Shown piece after piece: positions 1 through 64,000 of a stretch of 64,000 nt of DNA. A program made the translations under genes and the position numbers. A model generated the notes under the pieces. The model saw only the letters and a program-made list of their open reading frames with translations. It was not told the origin of the DNA and searched no databases. Position 1 is the first letter of the stretch. Every line of letters starts with the position of its first letter. The stretch is from contig NOWV01000015.1 in NCBI GenBank assembly GCA_003344405.1, positions 124,001 through 188,000 of the forward strand, in the 5' to 3' direction. Source of the stretch: Trichoplax sp. H2 (taxonomy: Eukaryota).

Positions 1-3000
1 TTACATATTAGAGTAATTAAGTAATCAGAACAGATCTAAAGTTATTTTTAAATATTGTCTCCAAAGCAAGTTCGCAATATTATCGATTGGCGTTGAAAGA
101 AAATACAATGATGGTCTTGATAGACTATTATACGTTATACTGTACATTTCAAATATTAGAATATTTTACGAATTTTGCTGGGCAACTATTGTATCACTAT
201 AATCGGCAATAGCCAGTCAATATTATTCCATACCAAGGCTAGAAACAAGTAGAAAAATTATCCCGTCGTGAATGAAGTTGCTCTGACAACCCATAGAATC
301 AATTTCAAACATGACCATTCATCAATATTCAAATTTTGACCATTGACGTTGAATTTTTAAATAACGTAAAACTTGCTGTCAATATTATTACAGCGTTCTA
401 ATGTTAAATTAATTTACGATCATCATGATAACAAAAGACGTTAAACATGGATACATGTAAAAGCATAGAATTAACATTGTATAGTAATTATACTATTTAA
501 ACGGTGATAATAGCCAAGAATTGCTTACCTTAGTGGTTGACAGAAAGCTATATGTTGATATGGTTGTTGCTATTAACATCATGTCGGTTCAATGACAGTT
601 TCAATAATCCATTTTATTTGCATAAGAATCGATATCCAGTAGCCCTTTCGTCATTGGATAAGATCTGAATTCATTAATTTTAGCACGTAAAGCTACGAGA
701 TGAAGATAGTTAATTAAGGAGTGGATGATACTATAACACTTAGCAACCAAAATCACAACACCTAGTTTAACAATTGCTCAATTGTGCACCATGACATTGC
801 CAACATGGTTTGTCTTTATTTGACACTCCCTGTATATATAATATAGCCATGTTACGAGAAAAGCTTATTTTTATGCTTAAATATTAATTCTAAATTGTGC
901 AGTACCGGTAATTTGTACTATTAAAATTACTGACAGAGAAGGTTACAAGTTTTTGAAGAAGGAAAGATTATTTTTAACTTAGTAAGTTAAAAGCTTTGAA
1001 AATTTCCCATTTCGTTTGCTTTACACTTAAATAGCGTAATCTTATAAACATGATTTTATTTTCTCTTATAAAAGGACTAGTGCAAAATTTGATCTAAACC
1101 AAGATAGATTAAGAAGAATTAACAATTTTTATCCACAAACAGCCATTGTGATTATTGCTACTTTCTCACAAGGTAAGTTTTCGCTAAACTAATCGAGTAT
1201 ACTTAGAATAATGGACCATCAAGATGACAGGATAACCTGTTGCATTTAGCTTTTGGTCACTGAGAGTATTTAGAGTAAGACAGAATGATATTTTCGTATT
1301 TAAGACGACAAAAAAATCAATACTGCATAGCCTGTTGTATGCTGTGAAATGCATCTTATGAACTTACCTCTCTTACGCTGTGGCGTTTCTTGACGAGATC
1401 TCTTGTCGTACTATCATTTACAGATGATGTTAAAGACGATGTTAATTACAGTGTTTACAACCGCTTTGGGATAATATACTGAAATCATAACAGTAATTAA
1501 TTTTCTTTTATGAATAAAATCCTTAATTTTTCTTTAATAGCCGTCATGCTGTGTATAATCGTTTGCCTTTTACTTTGCTATCGTCATTTATTGCTAGTAA
1601 TATAAGAGCGATCTTATTTCATACATCAGTTATAATTTCAATTTAGCATTTGATCGCTCTGAGGCTCATTATACTGCCTCATGGAATCATCATCACCTTG
1701 CTTTAATTAATAAAGCAGATGAGACTGCTTTTAGAAAGTTAGAATACATCGGAGCCACCAATGATACATTGTCATAATAGCCGTATAGGATATCATTTCT
1801 ATTGGAATGGAGATTTATTATGATTAATTTTATAGTCAATCTTATGTTACTGAATCTAAATTGTACTACGTTTATTAATTTTTAAATCTTTCTGCACCTA
1901 AATTATAATAGTTTAATTTGATTTGTTCCTTGTTTTAAATTGACAAGACTATTTATACATGTAGAGAATAAATTCGAATTGGGAATGTTCAATATAAGTA
2001 CCATCTAATATTATTTAACGTGATTGGGAATATAGTACATTTAAATTTTATCGCTAGGGCCTCTGTTACTGATTCTAAATTATCTTATAACATTTTACCG
2101 ACCTCCGCGGTCAATAACTATATTAAATTTCTCTAGAGAAATTTCATGTAAAGCCATAGCTCTATCTCTTAATGGGGAGACCTACTACGTTAACGGAATA
2201 TTTTGTTCACGACTAATTACGACCGAATTTCTTAATTGGATACATGAAATAACACGATGGCATGTAAATAGTTAATACTAGTCGAATTAGATTTACTTAA
2301 AATAGCTTTATAGGCGTAGAAATGCTAAGCAACGTGCGAAAATGCCAAACGATTAGACTTGCGAAAAGGGAATGAATTCTCAAATGAAATCCGTTATTAA
2401 CACTATTTCGTTACACATATTTAATTGAAGTTACTGAAAAACGTCGCCAATTTAACCTGTGGAGCCCTATAAATAGGTAGTTTTAACTTCCTTAGTATCA
2501 TTCTCTCGATAAATTCAAGTTGGATAAATAATATATGACAGCGTTAAAATAATTTAGTAATCATTACTTCACACGGAAAAAATGACTTTAACATATAAGG
2601 GTTGTATATTGTCTTACCGGTAGCATGAATTAGTAGATTTTTTCTTCTTTATTAACTGTAATATGACATTGGTATAAAAATAATTTCATGTAGCTCTGAA
2701 GCCATTTTGCAGCTATTTCTCTAATGCTCATTAATAACAATAATCATAAAATGTAATTTAATACAAAACAATGTAGCACCTGGCGATGGCCTATGTACAG
2801 ATAATGAAAGGTAGAATGCGGTAATAGAAGAATAATCACCTTTAGAATTTATGTCATGTTTAAGGGTTTTACTGACGAGCTAATTATGCCCTCTTTCAAG
2901 CATTTGACCTTATTCTAACATTCTATTCTTTCCATAACTATTAAAATTCTTTCCTATAAGTGGTAGGAAAAATTTTTAACTTTCGCCAGACCTTAATATT

Positions 3001-4139
3001 GGAAGAAATTAAAAAAAGTTAATCTAAACTAAAGATGACCCCCTAACCCTTTCCCATTGGAATAATAGTTTATAATAATATCATAGATCGACAAATAGAC
3101 AAATCAGTCAGTTATTTCTCTATTAATCTATTATCTTAGCGCTTTTCAATATAGTTATGCAAATTTTGCCTGAATAACTAAGAATCGTAAAGAATGTCTT
3201 AATCAACGTGATTGTATCTAGCAATTTCTCCTTCAGTATCGCTATATAAAACATAAGTCATTCTCTTTGAGAATGCAACGGTCGTTGATGATGATATTTG
3301 CTATTTTTTCTAAAGAATTTCAGTTTATTCATTTTGAAAATATTTCTTAATCCAGCTATGGCGCTGAATCCATAGCAATTGCTATACAGAGTCACTAGCA
3401 ATAATGATCAAGTTGAGACGTAAAATTAACGAATATAGGATATTCCATTTAAATAAGAAATTGTATTAACCTATTACGACTAAGACTGAGTACCATAGTT
3501 GATTGTTGGCATTCTAGAGGGAATAATCAATTTTTAAATCTAAATTGCCATTATTGAACTCTGTTTAGTTATCCTCGTCAGAAACTGAAGTAGTAAGCAT
3601 TTATTATTCAAATTTGAAGCTATCTTTCATTCTCTATGGAAAATGACAGAAACAATTATTAGTTATTTGACCAGAAACAGTCAATACCTTTTCGTGAAGG
3701 TTAAGATCTCGTTAATGAATAATGTTGTTGATGTCATGAATGAACCGAAAAATTTTATACTAATTCTTCACCGACAAATTATCACGTTAATATCCAACAT
3801 ATCCTATATACGTTGACGTTGATAAGTATGGTTGTAATCTAATAAATCATCATAGATTAATAATTTATTTCATTTTATCAGTATGTTGTAGATTGCTAAC
3901 ATGCAGTTAATGTGATTATTAATTTACTCTATCGTCGCCGAAAAATAAACAGGAATAATCCATGTTATACATAGAATAGACTGCCATGAACATTGCTGAA
4001 TAGTTTTAATTTACGATAACTGATGTGTTGTCGACTACCTATTCTTACACAGATAAAGCAAGGCTATCATATCATAAATAAAGATGCAGTAATAATACTT
4101 ATTTTGCCCATACATCAAAACTCAATAATCTTTAATTGA

Positions 4140-4810
4140 ATACGATGATCACTTGAATATAATTGCCGGTTAAAAAACTTAGCGAGAATGGTACTCTGTC
4201 TTATATTACGTCGATAAACATGGCTATCATCGCATAAGTGAACGTAAACGTACGTGTATTAACAGGTTCATTTTGCCAATATATCAGACATTATTAATTT
4301 GCAATTTAATACAATCATCGCTTGAATATATCGCCGCATAAAAATTAGTAGCAACAGTGTATTATCCGATATCCATAAAACAATTTTTATCTTCTCATTA
4401 CTGAATATTATTAGTTTCCTATTTTGTCAACATATCAGATATCGTTAATACGTAATTGTAATTTAATGCGGTCATCGCTTGAATACATATATTGCTGCAT
4501 AAAAATTAGCGGAAATGATTCACTATTTGATGTAGATTAAACAAAGATTATCTTCTCCTACATGAAGGTACATCCATTGTTTCCTCTGCTATCAGTATGC
4601 GTATATCAGATATCATTAATATATAATTATTATTAATATAATCATCGCTTGAATATATTACCCACATAAAAAATTGGCGGAAATAGTTCATTATCTGTTA
4701 TAGATAAAATAAGGTTATCTTCACGTAATGATCATACACTATTAACTTCTTACTTTGCCAGTATCTCAAATATATTGAATCTGCAGCTTAACAATGCAGC
4801 CATCACATTT
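4140..4810. repeat. Degenerate tandem repeat, ~160-170 bp unit, about 4-5 copies
   Basis: Core atcatcgcttgaatata...cataaaaattag recurs near 4146, 4313, 4470 and 4641, with a partial copy near 4800. Confidence 0.75.
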
Positions 4811-4880
4811 ATTTACTACCCTTAATGACGATCGATTAGCAACATTAATAAAATTGTCTAGTGGCCATAGCCAGCGCTAT

Positions 4881-4982
4881 TTGTTTACAGCGACATGATG
4901 ATGCAAATATCACGTGATCCCTAGTTGTGGACATTCCAAATTTTACCAAACTTGGAATTTGAGGTTGCGTAACCATGGAGAC
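4881..4982 (+). promoter_or_regulatory. Putative promoter motif cluster: Fox site, E-box and RFX X-box-like site
   Basis: TTGTTTAC 4881-4888, TCACGTGA 4910-4917 and GTAACCATGGAGAC 4969-4982 lie in a locally GC-richer patch ~400-500 bp upstream of ATG 5393. Confidence 0.35.
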
Positions 4983-5392
4983 CATTTTGCGTTTTGGTTG
5001 TTTCCGCGGATTGCAACCACTTGTAGACATTGCTTGGGAAGATCCCATGTAGAGACAGCTTAGATTACAATAGTTTGCTTTATTTATGCATTTTTTTCTT
5101 ATTAAAACAGAAGTAAGACACTATTGACTATCGATAATTCGTGCATTACGTCGGAAAGCGTAGCATTAATTAAGTAGATCCATCAAAAGATTTAAGAAAA
5201 TTTTAGTATTGCCATAAATGGATAGGCAGTAGTGTAGAAATAGTAGTTGGTAAATGAAGAAGATAAAAATAGAAAAATAGTAGGATAATATTAGCGTGCG
5301 TCTGTAATGGAATCTTTTACTAGAAAACAAGTTAGAATTAAAAAATTGACTATACCGTAGTTACTAAAGTACAGTACAGTATAAACCTGAAA

Positions 5393-8300
5393 ATGGCGAC
5401 GAAACAGCGGGTTCATATGTAAGTTAATTAATATGTGCTCTTTATTACTACACCTACAGCCGCTGGAACTATTGACATGACATATTAATGATTTTATTAA
5501 TAAAAAATGGTCGTTTAACCAACACAGTTATTGCCATTAGGTCTTGGTTCTAAATCATACCTTAGTAGAGCCAAAAAAGTTTTCTCTGATTGCCATTACT
5601 TTTGTTCATCTCATACTAAATAATGATATAATCTTGAACCAAACAAATCTTACAGGATTAACTTATACTTTTTAATATCCGAATATATTCTTATCGTAGT
5701 TGTAGACTTTCGATATGAAGGTGTAATATAATAGGAGTTTACTAGCCTTTGTAGGCTTCTTATCAGTATCTCTCAATTTTGTCTAACAGCCATATTCTCA
5801 ATATTTATAGGAGTAGCCAATTTCCCAAGAATAAAGTCATATATAGTCACTCGAAAAATCAACGCGTCGTCTTCAGTAGGCAAGTGCCAGCTCCTTTTAC
5901 TTTATCGTCCGAGATTAATAGAAGGAGCGCTCTGTCTACAATATCAGGTAAGCGAATAATTAATTATGTAAATATAAATATGCTACCATTTCATCCTTTG
6001 TCAATTCCAGATTCGCTCTCTAGATATTAACGATCTATTTTTCACGGTTTACTTTAGGCTTTGGTAAAAATCGTCCAGTAAAGAAAGGAAAGAATTCAAT
6101 GCAGGGATTTTCCAATATTATAGCTAACTTTGGCAGCCAGAGCAAGGGCAACTTTGTTCAAAGCTATGGCAGCCAACGACCCACAACCAAAAATAAACCA
6201 TCCACTACCAAGTCATCGGTTGCTCTAGTTCCTCCTTTGAGACGATTTATGACAGCCGTTTCAAGTGCTCATTCTACAAAAACCACTAAGTCTGCCATTA
6301 AAAGTGGTCATGCTTCATCAAAATCGAACGCTTCTCGTCAAGATCGTTACAGTACTGGCAAAGATAGCAATAGAAATACAACTGCTGTTAGTCGTGGCAC
6401 TGATGGAATGAAAAGTAATCAATCATCAAGATATAGCCAAGTCAGACCATCGAAAAAGTCAAACGATGCCACAGGAATTCCAATGTATTCAAAGTTACAG
6501 TCTAGACTTCACGATAGTCGTAGGCCAAGATTGCAGCCTATTGCTGAAACTATTAAGCAAAAGCCACGTAGTCGACGTACAACAAGCGAAATTACTCGTG
6601 TTTATTCATTAAGCACGCCATTTAATGGGCCAACAGCAATGAAATCCAATAATGGTCATTTATCAGAACGTCATTCTAGGCCTGATAATGATCGTTATGA
6701 TGCCAATAAATCGGTTAAAAAAGAAGATAAGCCGAAACAACCTATTCCAACATTAAAGTCTCGCTTACCTAAATCCGTATTTTCATCCATGGTCGTTGGT
6801 AGCAACAAATTCGGTCAATCTAATCCTGATGATAATGATGCCAATAAACTTGAATCACAACCGGAAAAGAACAATAAATTCTCCCAAAATGCAAAGAAAT
6901 CTTCAAAGCCTCTACCCTCCTTTGCAAAAAATCGTCGTGCACGTGGTGCTGCAAGTGATTCCGACCTTAGTAAAACCAACAAAAAGCCGACTAAACCATC
7001 CAAGCCCAAATATAAATCCGATTTACATTTGAACTTCTTACCAATCAATCTGTCTTATTACAAAGATTATGGTGTTACTGAACCAAAATCATTGGGTATG
7101 AAGAAATGGGCTTCTGATGAAAAGATTCGTAAATCTCCCTACAAGTTAAATCTTAAAGTCAACCCTGAATCTACATCGAATGGTGGCAAAATTCCTTCTC
7201 CACGCGATGAACGCCGTAAATTATCATCTGAAAATCAAAATCTAGCCATTAGCCCAGCCAATCAGGAACTAATTAAAGGGCTCAATCGAATCTATGGTAA
7301 ATCAGTAAAACAGAACTTATTGCGTGGAAAAATAGCTGAAAAGGTGCGCCATGCACAAGAAGAACAGAAACTCCGTGAAAAAATACAATCCAAGAATGAA
7401 AGGCGCTTATCGAATATAAAAAAGAAGGAAAGGGAGGAAGATATCCGTAACATTAAAGAAAAACATAATAAGGATTTACAAAAGCGCTATGCCAATACAC
7501 ATATGTCGATGAAAGCATTATCTATTGCTGTTATTGCCGGTATGAAACTAAAGCAAGGATGGATGCCGCGAGTGGATGATTCTAAAAAATCGCAACCATT
7601 GTACACAACCACATCGATTAAAAAGCCTAAAAGTGATCAAGATAAGGCTAGTTCTGTTGCAAGTTCCAGAAATTCGATCGCTCTTCCTGCGGAGGAGGGA
7701 CATAAATTTTTACCAGCCTTGGATGTGAAGCATGAAACGCAGCAACCGTTGAGCTATAATCTCAGCAATCGAAATAGCCCCAAGTCTATGTTTAATCTAA
7801 GAGCAGAGGATGATGAGTCGATCTTACCACGACTAAAAACTCCTCCAGATTTTTCAAAATCGCTTGATACCCTGCAAAGAGAGATTGAATTGCCTAAAAC
7901 GCCTGATTTTCTCGATAGACAAACATTACATCTCGATGACGATGATGACGACCAAATTACTAAGAGTGACAATGACAAACATGTCAAATTTAGTGACATG
8001 GACGATAATCCTGTCGTAGGAACGACATCAGGCTACTCGAACCCGCAGTCTCCTATCCTTTCAGGTAAAATAGTGTAGTATGGCCGAAATGATGATTATG
8101 GGCCTCGTAGCTTACAGTGCTTATAATGTTTTGATAACTTATTCAACAGGAAGTTCGAGAGGCAATAGCCCGATACCTAATAATTCTGTTGTGTTGCCTA
8201 AAATCTCATCACGAGGTATGTCTAGACTACGATTCCTACTAGTATTCATTGGAAGTTTTGCAGATGTGCTCCATTTATAATCCCTTTAAAAATTATTGAA

Positions 8301-9792
8301 ATATTCATACATATGCTGACCAGTGATAGATATAGATGACAATAAATTAGTAGATATTTATTGCTAGTTTAAAATAGAGGTGAAGAATAAATTACTAGAT
8401 CTTGATTACTGGTCTAAAATAGATGAAAATAAATTATTTTATCTTCATATAGATGAAAAATAAGTTACTACTGTTTCGTTATTTCGTCTTTTTTGTTTTA
8501 ATTGGTGGATTATCTTAATTACAGATAATAGTCCACATGGACCAAGAAGCTCAGCGCCATCTGATGAAGGTAGGAAATTATCGAGCAACGGTGATGATGC
8601 GATAGCTAAGCGATTAGCAGCATTGAGGAAAGGATCCAAAATCGGAAGTGGTGAAAGTAGCCATGATTTATTGAGCTCGCAAAATGGTCTTGAGCAGAGG
8701 CTAAAGGATAATAAATTGATAGATGACGATGCAGATGCCGATAGCAGCAAGGGCAGCTTAACCGAAGTACCAGATATCATACAGCAAAAGTTAAAGGAAC
8801 TTAAATTAAAGAATCGATTGGATAATCCTGGAGATAATTCATCGGATATCGATCAAGGCGATAGTAGGCGCAATAGCAGTGTATATAGTTTAGGATCACT
8901 AAGGACAAACCAAAGGCCAGGTGCATTAGGCTCTGCTAGTAGTGGTTACGCTAGCGAAGGAATTTCACATTTGCCGTCCACAGCTACTGATCCAATCCGT
9001 GTTTTACCAACTCTGGGTAATGATAGTGACAAAATAAACAATGTAAGTGGAGCAGTTAAAAGCAGTTTACAATCTAGATTAGCTCGACTTCGATCCAATC
9101 TGGATAAGAACAGAGCTGGAAGGCCATACAAGCCTCTTAGTCGTAATAGCAGCTTAAAACAGTTGGCTCTGGCTAATAGCAATGCCCAGCAAGATTCGAC
9201 TGCAACACCAACGAGTTTTAGAGCTGAATCTCAAGTAGATCAAGTTCAATCTGGTATAGCAAATTCCAATAATAATGATGATGACCATGGTGATACGTCA
9301 AAGTCGCCAATTAGCTCGTTTGATTTATTACAAAAATTAAAATCGAACGCTGACAATCATAGTGCAGGCAGCAGACGCAGCAGTTTATTTGATACGGATG
9401 GCGGAGTACAGAAAAAGTTAGAAATACTCAAGAATAATCTAAACGATACTCCTGGATATAATAATTACAAACCTAGTAGTGGCAGTCGTATTGGTAGTAG
9501 ACGCACTAGTTTGTTCGATGAAGAGGAGGATGTTGCTAAGAGATTGAATGATCTACGTAGTAGTTTAAATGATGATAAAGGATTATTTCAATCGTCTTCG
9601 CGTCCCTACACTGGCAGTAACATCGGCAGTAGGCGAGCTAGTTTGTTCGATAATGGTGGAGATATTCAGAATCAATTAGATTCCTTAAGGGATAACGCCA
9701 GTTCTAACCAGGGATTATATAATTCGCAATCACAAGATCTCTTACAACAGAAACTAGCTGAATTACGATCGACAGCAGCGGTCGAAGGGTAA
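5393..9792 (+). CDS. Large Ser/Lys/Arg/Asp-rich, mostly disordered protein of unknown function (~1,150 aa, 5 exons) with a short coiled coil and C-terminal GSRRxSLFD repeats
   Basis: Phase-compatible GT-AG exons 5393-5418, 5811-5947, 6058-8064, 8150-8215 and 8525-9792 join the ORFs at 5779, 6099, 8080 and 8623 into one frame (MATKQRVHMSSQFPK...STAAVEG*). No family recognised. Confidence 0.7.
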
Positions 9793-11156
9793 ACCATGAC
9801 GGCAAAAATAGCCGCAAATAATTAACTTTAATATTTTTTGAATAGAGTATATATATACACGCGTATCCAACCTTAATCCAAGCTGGATTTATTGTACGAA
9901 AATTATGCAATTATGAGCGTTAAAAAACATACTATAAATGTAGTATGTCCTGTGGATAATTGTAATCTTATCTATGATCAGCATTTTACCTATTTAAGAT
10001 GATGCTTGCAAATGAATATGACTATGTCTATTGGAATAATTTTGACACATTATTTTATGTTAATACAAAGATTGTTTAAACAACTGTATAGTACAATGAC
10101 AACTTGACGAAAGAATTCTAAAATTTTTTGATGAAAAAATCAATTTAATATTATTTCCTTTTCTGCAGCCGTAGTTTATATTAATATTGATAAAGCTATC
10201 ATGTTAAGCCTAAGATTATTATCTATTCTCCCTGTATCATATATCACCCATAATTATTGGACGAATAGTTCTATTTTCAGGTAATAACTGATAACAATTT
10301 AATCTTATGAATGGAAAGAACATTTCTATTCAACTCAAATTGACATGGAATAAGGATAATAAAATGAGCTATGATATTACCTTTGATCTGTTAGATTGTG
10401 ATTAACTTGAATGGATTCATGATACGCGAGTATTCATGACTAGTAGGTAGATATAACCGCAGAATAACATGATGATGCTCGGAAAGATTGACACTGATGT
10501 TTATACACATATCCATTAGTCATGAATCGATATAGTAAACTGACTGGTCCATAAGATAGAGATGTATTCCTACCTGATGTCCAGTTTAGCTTAAAATAGG
10601 ACATCCAACACTACTAGCAAATTGCCAGTTGAAAATTCATCGATTCTACGTTGGTAGATGCATAAAACATGGATTATTTATCAGTTTCACTTATATATTT
10701 ATAGTAATCCTATTGACACGGAGGACATCATTGCTACTACTTCTGTATGCGATTTTCAAGTGTTCCAAATCGAAATTTGTAACGTGAAAGTTAAATTAAC
10801 GCGAGGGTCTCAATAAATTACTACCACTTTTGGGGACATGTTAGTCAACACTTTGTTATTGCACTACGCAAAATTGCTGTCATTAGCTGAAATCACTACA
10901 TGAACCAACAGAACTTTTGTATTCGTTTAAAGTTACACAACAGTAAAAGAGGTTAGAACTAGTAGTCCAATCGGAAGATAACAACTCATGTCAAATATCG
11001 TAAGCAGGACCTTACTTATCATTGCTAGTCTATCGCTTTCAATAATATTAATATGTACTCAGATCGACGAAGAAATTCGATCATGGTCAACGTTTGCTAT
11101 GAACTTAGAAATTAGTGTTCACCAGCTAATGGAGGAGCAGTTTCAACGCAATGTTT

Positions 11157-11361
11157 CGTAATATAAGCTTAGCCTAACTAGTCCATCCTTATTGGTGATA
11201 TTATTTTTGCAACTTGCAGCCCCTGCTAAGCTTTATGCAGTAGAATCTCCAAAATGGCTAACATAAACAGTAAGAAGGAAGTAGTCGTCCACTGTCGTAG
11301 CTTGCCTGCAAAAATAATGTTACCAATAACGATGGGCTAGCTAGTGTAAGCTGGTGTTACG
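11157..11361 (+). repeat. Imperfect 55-bp inverted repeat with ~95-nt spacer (hairpin RNA or MITE remnant)
   Basis: Arm 11157-11211 matches the reverse complement of 11307-11361 at about 45/55 positions. Confidence 0.75.
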
Positions 11362-11998
11362 ATCGCTACTAGGGTGACATTATTTCTGCTAGCAATTTGC
11401 ACCCGCTTAATCCTGGCCTAGTTGGTTAAAACCACTGACAGAGGATCATGTTTGAGTAGTACAACTCTACTAAGAATTTATGGGAATCTCTCGTTGCTAC
11501 CATCGTCGGGTGGGTAGATCTCTTCAATTTCCAGTTAAAATCCCATCAACTGGCGCTCACTGTGGCCATCATTCACGAGTAAAATCGATTGCATCGGAAG
11601 AAATCAGACACCCATAGCAGGACCAGTTGATCTGATTAAGCCAGAATAGTGTTGTTCTACCAAGTTTAACCGTAGTGGTAAAGTCAAGAATCAAGAGTAC
11701 GAGGTACTACTTGCTTACACTAGGTTTGAAGTGGGTGTTGACTGGTGTGGCTGCAATCTCTTAAAGTAGAAGTCAGCAAGATCGAGCAGTATTACTGAAT
11801 AGCCATCTCCGATCCTGTTTATTTACTCAAATATTAGTTGAGGATAGACAATACTACAGTATATACTTTCCAATTGATCTCTATCGTCTGCATTTGATTG
11901 GAACTTGAGACAAGGAAAGATTTGCACGTTATTATTATCGCACAAGAAGGAGCAAGTGATTAAATCAATCAACTATCGTCCTGAAATACATAATTATA

Positions 11999-14900
11999 AT
12001 GGACAAAACTGCTTATCCTCCATTTACTCTCGGTAAAAGTAGATTTGATCAGGTAAGAACTGGAAATGATAGAATAAACTTATCGCTATTGCTAATAAAT
12101 TACGACTCCCAAACGATTCATCATAGTAGAGTACACGCCATATACTGTACATTTCTACTGCAGCATCTACAGTACTTGCAGTATCAGTGGATGTCTAATA
12201 AACGGATTTCTATTAAAAAGTTGAACGCTAGAGTCATATTGTGCCGTTATTTAGCACTAGTAGAACATTTTGGGCATGTGAGACCGTTTCTACTTTGATT
12301 TCTACAACTTTTCGATCGAGTTCACTTTTAATTTACGGCTTAATCAAGGACAGATTACGTCGTTAAATTTGTAAACTATAGATGCCTTATTTTTCCAACT
12401 GATATTAGAGCATTTACAGAGGACGATTAAAATTTGAACTTATTCCACACTTAGCTTTTAAAGCAATGTATAAAATGACTGACTTCATTGGCTCTATTAG
12501 TCGACATTTTTAGGTAGACTGCGCCATTTCTTAGATGTAACCGATCCAAGAACATTATTCGTGAGTGAGGTAAGATAAGATTGAAAATGAACTAAAATCA
12601 GTCTTTTAGGTATATATATAATTAATAAAAATCAATGTGTTATAATAGATTCATAGTGTAAACGACTGCATCTACTACATTATTTGGATTCGATTTTTGC
12701 TTCGATTTATGCTTCTATAATTTAAGATATAATTATCAACGTACTGGATATGAGTACGATAATTTAAACGAAGCAAAGTATTTAGCTGATGTATATAGAA
12801 TGCTAATAATTTTACTTTTATGCCTTCACACACTCAACCTCATGATGCAGAAGCAACTTCAGGACTCTATTAAACTATTAAATGAATACAAGATAGGCAA
12901 GCTTCCTGATGGGGTTACAAATGAGCAAGTAGGATAACAACTTATTATTAACATAATAATAATCTAGAGAGATTCCTCACATTTATCGTTGACTTTGTCG
13001 ATAAATCTACTTAATTGCCAACGATATTTGGTTTGACATTAATCAATATCATTTTTAATGAATTATTAGCTATGGAAGGCTCAAAAAATTAAACAGGTAC
13101 TCAAGGTTTTTAGATAATTATCAAATTTATGGAAGTAAATATCTAGTGTATTCTATGATTATGATGTTGCTAAAAGTTATAAGATGTAGTAGGATGATAG
13201 ATGGCATCTAACATCTTTACATCGCAGCCTTGACCTTTACTATTTATAATTCCTTGCTTTACAGGCTATAATTCACCCAGATACCAATGAAAAAATATTC
13301 ATGCCATTTAGAATGTCGGGTAAATTATTATTATTACTTATTGAAATAATAGACTATTTATGCTATATAGGAAAAAATAGATAATTAATATTATGGTCAT
13401 ATCATCGGCGATAATGAACAAAACTGCTTTCTTGATTTGCTCTTCTGCGCAGGATTTGTCCCATTTGGTACTCCGATTGTAAGACTTCAAATTAATTCTA
13501 CTGCTTTTAATCTTATTGATAAAGTGTCTGTATACATTTATTACTCTTGATGTAATCTTTCTTTAAATATAAAACATTACTCCTAATTGATACTGCTGCT
13601 GCATTAGGTAGTCGGATTATTACTTCCAAATCCCAGTATGAAATCAATCATTTTTTGGCAGGTTGGTATAAATAATTGCTTTTGCTTTCATTTGAACACT
13701 CAGTGTATATAAAAATTGACAATTTATGATTTGCTTTGTTTCATTCTGTAGTGGTTAAATCAAAGTCATAATGCTTGCGTTAATTATGCAAATCGTAACG
13801 CTAGTAAAGTAAGTGATATCACATATTTTTGCGTAGTGGAATCAACGCTGTATCAGTCTAGCTGCTAACAAATGTTCTAATTCGTATGTTGATTGCTAGC
13901 CAACTCCAACAAGTGAATTTGTTGCCGGTTATTTTGCAGCAATTACGAGTGCGATAACCATAGCGGTAAGTGGAGTTAGTGATTATTTAAAGGATTTATT
14001 AATCGGCTAGTATCTTATTTTGCTATTGGATCGTAAGATAGATGCTATACGTCTAATACATTTTATTGCTATCTAACTTTTACACTCAAAAAAATGCGCT
14101 TATATCTTCCTTTCATTATCATCTTTACAATTACAGCTTGGTTTAACGGCAGTAATTAAAAGAGCTGATCGTTTTAGTCCTGCTACTCGCAATGCTATCC
14201 AGCGTTTTGTGCCATTCCCAGCTGTGGGTAATGTTGATATTTATACACTTATAAACAGACTTGAAGTGATATGATCTACCAGTGGAGATTAATTCGAAAA
14301 AACCTTTAAACCCTTCAACTACAGTAATGCAGGGTGCGTATATCGTTTCTGATCGACTATCTCTTAATTTGACTATAGCATCTGCTAGCGTTTGCAATGT
14401 TCTATTCATGAGAAGAAATGAATTATCTCGTGGAATTGAAGTAGTAGATAAAGATGGCAATACAGTTGGAACTTCCAAAATTGCTGCTAAAAAGGTTTCT
14501 TGTAAATTTGTTGCGCTTATCAAACGAACCATTAATAGAATGATCCTTTAAATATCCTAATTAGGCTTTAGTTGAAATGGCCTGCACACGTGCGTTCTTG
14601 CCTGCTCCTATTTTATTACTACCTACAATTGCAATGCAACTTATGGAGAAGTAATAACGCATTCTAGTCCTCGTATTTTCGTTGCATTAGTTTGATCCTA
14701 GTATACGTTGATTTTCAAGACTGTTGATATTAATAAGTTTGCAACGGTTTATCATAACAGAACTAGATTTTTAAAGGCCAATCCACGTTTTCATTTGCCC
14801 CTGAATGCAATCTTTTGCACCATATCGTTTGGACTAGCTTTACCGCTAGCCATTAGCCTATTTCCTCAAATGTCTTCGGTAAGGATAGCATTTCCGACAT

Positions 14901-15063
14901 GTATTTCAATAGGTCCTTAAATATTTAGTAGATAATCACTAGAATGCATTTTAAGTGGTGTGATACATTGTACTATGAATAGATTGAAACTAAAAAACTT
15001 GAAGAGAACGTTCGAAATCAGGTAAAAGGAGAAAAGTTTTTATATTACAACAAAGGATTGTAA
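11999..15063 (+). CDS. SFXN5: Sideroflexin (mitochondrial inner-membrane carrier), SFXN5-like, about 14 exons
   Basis: Spliced translation gives [111 protein letters not shown] and ends YYNKGL* (TAA 15061-15063). FVPFGTPI and NQSHNAC are SFXN5-type motifs. Confidence 0.93.
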
Positions 15064-15370
15064 ATTTCTGAGCAGATGATAGGCAAGAAAAAACGATATT
15101 GCGCCCGATACATATCGCATGTGAAGCACTTTAATTCAGCTTTACATCAATATACAGGAACACAGCAAAGGAATAAAATAACTCTTTTTATTAATCGTTT
15201 TAATTGGTAAAAATATAGTTACATTGACTTACTAATCGTATTAAGAATAAAACTGAATAGATTACGGCCACTTTAATCATGAAATATTTGGGCTAATTGA
15301 TCAGAATAAGTAGGTGGTAACGTACAGAAACAAAAAAATCATTATTTTACAATGCAAGAAAACAGTAGCG

Positions 15371-18300
15371 TTATTCTCTAGGTGTGATTAAACAACGATC
15401 GATCTTGAACGATGAAATCAACTCCTATAAGTAAATACAGAAAATCGATTAAAGTCAGGAACGTAGAGTCTGTTGAGAGCAAAATTAAAACTGGTGCAAT
15501 GACTAACCTGCCAAGTGTTGTGATCAAGCGAAATTACAGTTTGTTTCTTGTTACAATTTTCACTTTCGCTCCTATCTACTGTTTGCAACGGAACTAAGAT
15601 TAACAACAATTTAACGTTAATTATTAGTGATGACCATTGAATAATAGATTGTGTTTAATAAGCCTTAAAAGAAGGCAAAATTTGTAAGTTGCCGAAATAC
15701 CAATCTTAGGAACATTGTTTTCTACAGTTATCTTGACCTTTCCATCCTAGGGTTTAAAGTAATAGATTTAACGTATTAATCATGCTAGTAAAAACTCTTT
15801 TATCGTTTTTTATTTACTTAATGATGATCCGTAATAACTATTCAAGTTACTGGCTAAATCAGATTTAATGTAACAATGTAGTTGAAGAAGAAAATTGCCA
15901 GCTTACTCTGATTAAAAATGAAATGTGAAATAAATTTTCAACAGTCCGTCCGAAGGATGTCGGATCAATAGCAAAGTTGAAGAAATTGATCGGTTGCAGT
16001 TTATTGCCTGATGGTTGAAATCAAAGTGTAATGAATAAGGATTGATTCTAAAGTACTATTTGATATTCACAGGAACATGAACTATAGCATATCATATCTA
16101 CGGCATCAAGGTAGCAAAATTATACTAGAAAGTTGTTATAATGATACATTAATGAAGTATTTTCACCCTGGTGACAAAGATGATATAGTATGTTGTATAT
16201 TCTATGAACTTCTAGAGTAGTAGATTCTTTCTCAGTTGCATTTGGATCAACCTAATCAATTTAAGTGAACCACAAATAATAATGTCGATAAATTTCAAGC
16301 CAAAAAATTGTATTGACGCTGAAAAAATTGTCAAGTTGTGAGCTATATATTTAAGTTTACAGCCATTACATCAATTATTGTGTGTAATACTGTAATAATA
16401 TTTTAAAAAGTATCGGAAACTGCACGTAGTAAATAATGTATTCTAAATAAACAAATACAGATTAGGATATATTTTGCGAAATAGTGCTAACATTTGCAGA
16501 TTATCCATATTTTTACAGTATCATTAATAGATTGAGCCAGGTCAATGCAGTAATCTAGCATGTTTGGTATGATTTAAAATTGCAATACCTCCTTCGGTCG
16601 CACTACTGCATTCGGAATAACGGCTTCTTTACGTGATGAACGATTGCTTTGCTTTTTAACCCGAGGCTGTATTTTGGCAGGACCATACCTTTTATTATAA
16701 AGAAGATATCGAGTACTGTAAATTTACATATTACCACGTGAAATACGGTAATCTTTTAGCATAGCACAAAAGTAAATTGCAATATATTTAATTCTGTACG
16801 TTGACTTATGGCCTGCCACAGTAACAAATGCATAAAATGACTTGTTATTACACCTACATTTCTTCAACTACTGTACATACAGTAACTAGCATTTCGACCT
16901 ACATCGTATTGACAGCGGGTACACTTCGAAAACATCGAAGACATCTTCTACCAAGTTTCGCCCAATCTAAGGGCATTTCCTGACTGTCACTGACACTATG
17001 GTTAAAGTTATGAGAGGACAAGTAGGTTTTCTAAATGAAACAGATCATGAGCCAGTTTTAATATGGAGGATCATAGAACTGAAACCCTCTGTTTTAGTGC
17101 CATAGTAACAGAAAATCATCTAGAGTAAACTTGCTTCGTTTGAAAGCGAAACGGCATTTAATAACGATAATATAAATTTAGATTCGCTCAAATTCATTTA
17201 ATAGTAACACAGTGATAAGCTGCATGTAATTCATACACTATCTGCAATTACGAGTATCCTCCGATACATCGCCCATCATTAAATTACAAATTTGACTATT
17301 TTTATTGGAACGGAAACAAAGGCTAGAGTACAATGATTCAAGCATTCCTGATCGATCTAGACCTTACCAGGGCGTTAATGAAGGCATCAGTATCGAATAT
17401 GTTGCCTTCATTACTGACATTCTGGGCTTGTTTCCTGGCTATTTTGCTAGCGGCAACTAATAGCTGAGAATCCAGCACTGCCTCTCGCGTCCGATTCACT
17501 AATATTGAAATAACAATCAGAATTTAATTTAAACTACTATGGTCACAGATATTGATACTACTTTGTAAATTTAAAATTTGTATATTTTTATATTGAAGGT
17601 ACTGTACTTTTCATCAACATCAGTATCAACAAAATTGCATCTGCTTTTACATTCCGAGGTAACAAATGGTTGTTTAGGCATTAATAGCTTGACTAGAATA
17701 GCTATAGGGTAAGCTTACCTCCACGGATTAAATTGGCAGCTTTTTCTAATGTCTCCTTAATACCAGACGAACCTGGCTGGGCATACTGTTCCATATTTTC
17801 TATGTAGAATATACGCGTATAATACAATATTATGAGTCCATTTCTGCATTAATATCATTTCGCATATTATAGAAAATGGGCCATTTACAGTAGGTCACTG
17901 TCGCAAATGTCATTTTATGCAGCTTCCATTCATGCTGCACTTAATTAATTTACAAAATAGAGTACGAGAGGGAGTACACTATCCAAGATTTTAACTATCA
18001 AACTGTACAATCTAAAGTAGAGAGTGTTTTCTGACGTTGATCATTATCGAGACAACGAGAACGGATGGATTAGAGTCCAAGGGCGACCTATTCGGTAGTC
18101 GCTGGTCTACAGTCCTATACCGGATGTATCAGCAAGTCGTTTTTCATATTATATTGTCAACAGAATTACTATAGACCTTTGACGATATCACGAAATTAAA
18201 TACTATCGCAGTTTACAGGTGAAAGGAACACAGGACTTTGTAGAATCTCTTTCACCGAGGGCGGCTACACTATTTAATTTAAATTAATAAAGTTCGAACA

Positions 18301-18649
18301 GTTCAATTGACAGCAAGTAGTGCTTACTCAACTGCCAAATAGCAAGTAATATTGGACTAAGCTTTAGTCACTGCAGCTACAAGGATGCAATATCATGACT
18401 GCTTTTGCAAGTGGTTCAGTAAGTGATTGATCCTTGATCAATTCATGAAGAAAAGGCAAACACTCTTCTCTTGCCATGGATTGCCTCGACGAGCTCATCC
18501 TATCCCTGGCAACAACATTGGCAAAAGTGCAGTCCAATCATATTCTACTTACGTTCAACATGTTCGATCATACTACGATATTCCTGTCTTAACCGTCGAT
18601 ATTGTTCATCTTCGATGGAATCGTTTTGCTTTACACTCGATTCACTCAT
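15371..18649 (-). CDS. NSMCE4A: Smc5/6 complex kleisin subunit Nse4 (NSMCE4A/EID family), multi-exon
   Basis: Exon 1 18649-18553 [32 protein letters not shown]. Later exons give [39 protein letters not shown] and [27 protein letters not shown] (Nse4 C-terminal signature); last exon [17 protein letters not shown] with stop at 15371-15373. Confidence 0.9.
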
Positions 18650-19752
18650 GGTCCTTGCAATGAGGCCTTTAAGACGCCACTACCAGTCGATGGGAATGTT
18701 CACGATGCACCTTTGCTATTTCTCACACCTCCCTTCGTATTAGCGGGTGGTTTACTTTTGCCTGCGTACCACTCAGCAACTCTCTCTACCTTTCACTCTT
18801 GCAACTCACTGCAACTCTTCAGCATCAAAGACTAAACAACTACCTTTGGATTGTGGACAGTCACCCTTAGCTGCAGTAAAAGCAAAATTGGAGATACTCT
18901 TTCCGTTTCCTAAGCTGTAGTAAAAGCAAAATTGGAGATACTCTTTCGGTTCTCAGCAATAATATTGGATTTGCTGGGTATAATCAGCATGCAGGAAAAG
19001 AGGGAAAAAGTCTCAGGTCCAGCAGTCGACTGACTACCTTGTAGCTTCTCCAGTCTATGGCCTAGTCCCGTACCGATGTTAGGGACANNNNNNNNNNNNN
19101 NNNNNNNCTGCTTTTGCAAGTGGTTCAGTAAGTGATTGATCAAGGATCAATTCATGTAGAAAAGGCAAACACTCTTCTCTTGCCATGGATTGCCTCGACG
19201 AGCTCATCCTATCCCTGGCAACAACATTGGTAAAAGTGCAGTCCAATCATATTCTACTTACGTTCAACATGTTCGATCATACTACGATATTCCTGTCTTA
19301 ACCGTCGATATTGTTCATCTTCGATGGAATCGTTTTGCTTTACACTCGATTCACTCATGGTCCTTGCAATGAGGCCTTTAAGACGCCACTACCAGTCGAT
19401 GGAAATGTTCACGATGCACCTTTGCTATTTCTCACACCTTCCTTCGTATTAGCGGGTGGTTTACTTTTGCCTGCTTACCACTCAGCAACTCTCTCTACCT
19501 TTCACTCTTGCAACTCACTGCAACTCTTCAGCATCAAAGACTAAACAACTACCTTTGGATTGTGGACAGTCACCCTTAGCTGCAATAAAAGGAAAATTGG
19601 AGATACTCTTTCGGTTCTCAGCAATAATATTGGATTTGCTGGGTATAATCAGCATGCAGGAAAAGAGGGAAAAAGTCTCAGGTCCAGCAGTCGACTGACT
19701 ACCTTGTAGCTTCTCCAGTCTATGGCCTAGTCCCGTACCGATGTTAGGGACA
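18399..19752. repeat. Near-identical direct duplication (18399-19087 vs 19108-19752) around a 20-N gap, including NSMCE4 exon 1
   Basis: Both copies start ctgcttttgcaagtggttcagt and end gatgttagggaca; N run at 19088-19107; a few SNPs and indels between copies. Confidence 0.9.
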
Positions 19753-20568
19753 GCAAATTTCGCCACTTACAGTATAACGTACTGTAGAATATAGTACAAT
19801 GTACAGTGGTTTACAGTACCATACAATACTGTGGACTGTGGAGCAGTCTTGGACGGACAGACATTGTTTGCTTCATCTCGTCAAAATAATGTGCCAAACG
19901 CCTGGTTATGACACTACTTTAGTATGGTGACGATCGTAATATTACATTGCATCTTATTCGTTGTTACTAAGTTCTGCTGAAGTTCTGCTAAGAAACAGTT
20001 ACATAACATGGTAGATGTTATTGAGATGAGCACTAGAAATTGAGAAAACAAACACTTAACCCTTTTTCAATATTGACAGCCCATAAAGTTATTTGTGACA
20101 GCCTAATTTGGTAAAGAAAAGTCCGTCTGTCCGAGGGAGTGATCTGTCTGTCCAATGTCCAGGTCTTCATCTAGTAGTCCAGTCCAGAACGGTAGTCACT
20201 GCATACCTAGCTATGGGGGAAAACAGCCTCTTTCACTACGGTCTCTCACTGAAACTGTGGAGGTAAAACAAACAATGTTTCATACAAACATGGAATTCTG
20301 GAGAGAAGTTCTTCTTCTAGTAGTCCATAGTATAGAACTGAAACTGTAGAGGTCTTCAACACCCCTAATCTTAAATCGTGATTTTAGTAGTCCCATATGG
20401 CCTCAATGATATTCTTGTTATTGAGTTTATTTAGGGCCAGCACACACACACTAGTACAGTACAGTACTGTACACTGTACTGTACTGCACACTGTACACTG
20501 TGCACTGTGCAGTGCCGTACGATGAAACTGGGCATCCATCTGACTGTCTGATGAAGAGTGCTAGTCGA

Positions 20569-20581
20569 GTTGCCAGGCAAC
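20569..20581 (+). promoter_or_regulatory. RFX X-box upstream of the TEX49-like gene
   Basis: Palindromic GTTGCCAGGCAAC, with extra AGCAAC half-sites just downstream, ~300 bp upstream of ATG 20885. Confidence 0.6.
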
Positions 20582-20884
20582 AGCAACAGCAAGGCCGGCT
20601 TTAGCAACGACGCTGTTTTCGTGTACTAAATCGTCTAATTGCTAAGTCAAATCGTGGATCAATACTCGAAATGGAGCCTGTGTTTAGAACTACACACACA
20701 GACTGATGGAAGCATAAACAAGGATACCATACCAGCGTTCTAGACTGTCATTTCAATTTCAAAAGCAAAAAATTGGCCTTGCCAGGAACAGTGCTGATCT
20801 TACCTATTAATATACGATCTTTAAGGAGTAAAGAGGCGAAGAAGATTTTCCGATATATTCCACGAGATTCCAAGAAATACAACG

Positions 20885-21916
20885 ATGGCATTTTTTAACG
20901 TAACACGACTCGGTGTTCAGGATCCAGTTAAAGCTTCGTTAAGAGACGAGAAGGAAACCCAAGATATCTATGATACTAAAAAGAAAACCCTCAAGGTCGA
21001 TGTTAGTACAGAAAGAAAAACGGCCATAAAATTGGATTCCTCCGAAATTTATAAAGATAAAAGAAGGCGTCATGAAAGATCTCTTCTCGGTAATAAAGAA
21101 ATTTGTGTAATCCTACTCATAGATTGAATAGTAACAGCGCTGTAATAAATGTAGCTTCTTTAGTACTATAGTCTATCGGTCATCGGTCACTAGAAACGAA
21201 TAAAATAATAACAGAATTGAAGTAAAACATTATTAAAATGGAAATACAATTAAACATTGTGGATTACTTATTTCCATTAAATAAATAATGTTGCGTTCTA
21301 TTTTTTAAATAATTGTAAAATATTGCGTCAATACTGTCGATACTGCTATGTCCACTTGCTAGTAAACCCTCTCAGTTGGCAATACAGTCACAAATACAAA
21401 CTTGAGCGGTCAAGCACTGCTTTATTGCGCTAATCAAATAGGTTCACAACTCTTAGCGATTCCCATGTTAGAGTACAAACAAGTAATTACAAGTCTATTC
21501 GTAAATTCATTATACATAGGACCGAAAGAAGTTTATCAAACCCCAATGACGACATCGCAGGAATATGGATGGCATGATAATAATGAAAAGGAACCTTGGA
21601 TGCAATCGAAGCGCCACGTTCACGTAAACAGTGAAATGACAAAGTAAGCAATTTATATCATCAGATTTCAAACTTTCCCAAATACATTAGCAAGACGTAC
21701 ATTGAACTCTTTGTTGGGTTAAAATATTTTTTTGATGCTGTCAGTTATACTTTCTCATTAAGTTTAGATTTATGCTTATGCACTTTACTATTATCTTTTA
21801 CAAAACCAAATTAAGAGTCATTAATTGGACATTTTCTTAATATACACAATGTTGATTCTCATTTTAGGTTTGTAAAATCAATGGCTCTAACAAACAGAGA
21901 CTTTTCCTTATACTAA
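20885..21916 (+). CDS. TEX49: TEX49/SPMIP11-like axonemal microtubule inner protein (~125 aa, 3 exons)
   Basis: Exons 20885-21089, 21520-21643, 21868-21916 give MAFFNVTRLGVQDP...GPKEVYQTPMTTSQEYGW...EPWMQSKRHVHVNSEMTKFVKSMALTNRDFSLY*. The MAFF start, PW..S.RH...S.MT.F motif and FSLY end match TEX49 as I recall it. Confidence 0.8.
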
Positions 21917-24576
21917 AATGACTAGCAATATCTATCAAATTCAGTAATGTTTTAAACTATTGGATAATCCACATGCCACATACTATTTTCTCCTGCAATA
22001 ACTGGGAGAGAATCGCAATGGCGATGTATTTATCAGTAATGATAATGTAAAAAATTTTGATCGAATCATGAATTATTCAGCAAGTTTTAATTTGTAGTCT
22101 GTAATAGCGAATGTCATTTGTCGACACTATTAATTAGTGATAGATAGCGTACTTTTGCATCGTACAATGTTGTAGTCCTTCTATGAAGAGTAAAATTATT
22201 AGGCTTGTGCAATGGGTAAATTAGATACATTTAACTTAATACGATCATGTGATTGTGTCACATTGGATCACCTTTTATAATGGATAAGTTTTACCATCAT
22301 AAATGCATACTCTAATGAGAATAATATTTCAATTAATTGTATACTATGTGGATATATCGATATTGTTGATTTGAGTAAATGCGAAATTTACTGATTGTTC
22401 TGTTCCACAATTCTTTCCGAGAATAAATTAAGTCTAAATAGTATCACCTGAAATAGACTTAAAAATGATATAATAAAGCGTAATGCATTACTTTGTGTTA
22501 TTAAAATACAGCAATTTTGCAAATTGAGCTCTATTAATATTAATCTTCTTCCATCTTTCCTCCTTCACTATTATATTCACGAAGGTAACGATGTCAAGGC
22601 CTGCTAACTAGTTCATTCCGCTATTAACCGCAACAAATTACTTTAAACTACTGCAACTGATTTAGAAAGTGTTTGTTTTTAAGTTATGGTCTATGATAAA
22701 ACGCAATCCAAGATAACTAACTGACATCATCCGTAGTAAAGTAATAATAATAATGCGGTAATGCAATGATAACTTCTTTCAATAATTACTCTATAAATTT
22801 GTCACATAAATAATTTTAAATCCATATAATACCGGTACGCACACATGCCATTGTATGGCATTAAATGTTAGTTAGATACTATCAGATATCATCTTTCACA
22901 TGCTCGTAAATTATTACAATGTAATATCATTCTTTATCGATCACTTTACAGGTATTAAAATTTCGTCATCGTAATAAATCGTGGTTAAATAGTGTAATTA
23001 TCACTTAAACGAAAGCTGTAACTAAACTCTATTATTACTGTATACAATTCTGAAGCGTTTAAAGTACTAATCCAGTACTATGAAGGCTTTAAGTTGGTTT
23101 ACTATACATCTAAGCGTATAATAACAGCTCTTTTACTATATTAAGGGATTACCAGATTATGCCCATTGACAGTGGTAGCTTAATAACTATCAAGGGTGAT
23201 AACTGAGAATAATTATTCTCTATTCTCTGCTAGTGCGTACCGTATCAAATCTAAGTCAATCTATGGTTGATGATATTAGTCATACTATAAATTAAATATG
23301 GTGAATTTTAATAAAAGCTTGATTCTACTTTTATGCAAGACTTCTATTTTGAACAATATAACAATATCGTGTTCGGTAAATTGCCAATACGAAGTCAAAA
23401 GTCATTGATAGTACCATCACTCAGTTCTGGTTGAAAATTGTGCGCGGACTCATGACATTACTCTTCATGCTAATATGAGCAAATCCATAAGCTGACCAAG
23501 TTGTTTGGTAATGTCTTTTCATTTGAAGATAAGCTGATTTAGTTTCCAATTCTATGATAACTTGTAATCGTGGCCGAAAGTACTTAAAATTTGTGTTGAT
23601 ACGTGGCCATTATCGCCGATATTGATCAAGATCTAGTCAAATCTGTAGAAAGTAATGAAAATTTTTGGATTATGAGCATAAAATCGAGGAAATACCAGAA
23701 TTTTATAGGATCGCCCAATAGAAACCGACATACCTACTGATGAAATCCGTTCAAGCTTATGGGTATCTGAATACGTATGATGAAAATGATGAAATCTTAT
23801 GAATAAAGCTGCATGTCTGTTTGCCGATAGACAAGCTTTATTTATAAGGTTAACGGATTTCGAAATATTATTTATTCTGAATCTGTACCAGACGCCATTT
23901 TACTTGAAAACTTACCAATACGGAATTTTTTTAACTTTGAATGGCCTACGTGGCGCTGTTCATAGGAATGAGTAAATACAAAGGGTATGAGCCATGGTAA
24001 TCGTTGCAATCATACATTGACATGTGTACAGTTGCGATGATTGTGCAATCTGTAACTTCACACTCGAGATACTTGATTGCCCATAAGCTTTAATTTTGTT
24101 TGAATACACTTAATGCAGCTATGTATTGATTGTAGAGTAGCAAATGCAAAAACAGACTCTGCAGTTAAAATTGTTTTGGAAACTACGAGTAACTTAACTT
24201 TGAATGAGGGAACCTTTATATTTCCGGATTTAGATTAATATCATAGTAGGAGATGTCACTTGATTAAAAAATATAATATAAGCGATATAGCTACTATTTC
24301 ATCAGGCATATTTCAGGTTGCGGAATGTCTTTTAATATTCCTGCATTACGATCTTCTCGTATACGTGTATCAACATAGTACTTACCAGTTAGCATATTGT
24401 ACAAATATTAAACCTTGGTAACGAACATTTTATTACTTTTTAATTGTTATCACATGTACGGAAAGTATGCATTGATAACAAAATCGAATTTTTATGTAAG
24501 TTTTCTATAAAACAGAAAGTTGCATTTGCTTGTAATTTTTCAGAGTTTGCAATCGATAGAATTGATTAATGACATT

Positions 24577-26575
24577 CTATGCAGTATGTTTGAATACAGA
24601 AACGCGATTACCCTCTATCTTAATTTTTTTACACTTTTTAATCCACTTTTTAAACAATTCATCACGATCTAGGGCACCACTAGTTCGGGAATGATCACCA
24701 CTTTCATCTAAAATGGCAAATACCTGTACCACAATATAATATTTGTTTTATTTACTTATCGATTGTAAAAATAACCAAATAGGGAAATTGCAATACACAT
24801 TTTCTTAAAAGAAGTTTACAATTTAAATTAACTTGTAACCTTTTTCTTTAAATGTTTCATGGAAATAGAGCCCTTTTCGGTACTTTTTACAATTCGCGAT
24901 ATAGTCTTTTTCCAGTTAAATTTCTCTGTGTGAGCTATTATTATTAATAAATAGTTAGAGTGAAGTAATGAGGTGAAATCAGCCTAGGTGAAGGTATAAA
25001 GGATGAGATTCTTACCATTTGAAGAATCTCCATTTTTGTTTGTCGTCAGTGTATCAATACTGCTAGATGAAATATTTTTACTTTCAGTCTTTAATTTCTT
25101 ACGTTTCTCAGCTGAATAGGTATCATCGGAGACAGGCGAAACTTTCTTTTTCTTCCCATGCTTAGAGCTATCTTCACCGTTCTCTTTTAGTTTTCTTTTT
25201 TTCGCCTTTCTATTTTCTTTATCAGGCTCGGCAGATGTGTTGGGAACGTGGGATGAGGTCTCAACATTGCTTGAAGATTTTTCCTTTTTGACCTCTATCA
25301 AGTATCAATAATGACAGCATTAGGCACAGTATTTACAGTTAGAGATACAGTAATCCCCACGAATGATAACGACATACTTTTAGTCTTTTTTTCTTCACTT
25401 ATAGCATTAACAGGTAGTTCTTTGGGTAAGTCTACAGCTTCTTGTCTTGCTGGAGTGGTCACTTGACCTTTTTCTTGTGGTTCTGCAGAATCTGGAGTAC
25501 CATTCTAATAGATAAACGTTAAATTAGCAAAAGATATTGAATCATTACAGGATGACAAGCTTGGCAATAGACATGAATTCTTGCATACCATCGATGCAGC
25601 AAATAATTCCCAGACTTGGTTCAGTAAAGCTTCATTATAAACTTTGACACTATTCTTCATGAAATTCTACTTTAACAGAGAATATCAAAATTGGGCGTAG
25701 GTTAATTTTAGCGTGATCTGAGAGAATCGTATCGTTGTCGAATAATTATTAAGAGCCATGTAGACAAGTGTGGTATGCTGTTGCTTTCTATGATGCAGTA
25801 TAAATGCAATTGCCAGAATGGAGCTACCATTTATTACTTTCTTTATTCGCTAGGCAATAGCGTCTTTTTTATGAATGGATGCAATAGACTAGAGTATAGT
25901 TCAAATAGCGCAAAACACATCCTTCTAGCAATTTGCACTTACAATAAATTTCTTCTTCTTTCTCGGTACATTATCAAAGTTGGCAATTTTTTGTATGATT
26001 GAATTGATACGAGGATTGGTAGAATTCTTAGAGGCAGTCATCGATTGAAGGTTCTACATAAAACAACATAGTTGTCCCATGTTAGAATGAGATGCATCTT
26101 TGCACATACAGTTAGGAATCCAAGTCAGTGATAGCAAGAGCATCGCCATGATACACACAGTAAGTATGTTGCAAACAAGTCATTTTGGTGTAGTATCATT
26201 ACATCTAGGCATGATTTAGTATGCCATCCGTGTATCCAGTTCTCATCCTCGATATATATTGTAAGCCCATGCATGCATTCATTCATTCTAGAGCTGACGT
26301 AGTTCGTATCCCACATTGCAAAATACTCTTACCTTAGTCCAATCCAGCTGTTTCTTTTCACCTTTATTCACTTTATCCTTGGCTTGAAAGAGTTTCCCTT
26401 GATATTTTTCAGCTTCAGATATACATTTGGTATGATTAGTATAGCTATCACCGTAAAAACTCTGACCACAGTCCATGCAGGAAAGGGAAGAGCATCCTGA
26501 ACATTGCATTAGATGCTTTTCTACCTTGTTCTTCTTGACGCTTTCCCCACATGCATTGCATGTAAACGCTACCAT
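24577..26575 (-). CDS. LYAR: LYAR cell growth-regulating nucleolar protein (C2HC zinc fingers, Lys-rich C-terminal half)
   Basis: MVAFTCNACGESVKKNKVEKH...LSCMDCGQSF...HTKCISEAEKY; later exons give NVPRKKKKF, Lys-rich exon ~25016-25297, KFNWKKTI..ISMKHLRKK and last exon 24723-24577 ending VFKHTA*. Confidence 0.93.
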
Positions 26576-28343
26576 TTTCAACAACAATTTCCTTGTGTAA
26601 CGACTCAATCAATTGGAGACTTGTACTGCTGCAATGATCGCAAGACGTCTATCTAAATGGATCCTAGATTGAATAAGATCGCAGATTTCTGATCGTGAAG
26701 TACACCTCAGTATGGAGAGATGTCCGCGTTGCTGATGATTTAATTTTCAAACACTGCACTCATTGCTCGGTTGTCAGGTCAACGCTGACTAGGCGATACG
26801 CTCTTCATAGAGCGTCACATTGACTGCTGTATGAGTGTATTGATAGGGTGTTGGAAAGCAGGCATGGACATTTGGACACTGGACAGGCATAACTTTAGCG
26901 AGAATCAGCAGTCCTCGCTAGTCCTAGCCGCTACCGTGGTGGGACTTCTTGTTTGCTTACTCGTGATAGAGGGAATGAATCAGCGCTGTTGCTGTTTATC
27001 TGCCTCTACACAGCTATTCCTAGGTGTTATTCGTTTATTTTTGGATATACTCGTATCACTCATGAGAGGGAGTGTTTTCCATTTCTAGCAACGAGTAAGT
27101 GAAGAGTAAAGGCATGGCTCTTTTACTGCTTCATTTGTATCGGGAGGCCTATTCTTGTTCTGGTCATTCTACTATGGTGCAGAGCGGAAACCGAACATCA
27201 TATAGACCACCATGCAGGTTGCTGATATCCGAAACAAGAAAGAGACGGACAGAGGACGGTCGTTTCAAGGGACTACTCTCTGCAATCATCATGAACCGCT
27301 TGCTTTGATTTTCTTTAGTAAGATAGACGGTTTCCGGGGTAGCGTCTTTTACTAGAATGACCAGAAGAAGGATGAGGCCATTTACGATTCTTACTTATAC
27401 TGTACAGCCATGCACCAGTGCATAAGACTACTAAATTTACATCGGAGTGAATTTGGTGCATTGAAGTAGTCTATGACCATCATGATTAACCAGTGCTTTA
27501 GCTATGAGCATTATTCACGTCACCTTGATCGATTCTTCCTTAATAGGCAGTAATGCATTCTTTGAGCCGACAGTATCACTTTGTAAGACACTATTTTTCT
27601 TCTATAGAAGTTATATCAGTTCTACCGTCCGTATGGTCAGTACAGCCAGTACAGTATCCAATAGATGACTGCACCTGCGCAGCATTGCTCCACCCACCTC
27701 TTATTGTATTCCAATATAGCCGTTACATTCTATTGTTCCGATTTAAATTTCAAAAATTTTTCATTGATTAATTAACCAAATGTATATATATACAATCGAA
27801 TTTGAATGCATGCGCTCGTGCATTAAAAACTGCAATGTGAACATGAAATCGACAGTAACTGTCCATTATCGCATTTGAAAGTGGTATAGCGTATTCTTAT
27901 TGACTAGATCTTCAAGACAGTGACTGCTACAGAGTCGAAACTTGTTATTTTGATCGGGAGATATCCAGCTAGAAATTCAATCAGTAGCACTACGCCTTAT
28001 TCAAGACGATCGATAGATAGTTGGTGTGTTTCTTGTTTTTTTTGCTTGTACTGCGATTCTTATCCTTTTTCATCGAACCAAGCCAAACGTCGTTGTAAGT
28101 GTGCTTCAATGATGAATTGGGCATGTTGTTCATGCTTGTTGTACGATGTTATGCAATACAGTAATAGAATTATCGATTTTTACTAGTGCAATAGTACGTA
28201 ACCAATTAAATTAGTGGTATGTAAATTGGATCAGTGAGTATTTCGACTTGACGAAGGATATCTGCTGTCGTTCTTTTTAATCATTAACATTGGTATCTTG
28301 TTTTTTCCCTTCTACAGTATAGACGTAACGCAAGGAAGTAAAT

Positions 28344-31300
28344 ATGAATCAAGCTTTTCAACAGAGTGGTGAAAATGAAAATACTTTCATGCCCATCAAG
28401 TCCGTCACCGACACGGTCTATTCGCCCAATGGTAACAGCATGAATGGCTTTCATAACGACTCTTCGGCTAACAAATCTATCTTGAAGCCAAGTAACAACA
28501 TCAATCTACAACCAAGTAAAAAGGTATTCCATTAATCTTAAAAGTATCTTATTTAGTGTAATATAGATAGCAGTTGAAATTGCAGTGTATTTAACATTTC
28601 ACTTCTAGTTACTGTAAGAAAATAGTGTAATCTTCAGATTGACATTGTGCCCTACTTTTTACAAGTACAGCACATCAACGTACTGTACTAGTAGCAGGTA
28701 ATACCATTAGATAGTCAATATTTATTATAATTATTATTATTATTTCAATTTTAAAAGTACCCCAATCACATGGGTGCATTAACCAGTTTAAAACGCACTA
28801 CTGCTACTATCCTGTTAAAAGCGAAAGATGATACCAGATCACCGTTGGTCAGTATCATACAGCAATAGTAACGCTTTTGGCAATAATACTCTACAGTTGA
28901 TTTCAAAAGGAGTCTATCAAGGACGGCACATTTAAAGTGCCATGATGTACGTTATAATTATGATCAACCTTTTCTAAGCGTAAAAATGTCTACGGTACTA
29001 TATGCAAATAGAATTGAAAAGATTCAGAAGAAACCCTTGAAAACTCCATGTGACAGTGGACACGAGATACCAATATCATTGGATAGTTCATACCTAGACC
29101 ATACCAACTTATACAGTAGACTACATAAAACGGGTGCGCATTCTTTACTTATGTAATTATTAACAGTTAGCAAAATGTTCTCTTTGATTGAATTCAATTT
29201 TAAACGATCAGCATTCACCCATTGGAAGGTAAAATGTACTTGCTATGAGTGTTGTCTTTTCTCATCTATATTTATAATACGAGTTGGCTATACACTATTG
29301 ATAAAGACTCTATGATAATGAAAAAAGTTGTAATCAATATTCTGATTGTCACATTTTATATACACATATGTATACAAATGGATCGCCATGACATGAAATT
29401 GTAAGCAATTTTTAGTATACAACCCAATATTCAGTATCTTTCACATAGTACATTATTTTGTTTATTTATATAACCACATGAGCAGATAAAGCATTTCAAC
29501 TTGGCAAACAGGGTTACTGTATTTTATTGACTGGAAGTAAATTTCGATAGTCTATGCTATGCCACTATCATTTGATTACACACCTTGAATTTATTTTTAT
29601 TCATGAGAATGATAGTTGATAATTCACAAGAGCTTTCCATGTGTAAATTATATTAAAAAAATTATCTAATTTCAAGTTGCAATTTATTTAATAAGCCATT
29701 AGTAGGAAATGTATATTTTACTTAACAAGACCGGTAGAAAGTATAATAGGCTTATGAACTAGTCATTATACTGGTATGATACAATGATTGCAATAATTTT
29801 GATTATCTTGGTAATTTGCAGCAGAAGTAGGAGAATACAATACAGTTATGTACTTGATGGAAGCAATGTGTGAAAGTGAAACAGTTCTCTGCCTTAGTGT
29901 AATGCATTACTGTAGGACATATCGATATTCTATTTTTTATTTTCAAGGCTACCAGTAGGCAGCTACTAGAATGCTAAACACGTAAAAAAAAAAAGTAAGA
30001 TTGAAAGTTCATTTTTTAGTCCTATTGATCTAATCGTCTACCGCGAATGAATAGTATACAAGTATTTACAGTACAGTCAGTAGTGGACATTAATAGTCAT
30101 GAGATTGTAAAATAATAAATTCTTGGAGGTAATTTACCAAGTGAGATTACCGTAGCAGTATTTATCGCTGCTACTTATTCCTGGCAGTTTTTCGATTTTT
30201 AAGAATATTATTATTTAATTCAGTGGTTAGATTAAAGGGATAAAATCCATATATGATGGATAAGCAGTACAGTATATAAATGATCGGTGGTGAAATCCAA
30301 TCCTTGGCCGAACCTATGCGTGCATATTGTAGCTGTATCATTTGTCATGCTGATTCCTGTCTCTACCATTACTGTACACTGTACAGTATGTTAATGCTAT
30401 CGATTCGATGTCAACTTGCTGATTGTCATCGAAGTATTCCTCTACTCCGTCTGCAGGTATGGACAGCATCCTTTCATGCAGTACTGTACACTAGAGTACA
30501 ACACATTTGTCATGCTGGTTCTTTTCACCATGGTGAATAAATACCGACCGTACTTTCGATTCATGATTGAATGATCGGATTACATCATCTACTTGTCAAT
30601 TTTCCTCTACTCTATCTGTCGAGTATATGCGTATACGAATTGTACAGTATAATAAATCCTCTGGGTTATTTTACCTCCATCACTTGGGTCACATTACTCA
30701 GATACTACATAGTGCATAGTAGGGATATTGAGAGTCTCTATTGTACACTTGTACCTATGATTTCCTTCTCTTTCCTGAAATAAGTACATTACTATCCCTT
30801 GGTTGTCCATGGGACGATTGTCGTCAAAGTTTTCCTTTACTCGATAATACGTCTGCTGGGCCTATTCTGCATGACAATACTGAGTTTAAGTCTACGGTAT
30901 TCCAAGGCAATTCCGTCCCTTCTCTACCATGCAATGGATACTGTACGATCGGTTATATACTGCATATATATTAGTGGTCCATTCAATGACTACTAACATG
31001 GTTTTCCAGACTTTATCAGTGGCTGATAGCCGATCGAGTAATATACAGTACAGTACTATATGGCGGCATGTGAATTAAAGTCTGCTCAATGACGTGCATT
31101 TCCTCCTGAAAGAATACATCGATGTACAGATGGAGCCAATAATAATACCGTCATTGTAATTTTATGAGTAAGAATCAAATGGTGCAGTTACTGCCGTGAA
31201 AGTCAAATTGCAGCATTTTACAGTCTACTCGTTGCTTCTTTGCGTCACCTTGTAGGCGAGTCCATTCTACTGATATAAGCTGTTTGGTTGTTGACTATCG

Positions 31301-34300
31301 AATACCGTAGCAGGCAGAGTTTTAGTTGGATGGTCGCTCCATCTTCGCAGTCGACCATTGCATTGTAATGACTGCATATAGGTGAGTCATTATGACCAGT
31401 AAAGATACTTTGCACTGTCCATGGTCCAGGTAAAAAAGTCCAAACATCTGCATTGCATGGGGTCCAAATCACGCGTGGGTACTCCAACAGGGCGGCGGAT
31501 ATGGCGTTAGTGCAATCGTCAGCCAACAATTCATTCTACAGATACCATCCACAGTTATCAAGTACGATTGCTCGACTCTTTATGACCTTCGATACTAAAA
31601 CCATGACTCAATCTCCAACTATAGCACTGTACTTGGCCAATCTACTGTACTGTATATATCTCCAATTCTATCGTCCAAGTTTTCCCTCATTAAGGAACGG
31701 GAGGGGGTAACTCCTTAGTAAGCGTATTTACAGTACAACAAATTGTCTACAACAGTATCTTTGTAAATACTGAATGGCGTGTATGATATTATTTACCATT
31801 TTATAACGACTGTACGTATAGAGTAGTGCTTTATTTTGTTTTCGTGAGCAGCATACTGTGACTCTGGCCTTCATCAGTACAATCGTCGACTGCTCAACTC
31901 ATCTTGGCAATTTTCTGCCTCCCATTTGGATATTATTTCGAGCAGTCTGATTGCAAGCCAAGCTCGTTTTTGCCCCTAGCCTAAAAGGTCTATAATACCT
32001 GCACCACTTTGACACGGTACGCCGGGCCCGGTCCATTCCGGTCTTTACCTGTATCCAGTATTCCAGTGTGGCAGCCACAAGACTTTATTCGATTGGGTAT
32101 CATACAGTACGTTGTAGTACTGTACACTGTAAAGTGGAGTGGAAGTACTGTACTGTACAGTACAGTACAACAATTAGTCAATCACTGTCCAGTACAATGT
32201 ACAGTACATTGTACAGTACTGTACAACCATGGAGTACTCAGTACTGTATGTTTCTAGTACAGTACTGTACAGTACTAGTCAGTCACCCATTCACAACAAT
32301 TAATCCATACAGAAGCATGCTGTACTGTCGAGGTACAGTACAGTACTGTATACCCGGCTCGGTCCTTTCCGGTCTTTACCTGTATCCAGTGTGGCAGCCA
32401 CAAGACTTTATTCGATTGAGTATACTGTACAGTACGTTGAAGTACTGTACACTGTAAAGTGGAGTGGTAGTACTGTAGCACAACAGTCACTGTCCAGTAC
32501 AATGTACAGTACAACCATGGAGTACTCAGTACTGTATGTTTCTAGTACAGTACTGTACTACAAGTCAGTCACCCATTCACAACAATGAATCCATACAGAA
32601 GCATGCTGTACCGTCGCGGTACTGTACAGTATGCCCGGCCCGGTCCATTCCGGTCTGTACCTGTATCCAATGTTGCAGGCGCAAGATTCCATTCGATTCG
32701 GCATCACACTCAGTACTGTACAAGTTAGTCACCCATTCACAGGAATTAATCCATACAGAGGCATACTATCGCTCGTATATTACATGTGCTATACTGGAGA
32801 GGTACAGTACAGTAGATGTAATCTTGTACAGTGTACAGTGAAACCTGTCCACTGTACAGTATATCGTACTGTACGCGGGACAGCGTGTCTGGTCCACAGT
32901 GTACAGTAGCGTATGTACAGTATTGTACTGTACATGAGGATAGAATGTACTGTAATCCACTCTGCCTTGCAACGAGTGACGCACACTGTCGCCGTTGTCG
33001 ACCCTGAGTCGAGTCAATGCGGCTATCGTCTGTTCGATACAACAGCAGAGAGAAGAGAAGTCAGTAGAGACGTACGCCAACGCCAAGACAACACTCTTCG
33101 GCGTGTTGATCAGCCTCGGCGTACATTTGAAATGATTTAACGGAATTGCGACTGGACTCCATTGCCTCTTTTGCTCTTCTCTTCTATCGATTCCTCTTGC
33201 ATATTGATGAAATTGTGTTTATTGGCCATTTATTAACTGCAAATCCATCCAGGATTACAAAAGACGTTGACTATCTTGATTTAAACGTGATGTATTCAAT
33301 GATTTAGGTCTACTTTAAAGAAGAAGTGGAGGTTGGTAACATCTCGCTTTCCAATTGTAGCCAGCCAGTGGCAATTCCTGCACAATCGCAAATTGAGAAT
33401 CAATCGCAGGTAAGTTAGCCAACGTAGTCAATCGACTTTACTACCAATAGATAGGATAGATTGTCGTCGTTATGCAGTAGAAATAAGGATAGCACAATAG
33501 TTCCCAATTGGGGGACCATGTTGGAAAGAGGATTCTTTCTTCATCAAGCAAAATGGCCTGTCCATGATGGCTGGCTGTTTCAACAAAATTGCAACACAAT
33601 TCTCTATCCATACCTTTCAAATCGTCTACTATTTGCTAGCATGTTAGAGCATGGGAAAAATAATATCGGAGAGCACGAGATAGTGGTAGTAGTCTTTAGC
33701 CAATCATGGACTTAATACTTGTAGAGATAACTCATGATTCTCATAACGCCATGGAGAGCGGTCAAACATGACTGACCGAGGATAAAAAAAAATGAAAGGA
33801 TCAAAGTGGAGAAATTGGTCATTGGCAACATGCTCAACTTCATCGTCAACACATTCCACTACGAGGAAGAGGGCGGTGATGAAATTAGACTAGTTGATGC
33901 TTCGGTTTCATGTTGAATAACGTCGCAAGTCTTTCTTGTCAAGTAGTTTTGAGTCAGACTCAAGGTAGACAGAGTAGTACTGTAGTAGTCTTGATAATAA
34001 TAACATTTTCCAGCACAATGCCATTAATTGGGGGATGGCTCAACTATTTTTCATCGTTCAGTCCAATGATATTGGATCACATCATTTTATATAGCTTACT
34101 ATGGCAAGCCGTGATGACTTTAAAATAAAAATTGGCTGGCCCTTGAAATGCTTTTCAATACAAAGCAGTTCTGTTCAACATTGACATTGAAAAGGAACTA
34201 CTACTTGTTTACGTCGTGCTGCTATTTTTCAACACGATTGTGTCAATTGTCAAATACGTTGATCAAAGTTGGATAATCTTGATTGTATTTTATTCAATAG

Positions 34301-37300
34301 GAATCACTTCAAAACGTCAATTGCCTTGATTTACGTCCCTCAAGGTAAATTATTCGCTGAATGTAGAGTAATTTATAAACGCATATTCTAATAGATTTAC
34401 AATCGATTGATCAATGGATTAAAGATTGAGTTGAGACTAATCTCAAATCATCCACCTATTTAATGATTTATACAAATAATTTATTTATCGACCAATCTTT
34501 TACCTTGGTCAAAACTGGTAACGATAGCTTTCTACATGATAACCTCATAGTTAGACTTTGTATTGAAATTACAACAAATACTCTATAGACGACTAGCTCA
34601 CTCTACCAACTTACTTTGACATCCACTTCATTTTAACCTACTGTAAAGGATGATCGATCGATCATTCATTGTCTTGATATAACTTGCTATACCAAAACAT
34701 AGTTTAGTCTTACATTGAAACCATTTCCTGCCTAGGAATCTATCTTTACACACATGTCAGCAATAGAGCAGTATTTTTATAAATTGTCGTATCAATAATA
34801 ATTGAGTATATCATTTAGACAAAGATCTCCTTCTATTTTATTATAGTGAGGAAGGTGACATGTCCACTGGCAATGTATCGTCACCGAAAAAATCCTCCGT
34901 AGATGATTTCTCGGAAAGGATTGCTAACTTAACTTCTGATATAGAAAAGATTTTGGGCCAGAGTATATCAAGCCCAACTGGTACACCCAGTGAATCAAAA
35001 AATAGTGCTATAAAGGCCAGACAACGATTGCGTAACCGGAATAAAAGCCCAATTAAAGCTTACACTCCAACAACGCCTGAAGGTATGGTGATTAGAATAG
35101 TTTGATTGAACGGAATACATAGTACATTGATTGCTTTTTCCTCATAATAACATGCCATAGGCATCGTTCACGTACACCATTTCTATGACACTGTGCACTT
35201 GTTAGAGATCGGGTGCCAAAGTTCAACTGAAGTTAATGCATAAAATTCAATGATATCATTTTGTGCTCATGCACTCCATGGAGCTATCCTTTCGATAGCC
35301 TAACACCAAGTAAATATGACTATACTATTCGATTGCCCCGCACGTCATATCACGCCAATTACATACAGTATAATATTACTTGGATGTTGCTTGCAATCAG
35401 TAAATGCACACAGTCAGTCAAAATTGATCAACATTAACATTGAATACCTACCAAGTTTCAACAGTCAAATTTTGATATGTACGTGTACAATAGTAGTATA
35501 AAATTATAAATTTACATGAATCTAAATTGATTTTCGTTGCTATGCCATTGAAGACTCTTTATGAAGCGGCTCCGTTATACACATTAAAACATCGGATGCC
35601 AACCCAAATGCAATCTGTGCATACCAATCAGCATGTTGATCAATCGGTTGCACTGGGGTCTACAACTGATTAAAGGTGCTATAAAAGTTGTTTCGTACAG
35701 TCATGCATGTAACCAGCAACACCTTGTTAATTTAATTCATAGTGGCTGTAAAATGTATTGCAATGGACGCAAAAGAGAGTCGATATTACAAGTATAATAT
35801 TCTTGTCTAACAATCAACGGTAGTGTTGCTATAGTAGTTGCTGATATTGCACATTTTCAGTATTCACAAACGATGCAGCTACAACTGATGCTATAATATT
35901 GATTAAATTTAGTTCAAATCAGGCAATATTCAGTTGAACACTAAAACACAGGTACAGGAAATATTAAATTAATCTATAAATAGTAATTAATGTATTCATC
36001 AAGGGATTTCAAACAGCTAATGAAATTAAATAGTAGAATACTAAAATAACCCCGTCATATGTTTTACATGACTTCTGTATCATCAAAATATGGTCGACCG
36101 CTTCGTAACTAATATCGGGTGATATAATTTACATGATTTACCTAAATCAGTACCTCTTACTAGAATGATTCAATTTTCTCATAGTAAATGATTATGCCGC
36201 TACGAAACACCATGTTTATGACGTCAATTCAATTTTACCAATAGATGCCCCTGCCAATCTATCCTCTGATATATCGGACCAGTCAATGGATAGTACCAAA
36301 ACAAGCAATGATTTCAAAGGACCAGCAGTTGCTGTAACAGTTAGTGACCAAGACGCTGATGGAGATATAGATTATAGCAATGTTAGCTTTAATCCAGAAA
36401 AAATAGCACAAGCGTTTGATTTTAGCGAAGCAACCGTCAACCAACAAGGTAATTTTGTACGGGTTGGAACGTTTCGTAAGAAAAAGACCGACAATCGCCC
36501 TACAATTATTCCCAACATTGAAAGTCCTATTGCTTCACCTACGGTTGCCGGCAATAGTTTATTCGTACCGAATAACGATGGTGCGAATTTTGCTTTGCCT
36601 ATCGCTCCCACAACTGATAATGCAGAAGATAATTTAGTAGCTGCTCCCATGATGGATTCAGGTCAAGGAAGAAATTATAGTAGTGCAACAATGATAAACA
36701 AACCAAAAGAACCAGTTAATCATACCCCAGCATCACAACAACAAACCGATGAAGATGAATTTGTTATGGCAATTGAAGAAGGCTTTAAATCAAGTCAAGG
36801 TTAGCAGTATAAATTTCTTCTACTATAGGTTACACTAGTAATATCATGCTGTAACTATACCGGGTGAACTAGGCTGTTGCTTCTGATACTGTGCCTGACT
36901 ACATTGGTCGAAAAGAGTCACTTCTAATATGTGCTATATACGTTGCTTGCAGCATTTACTCAAGAATTAGATTATCTAGAGAAAATTGGTACTGGTGCAA
37001 CGGTATGTTATTGATAAGGTTTTATGCAGCTGTACAAGTTTATTACGTTGAATAACGGTGATATCGATCGTGTAAACAACTTTTATATTAACTATATACT
37101 ATTATAGGTGCAAGAATCTGCGCTTGCTCGGCAGTCTTTATATGTTAAGTTCGATCCATATGTAAAACCTTCCATGAAAAGTATGTTTCAAGTTCCAGAT
37201 AGAGCTGATGTTGTTATCTCCTAACGATGATCATTGTTGACGTCATGATATCGTGATAATGTTATATATAATATTTTTATCTTGTTCCTATTTCCAGATC

Positions 37301-39547
37301 GAAATAAGTTTAAGCCTATGCCACCTTCCAAGTATGTTATTTACATAGATTGTTTGTCAATGTTTAGTACATGGAATGTCACTGTACGATTTCGAGATAT
37401 GACTAATGGTTATTTTTTGTATCGAATCTTGTAGTGAAAATCTATTACTATTAGAAAGTCCAAACTCTTACATGACCAATGATGAAACGCAACCAAGTCC
37501 AACTGAGCAGGATGTCTCCTTACCGCAGGATACCGCTGTTCAGCGATCCGATGTAGACAAACTTTTATCTTTCAGTCCTCAAGCAGAGCAAAGTAATACT
37601 ACAACAACTGCTACGGTACCTACTGAACCAGGCGAACAAGAAATTTTCATTGATACCCAACCCTCTGTGGCCATCAATCAGCCAGTGTCGATACAAGTAA
37701 TTTAAATTTAATAATATACCAGTAGCACTTGTTACGCAATATGTAATACTATATACTATAAATTTTGCACATGTTATACATTAACATTTCCAGCCTTGTA
37801 AGATACTAAAAAGCAATTCAAATTATTTTAAACTTGCAGCTACAAGAGACTCCAAAAAGTAAAAGTCAAAATACTGAAAAAACAGTATCTGACCCGAAGC
37901 CACAGGTTTTTACAGATTGATTCCTTAAAATTGCTTTTTATCCATGTATTTGGATGATAATATAGAATTAATCAATGGAAGCATTTCTTATTATTTTGTA
38001 CCTAAACGACTTAGATTGAAAATAAGTCAAATGCAACGGCAAATACTTCAGAAGAAATTGAAAACTCAGTGGTAATTGTCATTGAATAAAAAATTGCCTG
38101 ATAAAGATGTGGATTTGTTTATTACTCTGTCTCTTAACAATTGTAAACTTGATGTTTGATATTGCAATCTTAGACTGGCCCTACTCTAATGGAGACTGAA
38201 ATTGTAAGTCAACAGTTACAAAAGGAAAATCAAAGTTTACGAAAGGAAATCAATGCCCTAAGGAAGGGACGCGAAATGGATCGGAAGGAAAATGAAGAAT
38301 TAAAGTGCGTTTAGATGACCATTAAATTATAACTGAATAATGAAAACTAACTATTAGTACTAATATCACATCCAAATAAATCTAGATATGTTATGAACGA
38401 ATATGAAAGGACCATGAGCGAAATGATTGGTATGGAATTTTACTATTAACTAATATTTTAGTATTCACTCAATGAAAAATGTTCTTACAATGTAAAGAAC
38501 AGTTATGATATACTAATCCTTGGTGTACTAGACGTGTGTGATGTAAATAAATCTATTCGTTCAAATATTAGTTCTCGTTATTCGGGAATTAAATGTTGAC
38601 AATTCGAGGCTGTTTCTGACACAATTACTAGTCTTACTGGTATTTTAGCTTCTTATCTATCAAAGCCATACTCAAATGTGAAATTGATGGATGTTATTAT
38701 ATAGAAACAACAGAAACCCAAAAGGCTGAACATAACCGAGAAATTGAAGAAATCTGTCGTGAAAGAGACCAGGTAAATACCCATATGATGTCATATTTCC
38801 GAAATTGAATAGGTTTACAAAGTCGTCTTGTACCGTTTGATATGACTCATGTCTATAACAAATATACATAACAGGCACAAGCTGATATTAATTCTGTAGA
38901 AACAGCATTTTCCGATCTTCACAAGAGATATGAAAAACTTAAGGGTTTCGTTGAAGGCTACAGAAAGGTATTCTGAAAGACAACGACTTGATGTTTAAAA
39001 TTCGTAAACAATAATGTAGAACTATTTATATTGTTATCACTAACCAAAATAAATAATTGCTATTATCAAGAACGAGGAAACTTTAAAGGCTTGCATCGTA
39101 GAATATCAACAAAAATTGAAAAAAAGCGAAAAACGTTATCAAACTTTAAAGAATCATGCTGAAGAGAAAATTGATAGGTTTGCTATTAGCAGCAGTGTTG
39201 GCAGTAATCATAAAATTACCCTTTTTTTGTAGAAAAGTAAGCATAAACATTTCTGTTTTATCAATATAGCGCTAACAAAGAAATAATAAACGTCCGAAAA
39301 GGACAGCAGGCTGAATTGGCAGCTTTGCAAGCCGCTTTACGTAGGGAGCAGGCGAAAAATGCTGGATTGGAAAGTAGCTTAAAACAGAAGGTACTTTAAG
39401 CTCATTCTTGCTAGGATATCGAGAATTGTACTATTTGCCGTCATTCTGTTAGCGCTTTAGTAACATGTTGGTTGCATTTTGCAGGTACAAGAGAACGCAG
39501 AATTAACATCGATATGTGATGAGCTAATTGGAAAGATAGGAAAGTAA
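28344..39547 (+). CDS. TACC: Transforming acidic coiled-coil (TACC) family protein, multi-exon
   Basis: C-terminal TACC domain (ADINSVETAFSDLHKRYEKLK...NEETLK...RYQTLKNHAEEKI...ENAELTSICDELIGKIGK*, stop 39545-39547) and DYLEKIG..ESALARQSLYVKFDP motif. The 5' exons 28344-28523, 33308-33409, 34301-34344, 34847-35082 and 36245-36799 are phase compatible; 5' extent less certain. Confidence 0.88.
32010..32960. repeat. GTAC/ACTGTACAGT-rich tandem repeat, ~280-330 bp unit, about 3 copies, in TACC intron 1
   Basis: ggtct(t/g)tacctgtatcc recurs at 32041, 32371 and 32652; agtcacccattcaca and aatccatacaga recur in each unit; dozens of GTAC tetramers. Confidence 0.85.
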
Positions 39548-40989
39548 TCGAAATAACTTGTATATATATATAAAGTCGGAGGCGAGAACAAATTTTGGTT
39601 ATTCATTCGTTCCAAGGAATCCAGTGGAAGCAAAGTTAAATTTTATGACCTGCTAGTCACTGTACAGTTAATAATCAATATAATTCATTTTACAATGATC
39701 ATTAAGAAAACATTTATTTAGTTATATGGCCAACGCTCTGTTGTAGAACTTCCTACTGAACTTGCGTTCTTTTTAAGGCATAATTTGTAATGTATGAATT
39801 CTATGAAGTTGGAATGTTTCTATTTCAAATTTATCACCATACTTTATTGATCTTTTCATAATAAATTGTTGTTGAAGCTAATTCTTCATAAAGAAGCTGA
39901 ATTTGGAGATTACAATAATTGCTTCGCTTTAATAATTAAATTAAACGACATTGAGATGAAATAAATGGCATTTAAAAGTTATGATTGTTTGATAAAGTCG
40001 CTATTTGGATTTTATTCCGCCTGTTATGCAAGCCGTACAGTACGAAGCATGCTGTTCAAAAAATTTTTCAAAACTTTTACGTCATTATGTTATGCACCTT
40101 ACAATTATTACTGCGATAGCTGTAATGGATTTAATGACTACCTGATAATCGTACAGAGTGCATTTTTGTGCTCAAACGTCCAGTATTTGAACGCACTTGC
40201 ATCGGGCAAGAAACATCATTTACTTGGGAATATGCTATGCACTTAATGTTGGCAGTATTATAGAGCTAAAAATCAGGTCATTATTGCTCAAAGTAGTATT
40301 TAAAACTTGCAGATCCATTAAATTAGCTATTCATATTTTTAAGCCAAAGTTAATAAAACTCGAGTTAGCTGATCAATGATAATTACATAATTGTAGTTTA
40401 CACTTCCACCTATTCGGCTGTTCATACCCTTGATAAAGGAATGTTTATAAAGCATCCCTTGCTGAGATACGTACTTACACATCAAGATCAAAATGTTGCT
40501 AATTTATGAGGAACAAGACTGTGGTAGAAGGTATTGATTTATGAAATCGTATAATTAATTAAAGGATAATTCCATCGGTACCTTTCTTCCTAGTACTGAT
40601 TGAATGTTCGCTTGATGCTTTTGAATGCTTTAATTAAATTTTATAAAAAGGATTTAAACAAATTTGCAATTGAGAATTAAATTATTCAAAATATTTTCTA
40701 TTGTTGCCTCATTCTTATTGGCTGGTTGTACGGCATCAAATTATTATTTATATCAATATGTACCTTGGTGAGCCTATGGTAGTCATAGCAAAATAGAATA
40801 AAAAATAGTTCCTATCGAAAACTTTTTCCGTAAAGGTATAGTATCACATTTTTCTATCTACCGTTTAGAGAGGAAGGTTTTTCTAGTCCTATCGGAAAGG
40901 TTCCTGGGATTGGACTTTTCTAGTCAGCGGGAAACTTACCATTATAGTGTATTCTATCGATCAGCATATCGTGGCGATCCTTTAATTTA

Positions 40990-43668
40990 ATGATGAATAT
41001 CTGTATAACTATTTTACTGGCTGTTTTAGCCTTGACGGTTGTAGATGGCCATATCCGTTTAAACTATCCGAAGGCAAGAATGTATGATTTTGACTTTTTG
41101 GATAATGTTCGAACTCGCAGCCCTTGTGGTATGCCAGAAAATGCTACTGGCACAGGTATCTTTAAAACTAAATTGATCACAGGCTCTAAGATTAGTATTA
41201 CTTGGCACATGGCATTTCCTCATGGTGGTGGTTTTCGTATCCAAATTTTACATGGTAACGGAACAATTTTACATGAATTAACCCCGACAAATAATACCAA
41301 TCCATGGTATTCTATCAGTAATTCCACTATTCAGAGCTATTTGGCTACTTTACCTAGTGGTTTTACTTGTGATCATTGCATTATTCGACTAACACGTAAT
41401 GCCAAGGAATGGTCCACTCCTAGTGGACCCTATATATTTTGGAGTTGTGCTGATGTAGAAGTCAATAATTTCCAATGCAATCAGTTAAATTGCTATCATG
41501 GAGGGAGCATAGCATCGAATTGTAATTCTGCTTCAGCAGTTTGTTCATGCCCCAATAATCAATTCTCGGGCGATCGCTGCCAATATATGAATGAATGTGA
41601 AACTTACGCAGACTGTAATAATAATGGTCTATGTGTAACCATTAATCAAGATTATTATTATCCGTTAAAGCAGTGCTTCTGCTCGGCTGGTTTCTATGGC
41701 TATAAGTGCTCTAAAACTTCCAATTTAACGGTGGTTATGCCTAATGATGTTTCCTCTTATTCCTACACGAAATTAGACAATAGCAGTGAAATCTGGTATA
41801 AAATTCTATCTGCTACTAATGAAGTGGAGGTTATTCATAAAACATTATCTACTAGTTGGGTAGGTTTAGGCTGGAGGCCACAAGGATTAAAAGCATCTTG
41901 CCAATTTTTCCCTCCTGGAGCGGCACCAGGTCTTATTAGTGGACCTGAAAGCGCTGTAGGTGAAGGAGGAAATCAACCAGAGGGCAATTCTGAAAGTACA
42001 AGTAAACCAGAAGGGGGTGCAGAAAGTACTGCTCAACCTGAAGGCAACGCTGGAAGTACCGCTCAACCCGAAGGCAACGCTGAAAGCACTGCTAAACCCG
42101 AAGGGGAAGGTGGAAGTTCAGAAAGTGGCGGCGCTGCTGGCAATCTTGTAACCCATGCCATGGATTGTACCGATATGGTGATTGGTAGTGCTCGAGGGAA
42201 TATGTTTCGATTATTTGATTACTATTCGCGTGATCGTAGTACACCTCGAATGGATTCCTATTTTGGTGGAGAAGACAGTATTACTGCAGCGGTGGGCTCC
42301 GAAAGCAACGGCTATACCACATTAAGATGGCGTAAGCAGTTAACTGCAGAAGGAACCACCGATCATACTATTCAGGATGAAGTATTGGATGTTATTTATG
42401 CTTATGGTCAAAAGTATCCTTACTCTCATCAATTTCCATCCGGTCTGCATAATTCGCATCGCTTAACCAATTACTATAATGATGATGAGCTCAAATATCA
42501 CGGTTATCAAAATCGTGGACGTAAAAGTCTCAATTTTTTTGGTGATTCCAAGTTAGTTACTAATACTTGTAGTGGTAGCTGGAAAACTGGATGTACCGGC
42601 AATTCTTGTTCTAATAACTTACAATGGAATATTTACAATGATGGAACAGTCCATTTTACAATGTCAGCAGTAACGGATAAATGGATTGGTTTAGGTATTT
42701 CAAATGATCATAAGATGGCCAAGACCGACGCCATCGTTGGTTGGGTAGGGAAAGTTGCCCCTGTCATTACCGATCGCTACATATCTAGCTATGCTCCTCC
42801 ACCAGTTGATGCTGTATCCAATGTTAACTTACTTGAAGGATCGAAATTGAATGGTACCACTACATTAAAATTTTATCGTCCAATTAATACGAGTGACTCA
42901 CAAGATATCAGTTTACATGGCTGCCATTACTTTATATTTGCGATTGGTGGTCAATATACTGATTCTAATTTTGCCATTTCCAAGCATGCCTCGACTCCAT
43001 TTATTACAAGTCGAAAAATTTGTATCGATGTTAATCAGTGTTCAAAGTCTTATTCACCGTTAGGTATTGACATCATGACTTCTACTCCTTGTAGTGGAAG
43101 CTGGGGTACACGATGCCTGAATGACCAATGCGCTAGCAATCTACGCTGGAATGTCTATAACGACGGAACGGTGCATTTCCAGATGTCGGCTGATACTGAT
43201 AAATGGCTTGGAATGGGTATTTCTGTGGATAAGAAAATGCCATCTTCAGATGCTATCGTAGGCTGGATATCCCAGGGTACTGCAAAGTTAAGAGATCGCT
43301 TTCTTAAAGGTTATTTTATACCTGCAGTCGATGCAATTACTAATGTCGATTTAATTAATGGTTCTCTCATCAATGGTATAACGACGCTAAACTTTAAGCG
43401 TGCTATGAACACCTCGGATTCACAAAATGATGTTAGTTTGCATGGTTGCCATTACTTTTTCTTGGGCACTGGTGGTAGTTATGATGATAATAACCTTGAT
43501 ATTGGTGTCCATCCTCAAACACCAGCTGTCGCTAAAATTCCAATGTGTCTTTATGCTAGTCGATGTACACAATTCAGTCCACCAGGAACTGGCGCAGCTG
43601 GCACTATTTTTACTCTAATTCATTTGGTCATTGCTGTCTTAAGCGTCTTGATTAGTAGTATTTTCTAA
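40990..43668 (+). CDS. Secreted/GPI-type protein: N-terminal-His LPMO-like domain, EGF-like repeats, three DOMON domains (892 aa, no coding introns)
   Basis: Signal peptide ending VDG then H; WHMAFPHGGGF; LPSGFTCDHCIIRL...FWSCADV; EGF cysteine patterns (CSCPNNQFSGDRC, CFCSAGFYGYKC); DOMON motifs WVGLGW/WIGLGIS...M..DAIVGW...DR; hydrophobic C-terminus with no cytosolic tail. Confidence 0.9.
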   Translation: MMNICITILLAVLALTVVDGHIRLNYPKARMYDFDFLDNVRTRSPCGMPENATGTGIFKTKLITGSKISITWHMAFPHGGGFRIQILHGNGTILHELTPTNNTNPWYSISNSTIQSYLATLPSGFTCDHCIIRLTRNAKEWSTPSGPYIFWSCADVEVNNFQCNQLNCYHGGSIASNCNSASAVCSCPNNQFSGDRCQYMNECETYADCNNNGLCVTINQDYYYPLKQCFCSAGFYGYKCSKTSNLTVVMPNDVSSYSYTKLDNSSEIWYKILSATNEVEVIHKTLSTSWVGLGWRPQGLKASCQFFPPGAAPGLISGPESAVGEGGNQPEGNSESTSKPEGGAESTAQPEGNAGSTAQPEGNAESTAKPEGEGGSSESGGAAGNLVTHAMDCTDMVIGSARGNMFRLFDYYSRDRSTPRMDSYFGGEDSITAAVGSESNGYTTLRWRKQLTAEGTTDHTIQDEVLDVIYAYGQKYPYSHQFPSGLHNSHRLTNYYNDDELKYHGYQNRGRKSLNFFGDSKLVTNTCSGSWKTGCTGNSCSNNLQWNIYNDGTVHFTMSAVTDKWIGLGISNDHKMAKTDAIVGWVGKVAPVITDRYISSYAPPPVDAVSNVNLLEGSKLNGTTTLKFYRPINTSDSQDISLHGCHYFIFAIGGQYTDSNFAISKHASTPFITSRKICIDVNQCSKSYSPLGIDIMTSTPCSGSWGTRCLNDQCASNLRWNVYNDGTVHFQMSADTDKWLGMGISVDKKMPSSDAIVGWISQGTAKLRDRFLKGYFIPAVDAITNVDLINGSLINGITTLNFKRAMNTSDSQNDVSLHGCHYFFLGTGGSYDDNNLDIGVHPQTPAVAKIPMCLYASRCTQFSPPGTGAAGTIFTLIHLVIAVLSVLISSIF
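41977..42126 (+). repeat. Coding 30-bp tandem repeat (PEGNAESTAx, 5 units) inside the first DOMON domain
   Basis: PEGNSESTSK PEGGAESTAQ PEGNAGSTAQ PEGNAESTAK PEGEGGSSES. Confidence 0.85.
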
Positions 43669-44459
43669 CTGGTTCTACGTGCAGCATGATTAATGGGATT
43701 ACTGTTCATGCTAATATTGATTCATTATTCGGGTCTATTTGAAATAGAATATCGTATAGCTGATTCATTGCAATTTAGTAGAGTAAGGATTGATTTGTAA
43801 TCAATTGCCACTGCTAGATGGGCCACTAATTTTAGATTATATGCAAGCCACAAGCTGTTGTTAGAAAATTCAGCAAGTGATCATATTAATCTCAATTCTG
43901 CTTCTTTTTTTTCGTTAACAAATATATCATATAATGAATGATACCGATTCAAAGGAATTAAGAATTTATATGTATTAATTTCTTAAAGTAGAGTAGATTA
44001 TGGTGAAAATAAAATTCAAAAAGAAAACGTATCTTATAGCAATGTTTAATTCTCAACAACACTGTACTTTCAGAAGATAAAATATTATGCTTAATTTTAA
44101 TTAAATTGAAAAGTCGAGTTGTTCAGTAAAGTGTATTTCTGAACAACCTATCTAACCCGTTGTATCAAATAAAGTAAGCATTAAAATTTAGAAATGTTAA
44201 AGTTTAATAAAATTTATCTCTGAATAGGACTTTTTTGACGCATACATGAATTTGCTTCAAGGATAAAATTTCAACCATTGAGGCATTAAGAAAGTCCATT
44301 AGGAAATATTTAGTAAAGTTTTCTTTCGACATAGCATTATGAACGCATTTCGTAAATATGCGTAAATGACAATATTTCAATAAATTTACGCCTGAAGAAC
44401 AAGATTAAGTAGTAGTCTAAAATTTTCTATTCAGTCCAATAGTAAGTAAGTGTACAGAA

Positions 44460-45090
44460 TTGTCCGTCAAGTAATTTCATAGAGTAGAATCGATTGAGTC
44501 TATGGGTCTGTTTTATATCACCTACAATGATAATTGCTATAGCTCAATTCTATCTTATGGTAATACCTATATAAACCTATATAGACATGTAGACATACCA
44601 TGCAATACTGTATAGATTTAAATGTAAGATATTCGCATGATGTAGTAGAACCTAACAGATGTACGAATTAAGCTGTTGTATATCATCTGCTTTGATCATT
44701 TACTATAACTCGATTCTATCCTTTGATTATAGCTATATAGATATAACTTGTAATGTAGATTTATCCGTTAAGTATTTTCATAAAGTAAAGTAAAACCTAA
44801 TTGATACAAGAGTTTGGCGGTTGTATATCATGTACAAGATTTCTAATTGCTATAGCTCGATTCGATCTTTTGGTTATACCTATACAAACATGCAGACATA
44901 CCATGCAATATAGATTTATCCGTCAAGTACTTTCATAGTGGAATAAAACTTAATTGACACGAATATTAGGCTGTTGTATATCATCTACAATAATAATAAT
45001 TGCTATAGCTCGATTCGATCTTTGGATTACATCCATATAGATATGTAGATGAACCATTTGATATAGATTATCCGTCAAGTATTTTATGGT
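44460..45090. repeat. Degenerate tandem repeat, ~150-165 bp unit, about 4 copies
   Basis: gctatagctc(g/a)attc(t/g)atc near 44536, 44702, 44849 and 45002; tccgt(c/t)aagta and gttgtatatcat also recur. Confidence 0.75.
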
Positions 45091-45594
45091 CTTATTACAG
45101 ACAGATCGTGAGCTCATCACTTTTTTAACAAATAAATTCAAAATTATATATGCTTGAGAACTTTAGCATTAGTCAAATTTTATTATCCCATTCTGCACAG
45201 CTTATTGAGCATATATATCGCTTCTAGACATTATTAATTAAGGATAGAATACTAGAATACATATTAAAATAGAAATATGTTGGAAATTAGCTAGATATGT
45301 TTCGAAAGATTATCAAATCAATTTTCTATTCCAGTAAAATTTTTACAATAAACAGAGTAATCACTATAGTTTTAATTAAGCGTTTTCTACTGACTTTCAG
45401 AGTATAATATCTCCCTGTATACTACTTTACATATTAATTTTCTCTGCTTCGTTCTATTAACCTATCCGAGAAAGGGTAAAGGGATATCGCTGAATTGTGA
45501 CTTAAACTAGTTAATTCATAGTACAGCATGATACATCAATAACAGCTGCCGATGCTTCTTGATGCCCTCCCTTTTCCCCAATTATGGAAATCAT

Positions 45595-46000
45595 CACAAG
45601 AAATGGACTCCTGTAGCGTATTGCTTGAAGTCCTCAGAAAAGTATCCTAGCAGCTTAATTCAATAACTAAATAATTTCCTTCCCGCAGTTTATTTGCTTT
45701 AAACCACTTGGTAAGTACCCTAGTTACGTCATAAAAACGTAGCCGAATTATAAAAACATTCAGCCTAATTAATTCTCTCCTGTAGCTTATAGCTTGAAAT
45801 TATGAAAATACCTAATCAAAGTGATTCCCTCCTGCGATATCATGCTTAGATTATTAGGAAAGCACCCAAATGGATTCCTTCCTGCAGCTTATTGCTTCAA
45901 AACATAAAGGAAGCAAGCAAAAAAAAGCGGCGAAATTATGCACGCACTGAACTAAATGGATTCTTTCCTGTAGTTTATAGCTTTAAATCATTAGAAATGT
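45595..46000. repeat. Degenerate tandem repeat, ~75-100 bp unit, about 5 copies
   Basis: aaatggattc..cctg(t/c)ag(c/t)ttat(a/t)gctt variants near 45601, 45675, 45775, 45868 and 45955. Confidence 0.55.
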
Positions 46001-46828
46001 ATCCTGGCCGTCTAATTGGAAAGTCATACAGACTCACTTGCTATGAATGATCAAAGTGGTATTAAAGTGTAAGTAAACACCATCTTTTCACACTTGTTTC
46101 CTAACGCAGACAATTAAATTCGATAGAGGCATTTCAAGGCAGAAATGGCCGAGGACAATACAGTAACGAGCAGTTAAATGAAACTTGAAGATATATTACA
46201 TCGTCGATACGAAGTAACTGCAACCTTCAACTCTATCGATATAAATGATAATTTAATCCCTCAACACATTATACCTTCGACTTTAATCGGGATTAAATTT
46301 CTAGCTATCATCGATATTTTTGTACTTGCTCTTAAAGAAGCCATTTGTATAATGTCTTAATCCAACTGATCATTGGAAGCTTATTGTATATTGTTGCCAT
46401 CGTTTATTGACAGCAGTCTATTATGTCAATAAATTCACTCCGATAACCAATTGGAGCTCCTGCATTAAATAGGAAATTGTAACAATTCTAATTATATAAT
46501 TAATTATTGATCCTCTACCATGCTATGTTATTGTCAAGGATTAAACCAGATGATTGGTTCGTAAGGAGATTATCGTAATAATGCTATAGGTGAAAAATAG
46601 AGAATAAGGTCATGACTTTACGGAAGAAACTCTCGCCAGTATAATTATAATCCCTGAGCAGACCTATACAAAAATAGCAGGAAGCGAACAAAGGCCAAAA
46701 AATGACTATTTAATCATCCATTTACATACTTTCTTTGTGCTTATTTGAACTTTAGATCCAATTTTAATCTATATCAACAAGAAAGGCGTTGAGAGAACGA
46801 ATAGTGGTGATCAATCCATGTATTCAAG

Positions 46829-48835
46829 ATGAATAAGTTGTGCTTTATTTTAATTGGGGTGTTGGCCATAACGATGGTCAATGGACACATTCGCATCCTC
46901 TTCCCAATATCTAGAATGTATGATTTCGATTTTATCGTCAATTTTAGATCACGAAGTCCTTGTGGAATGCCGGAAAATGCAACCGGCCAAGGTATCTTTA
47001 AAACGAAATTAGTTGCTGGTTCAACCTTTGATATGACATGGCATTTAGCATTTGCTCATCAAGGTGGATTTCGAATTCAAATTTTACAACGTAATGGAGT
47101 TGTAAGCCATGAATTAACACCGACCAATGACTCGGTGCCATGGTTCTCCTCGGATAATGCTACTATTCAAAATTATCTTGTTACCCTTCCTCAAGGCTTT
47201 ACTTGCGATCATTGCATTATACGCCTTATACGCGATGTCGCCGAAAGATCAACCCCTACTAAACCGTTCCAATATTGGAGTTGTGCTGATGTTGAAATTG
47301 GCAATTTTCCTTGTACACAATTAAATTGTTACAATGGCGGAACGATAGCATCTAATTGTAATTCAGCATCGCCAACATGTAGTTGTGCTACTGGTCTTGT
47401 CTCGGGCAATCGATGCGAATTTGTCAACGAGTGTGAAACAACTTCAGACTGTAATGGCAATGGCCAATGTCTGACTATTAACCAAGATTATTATTACCCT
47501 TTAAAGCAATGTTACTGTTCTCCTGGCTATTATGGCTATCGATGTTCCCAAACTTCGAATCTTACTGTCGCTATGCCTGGCGATTTAACGTCATATTTCT
47601 ATTTTCGACTGGATAAAAATAGTGAAATGTGGTATAGAATTTTATCTGCTAGCAATGAAATTGAAGTAATCCATAAAACGCGATCGATTACTTGGGTAGG
47701 ATTAGGCTGGCGACCACAAGGTTTGATGGAGTCTTGTCAGTTTTATCCGGCCGGAGCAGCACCAGGTTTAGCTTTTGGTCCACCAGGTTCTCCTGGAGAG
47801 AGCAATCAAGCAGAATCAGATGCTAAGAAAACGCCAGTAAAGCATTCTATGGCTTGTACAGACATGGTGATTGGTAGTGTTCGCGGAAATACTGTTCGAA
47901 TTTTCGATTACTACTCTCGTGATCGCGGTACACCTAGAAAAGATTCTTATTATGGCGGAATAGATAGCATTACATCAGCAGTAGGTTCAGAAGTCAATGG
48001 TGTTACAACGTTAAGATGGCGGAAAAAGTTAGCGGCCGATGGACCTACCGATCACACTATCATCGATGCACCCTTGGATATTATTTATGCTTATGGTCAA
48101 AAAGTGCCATTTACCCACGAGAAGCCTTCGGGTATTATTAATACCACTCGCGAAACGACATTTTATGGCGATGATGAATTAAAATATCATGGTTTTGAAC
48201 ATCGAGGTCGTCGTTCGCTCAATTTTTTCTCAGATAATCGATTGAATGCCGCTACCTGTGGCGGTAGTTGGACTTCCAATTGTGCAGGCAATACGTGTAG
48301 CCAAACTTTAGCGTGGAATGTGTATAATGATGGAACAGTGCATTTCACGATGTCTGCAAAGACCGATAAATGGCTTGCATTGGGTATTTCCAACGACGCT
48401 AAAATGCCCAATTCCGATGCTATTGTGGGTTGGGTATCCAATGGAGCTGTTGTATTAATAGATCGCTTTCTTAAGACGTATTCTTTACCCGCTATCGACG
48501 CCATTAGCAATGTTCAAGTTGTCAATGGTTCCCTTATTAACGGCGTAACAATCTTGAATTTTATTCGTCAAATTAATACTACCGATACGCAAAATGATAT
48601 CAGTTTGCATGGTTGCCATTATTTTTTCTTTGGTGTTGGTGGAGCTTATAATAATAATACATTGGATATTGCAGCCCATCCTTCAATACCTGCTATCACT
48701 AGTCAAAAAATATGTATTGATGCCAGTCAATGTTCTCAATTTAAGCCACCAGGTAGTGGTACAGCTGGAATCTTTACCATAACCCATTTACTGACGACGA
48801 TGATAGCCGTTGTCCTATCCAACATTTTGCTTTAA
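46829..48835 (+). CDS. Tandem paralog: N-terminal-His LPMO-like domain, EGF-like repeats, two DOMON domains, GPI-type tail (668 aa, no coding introns)
   Basis: Signal peptide ending VNG then H; WHLAFAHQGGF; LPQGFTCDHCIIRL...YWSCADV. Collinear with the 892-aa ORF but lacks the PEG repeats and one DOMON. Confidence 0.9.
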   Translation: MNKLCFILIGVLAITMVNGHIRILFPISRMYDFDFIVNFRSRSPCGMPENATGQGIFKTKLVAGSTFDMTWHLAFAHQGGFRIQILQRNGVVSHELTPTNDSVPWFSSDNATIQNYLVTLPQGFTCDHCIIRLIRDVAERSTPTKPFQYWSCADVEIGNFPCTQLNCYNGGTIASNCNSASPTCSCATGLVSGNRCEFVNECETTSDCNGNGQCLTINQDYYYPLKQCYCSPGYYGYRCSQTSNLTVAMPGDLTSYFYFRLDKNSEMWYRILSASNEIEVIHKTRSITWVGLGWRPQGLMESCQFYPAGAAPGLAFGPPGSPGESNQAESDAKKTPVKHSMACTDMVIGSVRGNTVRIFDYYSRDRGTPRKDSYYGGIDSITSAVGSEVNGVTTLRWRKKLAADGPTDHTIIDAPLDIIYAYGQKVPFTHEKPSGIINTTRETTFYGDDELKYHGFEHRGRRSLNFFSDNRLNAATCGGSWTSNCAGNTCSQTLAWNVYNDGTVHFTMSAKTDKWLALGISNDAKMPNSDAIVGWVSNGAVVLIDRFLKTYSLPAIDAISNVQVVNGSLINGVTILNFIRQINTTDTQNDISLHGCHYFFFGVGGAYNNNTLDIAAHPSIPAITSQKICIDASQCSQFKPPGSGTAGIFTITHLLTTMIAVVLSNILL

Positions 48836-49486
48836 AATATCGATGACCAACAATACGATGGGATATAGTATTCGGGTTATCGTCCAAGTTAGAAATACCG
48901 TGAATTCGACAATTTCCTATTTCATTCTGTTTAATTTATGTCTTAAAGTAGCGTTCTACAAGGTAGATTAAAAGGATAAAAAAAGATATTCATAGTTTAT
49001 CTGATATGCACGCGTATGCTATCGGCAGTAGACCAGTCTCTAACGCTCGTAATGATAAAATGAGGCAATTTAGAATAAATATAGTAAATTGGTGATAGAA
49101 TTATCATAATTTCGGATTTGTCCATTGCATTCTATTATAGCTTTGAGTGGGATGATTTTTGATTCTGTGAATAAATTCAACTTGCTCATTTAAAATTGGC
49201 GATAGTTTGCCTAATCTAGGTAAAGTATAACATAGAAATTGTTAGACAGTGGACTAATGATCATTATAACGATACGAAGATCAAGAGCTCTCAAAATCAA
49301 CCTAGAATTTCAATCGTGAGGACTTTACTTTCTTACATTTTATTCTTTCCAGTCATTTTCTTCCTTGATTTCATAAATTCAATCGTTACCAAATATAAAT
49401 GAAATCTAAATGAATTAGGGAATCATATTCGTTACCGTGTAAGAGCGAATCGGTTTTTAGCCCCATTGGATTCAGCATTCACCATC

Positions 49487-51320
49487 TCAAAATTGGAAAT
49501 ATAACAGAGCAAAGCTCTCACGTAGCACAAATAGGTCAATACCGCTTTTAACCTTAAAAATGGTGTTGTTCATGATGATAGGGTTGGTAGAAGATGAATC
49601 CGCTTTTTCCTCTCTCATAACAACAGTTGAAACGTCTAAGAGGAACCCAGTCATCGACTTTAACTCTACAACAATTCTATACCACTCATTCAAAACCGAA
49701 TCAAAGACTTCTTGACAATATTCTACTTGGGAGTTAAGAACCTCATTAGCCTATTAATCAAAAACAGAATTTAATTTAGCTGTCGGCTGAGGCCTTTCAT
49801 GTCCATAGTACGAATAGTACAAGCATATCATTTCATCAGATCGCCATCTTTCATAGTTACTTTAATAAGCATAACAGACTATTCCACATCCTATAGAGCT
49901 TCATATTTCTACTGTCATTAACTGATATCCCTACAATAATATCAATATTAGGGCTCTGTAGACTATATTCGCATGCTAGAAACACAAGATAAAACATGAT
50001 TACTTAGAAACTCTTCCTTCCTCGTTCAGCTTACAAATGAACGTGGTATAAACGATGAGATTATCTTGATTTGGTCAATGTGTCTCCAATTTCTCAATCT
50101 AGACATGCATTAGTTTTGTACTACAGGTAAATAAAGGCGGAAATTAAGAATTAATAAATTGTCACAATCATTAATGAACTATAGTACATAAAAAAATTGA
50201 TCCAAAGATATTTATACTGAATCCAAAACTAATGGCTACCAATATGATTAAATCCTTGCTATAAATGAAAGCTAAACATTAGAAATTATATTCATGATTA
50301 TCATCGATAAACTAAAGCATGTAAAAATCGATTTTATAGTGTTTATAGTGAATCAAAAACGAATGGTTACTAGTACGATAGTGTCCTTGCTATAAATGAA
50401 ACCTAAACATAGAAATTATATCTGTAATTAACATGAACTACAGCTTGTTACAGAATCAATTCTATAATATTTATAGTGAATCTAAAGCGTATGGTTACCA
50501 ATAGGATAAAATCCTTATTATAAATGAAACTTAAACATAGAAATCACACGATAATTATTATCGGTGAACTATAGCATCTTAAAAAATTGATCCTATGATA
50601 TTTATTGTGAATCCAAAACGAATGGTTACCAATACGATAAAATCCTTGCTGTAAATGAAACCTAAATATAGAGATTATATCGGTGATTAGCATCGGCGAA
50701 CTATAGCACGTTAAAGAATCGATCCTATGATATCGATGGTGAAAATTATTTTATTCTTGCTCCCCATGTAGCACATCTTCAATCTATCTATCATTCCTTT
50801 TATCTCCTTCCATTTTCTGACTTATTAAGCGAATCTGATTGTTAGCAATTTGAGATAAACCTTGCTATAAATGAAAGCTGAACACAAAAATTATATCCGT
50901 AATTGAATAGCCTTTAAGGCTATATTTGGATGCAAATAATATAGCGTTGTTTATTATTATTTGTATGCTTTTACATCTTGTTCAAGTTTAGCAATGAAGC
51001 TGATTTCTCTAGAATAGGTGTGCATTATCAAAAATAGACTAATAGATGCCAATATTCAAGCCACAATTCGATACATAAATACCTGTAAGGTTGTTAAGCA
51101 CTATTCTAACTTTTGCGTGACCTGTTTTTGCAATTATTTAAACATACAGATGAAAATTCAGGCGTGTATAGTCAATTTTGCGCACTAAAAATGAACATAA
51201 GCCGCTAATGGTGATAAAAAGATAATGATTACTGGTAGGCTTATTTTCTAAGCCATCTTTTGGCACGATATAATTGCTCGTGTGTTTGACAATTATTACT
51301 CCAGATAGGATGAGAAAGCT
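49487..51320 (-). CDS. Tentative 3' part of an uncharacterised spliced gene
   Basis: Phase-compatible open GT-AG exons 51121-51083, 51008-50975, 50816-50775, 50098-50035 and 49750-49487 give HAKVRIVLNNLTEKSASLLNLNKIKWKEIKGMIDRLKILRNWRHIDQIKIISSFIPRSFANEVLNSQVEYCQEVFDSVLNEWYRIVVELK...FQF*. No homology recognised; 5' end unresolved. Confidence 0.4.
50170..50905. repeat. Degenerate tandem repeat, ~130 bp unit, 4 copies plus a detached partial copy
   Basis: ccttgctataaatgaaa variants near 50253, 50383, 50512, 50643 and 50860; atggttaccaata and gtgaatc recur. Confidence 0.8.
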
Positions 51321-54300
51321 TTAAATAAACGGTTCATTTTGATCCTAAGAATGATTTGGAAATAAATAACTCTCTAGTTAAGAGTAATATTACGGGTCTA
51401 GTTCTCAATAATGCTGCTTAAAGTCCATCTACTTTGTCCGATAAAGTCTAGCTTAGTATAGTTTGCTTATTATGCGTTGGGATTAGTTTTATTTTTGTAA
51501 GCTAAGCATCGTGATGGTCGCAACTGCTAGATAGTTCTGCCATGGTTTTGTAATGATTCTACACCAGATCTAGGTAAAGTAAAGCAAATCAGGCCTATTT
51601 GGCAAAATTATCTGCAGATGTTATGGATTATGTATCATACGTCCATATTAATTTAATTATGTACTATTAGCATATCATAGCAATAGCTACCCATATTAGA
51701 TAAATAATTTTTTAATAATTTCAGGTATTGATTTCAATCAAATCAAACTAATTTAGCTAAATCATATATCTATTTGACAGGCTTTGGGTCCATACCTCTA
51801 TAAATTAATTCTATGTGAGGTGCTCCTATTGCTATTTAATGTGTCTTTTATACCTTAGCATGCTGCTGATAGTTACTGGTGCTAAATAGATATTCCTTAT
51901 AAATTAAGATAATAATGTTCCTTAAGTTCTAAGTCAACTAAATTAAATCACATCTATTAAAATAATAATACATGAGAATTTTTCTAATTCTTAGTAAATA
52001 TTCATTAAATAGCAACTATTTTAAGCAATTAGACCTGAAACTAGTGTGATTGATTTTGATTAATAAATAGTATACTGATTGTAGTACTGGTATCTACTTC
52101 TTTACTGATCGAACATAATGTCTATATACGAGTATATAATCTAATTTCAAGTCTGGGACTTTTAAAAGAAACTTAAGGACTGAATATGCATCTTCAGCAC
52201 CCAAAGTAAGCAATATTGATTAAATAGCATCTATTTTTATGCTATTGGGTCTGAATTAGCCCGCAATTAACAGGTATGATTCATGTCCAGTTGTAACCAA
52301 TATGACTTCAGTTAAGTCGACTTAGCGAGATTAAGAAGAGATGAATATCATATGCTTAGGTTAATTGATCACCGTAATCTGACTATATCGGTAAAAATCT
52401 AAGCAATATTGATTATTTGCTCCTTAATTTCAGGATAATTTACTATCTGCACTACTTTAATGTGATGGATATGACTGACAGTTAATTACGGGAAAACTTA
52501 TATATTTATATCCTATAATAACTAATATCTTTTTCTTGCTCAGAGCAATATTGATGAAATGACATCTATTTCATGCGATTAGGCCCAGGTTAATTTTGCT
52601 CTGTATCCTTAACGTAATGATAGTTATAACTGATAGCTAATTATGTATATTTATTTACCCGATTACATTACAGGAGATGATTTGCTTTAGTTCTAATTCT
52701 TGATTAGTTTCACGTCTGTTTTATCCTATTTGCTCAGATTAGTGCCGTGTTTTTAGACTAATTTATCCTCACAAGCTTAAAATAATGATATTCATAATTA
52801 ACTATTAATAGGTCGCGATTTCTGCTGTTGCCTATAGCAATGTTAATAAGATCACTTGCAGTTCGCAATATTTAACTTTAATTAGACGGTAGTCTGGATC
52901 TCATATGTTCTAAATTAATTTTTATTTTCTCTAGTGGAATACTATCTATCCAATGTGAAATTAACGTTATTATAACAGAGGCTAATTATCAATTTACGAG
53001 AACGTAGACAATCTAGTACAAGAAAGGAAACCTTCTTTGACTAGTTGTAGATGACCTGAGCCAGCAGTAAAGCTAACGTAATGTAGTAATAAAATATATG
53101 TAATTGATCAAACTTTAGAATATCAATTTTGACAGATAAAATTATTCAATTTGTTTATATTGCCCTTTGCGTCAATCATAATGTCTGCATATACGTCATT
53201 ATCAATGACGATCATAGCATACAAGTAGTAATTGAGACAATCTGATTACGTTCAAGATTGTCATATTTTTACAATAAATTGTATATTATGATATTATTGC
53301 GATTTTAAAATTCTATTTTTAACCAATTTAAATAGATAATGAGGGCATTAACATAACATACAATAAGATTTAATTCAATTTGTCACTCCCAGTCTTTATT
53401 GAAGCCTGTAAGGTGTTCAATCTATTGACAGATTCTAGTTTATTTCGTCAATTGTACTCCTAATTGTAATGAGAATAGGCTGTTTATTAAATGAATAGAA
53501 TTCATTAAATAGTTTAATGGATTGATATTGTCAGATTGATCATCATTAAATATTCCACATAAGCAAGATAACAAATATCAGTTTGCTATTATCAGCAAGT
53601 TTGGATAATAAAAAGTTCATTATCATGTTTGCTAATTAACTTCAAATTTCAGTTACTCCCTGTATATTTTATGTACACGTATTAGTATAAACCTATTTAT
53701 CATATAGCCTCAAAACTCGTGTGTAGAACAATCTTGCTAGGGAAGACCTTGAATTTTTTCTACGTGAGAGGTCTCTGAATCATTTCTTACTACATTGAAC
53801 ACACCTTCGCCGGTAAGAAAATCAAGGAATTCTTGTCTTATAACCTTGAAATTTCTTCTAATGTGAAAATATATGATGTCCAGCCATATAATTTTTCGCC
53901 TATAGCCAAATTGAGAAATGTTACAGTTTGACACCAGTTCTTTTACACGAGATATATTGTATGCGATATTTCTCTCAGAAAATTTTTTACGGTGGATAAG
54001 CCTCTTGTAACCGTTGAATTTATATCCTAATTCTGATCAGATATAAATTTTTCTAAAGCTTTTGTTATTCTATTGGCTAAACGATGTTTTAGAAGAGTAG
54101 AAAATCGCAAGATTTTATTTAATCTGATAAGAAACAAACGAATAAGAACTAGAAATTTATAATAAATGTCATGATAAGAAGTAAATATACGTTTAAAATA
54201 CTTTTATTAGTGTGAACAATATGTGAGTATGTTCTACTGTTACATTCTACAACTCTTGAGCTTGGTCAACATTAATAATTCTTAAACGATTCGTATAAAT

Positions 54301-57300
54301 TGCCAACCTAAATTGTCCTATTTTTTAGTCTGGCTATCATCTTATGCTGCAAATAGTAATATATCTATGAATATTATTAAACGTGAAATTAGCCTTATAA
54401 ATGGATTGACCGAAAGATAAAAGTACTAATCATCTTAACTGTAGTAAAAGCTTAGTCGTTTAAAAATGATTAGTTGATATAATGTATCAGATGATAATGT
54501 AATGCAGTGTAGTGATCACCATCAATGTGGAGTAGAAAAGGCATGATTTAATATGTAGGACTAGCGCCATCCTTTTATGAATTCCTCTCCCCCCCCCCAT
54601 TGCTTGTAAATCTTGAATTCAATTACCAACTAGCAAATAAAAAAAGCTCTTCTAGGTGCAATAATGTACTAAATTTCAGTATTGCTAATAGTATACTTGT
54701 CAAACTTTCTTTTTAGAGATAACATTTATTTTTTAAACTATTTTGCTGCTACCATGTGCAGAAAATAGCTTATGCATTCCATAAGAAATTAATCTTTAAT
54801 AGTACCTGACGTAACAGAATTTCAATAACTGCATCTAGAAACGATTAATTTACATTTAATCATTCAAACTGTAAATGAAAATTATAGCAACTTATCGTTC
54901 GCAATGAAGTAGAATAATCTTCTTTGCTCATGTAGACAATCTTTTATTCAGGATTAACAGAAATTTTCACCAATTTAAAATAATACTTTATTCAAGCAAT
55001 TTTAAAATGCATTGGAAAAATATCCAATGTAATACTAACTACTTGTACATAAGTCATATTCATGTTAATAATCTGATAATATTTGATGAATTGATAGTAT
55101 ATTCGTCAACACTAAAATTTGGCAAATGTTAAAGTAAAGACGTTTTCTCGATTTTCATGGGTACAAAATTACAATATCAATAAGGTCGTAACCTTATTCC
55201 CCTGGAATTGAATTCCGTTAAATCCTATAAAGCTTCTTGAATCTATAAGATCTCTTAGACGATTGATTCTGAATAACTTCTTTCTCCTTAATAGTATTAT
55301 AAGACAAGTGCTCACTGTTATATCCCTATGCCTATAACAGTTAAAGGAATACATTGGAGGAATAGTTTTATTATCCAGTATCATCAGTAATTATTTTTGT
55401 CTCAACATTGATCGTTTCTTTGCTATAATTCTTTGCGTCATATCCATAATGGCTAAGCATGCTACAGGAATGATTTAAATTATCGATCTTAACCTATTTG
55501 TGATAGAGTTACAAAGATGAATTGATTTAGACTTGCCTGAAATCAACTTTAAATTTTACCGTTTCATCACTATAATCTATAATGTATGTGGTAGATAGCC
55601 TGAACTGATGACTGACCTTGTTGTTCTTTTTTTATGTATCTTTTATTAGTAAATTAGACGGTCAAATTATCTATTGATTCCTTATTCAACATTATTATTA
55701 ACCAACGCAAGGGATCAGAAAATTAAGCAAAGTTATATCTTGGGAAGCTACTGCCCAAAACTCTACATCATCTATCGGTATGCATCGACAGTAATATCTA
55801 CTGCACTATCAAGAATAGACTAGATTTCATGACATGAAGAATAAGACAGATTCATGTCCATTAGGACATTAACTGAAAGTCAAATATCTCACTTTTATGA
55901 AGTTAGTTTATGCTATCATTAGATTTTGATGGCATTTCTAAATGGAACTTTGCTGCAATATGTCGATAGAGAATAGAATTTGAAACATTAATATAACAAA
56001 GCATTACAGACCGTTTATAATAGTAAAATCCATCGGCAAACAAAGAAAACTTCTGCTTACTGTCAATATTTCTTTTCTGTGCTTTAACCATGTCAAAGAT
56101 TTGTGCCAACATAGCCATGGTTTAATTAGTATTTCGCCGCTTATTATGATCGTAAATGCTTCCTACTTCTTAATTGTAATTTACAGCTCCATAAGCAATA
56201 CTCTGCCAGAGGATAGAATGGAAAAGCTGTTAATATTACGCCTGATTCTGCTATAGATAATGAAAAGTAGCTATAATGAAATAGCTTTAAAGGAATAGAA
56301 GATCAGAAATGGTCTTTTATACCAAAGTTGAAGCTACTTCTAAAAACCTCTGTACCTTGTAGCCAACAAATCTTGAGAACAGACAACCTGGTTTAGAATT
56401 TAGGAGATTACTAAAATCTTAAATTTTAACTCGATATTGATCTAGAAGCATTTGTGAATAAGAAGTACTTTATCAGATTAGTAATGGCTAATCTTTTCTC
56501 TATTTTGAATAACATTGAATGATTATGTAACAATGGTTAAGCACGAGAAGGTCTTGCAATAATTTGGTTAAGATTCTTGAAAATAACGTTAGTATAGTAT
56601 TTTTATTCCCCTAATCATATTAAAACTGGTCAATGTTCTTATTACGGTAGCTAAAAAGGACTAACCATAGCTGCATTACCGTAGCCTAATAGGACTGCTA
56701 GACTCACTTTATACCATAATTGCATCTCTTTTCCGATCGGCCGGTGCATTTATGCTCATGATATTCTTCTATTTGACTTTATCCCTTACCAAAGCATTGC
56801 TAGATTTCCCTTACTGAAAAATCATCTACGAATAGCTACCTGTCCACTTACTGTCGAATTATTCACTTTGACGTATAAATAATCTTCACTTTCATAGTAA
56901 TAATCAAAACTACTTCTAATGTGGAAATTATTAGGCCATCATTTATTTATCGACCTCGAAATCTAGGCATGATAATATCCTAACTAGCATTATTTGTGAC
57001 ACCTGTCACCAGTTTAAGAAGGATAAGAAAACATAAAAATTGTAATATTGTGCATGATCACTTTGTTAATCAGTTATTTTCCTCTTTCACTATGGCATTT
57101 GACGTAATGAGTTCATGTTCTATGATTTATATTTTGTTAATTTACGTGATTGAAATGAATATATCGACTTATTTATTCCTAAAGAAAGTATTCTTTTCAA
57201 TTAATGGAAAAACAAGTATAGCTGTAGCTTTCCACGTCGATTTTCTTCCGAGAAAGTCAAATTTAGACAATAGTAAGTAAGTGTGTAAGATCGGAGGGGT

Positions 57301-59298
57301 GCCTGATCGATGAATTAAAATAAATTTAAATAACTATCATGAACTACTATTAACTATTTATTCTAGAAGCCTTAATTGGCTATAGAAAGGTAGACATGGT
57401 TATTATGTAGAAATAAAATTGGTCACTGAACAACATTGGTAAATTATGGTGGGTTACGTTCACTTTAATCATGGTAAATCAATCAAGAACACCTTTCTCT
57501 TAATTCTGCTCCCTAGGTGTTAACAACCCGATATTAGATTTAATTCAGTCTTTAGACTCAGTAAAGGAGATTCTTAACTTTATTTTTTCTCGCCCCAAAG
57601 GTTAAATTTTATCATAATTTTGCTAAGCATTCATTTTATATTTAGAAATTATAATTCTGAACTATTTTCAGGCTGTGAATTAATATATGATTTTAGACGC
57701 ATTTTCAACTAAACTGTAGCCTGTAGTTAAGAAAAGATGTCTATCGAAAATGGCTGTAGACAGTAACAGATCATTTTATTAATATAACTAGGGAAGGGTA
57801 TATCTTCCACTCTAACATAATTAGAAGCTTTTGACGGGTAATGTTGATGGGTGATAAAAGGTAAATGATTCCTGCCGCTAAACTTGAAAGAATTGATGAT
57901 GGCTAATAGCCTGTTTAATAACAAAATACTTTCCGCTAGATTAATTCTTTATTAAATTGCCGACATAATATTATCTTTCATCTCGTAGTGCTATAAATTA
58001 TCAGGGCAAGGTCATATTTTGGCCTATTCATGATGAGATAATTGCGAAAGTCCAGGCTAAAAGGATTACTGGGCATATTCATGATTTATCTGATCTAATT
58101 CATTTTGAGAAGCAGATGTAAATTTAAATCGTCCTAGCAGCATTGGTTAGATATTTCTTATTATGTAATAGCCTTGATATCCGTATAGATTGCCTATAGG
58201 TTAGTATTTATTTTATGGATCGCTATTGTATATTCATCCATTATTATTAATAAATCGATTTTTTAAATTTTGTATTATGATTTGTCTGGCGATGGCTAAT
58301 GTAAATATATTCAAAATTTGATTGAAGAAAACTACGTCTCTTCGATTTAATAGCCTTTACAATAAAATATTTTTGACGAAAATTACTATTCAATGATCCA
58401 ATACCTTATCAACGTATGATTTAAGAATTGCTACTTCACGAGATTAACGAGACTACATCGTACTCATTATTTACGATTTATTAATAACATTACGCCACAA
58501 ATAATGCGATTGAGCACCACTAATTAATGCAATTGGCAATAACCTTTTATTTGCAGCATTGATTCATGAAACAAAAACAGCATAGAAATGTCTAGCAATT
58601 AATGACTAATACTGTGAAGCCATTAATTGATTCCCTGCTAATGATTATTGAAGGACAGTGTCGGAGCAATTATCGACTCGCAATGCGACTGAATTAATCC
58701 AACCGATTAAATTACAGCAATTTATTCTGTAACCGTCGAGAATATGATTTACGTATCGTTCGTATTTAATCAAAGTCTGATAAACCTTAAGTAAAATCTC
58801 TTTCATCTTGTCGACAACCTTTGTCTAGTCAATGATATCCTTAATGTTTATTTTTATCATTATCAATCTGTTTAGTTTATTTTCGATATTATTTCTTTTA
58901 TCTTTTCTCTAGTCTGATGGATAGCTCTATTTTAGGTTATAAATTATAAAAGCCGTTAAAGTACGATAGCTAAAATTTTGTTACTTTTGGTGCTGGCTTT
59001 TAAATTCTTCAATTTCGGTCCTAATCATTCATGCGTACAAATTTAAATAATTAATTTAATGGAACAAAATTGGCGTAACTCTGGAAACGCAATAATTGTT
59101 ATCTTAATGTTAAAATTTATAATACATTCCAAGCGTTGATCGCCTTTGATCAATTATAATTGGATAGCCACACATTTATTTACACTGATTGACTATTACT
59201 AATTGATTTGTATTACATGTAGACAAAATTATAAATTCTTATGGCGTCTAGTCCGATCGTAACATTTCATTTTTTTGCCTTTTTATGATCATTTAGCC

Positions 59299-61271
59299 AT
59301 GTCAATCAGTAACTCATCTACGATCGCTACTACTATGAAAGGAAACCAAACTGGTAAGTTAGCATTGCCTTGCAACGGCAAACTTTTGAGTTTTTCTTTG
59401 AGTAATGTCGTAGGCAAGTATAGCATCAAATTTGTCTTACTGTATATTCAGTTGGCGAACAATTCGATTGATGAGCTACAGCATGTAACTTTTTAACATT
59501 ATCATGCTCCTATCGCTATATTTATTTTAGGAAGAGTAGATCATGATTGGTAATACTTTCCCCATGTTCTTCGTGATCGTTAAGTTTACAATCAATCGCA
59601 CAGTAAACAGTAAATAATATCCAGATTCTATATTAGCAGCATATTATTACTCAAGCACTTGCTACCACAGATAGGGTAATATCGAATCCAACTGAACAAA
59701 AAACTGAAAAATTGATGTGTTTAATCTTTAATGATGATAATGATTTCCTGGAGAAAATTTTGTTGTTTTATTTTCTATGAACGTCCTAGATTTTTATTTT
59801 ATTGCTGTGTGCATGAAGTTCATCATTCTCACAATTTCTCCTAACCATAAAATAGTTATTAGTTGCTCTTGTAAAATCTAAACATTTTATTTTTATATCG
59901 TTCATCGGGAGATAGTAGCGTTGTGACAGTAGAACATATCAGGATAGTATTAGTAGATAGATTAAAGAGGCACTTCTTTTTTATTCATTTAATCTTACTG
60001 ACTCCTTGAACATGTCTGATGCATTACTAAAATCCTTTATTGGGTGCAAGAAATGACTCTGTAATCATTTTGCATCGTCTTGTTTGCTACCAGATGATAT
60101 CGATATAACGTAATACTGCATACGTCAACTATATTACATGATTAGTGGTCCATATAAACTTTTGGTGATAAACTGAAAGTAATCGTAGCGCATAAAGCTA
60201 CGATAAATAAAGTGAACCAAATGGACTAGAGTTTCAATACAAGGTCCTAATCAATTTCTCCATTCTCTAGAGGTTATTTTAGGAACAGAATACATCATCA
60301 GCGGACTATTAACCTTGTTTACCAACGGAGCATTGTTGATGTTCATCTTGGCTAATAAGAAACTAAAGACGTCTAAACTCATTATAATTTGTAGCACATT
60401 GATTGCTGGCATACTCTTCGCTAGTTGCTACATTTTGCCTCGTTTTACGCTTTTACTTAAGAATGGACAATCTGAATGGCCTCAAGACTATCGTTGTGGA
60501 TTGATATCGCGCCTTGGATTAGCCATTTTTTTCTGTTTAAATATTCATTTGATCATGAGAATTATGGAAATGTATATCCAAATTTGTCATCCATTCCAAT
60601 CGCAACATGTATTAACCAGTAGAAACATAACACTAGCGATATCATTGGTTTGGCTAATTACATTGTCTATACCGGCTGGATTTCAGATTTACTTTGAAAC
60701 AAGTGTTAACATAACATCACTTCAGGACAAAAGCGAGTGTCACAGACTGTCTAATAATATTCTCATTACATTTAGTATAATTCTAGCTGGATTTTCTGCA
60801 ATTATACTAATCATATGCTCAACAACTTATGCTAGAATTTTATGCATTGCTAAATCAAGCCGAAAAAGGCTACGGCACTTAAGTACCAGAACTAGTTCCA
60901 CCACCGATAGCTGTATTACATGCCAGGATAGTAATCAGGAAAATTCTAAAAGGAACTCTAAAATAGGGGGGAAATTGGGAAAGATGGATAAAAGTTTAAC
61001 GCAAACATTAATTCTTTTTATATTTTATTTATTAGCAATTATGCCATTTTTAGTCTTGGTTCTGTATACGCAACTGTATTACAATGCTTTTGTACTTCGT
61101 CGTTGGCCTAGAAATTTAATCTTATTATTTCGCTATTGTCAGTATGTGGCTTTTCTATTTCCAGCCTTTCAGCCGATACTTTTTATGTTCTTTACGGCCG
61201 ATATTAGAAAAGCTGTTTTCTCTAGATTACGTTGCCAGCGTAAGGAAACACGGTCTCCATCTTGTGTATAA
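59299..61271 (+). CDS. Rhodopsin-class (class A) orphan GPCR, 2 coding exons
   Basis: Exon 59299-59353 (MSISNSSTIATTMKGNQT, two N-glycosylation sequons) splices in phase to 60271-61271. Seven hydrophobic segments, TM1 Asn, TM3 Cys, EMYIQICHPF, TM4 Trp, TM5 YARI, TM6 Pro, FQPILF, helix 8 DIRKAV. Confidence 0.88.
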
Positions 61272-63044
61272 ATTGGTTTCATTTTGTGGTTACTCCAGAC
61301 AAGTAAAGCAAATATCAAAACATCCATTCTTCTAGAGTTATTGGTCTATACAATATTGGTCGGCGTTGTTTCTTGTTAATTAGAAATTAAGAAACAGAGA
61401 TCGAAATGTTTTTTCAACTGCAGGTGACGGTTCTCAATTTAGATGCTAATGCTTTATTTTTCATAACTTGGTTCATGCTGATGTGGTACTCTATGCAACA
61501 AATCATCAATTTATTTTTAAGTATCGTACTTAATCAATATTACTATGAAATTAAATTCATTTGCTATCTTTGATATACATCAACGACATTAGCCTTTTCA
61601 TAGTTGAATATGGTAAGAAATAGATTAAAATAAGCCTGCATACTTCTCCGACTAGCGGTGATCTAATATCACGTTATATGATGCATATCAACACACAATC
61701 TTGATTATATTTAAGCAGTAATAACAAAATTTAATTTATTATGATATATTGCAGATTATTAGATTCATCAGTTACTATCAGTCAATAACTTTGGCTTTGA
61801 AATTGTCGAAAATTGTGACTACAGAAGTGAACTCTAATTTTATATTTTAATGTACAAAGATTACCGCATTTGTACTGACAGAAAGGAGGAAGACATTATA
61901 TTCCTAACACAAATCTATAATTAGTACGTATTTGAAATATTTAATTAACTGTGCTAACGGAATAGCTAATATCGAAGTGAGAATTTAATGTAATAAGATA
62001 CAAGCTTTATGATAAAGATTATAAGTTATACAAATTGATACACTGTATATAGCAAATATATGCTAATTTTATGCGGGAATATTTATTCTAAATAATGATC
62101 AAACCTTTTCGTTATCTCGTCTGTACTAGTAATTTCATAACATTATGTTCAACTGTACGCGATATAATTGATAACCTTAAATATTAAGAAAGGGAATTCT
62201 ACTCATCTTGGTAAGAGAAAATAAAGGAAAGTAAAGTAATGCAATGAATATTTCCATGTTAGTAGCAGCAAAACTTTATATTACTATTCTAATAATCTAA
62301 TTTTAATCTGAAGCACTGCCTTCTTCCACAATTATCGTACTTTTTATATATATACTGCATGAAATCGGTTTCAGTGTATCGAATTAAAATCGATGTTTCA
62401 GCTTCCATTACATCATACAGCGGTAGTAACCTTATTTAGTGAAGTTTAAATAAAGCATCGCAATCAATTCAAAATGTTAAATTGATTGAAGGTATGAGAC
62501 AATACGATTCTATTAGGTCAATTTGAAAAGATAATTAATTAAACTTGTATTGCTATATTTTAAGAAAAAACGAATCATGCTTGTTTTTATCTCTGAAGAG
62601 TTTCATCTATAGTTCATTATACATCAAAAGGCAAAAGTTAGTACATATTTGTAGATATCAACGAATTAAAATAAATTTATAACATTCAGGAAAGTAGATA
62701 GTTTGACCAGAATACTTCTTTCTTCAAGATCATGTTTTAGTTGTGAATCATATGCACCGTGATAGCTATGGCAGTATACCCTGGCATTATCATATTAATA
62801 ATACTGATTGATTAGAAAGAGACCTATTGAATATTTTAAAATTTGCAGGATCTCATGGTAGGGATATCTTTATTATAAAAGTCTTGCAGAGAATGAATTT
62901 GTTATGGCAAAAGCTTGAGTAACTTCCAAAATCCCTTAATGATTACAGATGCCTGCAACAAGAATACCACAGTAAAATATTGTGAACAACACTTATGTAG
63001 ACTAGAAACGGCATCATATATCATGTCATACTCGATCAAATCCA

Positions 63045-63505
63045 TATCAATAGCAAATTAATAAATAAAATTATAACCATGATGTAGTGTAGTTATGCAA
63101 GATTAAAATTGACTAACCATGCCATCATTTATCTTGAAATACTTGATCCAGTATATATCAGCAGCAAATTAATAAAGTTATATTATACCCATGATTTAGA
63201 AAAGTATAGTAGGCATGTGCCATTGTTAGTATATAAAGACACGAAACAATATATTATTAATAACATTAAATTGTTCAGTCATTGTAATTAGCTAAAATTG
63301 TAGTAAAACAGCATTATTTATTATGTTATGATCGATGATGAACATACCAGTAGCAAATTAATAAAGGAGAATTATAGCATGATTCAATATAATAAAGTAA
63401 GACACGTGCCATTACCAACGTAATAGATGCGCAAAATAATGTATTATTAATAGTTTTAAAATTTCCAGGTACTGTAATTAGCCAAAACTGTAGTAAAATA
63501 GCCTC
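63045..63505. repeat. Degenerate direct repeat, ~190 bp unit, 2 full copies plus a partial
   Basis: agcaaattaataaa at ~63052, 63163 and 63352; tgtaattagc.aaaa.tgtagtaaaa.agc at ~63283 and 63473. Confidence 0.65.
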
Positions 63506-64000
63506 ATTAGAAATTTAGCAACTCCGTTCAGTTAGAGAAATATGACAAATAAATTCTACTGACGCCAGAAACACATTTGCTGTAGCGTAATTCTGTTCAA
63601 CTTTACCACATAAAAAAATATTGTGTTCGTATTTTAGGCCGATAATGGCTGTTTGAAGTCTAATATTGAAGGATCATACTATAACAATATCTATTTTTTA
63701 GCAAGTATCTGCATGCAATACGGATATAAATAATTGAGGTATAACATTATTTTCCTATTCATCCAGCTCCTGCCACTGCATTGTGATAGGAAGACTTACA
63801 CATTATTTTATGTGTGTGTATAACATAACCGTTATTACCAGAAATGAACAATGTAACAAAGTAATACTAAAGTTTTACCTAAAATATTTATTCTATACTT
63901 AACTAGCCTTCATAAACACCAAGCGGTAATTTCCATTAAATTAGAAATTTTAATTTTTATTACCATTCGAATCAATAGCAAACGGTATCAAATAGATTAA

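Follow-up and report, generated by a model that had tools for sequence, protein, structure and literature searches.

Putative histidine-brace copper domains fused to DOMON domains in two tandem Trichoplax genes

Several described systems share parts of the architecture considered here. TdAA15A from Thermobia domestica (PDB 5MSZ), a lytic polysaccharide monooxygenase (LPMO) of family AA15, has proven activity on cellulose and chitin (PMC5823890). Fungal Bim1 is a GPI-anchored histidine-brace protein that takes part in copper uptake together with Ctr1, and the X325 proteins are described as having no polysaccharide activity (PMC10952591, PMC7924993); in X325, the fourth copper ligand is an Asp carboxylate (PMC10952591). 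The fungal AA8 cytochromes, which are found in cellobiose dehydrogenase (CDH) and in the PQQ pyranose dehydrogenase 6JT6, are described as electron donors of a histidine-brace copper enzyme (PMC13575373). In plants, AIR12 is a GPI-anchored single DOMON for which an EPR analysis is cited in support of a b-haem, and HYP1, a CYBDOM protein, uses ascorbate for the reduction of ferric and cupric substrates (PMC10784544).

The locus compared here with these systems lies in a 64,000-nucleotide stretch of DNA from Trichoplax sp. H2 (contig NOWV01000015.1, positions 124,001 to 188,000), which is referred to as the window and in which all positions below are counted. An earlier note on its sequence had proposed that two genes in the window encode a self-contained surface redox system, where an LPMO-like copper domain is joined to its own cytochrome domains.

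Two tandem genes and their invertebrate relatives

Gene 1 (40990-43668) and gene 2 (46829-48835) are uninterrupted open reading frames that lie in tandem on the + strand, as do all their features, and they are 60% identical to each other. Contigs from RNA-Seq libraries are colinear with both reading frames and with their 5' ends, and contain no joints. The two frames have a common layout, in which a signal peptide is followed by a His that would become residue 1, a 140-residue domain of the LPMO superfamily, two EGF-like modules, two or three DOMON domains and a GPI-like tail.

The signal peptide of gene 1 (residues 1-20, ...LTVVDG; 40990-41049) has a hydrophobic N-terminus, with a maximal 9-residue Kyte-Doolittle value of 3.21, and has Gly at -1 and Val at -3; in gene 2 (residues 1-19, ...ITMVNG; 46829-46885) the (-3,-1) rule is likewise satisfied by Val and Gly. 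Conservation is counted, here and below, in our own HMM alignment of the stored homologues, with only those rows included that reach the position in question. In this alignment, 148 of 149 rows have A, G, S, C or T directly before His1, and the His itself lies at a median position of residue 22. Sequence rules and conservation together point to a cleavage site that would place the His at residue 1 of the mature protein.

The two EGF-like modules span 41470-41718 in gene 1 and 47306-47554 in gene 2, where they align with the EGF region of gene 1. Profiles match them weakly: in gene 1, EGF_2 gives 22.9 bits with a cut-off of 22.1, accompanied by weak matches to EGF_TEN and EGF_laminin, and in gene 2 both EGF_2 (18.5 bits) and EGF_Teneurin (17.0 bits) stay below their cut-offs. 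Among the profile matches of this region are the EGF repeats of teneurin and Notch. At the other end, the C-terminal signal and stop codon occupy 43591-43668 in gene 1 (PPGTGAAG, then a hydrophobic end with a maximal Kyte-Doolittle value of 3.36) and 48752-48835 in gene 2 (PPGSGTAG, then a hydrophobic end). After the shared PPG[ST]G[TA]AG the tail is hydrophobic and uncharged in both proteins, the last 34 residues of gene 1 and the last 29 of gene 2 being free of charge, which suggests a GPI anchor on both. The paralogous reading frames, the His after the likely signal peptide, the second His and the closing motifs that the earlier note had picked out are all present; the EGF repeats, the two to three DOMON domains and the GPI-type tail are also borne out, with weak scores for the EGF repeats and by sequence rules for the tail.

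When residues 1-174, comprising the signal peptide, the copper domain and the first EGF residues, were used as query, each of the 49 matches of at least 400 amino acids carried at least one DOMON. The fusion of copper domain and DOMON seen in the window is thus conserved. Relatives occur across many phyla of invertebrates, echinoderms and hemichordates among them, as had been predicted, and are labelled 'uncharacterized' or 'nahoda'. In the insect 'DOMON-like domain-containing protein nahoda' and its invertebrate orthologues, a histidine-brace domain, two EGF modules, DOMON-A and DOMON-B follow each other in the same order as in the window proteins, and the insect proteins match gene 2 with E values from 1e-108 to 1e-119. 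The window proteins have the whole nahoda-type series, that is histidine brace, two EGF modules, DOMON-A (H.MDC.D ... KYHG), DOMON-B and a predicted membrane anchor, and the insect N-termini carry the motifs HV.L.FPPAR...WHL.YPH...F.SCADV of the window family. The ends differ, however, in that insect nahoda has a SEA-like region, a transmembrane helix and a conserved cytoplasmic tail where the window proteins have their GPI-like end, and the number of DOMON-B domains is one in insect nahoda and one to three in placozoans. There is no curated model of the nahoda-type family. A literature search for 'nahoda' returned the name only in gene lists, and one 2019 paper mentions the domain combination in passing, with no characterisation found.

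The N-terminal domain and the LPMO superfamily

The N-terminal domain extends over 41050-41469 in gene 1, where it is also found by our own HMM, and over 46886-47305 in gene 2. Both copies pass the Pfam LPMO_10 cut-off of 23 (PF03067), with 28.7 bits for the gene 1 domain and 30.8 bits for the gene 2 domain alone (26.6 for the whole protein). The expectation that automated annotation would report nothing here except EGF and DOMON domains holds for gene 1, whereas the public record of gene 2 already has PF03067. When profiles of the family were compared with the PDB, TdAA15A was matched with E values of 2.5e-9 and 3e-8, an AA10 protein (4oy7) with 0.0034 and 0.0062, and an AA9 protein (4b5q) with 0.41 and 0.039. 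Three independent libraries, i.e., Pfam with LPMO_10 and BIM1-like, NCBIfam with SCE4755 and the PDB with AA15, AA10 and AA9, concur, and these sequence comparisons support the assignment of the domain to the LPMO superfamily, in agreement with the earlier note.

The same concurrence bears on the thought that the resemblance to LPMOs is superficial, so that the domain would be a reeler-like or other Ig-like sandwich that binds no metal and keeps the His after the signal peptide for structural reasons. The PDB alignments do leave room for it, as they leave out the first ~45 residues of the copper domain and extend over its C-terminal two thirds only, but Reeler gave no Pfam match in searches at E up to 1 or 10, and an Atlas model for P0191, a bacterial relative, has as structural neighbours only LPMO_10, BIM1-like and SCE4755 clusters together with unnamed 'hypothetical protein' clusters (TM 0.47-0.61). 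A mere likeness of this kind is very improbable.

The candidate ligands can be followed in the translations. His1 is encoded by CAT at 41050-41052 in gene 1, directly after ...LTVVDG, and by CAC at 46886-46888 in gene 2, directly after ...ITMVNG, and corresponds to His21 and His20 of the respective precursors. The second His, which is His58 in mature numbering, is His78 of gene 1 (AFPHGG) and His77 of gene 2 (AFAHQG). Further on both have TCDHCIIRL, and they end with IFWSCADV and QYWSCADV, where Phe150 of gene 1 and Tyr149 of gene 2 take the axial position, and Tyr148 and Phe147 the second-sphere position. The gene 1 domain has four Cys. An alignment of homologues, which the earlier note had named as a check on the histidines, has His1 in 149 of 151 rows, with the nematode protein P0037 showing Asn and P0165 showing Ser; His58 is present in 173 of 182, and P0008 has Asp there. 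At axial position 130, 119 of 143 rows have Phe and 13 have Tyr, and Cys26 (158/158) and Cys133 (143/143) are found throughout. Judged from these alignments, the conservation of His1, His58 and the axial residue is more than chance.

The nearest solved relative by profile search is TdAA15A. Both it and, by prediction, the window domain begin with His1 after a signal peptide, and, with the TdAA15A residue numbers taken from PMC5823890, His91 corresponds to His58, Tyr184 to Phe/Tyr130, C-T-N-C to Cys107/110, C-A-D to Cys133-Ala-Asp and His86 to the 'WH' histidine of the window family. The second His and the axial aromatic also align with the known brace and axial residues of AA15 with both profiles and, with one of the profiles, with those of AA10 and AA9. 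The TdAA15A chain has 201 residues, however, compared with about 140 in the window domain, and it is aligned only over chain residues 65-197; its Ala89 is replaced by Tyr (135 of 181 rows) or Phe (14 of 181), its Glu182 is replaced by Tyr or Phe, and its five disulfides (PMC5823890) compare with four Cys in the window domain. Membership in AA15 was considered and rejected, because the domain is some 60 residues shorter, has a different N-terminal region and has Tyr/Phe in place of both Ala89 and the second-sphere Glu; the comparison with AA15 made in the earlier note does not extend to membership. No AA15 domain fused to DOMON was found in our searches, and none is reported.

The best named match is instead NCBIfam NF043005, a bacterial 'SCE4755 family polysaccharide monooxygenase-like protein', with 45.9 bits for gene 2 (E 5.8e-12) and 33.7 bits for gene 1. 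Its profile of 146 positions, matched from 27 to 145, describes a domain of the same size, and His1, an Arg, P-C-G, the second His, CxxC and an axial aromatic-x-x-C-A-D are common to both. Since the scores lie under the curated cut-off of 75, which the bacterial proteins P0191, P0183 and P0166 exceed with 140, 108 and 88 bits, the window proteins are relatives of this family rather than members. In the bacterial family, the second His is preceded, at a distance of four residues, by an invariant Glu that the animal family does not have, and the bacterial proteins carry MYXO-CTERM tails, fn3 domains or low-complexity tails but neither EGF nor DOMON. A literature search on the SCE4755 family name found nothing.

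Bim1 and X325 share with the window proteins a compact histidine-brace domain and a GPI anchor, the latter predicted in the window, while Bim1 differs in having neither EGF nor DOMON. The corresponding Pfam model, BIM1-like_dom (PF20238), matches 13 of 44 family members, where LPMO_10 matches 15. Its cut-off of 27 is passed by P0031 (29.8 bits) and failed by gene 1 (15.5 bits), whose match covers nearly the whole profile (positions 3-122 of 140); gene 2 gave no match at E up to 0.01. Asp15 (149 of 157 rows) and Asp135 (131 of 143) are conserved candidates for an Asp copper ligand of the X325 type. By these comparisons, the window domain is compact, closest to the bacterial SCE4755 family and near the Bim1-like proteins.

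Two residues before the axial aromatic lies the second-sphere position, at which 110 of 141 rows have Tyr, 10 have Phe and 6 have Thr. Its counterparts in the alignments are Glu182 of AA15, the Glu of the AA10 motif QENFFSC and the Gln of the AA9 motif QFYIGC, and neither window domain has Glu or Gln there. A second-sphere Glu or Gln is important for LPMO catalysis. The replacement, together with the Tyr/Phe for AA15 Ala89, argues against a true LPMO that is AA15-like in function and cuts polysaccharide of food or matrix, with the DOMONs as a built-in reductant in a natural fusion of CDH cytochrome and LPMO. The same applies to the front of the domain: the LPMO_10 match is restricted to profile positions 81-183 of 183, and the N-terminal 36 residues stand in for some 80 profile positions; there are ~45 fewer residues ahead of the matched part, a region from which AA10 and AA15 form a large share of their substrate surface. 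The presence of the family in many invertebrate phyla also fits housekeeping better than a role in feeding and, as a weak point, none of 123 crudely called open reading frames around 20 loci of bacterial relatives is a glycoside hydrolase or CBM. A true LPMO would nevertheless account for the passing of the LPMO_10 cut-off by both genes, for a nearest solved structure with proven polysaccharide activity, for the joint conservation of His brace, axial Phe/Tyr and CxxC, and for the constant fusion to Met/His DOMONs, and Trichoplax digests algae outside its cells. Furthermore, another part of the fold might supply the second-sphere carboxylate. Glu120, conserved in 124 of 145 rows, could serve as this residue, so that canonical LPMO chemistry is conceivable. 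Taken together, these points make polysaccharide cleavage unlikely, if far from negligible, and LPMO catalysis unproven.

The DOMON domains

Gene 1 has three DOMON domains, DOMON-A (41755-42540, with Met391 and His504), DOMON-B1 (42559-43062, Met576 and His666) and DOMON-B2 (43081-43590, Met750 and His841), and gene 2 has two, DOMON-A (47591-48232, Met341 and His454) and DOMON-B (48248-48751, Met526 and His617). Our own HMM A4 identifies the DOMON-A domains of genes 1 and 2 with domain E values of 1.6e-72 and 3.5e-72, and our HMM A2 identifies B1, B2 and B with 5.9e-76, 3.4e-71 and 1.2e-76. The Pfam DOMON model (PF03351, cut-off 32.7) scores 192.9 bits over three stretches in gene 1, among them residues 539-653 in B1, and 134.9 bits over two stretches in gene 2; DOMON-B of gene 2 scores 84.7 bits. 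DOMON-A of gene 1 has a loop insert that is encoded by a 30-nt tandem repeat (41973-42104).

The Met and the His are invariant in 13 of 13 DOMON-B and 11 of 11 DOMON-A sequences. In a wider set of the two DOMON types, the Met is found in 179 of 181 and 205 of 208 rows and the downstream His in 107 of 107 and 122 of 126. In an alignment of DOMON-A to DOMON-B, which has 97% probability, the Met columns coincide, and so do the His columns. The Met aligns with chain Met65 of the fungal AA8 cytochrome 6jt6 in a weak match (E 0.003-0.006) that includes B1, and chain Met65 fits Met83, a haem ligand in PMC6881789. The His, 91 residues downstream of the Met, lies outside every alignment to a solved cytochrome, and its position and conservation make it a candidate for the other haem ligand. 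The DOMONs keep a Met/His pair as in b-type cytochrome DOMONs and may bind haem, so that the description of them as heme-type, which the earlier note had given, stands at the level of sequence. The CDH-cyt model (PF16010, cut-off 27) is approached by gene 1 with 23.4 bits and scores 13.7 bits in gene 2 (16.2 for its DOMON-B), both below the cut-off; scores above it come from P0004, a placozoan paralogue, with 41.7 bits, and from P0009 of a bivalve, with 56.1 bits. For DOMON-A, the PDB search gave no match.

For DOMON-B the best PDB match (E 1.7e-10) is the DOMON of dopamine beta-hydroxylase, not a cytochrome, and that domain has Leu at the Met position. As a DOMON can bind sugars instead of haem (PMC10784544), the match lends itself to a reading in which the domains act independently of each other, the first as a copper-binding or adhesive module and the DOMONs as binders of sugar, or of haem for an unrelated purpose, with no electron transfer between copper and haem, in what would mainly be a matrix or adhesion receptor. 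EGF, SEA and mucin-like inserts, as they occur in relatives, are typical of adhesion proteins, and a brace residue is lost in some members (Asp at His58 in P0008, Asn at His1 in P0037). However, the Met that dopamine beta-hydroxylase lacks belongs to a pair that is nearly invariant in both DOMON types, the brace residues are nearly invariant as well, and both parts occur together in all 49 long matches, which makes independent action improbable.

In their DOMON-type fold and Met/His pair, the window DOMONs resemble the fungal AA8 cytochromes, with haem a prediction in the window. The arrangement is different: in fungi the cytochrome is fused to the dehydrogenase that supplies its electrons, and the LPMO is separate, whereas the window proteins join cytochrome-like domains to the copper domain and have no dehydrogenase. 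AIR12 and the CYBDOM proteins also have extracellular DOMONs with a proposed Met/His b-haem, and provide the best model for how the window DOMONs could be charged with electrons. Their homology to the window proteins is limited to the level of the DOMON superfamily; AIR12 and HYP1 have no fused histidine-brace domain, and the window proteins no fused cytochrome b561 domain.

A possible mode of action

What the sequences establish is that the domains are homologous to known ones, that the ligand residues are conserved and that the fusion is constant. From this we infer copper and haem binding, electron transfer between the two, an electron donor and an output reaction. The explanation that we favour as a whole, and hold tentatively at somewhat less than even confidence, is that the two genes are tandem paralogues in a conserved invertebrate family, the insect members of which are named 'nahoda' at NCBI, and that each encodes a cell-surface protein with a compact histidine-brace copper domain at its mature N-terminus, a two-EGF spacer and two or three Met/His DOMONs.

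In such a protein, the DOMON haems would receive their electrons from outside the protein, from extracellular ascorbate or from a membrane partner of the cytochrome b561 type. Electrons would then pass within the same molecule from DOMON haem to copper site, where Cu(II) would be reduced to Cu(I). The copper site would be LPMO-like without being that of a classical polysaccharide-cleaving LPMO, and the leading guess for the output is a surface copper redox chemistry, for instance a Bim1-like capture of copper with hand-over of Cu(I), or an oxidase or peroxygenase reaction on a matrix component. It counts against this explanation that the two-EGF spacer may separate the copper domain from the haem domains. 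Neither protein has a flavin, PQQ or cytochrome b561 domain as electron source, from which follows that the system is not self-contained, contrary to what had been proposed; the earlier interpretation as a whole is partly supported.

In more general terms, it is possible, if somewhat doubtful, that the family represents an ancient invertebrate surface metalloprotein, in which a histidine-brace copper site is hard-wired to one to several b-type cytochrome DOMONs. If so, this would be the first case in nature in which an LPMO-type copper site and its cytochrome reductant are fused, and Tyr in the second sphere in place of Glu or Gln would point to a chemistry unlike that of known LPMOs. Candidates for this chemistry would be haem-driven reduction of copper and its hand-over for uptake, or the oxidation of a component of the matrix or glycocalyx.

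Two tandem genes and their models

Both genes lie on the plus strand as uninterrupted open reading frames, which translate to 892 aa for gene 1 (P0001, 40990-43668) and to 668 aa for gene 2 (P0002, 46829-48835). Their products are 60% identical over 690 aligned residues, and gene 1 has one DOMON domain more. The public Trichoplax adhaerens protein TRIADDRAFT_61435 is 99% identical to P0002, and TRIADDRAFT_61434 is the public counterpart of P0001. When the window was scanned in six frames with our own HMMs, the domains of genes 1 and 2 were found at no other place. Elsewhere on the same strand, an ORF of 351 aa (60216-61268) matches the rhodopsin-family 7TM receptors (Pfam 7tm_1, 61.9 bits), and two long ORFs rich in Ser, Lys and Asn (684 aa, 6024-8078; 442 aa, 8464-9792), with no Pfam match, may be exons of a single low-complexity protein.

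Each protein begins with a hydrophobic leader, which ends in VDG for gene 1 and in VNG for gene 2, and the next codon is in both cases a His codon (CAT at 41050-41052 and CAC at 46886-46888, respectively), here called His1 of the mature protein. The motifs from which the earlier note had deduced a histidine-brace domain fused to DOMON domains were all recovered in the two translations. At their C-termini both proteins have a probable GPI-like signal, PPG[ST]G[TA]AG with a hydrophobic end behind it. In the public model TRIADDRAFT_61434 (stored homologue P0006, 862 aa) translation begins only with Met31 of the gene 1 ORF, after window positions 40990-41079, so that both the signal peptide and His1 are missing.

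Contigs from RNA libraries extend upstream of gene 1 to 40880, which fits a longer model than TRIADDRAFT_61434. The RNA-Seq library contigs are colinear with the DNA over both genes, without joints: for gene 1 a single contig of 3302 nt spans 40880-44181, and for gene 2 contigs span 46647-47499 and 48095-48900, while a run of uncertain type spans 46508-47398 and 47400-48900. The contigs are compatible with unspliced transcripts that contain the start and His1 codons, contigs of this kind being no proof of transcription. The intergenic stretch 44323-46490 is without contig cover in four runs, which is uninformative either way. Strain variants in the run contigs comprise 15 synonymous and 14 non-synonymous listings, which overlap between runs and are too few for judging selection; none of the variants listed alters a ligand residue.

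Two tandem repeats accompany the genes. The first, with a 30-nt unit (41973-42104, 4.4 copies, 76% matches), lies in gene 1 and encodes a ten-residue unit rich in Pro, Glu and Gly within a loop of DOMON-A, the middle DOMON domain. The same loop carries a short insert in gene 2 and long acidic, Pro-rich inserts in the insect, hemichordate and tunicate relatives. The second has a 153-bp unit (44752-45085, 2.2 copies, 79% matches) and is intergenic, between genes 1 and 2.

The N-terminal domain and its putative copper brace

By its profile matches, the N-terminal domain is a member of the LPMO superfamily. When the mature N-terminus is isolated (143 residues in gene 2), it scores 30.8 bits for gene 2 and 28.7 bits for gene 1 against Pfam LPMO_10, the cut-off of which is 23. 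The top match in the PDB is TdAA15A (5msz, AA15), with E values of 2.5e-9 for the profile of 44 family sequences (A1) and 3e-8 for the N-terminal-only profile (A5); the corresponding values are 0.0034 and 0.0062 for AA10 (4oy7), and 0.41 and 0.039 for AA9 (4b5q). At E up to 0.01, LPMO_10 is matched by 15, BIM1-like_dom by 13 and AA9 by 1 of the 44 members of A1. Of the named models, NCBIfam NF043005, 'SCE4755 family polysaccharide monooxygenase-like protein', matches best, gene 2 reaching 45.9 bits (E 5.8e-12) and gene 1 33.7 bits, in either case under the curated cut-off of 75 bits. An Atlas feature search with the window domain gave scores of at most 0.87, to be taken as a lead only. A reeler-type domain, the alternative fold named in the earlier note, was rejected, as Pfam gives it no support.

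Counted along the alignments, the second conserved His of the family (His58) falls on His91 of TdAA15A, the aromatic residue three positions ahead of a conserved Cys on Tyr184, and C-x2-C on C-T-N-C. According to its description, the copper brace of TdAA15A consists of His1 and His91, with Tyr184 in the axial position and Ala89 as active-site neighbour (PMC5823890).

How constant these positions are can be judged from a search of 1.84 billion representative proteins with residues 1-174 of gene 2, a query that takes in the signal peptide, the copper domain and the start of the EGF part. With E limited to 0.001 it matched 308 clusters, and with a limit of 1e-10 it matched 79; the stored homologues were aligned with our own HMM to 203 rows, in which the counts refer to the rows that reach each position. 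His1 is kept in 149 of 151 rows, the exceptions being Asn in the nematode P0037 and Ser in P0165. In 148 of 149 rows a small residue (A, G, S, C or T) precedes it, and the median position of the His is residue 22, as expected if signal peptidase cleaves right before the His. The second brace His is present in 173/182 rows, and of 143 rows with the axial position 119 have Phe there and 13 have Tyr. Among the cysteines, two never vary and the CxxC pair hardly does. In some homologues a brace residue is lost while the remainder is kept, as in P0008 (TRIADDRAFT_60676), with Asp at the second His, and P0037 (Auanema), with Asn at position 1; the second His is also replaced by Gln in P0024, Asn in P0074 and Lys in P0153. 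Such homologues may be copper-free derivatives.

The domain departs from proven LPMOs in length and in the surroundings of the putative copper site. Only positions 81-183 of the LPMO_10 profile are matched, with 36 residues in place of the profile's 80. Nearly the full length is matched, by contrast, for the profiles of BIM1-like (3-122 of 140) and SCE4755 (27-145 of 146). Two residues before the second His, where TdAA15A has Ala89, the family mostly has Tyr (135 of 181 rows) or Phe (14 rows). Two residues before the axial aromatic, 110 of 141 rows have Tyr and 10 have Phe, whereas the aligned residue is Glu182 in TdAA15A, the Glu of QENFFSC in AA10 and the Gln of QFYIGC in AA9. This second-sphere Glu or Gln is important for LPMO catalysis. 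Glu120, kept in 124/145 rows, might stand in for it from another strand.

These differences bear on what the domain does. The earlier note proposed an LPMO from its His and Cys motifs; we rank the reading as a true LPMO second and consider it possible but rather unlikely, since the domain is compact, has an altered second sphere and lies close to SCE4755 and Bim1-like proteins, all of which speaks against a classical LPMO. For the same reasons a non-classical copper redox role, either capture and reduction of copper in the manner of Bim1 or catalysis as an oxidase, is tentatively ranked first, with a likelihood that approaches an even chance.

DOMON domains, architecture and range of the family

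Pfam DOMON is matched with 192.9 bits in gene 1 and 134.9 bits in gene 2. Among 13 C-terminal domains (DOMON-B, alignment A2) a Met is invariant, together with a His 91 residues downstream, and 11 middle domains (DOMON-A, alignment A4) all share the motifs H.MDC.D and KYHG. When the two types are aligned with each other (97% probability), their Met and His columns coincide, and over all stored homologues the Met is found in 179/181 and 205/208 rows and the His in 107/107 and 122/126 rows of the two types.

Searched against the PDB, the A2 profile has as its top match the DOMON of dopamine beta-hydroxylase (4zel, E 1.7e-10), with Leu where the family has Met. It also matches 6jt6 (E 0.0033), an AA8 cytochrome domain from a fungal PQQ dehydrogenase, in which chain Met65 is the residue aligned to the family's Met. 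The haem ligands of 6jt6 are Met83 and His182 and the crystal comprises residues 21-215, as stated in its report (PMC6881789); as the chain has 197 residues, chain Met65 would fit the ligand Met83. The DOMON-A profile had no match in the PDB even with an E limit of 10, and the single sequences of DOMON-A and DOMON-B gave nothing significant there. Against Pfam CDH-cyt the window proteins score 23.4 and 13.7 bits, under the cut-off of 27, while the placozoan paralogue P0004 is above it with 41.7. By their motifs and profile matches, the DOMON domains look like cytochromes.

Fusion of the copper domain to DOMON is the rule in the family: among the best 150 hits with residues 1-174 of gene 2, 49 reach a length of 400 aa or more, and our own HMMs detect one or more DOMON in every one of these 49. 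The minimal architecture, of about 430-500 aa, consists of the copper domain, two EGF, DOMON-A and a membrane anchor. A third reading, in which the fused domains are independent and do not communicate, we regard as improbable.

Named members come from Placozoa, insects, collembolans, crustaceans, chelicerates, nematodes, a nematomorph, a priapulid, an annelid, molluscs, echinoderms, hemichordates and tunicates, under public labels such as 'uncharacterized', 'DOMON-like domain-containing protein nahoda', 'proteoglycan 4-like', 'Teneurin-3' and 'cell surface glycoprotein 1'. None from cnidarians, sponges or vertebrates was among the 30 clusters looked up, from which no absence is claimed. Word-indexed searches with the N-terminal region returned placozoan proteins only, or 15 proteins, and are uninformative on phyletic range. 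In a FastTree of the copper domain the placozoan copies group together (support values not read), from which no conclusion on origin is drawn. The insect nahoda-type proteins P0010, P0020 and P0026 have cytoplasmic tails with a strongly conserved motif, PDFYFMPSQRKYSGEVVRV, which suggests a sorting or signalling contact absent from the GPI-type placozoan proteins.

At greater distance the copper domain occurs alone, in haptophytes, Rhodelphis and bacteria. The same compact histidine-brace domain is seen in haptophytes (P0141, P0160/P0198) and in Rhodelphis (P0124, with an EGF-like stretch behind it); from its presence in unicellular eukaryotes follows that it either predates animals or has moved between lineages. 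Of 61 bacterial genomes sampled within a single class, 31 gave a match to the SCE4755-type family, as against none of 14 control genomes. Its loci have no conserved neighbour (2 loci, and 20 more with 123 crudely called ORFs), nor was a glycoside hydrolase found near the gene at the 20 loci with crude gene calls. Redox- or copper-related neighbours are seen at L001 6667-9749, L038 9176-10120, L039 1709-3457 and L048 1930-3660, namely a DUF1592/1588/1595/1585 protein with DUF1552, an MbnB-family enzyme, a cytochrome b/c fusion and a multihaem protein, none of which recurs over 22 loci; scattered cytochrome, MopE-motif and MbnB neighbours look incidental. An hhalign comparison of A5 with alignment A6 was set aside, because three bacterial sequences common to both inflate its score.

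Putative electron relay and its meaning

Taken together, the proteins have the architecture of a predicted exported protein with a mature N-terminal histidine-brace domain, a constant link to DOMONs with the Met/His pair, and a GPI-like C-terminus. In such a molecule, haems of the DOMON domains would reduce the copper within the same chain. Contrary to the earlier note, the redox system would not be self-contained: genes 1 and 2 have no electron-source domain, and the electrons would therefore come from outside. Plant proteins offer partial parallels. According to PMC10784544, AIR12 is a GPI-anchored protein with a single DOMON, for which EPR analysis is cited as consistent with a b-haem, and the CYBDOM protein HYP1 passes electrons from ascorbate to ferric and cupric acceptors. 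For the non-classical copper role, a parallel is Bim1, a GPI-anchored brace protein and partner of the Cu(I) importer Ctr1; X325 proteins show no polysaccharide activity, according to PMC10952591 and PMC7924993.

A preprint mentions DOMON signals among predicted LPMOs (10.1101/2025.06.05.658061). A histidine-brace review lists, in the part accessible, LPMOs, pMMO, CopC, X325/Bim1, YcnI and PmoF1, and nothing like the animal fusion. The name 'nahoda' is found in 14 papers but in no title or abstract among them and, in the texts consulted, appears only in gene lists; literature searches on LPMOs with DOMON and on natural LPMO-AA8 fusions gave, among the entries listed, no description of the family. 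Searches for Trichoplax lytic polysaccharide enzymes, SCE4755 and the TRIADDRAFT identifiers found nothing.

Histidine-brace copper proteins include secreted polysaccharide oxidases, copper chaperones and pMMO. How they are supplied with electrons in vivo is a standing question, to which the main answer so far has been the separate cytochrome domains of fungal CDH and PDH. If the proposed relay is true, a copper domain and cytochrome-type DOMONs in one chain would be a natural and genetically tractable electron relay in animals; NCBI labels indicate a fly gene, and there are relatives in nematodes and Trichoplax. LPMO-like copper biology would then reach the animal cell surface, with possible ties to how cells take up copper or remodel the extracellular matrix, and a family now labelled 'uncharacterized', 'proteoglycan 4-like' or 'Teneurin-3' would gain a testable, putative redox function.
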